Below are positions 1 to 5,280 of a DNA stretch of 5,280 nucleotides, one piece after another. Positions within the stretch are counted from its first letter, which is position 1, and each line of letters opens with the position of its first letter. A model generated the notes under the pieces. The model was not told the DNA's origin and searched no databases. It worked only from the letters and a program-made list of their open reading frames with translations. The position numbers and the translations under genes were made by a program. The DNA lies in the IMG/VR virus record IMGVR_UViG_3300005859_000204, positions 1 through 5,280 of that record, one strand, 5' to 3'.

Positions 1-672
1 TGTTTTCTCGTTTAATGAGTCAAGAGTTATCGGCGTATCACGTATAAAATTTTCATGAATTATACAATTTGGTCCGGCATAACGGAAAAGTCTTGGATGG
101 ACTTTCTTTACTTCATCTAACATTTTCCAAGCTAAAGTTCTAATTTCCCATTGAGATCTTGAGCAAAGTCTAAGTGCAAAAAAGTTATAAAGTTCTCTAG
201 CATTCATAGTAACTACAATGTTTGTATTTACGCCGTTTGGTAAGACGTAACGGGCGTCTTCTTCTGGAACTCCAGATTCCAAAAGTTTGAAATAGTAATT
301 GTAAGCATCTCTGTAAGCTTTGTCAACAATTTCTTTAGCTCTTTTTTCTGCTGGTGGAGGTATAATTGGCTGATAATATTCATCTATCGGTTTTGCAAAA
401 CGATAACTGAGTTGAGTATAAGACGCAATTCTATGTCTGACAAGCTGATGAGATGTAATTCTGGAAATCCCCTCAATTGAGAAAGTATACACGCTGTGTT
501 CTAGCACAGACCAATAACCGTGAATTATAGCATCTCTAATCCAAATCTCAATCTCTTCATCTGTCATTGTAGCCTCATGGTAATCCCAACCTTTTCTAGA
601 CCTACTCATTTTTGATGCAATAGCTATAACTCTTTCGCCGTCTTTTGTATAAGATACAAGTTCAACTTTCAT
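1..672 (-). CDS. thyX: Flavin-dependent thymidylate synthase ThyX (3' end beyond window edge)
   Basis: Hand translation from ATG at 672: [29 protein letters not shown]...[42 protein letters not shown]...[45 protein letters not shown]. It carries the ThyX RHR-x7-S-x-R motif plus [19 protein letters not shown] and QWEIR. The frame is open to base 1. Absent from the ORF track. Confidence 0.96.
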
Positions 673-675
673 TTT

Positions 676-864
676 CTACCACAACTTATCTCCTTTTTCA
701 ACTTTTATTTCTTGAACTCTTTCTTTCTTAAGTTCTTCTTGAAGAAATTTTTGTAAAGCTATTCTTATAACTTCAGATTTTGGCATTTTATGTTTTATGG
801 CATAAGCTTCCAACATCATCATTAGATCATCATCAGCTTTAAATGTAAATTGTCTAAGCACCAT
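676..864 (-). CDS. Ribbon-helix-helix (CopG-like) transcriptional regulator, positional equivalent of SIRV2 ORF59b/gp21
   Basis: RQFTFKAD ribbon, DLMMMLEAYAIKH helix and KSEVIRIALQKFL second helix. GGTGA Shine-Dalgarno at 874-870. Abuts the upstream stop and ends 3 nt before the thyX ATG. Confidence 0.88.
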   Translation of the reverse strand: MVLRQFTFKADDDLMMMLEAYAIKHKMPKSEVIRIALQKFLQEELKKERVQEIKVEKGDKLW

Positions 865-1143
865 TTAGATCACCAAATCTAATTTTTTAGTTGTAATCAT
901 TTTGCCTATTTTTATAGTTACTTCAAATTTGTTTTCTTTTAATGATTTATATATTCGAATTTCAAAATAGAAATGTCTATTTTTTATCTCTAAATATCCG
1001 CTTATCATTATTTTGCCTTTTGAATAGAAAAGTATTTCTGGTTTTTCAGAAAAAACAATTGTTTGATTTAAAATATTTTCTATTTCCTTTTTTCCAATTT
1101 TATTAATTGTATTTTCTATTTCTTGTAAATAACTTGATATCAT
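865..1143 (-). CDS. Small basic alpha/beta hypothetical viral protein (92 aa)
   Basis: ATG ORF with its own upstream TATA+TGTCATA element, tightly coupled to the downstream RHH gene. Predicted N-terminal helices and several C-terminal beta strands. Confidence 0.75.
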   Translation of the reverse strand: MISSYLQEIENTINKIGKKEIENILNQTIVFSEKPEILFYSKGKIMISGYLEIKNRHFYFEIRIYKSLKENKFEVTIKIGKMITTKKLDLVI

Positions 1144-1166
1144 TTTAGGTCAAAAAAATATTGGTT

Positions 1167-1192
1167 TATGACAATTAAAAATATTTTTAATT
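1167..1192 (-). promoter_or_regulatory. Promoter (TATA-like box + TGTCATA box) for the ORF92-RHH-thyX operon
   Basis: Minus strand reads AATTAAAAATATTTTTAAT-TGTCATA, ending 23 nt before the ATG at 1143. Confidence 0.65.
1173..1192. repeat. Perfect 20-bp palindrome AATTAAAAATATTTTTAATT
   Basis: Read directly; equals its own reverse complement. Confidence 0.9.
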
Positions 1193-1217
1193 TTATGTTT
1201 TATCAGCTTAACAATTC

Positions 1218-1239
1218 ATATTCAAAATATTTTGAATAT
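1218..1239. repeat. Perfect 22-bp palindrome ATATTCAAAATATTTTGAATAT
   Basis: Read directly; lies immediately after the Cas4-like stop codon. Confidence 0.9.
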
Positions 1240-1880
1240 TATTTTTTCTCATTTGTTTGGAAATATTCGAAAAGTGAGCCAAAACATCTAGATTTGAATT
1301 CACAATTTTTACATAAATAATTGTTAACTCCAGGAATATTTTTATAGTCTGTCATTTTTAGATATTCTTTAAATTTTTTAATCCAATCTATAGCTTTTTG
1401 TAAATATTGGTCTATTATTTTCTTGTCAATTTGGAATTGTTTAACTTCCTTATTTATTCTATTCAAATATATAATATAGATATTATCAATTTTGAAATTC
1501 TGTTGTTGTAACAGATGATAATAGATAGCAATTTGGTAAAGATGATATTCTTTAATTTGAAAGTAATTAGTTGAGATAGTTTTAATTTCGAGCAAATCAT
1601 TTCCACAAATAAGGTCAGCTCTACCAGAGATTTTTAGACCTTCAATTTCACCTTTGACTTCAACTTCAGCTTGACAGCCTAATTTTTCAACGAAATAATT
1701 CTCAATTCTTTCATGATGAAGTTCGCCAAGATCTAGCACTAGCTCATTTATTCCTTTCTCGAATTCAAATTTCCTAGCAAAATATGACTTTCTAAAACAA
1801 ACTCCGACTTCAGATGGAAATATTGTATCCTCTGGATATTTGACTTTAAAACTTTGCCTAACTAGGTCTTCATAATTCAT
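1239..1880 (-). CDS. cas4: Cas4-like / RecB-family PD-(D/E)xK ssDNA nuclease with Fe-S cysteines (SIRV2 gp19/ORF207-like)
   Basis: N-terminal [10 protein letters not shown] Cys, GELHHE, GRADL, EIK, QIAIY (QxxxY) and C-terminal [17 protein letters not shown] at 1891-1887. Confidence 0.93.
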
Positions 1881-1882
1881 CT

Positions 1883-3190
1883 TTACTCACCAAGATTTGA
1901 GAACCTCATAAAGTTGTATATTTGATTGCAAATTTCTTCATTTTGTCTCTGTCCGATTTGCAAATCAATATCTAGAGCTTGCATCAATATTTGTATATCA
2001 ATTGCTTGTTCTTGTCTTCTAGATTCCAAATTATCACAAACTACATAATTTGTGATACTGTTTATCTTTTGCTGAATTAGGTCAATTAGAGCTTTTAAAA
2101 TGGAGGGATACAGAACTCTAGCGTTTATGATTTTATCATAAGTCTTTTTAATTGCAAGTTGTATAATATGAATTCTATCTAAAATTGCTGGAGTAAAAAT
2201 TTTGTAATTTAATAAATAATCTTCAATATCAAAAGCTGTTAATTTGTTAAGCGTATATGAATATGGATTTCCGGCGTAGATAATCGGGATGCATTTCTGA
2301 ATAGTTGCAGATTTTGATTCAGTTCCAGCACCTCTAGTCCAGACACAATTTTCTATACCGCTGGACAAAGTAGCGTTAATCGATCCCAGCTCTTTCGCAG
2401 AAGTCCCATCTTTCCAGTTCTGGATTTCGTCGAAAATGAGGCCGTTTGACAAAAACACTGAGCCATACATATTATTTCTGGCATCATAAACTAGATTTGC
2501 ATATGTTGGAGCTTCAGTATAATATCGGAAATTAAAAACTTCTTGCAAAATCATAAAAGTCGTAGTTTTTCCAGTTCCGCGGTTAGAAATTTCAATATAG
2601 TTAATTTGACGTTTTGTAATTGGGGATTTAAAGAGTGGGAATAGACGTGGTAGAAATAGAAATATATCTTCAGTTTCCATTTTTGTAACGTCATATCCGA
2701 AAGCTTGAAGTAGAAGAGCGTAGGTCTGATGTTCTTGATTTGCTAAGTCAAGAAGTTCTTTAGCAATTTCATAGTTATTCGGCGGTTCTATTGAATAAAT
2801 ATCCGCGATATACCAGCCATTAACACCTTTTCTAATTTTGACAAACATGTAAGAAGTCAGCAAGTTATAGAAATCTTCAGGATTATCAGCTATGCAGTGA
2901 GGGTCGAATTCGCCAACAAAACCGTTTTGAAATCTAGCTAAAACTGTATCGTTTTTAACTTTAAAATTAGTAATTTTAGAGATAAATTTAACTTCATTGT
3001 TAAAGAGTAGATAAGATTGAAAGTATTGCTGATCAATCCCGCGTTTGTATGCCTTAAGAATCTCAATTTTCTTTCTTTCTTCAATCTGTTTTTCGCCAAT
3101 TATAATGTTGAGAATCCTCTCATTATCTCTCGGATTGTAAAAAAAAGTGTGAGTTTTGACTTTATCCAAGAACTGAGCTGAACTGCTCAT
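1883..3190 (-). CDS. AAA+ ATPase, MCM/BrxL-like (SIRV2 gp18/ORF436-like ssDNA annealing ATPase / putative helicase)
   Basis: Walker [10 protein letters not shown], Walker B LIFDE, sensor-1 YAGN, Arg finger ILDR. 435 aa, located between the SSB and Cas4-like genes as in rudiviruses. Confidence 0.9.
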
Positions 3191-3206
3191 AAAAAAAATG
3201 ATGACT

Positions 3207-3221
3207 TATGACATTTTAAAA
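3207..3221 (-). promoter_or_regulatory. Putative internal promoter for the ATPase gene (TTTTAAAA + TGTCATA)
   Basis: Minus strand TTTTAAAA-TGTCATA overlaps the SSB stop codon. The TATA end is 23 nt from the ATG at 3190, the spacing expected for a leaderless mRNA. Confidence 0.55.
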
Positions 3222-3629
3222 TTCGTCTTCAACATTCTTCTTTGTCTGTTTTTTCTGTTGTTTTTCCTCTTTTTGACTAGACTTTTGACTTTGTTCTTCT
3301 CCTTCAAGCTCTAATTCTTCAACCTGAGGTGCTGAATTACCGCTTCTAGTAAACTTTACGTATTCATTCAGAAGATCAGCATATTTATCTAGGAAATCTG
3401 CAATCAGTCTCAAATCTTTAGCATCATTTGCAGTTATGCCGATCTGTTTCTTATAGTTATTCTGACTGTGCAGAGTCATTGAATATCTTATCGAATTTCC
3501 ATTCGGCACAGCGTTTAACTGAACCACTAATCTTTGCAGACCTTTAATTTTCAAGATTCTAGATACTGGCTTATTTTGTTCTTTAGCTTGTTTACCGAGG
3601 TCATCTATTATTTCCTTCAGGCTTGCCAT
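3216..3629 (-). CDS. Rudiviral single-stranded DNA-binding protein (SIRV2 gp17/ORF131-like)
   Basis: MASLKEIIDDLGKQAKEQNK start resembles recalled rudiviral ORF131 proteins. First gene of the conserved trio. Low-complexity E/Q/K tail ending VEDEF. GGGGG SD at 3639-3635. Confidence 0.85.
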   Translation of the reverse strand: MASLKEIIDDLGKQAKEQNKPVSRILKIKGLQRLVVQLNAVPNGNSIRYSMTLHSQNNYKKQIGITANDAKDLRLIADFLDKYADLLNEYVKFTRSGNSAPQVEELELEGEEQSQKSSQKEEKQQKKQTKKNVEDEF

Positions 3630-3656
3630 GTTTTCCCCCGAATTGAGAATTTGAAA

Positions 3657-3676
3657 TATGACAAATTTAAATATTC
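3657..3676 (-). promoter_or_regulatory. Promoter of the SSB-ATPase-Cas4 operon (TATTTAAA + TGTCATA)
   Basis: Minus strand GAATATTTAAATT-TGTCATA, ending 27 nt before the ATG at 3629. Confidence 0.7.
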
Positions 3677-3709
3677 ACAAATATATAAGTTAAGACATTT
3701 GAGAATTAA

Positions 3710-3727
3710 GAGATAGAAGAAAAAAAT
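3710..3727 (-). terminator. Oligo-T/pyrimidine-rich archaeal terminator after the RHH-like ORF
   Basis: Minus strand shows a T7 run followed by CTTCTATCTC directly after the stop at 3730. Confidence 0.5.
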
Positions 3728-3729
3728 AT

Positions 3730-4002
3730 TTAAATTAGATTTAAGAAGATTGAGCGGATTATTTTTACCGGCTTGAGATTATATTTTTCTGACAATTTTT
3801 GTAACTTCTCGTAATATAAATCATCTATTGTAAAAAATACACGTTCGTCGTAATTATCCATAATTTCGATTGGCTTAAATTCTTTTTCTCCATTTAAGAT
3901 TTTATCTATCTCTTTCTTAATTTCCTCTCGTTTTTGATAAAAAATATCTTTATATTTCCCCGGTATTCTTAATTCTATATACTTATTTCTTTGCCTTTTC
4001 AT
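3730..4002 (-). CDS. Putative DNA-binding protein with C-terminal RHH, possibly a tandem RHH (90 aa from ATG 4002; the track uses TTG 4020)
   Basis: RVFFTIDDLYYEKLQKLSEKYNLKPVKIIRSIF fits the RHH pattern. N-terminal YIELRIP plus helix may be a second unit. GAGG lies upstream of ATG 4002. Confidence 0.6.
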   Translation of the reverse strand: MKRQRNKYIELRIPGKYKDIFYQKREEIKKEIDKILNGEKEFKPIEIMDNYDERVFFTIDDLYYEKLQKLSEKYNLKPVKIIRSIFLNLI

Positions 4003-4025
4003 AATTTTATTTATCCTCAACCTTC

Positions 4026-4072
4026 ATTTAAACATGTCATATACATTTAAATGTCAGATTTTCATTTTGACA
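4026..4072 (+). promoter_or_regulatory. Divergent promoter region of rep with tandem TTTAAA/TGTCA units
   Basis: TTTAAACA-TGTCATA (box 4035-4041), TTTAAA-TGTCAGA (4052-4058) and inverted TGACA (4068-4072). Confidence 0.6.
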
Positions 4073-4073
4073 C

Positions 4074-4421
4074 ATGGATTGTAAAAAAGTTTTTAGCTAT
4101 CACTTTCTTTACAGTTACACTTATTTTGTAACTATTACCACAAATTATCGTTATAATTCCACGATTCCGATCTATAAAAAATTTAGACAATATGTGTATA
4201 ATCATGACTCATCAGCTCATATTTTTTCAGTTAAGGAATATACAACAAAATTCCACGGTCTTCATTATCATCTTCTAGTTTTCACGAATAAAAGACTTGA
4301 TTATTCCAAAGTTCATGAGAAAATGCCTCCGCATTCTGACATTCGAATTGAATTAGTTCCGAAAACAAAAAAAGATATAAAAAAAGTTTTGACTTATATG
4401 TTAAAAAATCAAATCACTTAG
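4074..4421 (+). CDS. rep: Stand-alone HUH endonuclease, rudiviral replication initiator Rep (SIRV1 ORF119 / SIRV2 gp16-like)
   Basis: RCR motif I FVTITT, motif II GLHYHLLVF and motif III YMLK. 115 aa with no helicase domain. Confidence 0.9.
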   Translation: MDCKKVFSYHFLYSYTYFVTITTNYRYNSTIPIYKKFRQYVYNHDSSAHIFSVKEYTTKFHGLHYHLLVFTNKRLDYSKVHEKMPPHSDIRIELVPKTKKDIKKVLTYMLKNQIT

Positions 4422-4707
4422 TTTGTTGTTGTAAATTTTGATATAACCAAATCTTTTTCTGAGCTAATGAATTTACATCTCCAAGAGTGTCCATGTTGAG
4501 AAGAGCATTAATTCCGAGTGTTGTCGTAGTCTTTATACTTTCAACTGCTGTAATAGTAGCTTTTGTCATTTGATCAACAGCTATTTGAAATGCTTGATTT
4601 GCTTGTTTTTGATTGTAAAGATGTACTATTTCGCCAACTACATAACTAGCTACTAGTACTGACATTAATACTAGAAATCCTTCTAAAAATTCTGTGAAGA
4701 TGTTCAT
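4414..4707 (-). CDS. Virus-associated pyramid protein PVAP (SIRV2 P98 / STIV C92 family), virion egress
   Basis: N-terminal transmembrane helix FLEGFLVLMSVLVASYVVGEIVHLYN, then DQM..T..A.ESIK.TT..GINALLNMDTL.DVNSLA, closely matching the recalled SIRV2 P98 sequence. 97 aa. Confidence 0.92.
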   Translation of the reverse strand: MNIFTEFLEGFLVLMSVLVASYVVGEIVHLYNQKQANQAFQIAVDQMTKATITAVESIKTTTTLGINALLNMDTLGDVNSLAQKKIWLYQNLQQQTK

Positions 4708-4742
4708 TTCAATTTCATATTAAACAAATTGCTTAGTAATAA

Positions 4743-4758
4743 ATTTTTTGCAAAAAAT
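4743..4758. repeat. Perfect 16-bp palindrome ATTTTTTGCAAAAAAT between the divergent PVAP and svtR promoters
   Basis: Read directly. Confidence 0.85.
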
Positions 4759-4780
4759 CGAAATATATAAATATGTCATA
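4752..4780 (+). promoter_or_regulatory. svtR promoter (A-rich BRE, TATATAAA, TGTCATA)
   Basis: AAAAAATCGAAA-TATATAAA-TA-TGTCATA, ending 25 nt before the ATG at 4806. Confidence 0.72.
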
Positions 4781-4805
4781 ATTTGTATTTTTGATATGAT
4801 GAAAA

Positions 4806-4967
4806 ATGGAAGCACAAGTTAAGAAAGAAAAAGTAGTTTTCGGTATAAACATGGACAAAGAGCTGAAGAAGAAATTGAAGGCTTATTGTGTAGAAAATGA
4901 CATAACTTTGACCGAGGCAATTGAAACAGCAATAAAAGAATATCTTCAGAAGAGGGGGGCATTATGA
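4806..4967 (+). CDS. svtR: SvtR-like RHH transcriptional repressor (53 aa)
   Basis: MEAQVKKEKVVFGINMDKELKKKLKAYCVENDITLTEAIETAIKEYLQKRGAL, very similar to recalled SIRV1 SvtR/ORF56b (VFGIxMDKxLK..LKxYC.....LT.AIE.AIKEYLQKR). Too short for the ORF track. Confidence 0.9.
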   Translation: MEAQVKKEKVVFGINMDKELKKKLKAYCVENDITLTEAIETAIKEYLQKRGAL

Positions 4968-5104
4968 GAACTGTGACCATAAAATTTGAAGAAGACCTTC
5001 TTAATGAGCTAGATGAATATGCAGAAACTCACGGACTTTATAGGTCAGATGTTGTAAGATTAGCAGTTAGAGAATTTCTAGCAAATAAGAAAAAAAGTTT
5101 ATAA
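4964..5104 (+). CDS. CopG-like RHH protein (46 aa)
   Basis: MRTVTIKFEEDLLNELDEYAETHGLYRSDVVRLAVREFLANKKKSL, a canonical RHH. ATGA overlap with the svtR stop and a G-rich SD at 4952-4959. Confidence 0.87.
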   Translation: MRTVTIKFEEDLLNELDEYAETHGLYRSDVVRLAVREFLANKKKSL

Positions 5105-5130
5105 CTTTAAGTTATTAATTTTTTTTCTTT
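5090..5130. terminator. Probable bidirectional terminator between the convergent RHH and dUTPase genes
   Basis: T run at 5119-5126 on the + strand, A run at 5090-5096 (T run on the - strand), with inverted repeat ATAACTT-T-AAGTTAT (5101-5115) between them. Confidence 0.5.
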
Positions 5131-5280
5131 CAACTTTTATAATTCTCAACAAATTTTGGTAATGTTACGCCATTTTGTTTCTGATATTTTCCGTGATATG
5201 GTCTCTCGACTGGAGTTATTGTTTTAGCGAAAATTAGATGTAGAAATCTTTGTCCACTTTTCAGTCTTACGGGGAATTCG
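5130..5280 (-). CDS. dut: dUTPase / dCTP deaminase family protein, C-terminal 49 aa (start outside window)
   Basis: ...[49 protein letters not shown]. The G.RFLHLIF and PY.GKYQ.Q.GVT motifs are typical of SIRV dUTPase and archaeal Dcd. Confidence 0.88.

What the first reader, a model, noticed from the sequence alone, without database searches (positions are those of the whole stretch)
1167..4780. Five exact TGTCATA boxes define a putative viral regulon
TGTCATA occurs at 1173-1167(-), 3213-3207(-), 3663-3657(-), 4035-4041(+) and 4774-4780(+). Every copy is intergenic, lies 0-2 nt behind a TATA-like box, is oriented with the downstream gene and ends 16-32 nt before its ATG. By eye I found no exact copy inside coding DNA, which is about 90% of the window. 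A 'GTC' element near rudiviral TATA boxes is already known; here it extends to an invariant 7-mer ahead of the DNA-metabolism and regulator genes. It is absent upstream of PVAP on that gene's strand. Inference: the site of a viral or host factor that sets a temporal class.
Basis: partly seen in the sequence, partly recalled or inferred. Interest (0 to 1): 0.65.

Follow-up and report, generated by a model that had tools for sequence, protein, structure and literature searches.

The report
Rudivirus post-TATA promoter box TGTCATA
The five TGTCATA boxes are real, strongly conserved promoter elements, but they are the full form of the known rudiviral 'GTC' box used by most of the virus's promoters, not the mark of a small DNA-metabolism regulon; related rudivirus genera carry a different word at the same spot.

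Summary
TGTCATA occurs exactly five times at the stated coordinates. Every copy is intergenic, abuts a TATA-like octamer, points at the downstream gene and ends 16-32 nt before its ATG (about 1 copy expected by chance).

The window is a complete 5,280-bp hot-spring metagenome contig of an unlisted rudivirus, about 75% identical to the Yellowstone SIRV4-11 group.

In complete relatives (SIRV1, SIRV2, SIRV7) the same word is the top promoter-zone 7-mer: 42 of 54 copies are promoter-like. It precedes about half of all genes, including glycosyltransferase, permease, transglycosylase, dUTPase and some Acr genes. It is therefore the consensus (Y-GTC-ATA, 55% exact) of the GTC element reported in 2004, and marks the main promoter type. 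Terminal early promoters, major structural-gene promoters and PVAP promoters lack it, so it does mark a promoter class.

Across 10-49 natural variants the GTCATA positions are 100% conserved in four boxes. The fifth box (4035-4041) is lineage-specific; the conserved Rep element is TGTCAGA at 4052-4058.

The word is absent from promoters of two Sulfolobaceae chromosomes and of SIFV, which shares the SIRV host. SBRV1 uses TGTAAGA and SRV uses TGTATTC at the same position. I found no description of this in the papers I could search.

The protein that reads the box is unknown.

The parts
1167..1173 (-). Box 1, TGTCATA. It drives the p92 / RHH(62 aa) / ThyX operon (genes 865-1143, 676-864, 1-672, all on the - strand). 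It ends 23 nt before the ATG at 1143.
   Evidence: The orthologous promoter carries TGTCATA in all 8 SIRV-type genomes. GTCATA is 100% conserved in 10 distinct rows.
1174..1181 (-). TATA-like octamer TTTTTAAT, directly upstream of box 1.
   Evidence: Sequence. Fits the octamer consensus T-W-T-A-A-A-W-A of 64 promoters.
3207..3213 (-). Box 2, TGTCATA. It drives the gp18-like ATPase (1883-3190) and the Cas4-like nuclease (1239-1880). It ends 16 nt before the ATG at 3190, which is leaderless geometry.
   Evidence: Relatives read CGTCATA in 6 of 8 genomes. SBRV1 has CGTAAGA and SRV has CGTATTC, at the same 16-nt distance. GTCATA is 100% conserved in 30 rows; the T at position 1 is conserved in 27%.
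3214..3221 (-). TATA octamer TTTTAAAA of the ATPase promoter. It overlaps the stop codon of the SSB gene.
   Evidence: Sequence. 100% conserved in 30 rows.
3657..3663 (-). Box 3, TGTCATA. It drives the gp17-like ssDNA-binding protein (3216-3629). It ends 27 nt before the ATG, leaving a short leader with a G-rich Shine-Dalgarno-like run.
   Evidence: All 7 positions are 100% conserved in 34 distinct rows. The orthologues read TGTAAGA in SBRV1 and TGTATTC in SRV.
3664..3671 (-). TATA octamer TTTAAATT of the SSB promoter.
   Evidence: Sequence and the conservation profile.
4035..4041 (+). Box 4, TGTCATA, 32 nt before the Rep ATG. It is a lineage-specific copy produced by a one-base flip of the quasi-palindrome TATG[T/A]CATA. 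Most relatives read TGACATA here, which puts the GTC on the minus strand facing p90.
   Evidence: The T at 4037 is shared by 3 of 43 rows; A occurs in 26 and C in 14. Function uncertain.
4052..4058 (+). Box 4b, TGTCAGA, preceded by ATTTAAA (4045-4051). It ends 15 nt before the Rep start at 4074.
   Evidence: GTC is 100% conserved and TGTCAG at least 91% in 44 rows; the last A is variable. SIRV7, 8, 10 and V3 read TGTCAGA, TGTCAGG or TGTCAAG; SIRV2, 1 and 3 read CGTCCTT or CGTCATT.
4074..4421 (+). Rep (ORF119c-like) gene.
   Evidence: Pfam 117-like_vir 7.8e-43 and REP_ORF2-G2P 6.9e-08.
4774..4780 (+). Box 5, TGTCATA. It drives the SvtR-like RHH (4806-4967) and the 46-aa RHH (4964-5104). It ends 25 nt before the ATG.
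   Evidence: TGTCATA is present in all 8 SIRV-type genomes, and SBRV1 reads TGTAAGA. This is the orthologue of SIRV1 promoter 56 studied by Kessler et al. 2006. The metagenome rows were selected on this stretch, so their invariance here is by construction.
4766..4773 (+). TATA octamer TATAAATA of the SvtR-like promoter.
   Evidence: Sequence.
4708..4765 (-). PVAP (4414-4707) promoter region. It has no GTC-type box.
   Evidence: the box is absent in the window and in SIRV7, 8, 10, V3, 2, 1, SRV and SSRV1.
4003..4034 (-). p90 (3730-4002) promoter region. It has a TATA-like TTTAAATG but no GTC-type box in this virus.

Best explanation
TGTCATA is the consensus form (Y-GTC-A-T-A) of the rudivirus-specific 'GTC' core-promoter element. 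It sits directly against the 3' edge of the 8-bp TATA box. By geometry this is about -23 to -17 from the transcription start, the stretch between the TATA box and the point where the DNA opens. It belongs to the main promoter type that drives most transcription units of SIRV-type rudiviruses; in this window those are five units covering replication, nucleotide metabolism and regulators.

Most likely it acts while the TBP/TFB/RNA-polymerase complex assembles on the promoter. A protein matched to the virus lineage would contact it in a sequence- and orientation-specific way, either TFB-like or as an accessory factor that stabilises TBP/TFB. This would raise or condition initiation from these promoters.

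Shown here: the cis-element, its fixed position and orientation, very strong purifying selection, wide use across gene classes, absence from cellular and SIFV promoters, and replacement by another word in other genera.

For: - **Copies in place.** 5 of 5 copies sit in promoter position.
- **Top word in relatives.** It is the top promoter-zone 7-mer in the window, SIRV7, SIRV2 and SIRV1, at 23-27x enrichment. It ranks 1 of 420 same-composition words, with 42 of 54 copies promoter-like against 6.4% for the word set overall.
- **Near-identical relative.** In the 95% relative L096, 7 of 10 copies are promoter-like, including two promoters beyond the window.
- **Orthologous conservation.** The box is invariant in 8 genomes for the p92, SSB and SvtR-like promoters.
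- **Selection.** GTCATA is 100% conserved, against 72.5% for other intergenic positions and 88.9% for second codon positions.
- **Geometry.** Among 64 promoters the distance to the start codon has one mode at 16-17 nt with no Shine-Dalgarno-like motif (0 of 31), and a second at 25-28 nt with one in 12 of 33. An octamer T-W-T-A-A-A-W-A lies immediately upstream, preceded by a purine-rich BRE-like stretch.
- **Virus-specific.** Promoter-like copies number 1 of 41 and 0 of 19 in two Sulfolobaceae chromosomes, and 1 of 15 in SIFV, which shares the SIRV host species.
- **Genus-specific words at the same place.** The same position and distances hold, including the orthologous ATPase, SSB and SvtR promoters.
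- **Literature.** GTC downstream of the TATA box occurs in the majority of SIRV1/2 promoters and is proposed to be a virus-specific cis element (PMC5569661; PMC1635249). SIRV1 promoter 56, the orthologue of box 5, is weak with TBP/TFB/RNAP alone and improves with host extract.
Against: - No transcription start, expression or binding data exist for this virus, so the -23..-17 placement rests on leaderless geometry.
- Host promoters show no preference at these positions. That is unexpected if host TFB itself had strong base preferences there.
- Promoters carrying the box are weak in a pure TBP/TFB/RNAP system. This argues against a simple basal enhancer and favours an accessory reader.
- The only pulled-down protein, Sta1, has a different proposed site.
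- The cellular genomes I used are stand-ins, not the confirmed host.
Confidence: 0.6

Rival explanations
1. The box is the operator of a dedicated viral or host regulator, and it defines a temporal regulon of DNA-metabolism and regulator genes.
For: - In the window it precedes exactly these genes and is absent from PVAP.
- In relatives it is absent from Aca8-type early promoters and from the MCP/fibre/PVAP promoters, so promoter classes exist.
- Genus-specific words suggest a co-evolving reader.
- Promoter 56 needs more than the basal factors.
Against: - In complete genomes it precedes 17-28 genes of many functions, including glycosyltransferases, permease, transglycosylase and Acr paralogues.
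- It is a single asymmetric 7-mer fixed against the TATA box, unlike operators of dimeric RHH or HTH regulators.
- The SvtR site is different.
- SIRV transcription is described as 'barely chronological'.
- The Gp1/Aca8 recognition helix does not track the word.
Confidence: 0.15
2. The box is read directly by host TFB, as an archaeal counterpart of the eukaryotic downstream TFIIB recognition element (BREd). Each virus genus has tuned it to its own host's TFB.
For: - Same place and length as BREd, -23 to -17 directly after the TATA box (geometry; BREd position from established knowledge, Deng and Roberts 2005).
- The asymmetric word fits an oriented contact.
- SSRV1 encodes its own TFB homologue, which shows that rudiviruses act at the TFB step.
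Against: - No signal at these positions in 600 kb of Sulfolobaceae promoters.
- SIFV, from the same host species, does not use it.
- The sequence does not fit the BREd consensus RTDKKKK.
- Promoter 56 is weak with purified TBP/TFB/RNAP, although those factors came from S. solfataricus.
Confidence: 0.2
3. The box is part of a site for the host activator Sta1 or another Lrs14-family protein.
For: Sta1 was pulled down by SIRV1 promoters 56, 134 and 399 but not by SSV1 T6, and it activates 56 and 134. One of its sites lies in the core promoter. A-TGT fits the ATNT half of the proposed consensus.
Against: - The strongest Sta1 target, promoter 134, has no GTC box on its own strand.
- The proposed 16-bp site ATNT-N8-WNAT needs conserved bases 8-12 nt further on, where the 64-promoter matrix shows none.
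- That consensus is too degenerate in 75% A+T DNA to be tested here.
Confidence: 0.08
4. There is no protein reader. The G:C-containing step after the TATA box only fixes the register or bendability of TBP on very A/T-rich DNA.
For: Y-G-T is common to the SIRV, SBRV1 and SRV words. TG/CA steps are flexible (general knowledge).
Against: Four further positions are conserved at 80-100% and switch together by genus. The equally A/T-rich SIFV and cellular promoters show no such clamp.
Confidence: 0.05
5. Chance or a compositional artefact.
For: The genome is A/T-rich and the word is short.
Against:: 0 of 200 shuffles reach 5 copies, rank 1 of 420, P about 7e-8, and 100% conservation.
Confidence: 0.01

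Closest known systems
Rudiviral 'GTC' element directly downstream of the TATA box (Kessler et al. 2004, as cited in PMC5569661 and PMC1635249)
   Same: Same virus family, same position after the TATA box, present in the majority of promoters, and described as virus-specific.
   Different: - It was described as a trinucleotide. Here it is a 7-bp consensus Y-GTC-ATA whose GTCATA is under stronger constraint than second codon positions.
- In SBRV1 and SRV the same slot holds TGTAAGA and TGTATTC, so only Y-G-T is shared.
- I could not read the 2004 paper, so I cannot exclude that its figures already show the longer consensus.
Eukaryotic downstream TFIIB recognition element, BREd (Deng and Roberts 2005; from established knowledge)
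   Same: A 7-bp element abutting the 3' side of the TATA box, at about -23 to -17. It is orientation-specific and modulates assembly of the initiation complex.
   Different: - A different consensus (RTDKKKK).
- No TFB contact is shown here.
- No equivalent signal in cellular Sulfolobaceae promoters.
- The word is virus-lineage-specific.
Aca8-associated early-gene regulatory sequence of SIRV2 and other archaeal viruses (PMC11065993)
   Same: A virus-specific conserved sequence around the core promoter that marks a class of genes. It was found in the same genera: Ice-, Usa-, Azo- and Japarudivirus.
   Different: That sequence is 30 bp or longer and is centred on a strong BRE plus TTTAWATA. It is confined to terminal anti-defence genes, and in my alignments it lacks the GTC box. 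It is a different promoter type.
Sta1 binding site ATNT-N8-WNAT (PMC1635249) and the TACATTATATAATGTA-like palindrome I see at structural-gene promoters
   Same: Cis-elements at SIRV core promoters that make them depend on a factor beyond TBP/TFB.
   Different: They are palindromic and 16 bp long, and they lie over or upstream of the TATA box at MCP, ORF399 and ORF564-type promoters. They are not the asymmetric post-TATA 7-mer.

Membership tests
Rudiviral post-TATA GTC promoter element | GTC immediately downstream of a TATA-like box, on the strand of the downstream gene | tested here: met
   5 of 5 exact boxes plus TGTCAGA at 4052-4058. Each follows an A/T-rich octamer at 0 nt.
Rudiviral post-TATA GTC promoter element | Present in the majority of the virus's promoters | tested here: met
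   In the window, 5 of 7 promoter regions carry it. SIRV2, SIRV7 and SIRV1 have 23, 28 and 17 genes with a GTC-type promoter. L096 has 7.
Rudiviral post-TATA GTC promoter element | Virus-specific, not a feature of host promoters | tested here: met
   Promoter-like copies are 1 of 41 and 0 of 19 in two Sulfolobaceae chromosomes and 1 of 15 in SIFV. The cellular genomes are stand-ins for the unknown host.
Rudiviral post-TATA GTC promoter element | Contributes to transcription efficiency | not testable with these tools
   This needs mutagenesis and in vitro or in vivo transcription. There are no RNA data for this virus.
BREd-type TFB/TFIIB downstream recognition element | Located at about -23 to -17 from the transcription start | tested here: inconclusive
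   The leaderless geometry fits: the distance mode is 16-17 nt to the start codon with no Shine-Dalgarno-like motif. No start site has been measured.
BREd-type TFB/TFIIB downstream recognition element | Matches the consensus RTDKKKK | tested here: not met
   TGTCATA differs at most positions. This is a direct comparison against a consensus taken from established knowledge.
BREd-type TFB/TFIIB downstream recognition element | Direct contact by TFB | not testable with these tools
   This needs footprinting or crosslinking.
Operator of a gene-specific regulator (regulon) | Restricted to a functionally coherent subset of genes | tested here: not met
   In SIRV1, 2 and 7 it precedes replication, nucleotide-metabolism, regulator, glycosyltransferase, permease, Acr-paralogue and unknown genes.
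Operator of a gene-specific regulator (regulon) | Repeat or palindromic architecture typical of RHH/HTH dimers | tested here: not met
   It is a single asymmetric 7-mer. The flanks are unconserved beyond position +7.
Aca8-type early-gene regulatory sequence | Strong purine BRE (GAAAG) plus TTTAWATA inside a conserved block of 30 bp or more | tested here: not met
   None of the window's promoters matches. Type A promoters in SIRV1, 2 and 7 lack the GTC box.

The most novel reading that the evidence does not exclude
Rudivirus genera each speak their own 'promoter dialect'. The 7-bp slot after the TATA box keeps Y-G-T, but its last four bases have switched in concert across a dozen or more promoters per genome: CATA in Ice-/Usarudivirus and this contig, AAGA in SBRV1, ATTC in SRV. 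Orthologous promoters are included. This implies a lineage-matched protein reader acting at initiation-complex assembly.
Probability: 0.35. Interest if true: 0.7.

Novelty: new variant of a known kind. Interest (0 to 1): 0.45.

Why it matters
Archaeal viruses rely wholly on the host RNA polymerase. How they direct it to their own genes has been unclear since the GTC element was noted in 2004.

This work shows four things:
- The element is a 7-bp box at a fixed place.
- Its core is conserved more strongly than second codon positions.
- It is absent from cellular promoters and from another virus of the same host.
- It is replaced wholesale in sister genera.

Together these turn the question 'what reads it?' into a clean experiment: swap the four variable bases, or pull down with the two dialects.

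The box also has practical uses:
- It is a good predictor of promoters and of missed genes in rudivirus contigs. It flags an unannotated conserved ORF in SIRV1 and SIRV2.
- It helps sort metagenomic rudivirus fragments by lineage.

Tried and rejected
- **Rest of the genome.** The held genome is only the window. An exact probe found nothing in IMG/VR. The window equals the whole JGI contig Ga0080003_1004213. The genome-wide test therefore had to use relatives and the 95% relative L096.
- **Transcript starts from reads.** Only one DNA metagenome run holds the window and there is no RNA run. I did not use read laying, because contigs of a DNA run cannot show starts.
- **Key primary papers not held.** These were Kessler 2004, Quax 2013, Guilliere 2009 and Vestergaard 2008. 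What I say about them comes from citing papers or is marked as recollection.
- **Uninformative literature searches.** A full-text search for the bare word was useless. Searches for rudivirus plus GTC/TATA, or for the SBRV1/SRV words, found no description.
- **L009 and L010.** These virus-sized contigs in genome bins share only thyX with the window.
- **IMG/VR scans for the SBRV1 and SRV words.** The scans for TATA+TGTAAGA and TATA+TGTATTC gave only scattered single chance hits, so these two words rest on one genome each.
It is the only DNA-binding protein confined to the heptamer-bearing genera. However, its recognition helix does not co-vary with the word, and it binds DNA non-specifically in vitro. 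This is weak evidence against it.
- **Sta1 consensus in register with the box.** The position matrix does not support it.
- **Base frequencies anchored on TATA octamers.** These were too noisy because the register is ambiguous.
- **Tools and rules.** I did not use the sigma-70 promoter scan, structure prediction or the large protein searches, because they do not bear on this question. I used no alternative genetic code.

Full report
**What the window is.** The window is 5,280 bases with 30% G+C. It is identical to a complete JGI hot-spring metagenome contig, Ga0080003_1004213 (L091). No larger genome is held. Its nearest records are the Yellowstone Sulfolobus islandicus rod-shaped viruses SIRV4-11 (Usarudivirus) at about 75% identity, then SIRV1, 2 and 3 at about 71%.

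**Genes.**
- ThyX, 1-672(-).
- A 62-aa CopG-like RHH, 676-864(-).
- A 92-aa conserved rudiviral protein, 865-1143(-).
- A Cas4-like nuclease, 1239-1880(-).
- The gp18-like ATPase, 1883-3190(-).
- The gp17-like ssDNA-binding protein, 3216-3629(-).
- A 90-aa unknown, 3730-4002(-).
- Rep (ORF119c-like), 4074-4421(+).
- PVAP, 4414-4707(-).
- An SvtR-like RHH, 4806-4967(+).
- A 46-aa RHH, 4964-5104(+).
- The end of a dUTPase gene, 5130-5279(-).

I find three RHH proteins, not four.

**Check of the observation.** TGTCATA occurs exactly five times at the stated coordinates. Shuffles give a mean of 1.01 and never reach five. All five copies are intergenic and point at the downstream gene. Each directly follows an A/T-rich octamer and ends 23, 16, 27, 32 and 25 nt before the ATG. 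With promoter zones covering 3.7% of strand positions, five of five there has P of about 7e-8. There is no exact copy in coding DNA, and the PVAP promoter lacks the box.

**Is the box special to these genes?** No. I ran an unbiased count of 7-mers in the -50 to -9 zones of annotated genes. TGTCATA is the most enriched non-A/T word in SIRV7 (14 zones, 27x), SIRV2 (12 zones, 24x) and SIRV1 (10 zones, 23x).

Among all 420 words of the same composition it ranks first. 42 of its 54 copies in these three genomes are promoter-like, meaning an A/T octamer lies before the word and an ORF start lies 8-45 nt after it. The figure for the word set as a whole is 6.4%.

The genes it precedes include Rep, SSB, ATPase, dUTPase and SvtR. 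They also include tRNA-guanine transglycosylase, the amino-acid permease, glycosyltransferases, AcrID1 paralogues and many unknowns. In L096, a 10,958-bp contig 95% identical to the window, 7 of 10 copies are promoter-like. These include the dUTPase promoter and a 66-aa ORF beyond the window.

This agrees with the literature. [quoted passage not shown] 2004; also PMC1635249).

**Is the extension from GTC to seven bases real?** Yes, as a consensus. I anchored only on an A/T-rich octamer + N + GTC, which gave 74 sites. Position 1 is T in 86%, position 5 A in 89%, position 6 T in 80% and position 7 A in 80%. The exact 7-mer makes up 55% of sites. The main variants are TGTCAGA, CGTCATA, TGTCATG and TGTCTTA. 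So the box is not invariant.

**Conservation.** Two collection scans returned about 55 related contigs. After removing duplicates, 51 distinct sequences align to the window.
- In boxes 1, 2 and 3 the GTCATA positions are 100% conserved, across 10, 30 and 34 rows respectively.
- Other intergenic positions average 72.5%.
- Codon positions 1, 2 and 3 average 81.0%, 88.9% and 61.4%.
- Box 5 was the probe, so its invariance is by construction. It is nonetheless also invariant in the 8 independently obtained SIRV-type genomes.

Box 4 (4035-4041) is the exception. Its third base is T in only 3 of 43 rows, with A in 26 and C in 14. Most relatives read TGACATA there, which puts the GTC on the opposite strand, facing p90. 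The 9-mer TATG[T/A]CATA is a quasi-palindrome, so one central substitution flips the strand that carries the box.

The conserved Rep element is the neighbouring TGTCAGA at 4052-4058. It is preceded by ATTTAAA and lies 15 nt before the start. Its GTC is 100% conserved and TGTCAG at least 91% in 44 rows.

**Geometry.** I collected 64 promoters from the window, SIRV7, SIRV2 and SIRV1.
- The eight bases before the box read T-W-T-A-A-A-W-A, which is the Sulfolobus TATA consensus. A purine-rich BRE-like stretch lies before that.
- No position after +7 is conserved.
- The distance from the box to the start codon is bimodal. One mode is at 16-17 nt with no Shine-Dalgarno-like motif (0 of 31). The other is at 25-28 nt, with such a motif in 12 of 33.

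Sulfolobales commonly use leaderless mRNAs (established knowledge). On that basis the first mode puts the start about 16-17 nt after the box. The box then lies at about -23 to -17 and the TATA octamer at about -31 to -24. This step is an inference, because no start site was measured.

**Promoter types.** In SIRV1, 2 and 7 I can tell three types apart.
- **Type B:** TATA plus the GTC box. This covers 17-28 genes per genome.
- **Type A:** GAAAG-type BRE plus TTTAWATA without GTC, found at the terminal small genes. It matches the Aca8-associated early-gene sequence of PMC11065993.
- **Palindrome type:** a set with a TACATTATATAATGTA-like palindrome, found at MCP, ORF399, ORF564-type and a few other genes. 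It probably relates to the 16-bp Sta1 sites.

PVAP promoters fit none of these. So the box does mark a class, the largest one. A link to timing is possible but untested. SIRV transcription has been called 'rather simple and barely chronological'.

**Virus-specific or host-general?** I applied the same annotation-free pipeline that recovers the box in SIRV2 and SIRV7.
- In 400 kb of a Sulfolobaceae chromosome (35.8% G+C, 402 called genes), TGTCATA falls in 1 promoter zone against 0.74 expected. No 7-mer there is enriched more than 6.6x.
- Promoter-like copies number 1 of 41 in that chromosome and 0 of 19 in 200 kb of a second genome.
- The composite TATA+box with up to one mismatch is as rare as its reversed control in five cellular genomes.
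- SIFV is a lipothrixvirus of the same host species as the SIRVs. It has 15 copies, none in a promoter zone against 0.46 expected, and 1 of 15 promoter-like by the looser context criterion. It has no dominant post-TATA word.

The element is therefore a trait of the rudivirus lineage. It is not dictated in any simple way by the host. The cellular genomes are stand-ins, because the host of this contig is unknown.

**Other genera use other words.** This is the part I did not expect.
- In SBRV1 (Japarudivirus) the top promoter word is TGTAAGA: 11 of 24 copies are promoter-like, and it ranks 1 of 210 permutations.
- In SRV (Azorudivirus) it is TGTATTC: 5 of 10 promoter-like, rank 1 of 210.
- Both abut TTTAAATA-type boxes at the same distances to the start codon.
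- The usage matrix is almost diagonal. TGTCATA scores 13-15 per SIRV genome and 0 in SBRV1 and SRV; the other two words behave the same way in reverse.

Orthologous promoters show the switch directly.
- The SSB promoter reads TGTCATA in 8 SIRV-type genomes, TGTAAGA in SBRV1 and TGTATTC in SRV.
- The ATPase promoter keeps TTTTAAA and the 16-nt distance, but reads C/TGTCATA, CGTAAGA and CGTATTC respectively.
- The SvtR-like promoter reads TGTCATA against TGTAAGA.

Only Y-G-T is common to all three words. ARV1 keeps GTC without an extension. SSRV1 has a weak ATGTAG. SMRV1 has a different word, TAGTACA, upstream of the TATA box. I found no description of this in the searchable library. I could not read the 2004, 2008 and 2019 genome papers. 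SBRV1 and SRV are single genomes.

**Who reads it?** This is unresolved.
- A concerted change of four bases across many promoters implies a reader whose specificity differs between lineages.
- Host TFB in a BREd-like contact fits the position. It does not fit the silence of cellular promoters or of SIFV.
- Kessler et al. 2006 report that SIRV1 promoter 56, the orthologue of box 5, is weak with S. solfataricus TBP/TFB/RNAP and improves with uninfected S. islandicus extract. Only Sta1 was pulled down, from infected and uninfected cells alike. This favours a host accessory factor or host-species-matched basal factors.
- Sta1's proposed site does not align with the box.
- A phyletic screen finds three SIRV2 proteins shared by SIRV7, SBRV1 and SRV but not by ARV1, SSRV1 or SMRV1: Gp1/Aca8, the transglycosylase and dUTPase. 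Gp1 is the only DNA binder among them. Its recognition helix does not co-vary with the word, and it binds DNA non-specifically in vitro.
- From memory, and unverified here, the 2004 paper reported that mutating GTC lowered transcription in a host-derived system.

**Verdict.** The five boxes are real promoter elements. The interpretation as a regulon is only partly right. They are the full-length form of the known rudiviral GTC element and mark the general-purpose promoter type of this virus group.

The new points are:
- the 7-bp definition, with its extreme conservation;
- the mis-assigned Rep copy;
- the genus-specific replacement of the word.

The last of these makes the twenty-year-old question of what reads the element directly testable.

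I used no alternative genetic code, and read laying and the large protein searches were not needed.

Noticed in passing
window 4052-4058 (+), with ATTTAAA at 4045-4051: A second, inexact box, TGTCAGA, lies 15 nt before the Rep start and 10 nt after the exact copy at 4035-4041. This makes a tandem TATA+box arrangement. This copy is the conserved one (GTC 100% in 44 rows), not the exact one.
   Followed up: yes
window 4033-4041: TATG[T/A]CATA is a quasi-palindrome, so a single central substitution moves the GTC box from one strand to the other. The window, L096, L102 and SIRV3 carry it on the Rep strand. Most relatives carry it on the p90 strand.
   Followed up: partly
L002 (SIRV2) 16360-16366 (+); L003 (SIRV1) 12893-12899 (+): 'Orphan' TATA+TGTCATA boxes with no annotated gene downstream sit 27 nt before a conserved, unannotated ORF of at least 42 codons (starting MKIKITCEKL... 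in SIRV2 and MKVKIICEKL... in SIRV1). The box predicts a missed gene.
   Followed up: partly
L002 (SIRV2), L001 (SIRV7) and L003 (SIRV1): upstream of the MCP, ORF399, ORF564-type and ORF268/269-type genes: A 16-bp palindrome, TACATTATATAATGTA with 0-2 mismatches, lies 28-53 nt before the start of structural and a few other genes. In some cases it sits upstream of a GTC-type core promoter. It probably relates to the 16-bp Sta1 sites footprinted on promoter 134.
   Followed up: partly
L008 (SSRV1) 21908-22720 (-): SSRV1 is annotated as encoding its own transcription factor B homologue (270 aa). So some rudiviruses act directly on the TFB step. SSRV1 lacks a strong post-TATA word.
   Followed up: no
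L007 (SMRV1): upstream of the genes at 6005, 16594, 19413 and 24192: SMRV1 has a different recurrent word, TAGTACA. It lies upstream of the TATA box at a fixed 33-34 nt from the start codon (4 exact copies of 6 in the genome).
   Followed up: no
window 1-1143 (-); L009-L022: ThyX is co-transcribed with a 92-aa protein and an RHH from box 1. SIRV7 and SIRV2 have no thyX at this place. The ThyX protein is 84-85% identical to homologues on Sulfolobaceae, Acidianus and Stygiolobus contigs, which suggests recent virus-host exchange. Several metagenomic relatives (L096, L097, L101, L082, L102, L093) also align over the thyX part of the window.
   Followed up: partly
L009 (JAWDOK010000013.1, 36,201-bp contig binned with Acidianus hospitalis): This is a virus-sized contig inside a MAG bin that carries a thyX 85% identical to the window's. 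It shares nothing else with the window, and I did not determine what it is.
   Followed up: no
L006 (SBRV1) about 350-400 and 33620-33680 (terminal repeats): The SBRV1 termini hold tandem TGTAAGT/TGTAAG repeats, near-copies of that virus's promoter word, upstream of the terminal small ORFs.
   Followed up: no
window 3214-3221 (-): The TATA octamer of the ATPase promoter overlaps the stop codon of the SSB gene. The whole internal promoter is packed into a 25-nt gap and is fully conserved in 30 relatives.
   Followed up: yes

What the first reader, a model, noticed from the sequence alone, without database searches (positions are those of the whole stretch)
4074..4967. Pyramid egress gene inserted between rep and svtR
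As I recall, svtR and rep are neighbours in SIRV1/2 and PVAP lies far away near the other genome end. Here PVAP overlaps the rep 3' end by 8 bp (convergent, no room for terminators) and is divergent from svtR. This indicates relocation of the egress gene. Antisense read-through from rep could dampen this toxic gene until late infection (inference).
Basis: partly seen in the sequence, partly recalled or inferred. Interest (0 to 1): 0.6.

Follow-up and report, generated by a model that had tools for sequence, protein, structure and literature searches.

The report
Pyramid gene between rep and svtR
The egress (pyramid) gene really does sit between the replication-initiator gene and the svtR regulator gene, but this is the normal gene order of the known North American rudiviruses (genus Usarudivirus), so it is not a new event in this fragment.

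Summary
The rep and PVAP ORFs overlap by 8 bp, and a 98-bp divergent spacer separates PVAP from svtR.

The same svtR / PVAP / rep / p96 / SSB / ATPase / Cas4 order occurs in SIRV4-11 and three further Yellowstone isolates, where PVAP is already annotated as "pyramid forming protein". It also occurs in 22 metagenomic contigs.

The 8-bp overlap is a derived 12-nt micro-deletion; in most relatives the two stop codons lie 1 nt apart. "No room for terminators" is wrong for archaea, because each gene has an oligo-T run on its own strand 6-33 nt past its stop, inside the partner's coding end.

Silencing of PVAP by rep read-through is untested, because no RNA data exist. It is also disfavoured, because rep is transcribed 10- to 1000-fold less than other genes in SIRV2.

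PVAP occupies a different site in each of four rudivirus genera. The direction of the move, and whether it was relocation or re-acquisition, is not resolved by the trees.

Verdict: an ordinary new member of a known kind.

The parts
4074..4421 (+). rep: HUH-type replication initiator, 115 aa, orthologue of SIRV1 ORF119 / SIRV2 gp16
   Evidence: PF21578 at 7.8e-43. PDB 2X3G at 1e-45, with H-Y-H and the aligned Tyr108. 64-67% identical to SIRV1/2 and 74-81% to SIRV4-11 and the three further Yellowstone isolates.
4414..4707 (-). PVAP (P98/C92 family) pyramid-forming egress protein, 97 aa, with an N-terminal transmembrane helix
   Evidence: 62% identical to SIRV2 P98 and 56-60% to STIV C92. 95% identical to metagenomic P0001. 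Hydropathy peak at residues 7-30.
4414..4421 (.). 8-bp overlap of the convergent rep and PVAP ORF ends
   Evidence: The junction alignment shows a 12-nt deletion relative to the nearest relative L031. Most relatives have the stops 1 nt apart.
4367..4408 (-). Three oligo-T runs (T7, T7, T6 on the minus strand) just downstream of the PVAP stop, inside the rep C-terminal Lys codons. Predicted PVAP terminator.
   Evidence: The minus-strand background is 4.2 T5+ runs per kb. The A-runs are conserved in all relatives. Function is inferred.
4454..4458 (+). T5 run 33 nt downstream of the rep stop, inside the PVAP 3' codons (the QKK motif). Predicted rep terminator.
   Evidence: conserved as T4-T6. Function is inferred.
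4708..4805 (.). 98-bp divergent control region between PVAP and svtR
   Evidence: Ungapped, and exactly 98 bp in all 15 loci aligned. Mean pairwise identity 78%.
4737..4751 (-). Predicted PVAP promoter: a purine-rich BRE-like stretch plus a TTTATTA TATA box, centred 33 nt upstream of the PVAP ATG
   Evidence: Conserved block AATAATAA. SIRV1-3 PVAP genes have a comparable BRE/TATA at about the same distance. Inferred.
4761..4782 (+). Predicted svtR promoter: a TATA box followed by TGTCATAAT, which contains the rudiviral GTC element
   Evidence: Invariant block. The same block overlaps the rep stop codon in SIRV2. The GTC element downstream of TATA in SIRV promoters is from Kessler 2004, as cited in PMC5569661.
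4806..4967 (+). svtR: ribbon-helix-helix repressor, 53 aa
   Evidence: PF21432 at 6.7e-9. PDB 2KEL at 4e-17.
4964..5104 (+). Second small RHH gene (46 aa). It overlaps the svtR stop by 4 bp, so it is probably co-transcribed.
   Evidence: PF01402. The first T5+ run after svtR comes only 152 nt on, but 15 nt after this gene. Orthologue of SIRV7 ORF13.
4046..4055 (+). Predicted rep promoter: TTTAAA followed by TGTC, centred about 25 nt upstream of the rep ATG, which suggests a leaderless mRNA
   Evidence: Read from the sequence. The rep/p96 spacing is fixed in all relatives. Inferred.
3730..4020 (-). p96: conserved small gene divergent from rep, function unknown
   Evidence: SIRV2 has an unannotated homologue at 9477-9722. 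No Pfam match.

Best explanation
The window is a 5.3-kb fragment of an uncultured rudivirus of the Usarudivirus type. It carries that lineage's standard left-arm layout: ThyX, RHH, p92, Cas4-like nuclease, ATPase, SSB and p96 on the minus strand, then rep (+), PVAP (-), svtR (+) and a second RHH gene (+).

PVAP is a self-contained one-gene unit with its own BRE/TATA promoter. By homology with SIRV2 P98 and STIV C92, it makes the membrane pyramids that open for virion release.

rep, PVAP and svtR-RHH46 are three separate transcription units. rep and PVAP converge tail to tail. Each probably terminates at oligo-T runs that lie within the last codons of the other gene, so the two mRNAs probably overlap by roughly 50-90 nt at their 3' ends.

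The 8-bp ORF overlap is a small lineage-specific deletion with no evident role.

In evolutionary terms, PVAP has been re-sited between rudivirus genera. The most likely history is that rep and svtR were originally adjacent, with the svtR promoter abutting the rep stop as in SIRV2. PVAP would then have entered that junction in the common ancestor of the Usarudivirus-type viruses. That polarity is inferred, not shown.
For: Shown:
- Colinear 76-77% nucleotide match to SIRV4-11 and OM401712-14 over 1276-5279.
- SIRV7 annotation: ORF10 (rep, +), ORF11 'pyramid forming protein' (-), ORF12 'Arc-like repressor' (+).
- The same order in 19 IMG/VR contigs and in L029-L031.
- Stop codons 1 nt apart in most; an 8-bp overlap only in the window, L015, L029 and L030; the junction differs from L031 by a 12-nt deletion.
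- Conserved promoter blocks in an ungapped 98-bp spacer.
- The svtR promoter block sits on the rep stop codon in SIRV2.
- In the window, T5+ runs follow the stops of genes that end predicted transcription units (4-58 nt) but not those of internal genes (152-702 nt).

For the polarity:
- PVAP lies in the right arm just after the second glycosyltransferase in both SIRV2 and SRV.
- rep is adjacent to an svtR-like gene without PVAP in SIRV1/2 and SSRV1, and apparently in SRV.
Against: - No transcript data exist for this virus. Promoters, terminators and the 3' overlap are read from sequence only.
- The genome is about 70% A+T, so single T5 runs are common. 28% of plus-strand positions have one within 45 nt. 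The rep terminator call is therefore weak.
- The A-runs in rep that give the PVAP-strand T-runs also occur in SIRV2 rep, where no gene converges. They were not selected as terminators.
- Polarity is unresolved. In the PVAP tree, the Usa, Ice and STIV groups form a polytomy.
- In the concatenated Rep+SSB+ATPase+Cas4 tree, SIRV2 falls inside the Usa-order group without starred support. Monophyly of that group is neither shown nor rejected (AU p = 0.137).
Confidence: 0.85

Rival explanations
1. One reading: rep transcription reads through into PVAP in antisense and holds this toxic gene down until late infection.
For: The two genes are convergent with abutting or overlapping ends in every genome of the clade. 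The only plus-strand T-run shortly after rep is a modest T5, so some read-through is conceivable.
Against: [quoted passage not shown] Such a weak promoter is a poor silencer; interference in the other direction (PVAP on rep) would be more likely.
- SIRV1-3, SRV and SSRV1 regulate PVAP without any rep convergence.
- The review read here reports stable pyramids, not lysis, when PVAP is expressed in E. coli and yeast (PMC10791045), so the 'toxic' premise is weak.
- No RNA data are available.
Confidence: 0.08
2. This was not an intragenomic relocation. The Usarudivirus ancestor acquired PVAP horizontally, from a turrivirus or another virus in the same springs, and lost or never had the right-arm copy.
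For: - PVAP is shared between unrelated families (Rudiviridae and Turriviridae). The window's protein is about as close to STIV C92 variants (56-60%) as to SIRV1-3 P98 (61-63%).
- In the tree, the STIV-labelled sequences are not monophyletic, and one groups with SSRV1 at 98/96. This shows exchange between families.
- PVAP is missing altogether from ARV1, ARV2, ARV3 and MRV1.
Against: The tree does not place Usa PVAPs with STIV to the exclusion of Ice; the node is a polytomy, and about 95 aligned residues carry little signal. No flanking sequence is shared with STIV.
Confidence: 0.3
3. The rep / PVAP / svtR order is ancestral. The Icelandic viruses moved PVAP out to the right arm, fusing the rep end to the svtR promoter.
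For: - In SIRV2, the last 8 codons of rep are the svtR BRE/TATA/GTC promoter itself, as expected after a deletion fused the two.
- In the ATPase and concatenated trees, SIRV2 nests within the Usa-order diversity (88-90% bootstrap, not starred).
Against: - SRV (Azorudivirus) has PVAP in the right arm after the glycosyltransferase, as SIRV2 does.
- SSRV1 has rep next to an svtR-like gene with PVAP elsewhere.
- The AU test does not reject SIRV2 lying outside the Usa group (p = 0.137).
Confidence: 0.25
4. The functional consequence of the position is co-regulation. PVAP shares a back-to-back control region with the autoregulated svtR promoter, so SvtR binding and spreading also gates PVAP.
For: - The two TATA boxes lie 27 bp apart in a spacer of fixed 98 bp.
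- SvtR represses its own promoter and is thought to spread along DNA (PMC5569661).
- One match to the published SvtR consensus, with 2 mismatches, lies at 4786-4807, across the svtR start.
Against: - That match is at chance level: 0.66 expected, and 98 of 200 shuffles give at least one.
- The fixed spacer length is not special, because the p96/rep spacer is equally fixed. Spacer identity (78%) equals that of the region as a whole.
- In L029, a 273-aa gene is inserted between svtR and PVAP, so the pairing is dispensable.
Confidence: 0.15

Closest known systems
Usarudivirus genomes (SIRV4-11, Bautista et al. 2017; isolates OM401712-14), left-arm module ORF6-ORF13 of SIRV7
   Same: Identical gene order and orientation from the Cas4-like nuclease to the second RHH gene. 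This includes rep (+), PVAP (-) and svtR (+), and the 98-bp PVAP/svtR spacer.
   Different: - Only 76-77% nucleotide identity.
- The window's sublineage has ThyX next to the module.
- It has an 8-bp overlap where SIRV7 has a 1-nt gap.
SIRV2 P98 / STIV C92 (PVAP), the experimentally shown pyramid-forming egress protein
   Same: 56-62% identity, the same length, and an N-terminal transmembrane helix.
   Different: Genomic position. In SIRV2 it lies in the right arm, 22 kb from rep. In STIV it lies between C63 and A61. Pyramid formation by this protein is untested.
SIRV1/SIRV2 rep-svtR pair (ORF119c and ORF56b)
   Same: Orthologous rep (64-67%) and svtR (69%). The same svtR promoter block, a TATA box plus TGTCATAAT.
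   Different: In SIRV1/2 the two genes lie 24 bp apart on one strand, and the svtR promoter overlaps the rep stop. Here PVAP and its promoter lie between them. Relative to the dUTPase/capsid core, the whole replication module is inverted.

Membership tests
PVAP (SIRV2 P98 / STIV C92 pyramid protein) | Significant sequence similarity to P98 and C92 over nearly the full length | tested here: met
   tblastn: SIRV2 62% over residues 8-97, E 7e-27; STIV1 56-60%, E 1e-25 to 3e-22.
PVAP (SIRV2 P98 / STIV C92 pyramid protein) | About 10 kDa with a single N-terminal transmembrane helix | tested here: met
   97 aa. Kyte-Doolittle 19-residue windows above 1.6 only within residues 1-31, peak 2.13.
PVAP (SIRV2 P98 / STIV C92 pyramid protein) | Alpha-helical C-terminal part | not tested
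   No structure prediction was run. The high identity to P98 makes it likely.
PVAP (SIRV2 P98 / STIV C92 pyramid protein) | Self-assembles into seven-sided pyramids in membranes | not testable with these tools
   Needs heterologous expression and electron microscopy.
Rudiviral HUH Rep (SIRV1 ORF119) | Similarity to the solved Rep, with the His-hydrophobic-His motif and the catalytic Tyr | tested here: met
   2X3G at E 1e-45 over residues 2-112. H-Y-H is present and Tyr108 is aligned. PF21578 at 7.8e-43. That Tyr108 is the catalytic residue comes from my memory of Oke et al. 2011.
SvtR (SIRV1 ORF56b RHH repressor) | Similarity to the solved SvtR and to the 56B-type RHH model | tested here: met
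   2KEL at E 4e-17. PF21432 at 36 bits against a cut-off of 27.2.
SvtR (SIRV1 ORF56b RHH repressor) | Binds its own promoter | tested here: inconclusive
   One consensus match with 2 mismatches at 4786-4807, at chance level.
Usarudivirus-type genome organisation | svtR / PVAP / rep / p96 / SSB / ATPase / Cas4 order, with rep and PVAP convergent | tested here: met
Usarudivirus-type genome organisation | Groups with SIRV4-11 in phylogeny to the exclusion of other genera | tested here: inconclusive
   The PVAP clade is supported at 96/91. In the concatenated replication-module tree, SIRV2 is not cleanly outside (AU p = 0.137). Only 17% of a genome is available.

The most novel reading that the evidence does not exclude
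PVAP behaves as a mobile one-gene egress cassette that has been re-sited in each rudivirus genus. In the Usarudivirus lineage it landed against the autoregulated svtR promoter, so virion release came under SvtR control. Convergent PVAP transcription would in turn shut down the weakly expressed rep late in infection. The same spacer then acts as an insertion hot spot, as shown by the PAPS-reductase gene with a duplicated svtR promoter in L029.
Probability: 0.15. Interest if true: 0.4.

Novelty: new member of a known kind. Interest (0 to 1): 0.15.

Why it matters
The finding matters little on its own. The arrangement has been in public Usarudivirus genomes since 2017 and is annotated there.

The comparison does make one modest point explicit. 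The pyramid gene sits at a different place in each of the four rudivirus genera that carry it (Ice-, Usa-, Azo- and Hoswirudivirus) and is absent from others. That fits a self-contained, exchangeable egress module.

It also shows how compact archaeal viruses place the terminators of convergent genes inside each other's coding ends.

Cultured Usarudivirus isolates such as SIRV8 or SIRV9 would allow a direct test of whether convergent transcription or the shared svtR control region affects the timing of lysis.

Tried and rejected
- Public RNA data. The look-up of sequencing runs found only two DNA holders and no RNA run. Transcript overlap could therefore not be examined, and read laying was not used.
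- SvtR operator search with the published consensus gave one match, at chance level.
- The PVAP tree, meant to separate relocation from horizontal acquisition, gave a polytomy among the Usa, Ice and STIV groups.
- The ATPase tree and the concatenated Rep+SSB+ATPase+Cas4 tree, meant to polarise the event, left the position of SIRV2 unresolved (AU p = 0.137).
- Alignment of PVAP upstream regions across genera showed only generic BRE/TATA similarity. There is no evidence that a promoter moved with the gene.
- The fixed 98-bp spacer was tested as a sign of special constraint and rejected. The p96/rep spacer is equally fixed, and spacer identity equals the regional average.
- Pfam gave nothing for PVAP, for p96, or for the small ORFs convergent with rep in SRV and SBRV1.
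- The bacterial promoter/terminator scanner was not used, because it does not cover archaeal signals.

Full report
**What is in the window**

The window is a complete 5280-bp IMG/VR contig, estimated at about 17% of a virus genome. Its ORFs and their family matches are:

| Coordinates | Strand | Gene |
|---|---|---|
| 1-672 | -, cut | ThyX |
| 676-864 | - | RHH protein |
| 865-1143 | - | 92-aa protein |
| 1239-1880 | - | Cas4-like PD-(D/E)XK nuclease |
| 1883-3190 | - | 435-aa ATPase |
| 3216-3629 | - | gp17-type SSB |
| 3730-4020 | - | 96-aa protein (p96) |
| 4074-4421 | + | rep |
| 4414-4707 | - | PVAP |
| 4806-4967 | + | svtR |
| 4964-5104 | + | 46-aa RHH protein |

- rep matches the solved SIRV1 ORF119 Rep (2X3G, E 1e-45) and has the H-Y-H motif and the aligned Tyr108.
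- svtR matches SIRV1 SvtR (2KEL, E 4e-17).
- PVAP has no Pfam model. It is 62% identical to SIRV2 P98 and 56-60% identical to STIV C92. It has a single N-terminal hydrophobic helix.

- In SIRV2, svtR (ORF56b, 8818-8988) and rep (ORF119c, 9013-9372) lie 24 bp apart on the same strand. PVAP (ORF98) is at 31671-31967 of 35450 bp.
- SIRV1 has the same rep/svtR layout and PVAP near its right end.

**The arrangement is the norm in a known genus**

- Megablast finds a colinear 76-77% match over 1276-5279 to SIRV4-11 and three further Yellowstone isolates, all classified as Usarudivirus.
- In SIRV7 the annotation reads ORF10 (rep, +) 6347-6694, ORF11 "pyramid forming protein" (-) 6696-6992, and ORF12 "Arc-like repressor" (+) 7091-7252.
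- tblastn places rep and PVAP side by side and convergent in all eleven of these genomes.
- A scan of IMG/VR gave 19 more contigs with the same svtR / PVAP / rep / p96 / SSB / ATPase / Cas4 order. Three further metagenomic contigs carrying the closest PVAPs (85-95% identity) show it too.
- Bautista et al. [quoted passage not shown]

**The overlap**

- In most relatives the two stop codons are 1 nt apart. The 8-bp overlap occurs only in the window, L015, L029 and L030.
- L031 is the nearest relative (PVAP 95% identical) and has the 1-nt gap. Against it, the window lacks 12 nt at the junction.
- The overlap is therefore a small, derived deletion. It is not a feature of the arrangement.

**Transcription signals (inferred from sequence)**

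- The 98-bp spacer aligns without gaps in 15 loci and has two conserved blocks.
  - Read on the minus strand, one block is a purine-rich stretch plus TTTATTA, 33 nt upstream of the PVAP ATG.
  - The other is a TATA box followed by TGTCATAAT, upstream of svtR. It contains the GTC element reported downstream of the TATA box in most SIRV1/2 promoters (Kessler 2004, as cited in PMC5569661).
  - The same svtR block lies on the rep stop codon in SIRV2.
- rep has TTTAAA followed by TGTC about 25 nt before its ATG.
- For termination, T6, T7 and T7 runs lie 6, 29 and 41 nt past the PVAP stop on its strand, within the Lys-rich last codons of rep. A T5 run lies 33 nt past the rep stop, within the QKK codons of PVAP.
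- Across the window, T5+ runs follow the stops of p96, SSB, Cas4, rep, PVAP and the last RHH gene within 4-58 nt. They are 152-702 nt away after ATPase, p92, RHH62 and svtR. This fits units that end at oligo-T.
- "No room for terminators" therefore does not apply. The likely result is two mRNAs with about 50-90 nt of 3' complementarity.
- Two caveats apply. The DNA is about 70% A+T, so a single T5 run is weak evidence. The A-runs in rep also exist in SIRV2, where nothing converges on rep.

**The antisense idea**

- No RNA run holds this sequence, so the idea could not be tested.
- Indirect evidence goes against it. [quoted passage not shown] Any interference would more plausibly run from PVAP to rep.
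- Viruses with PVAP elsewhere manage egress without this convergence.

**Evolution**

- PVAP has a different site in each genus that has it:
  - the right arm after the second glycosyltransferase in SIRV1-3 and SRV;
  - the centre, before the structural genes, in SSRV1;
  - between rep and svtR in the Usarudivirus type.
- It is absent from ARV1-3 and MRV1.
- Relative to SIRV2, the whole replication module of SIRV7 is also inverted. The tRNA-guanine transglycosylase and permease genes lie in the right arm, where SIRV2 has PVAP.
- Outgroup parsimony favours an ancestral rep-svtR adjacency and insertion of PVAP in the Usa lineage, but the trees do not settle it.
  - Usa PVAPs are monophyletic (96/91) and Ice PVAPs are monophyletic (96/96). 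Their relation to the STIV sequences is a polytomy.
  - In the concatenated Rep+SSB+ATPase+Cas4 tree, SIRV2 is not cleanly outside the Usa-order group (AU p = 0.137).
- Relocation, re-acquisition from a co-resident virus, and the reverse polarity all remain open.

**Verdict**

The "relocation" is real as a difference between genera.
- It is a known, genus-wide layout, not a new event, and the proposed antisense mechanism has no support.
- The fragment is a new, ThyX-bearing relative of the Usarudivirus isolates.

Noticed in passing
L029:8793-10294 (JGI 3300045901 contig of 38101 bp): In this close relative (PVAP 85% identical), a 273-aa PAPS-reductase gene lies between svtR and PVAP. The svtR promoter block (TATA plus TGTCATAA) is present twice, once before the inserted gene and once before svtR. 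The spacer is therefore an insertion site, and the insertion duplicated the promoter.
   Followed up: partly
window 1-672 (-): The ThyX thymidylate synthase is 80-84% identical to those of SRV, ARV1, SMV3, ATSV and STSV1/2. It lies next to the replication module here and in L012, L025 and L029. It is not annotated in SIRV7. It marks a ThyX-bearing sublineage of Usarudivirus-type viruses.
   Followed up: partly
L003 (SIRV2) 9477-9722 (+): The RefSeq annotation shows a 500-bp gap between rep and gp17. This gap encodes an unannotated homologue (55% identity, E 1e-24) of the window's p96 gene (3730-4020).
   Followed up: no
L003 (SIRV2) 9013-9040: The last 8 codons of SIRV2 rep (ending ..KDIKMS) coincide with the svtR BRE/TATA/GTC promoter. 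The rep C-terminus after the YMLK motif varies in length and sequence among relatives.
   Followed up: partly
L005 (SRV) 3993-4151 and L037 (SBRV1) 4056-4211: In two other genera, a 51-52-aa ORF converges on rep and overlaps its 3' end by 12 and 21 bp. The SRV one looks RHH-like in a hand-read alignment with SvtR but has no Pfam match. Tail-to-tail overlap at the rep end is therefore common in rudiviruses.
   Followed up: partly
L034 (MN091909, labelled STIV1) and L006 (SSRV1): The PVAP of a Yellowstone contig labelled STIV1 groups with the PVAP of the Italian rudivirus SSRV1 (98/96), and the STIV-labelled sequences are not monophyletic. This points to exchange of PVAP between virus families.
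   Followed up: no
window 865-1143 (-): The 92-aa protein (orthologue of SIRV2 ORF84a) gives a weak, sub-threshold match to the minimal CRISPR polymerase domain PF18182 (E 0.007, 17 bits against a cut-off of 26.4). This is probably noise.
   Followed up: no
L035 (SIRV7) 27740-29868 versus L003 (SIRV2) 6441-8581: The permease and tRNA-guanine transglycosylase genes lie beside svtR in the SIRV2 left arm. In SIRV7 they lie in the right arm after the second glycosyltransferase, which is the region where SIRV2 carries PVAP. The pattern looks like a reciprocal exchange between the arms.
   Followed up: no
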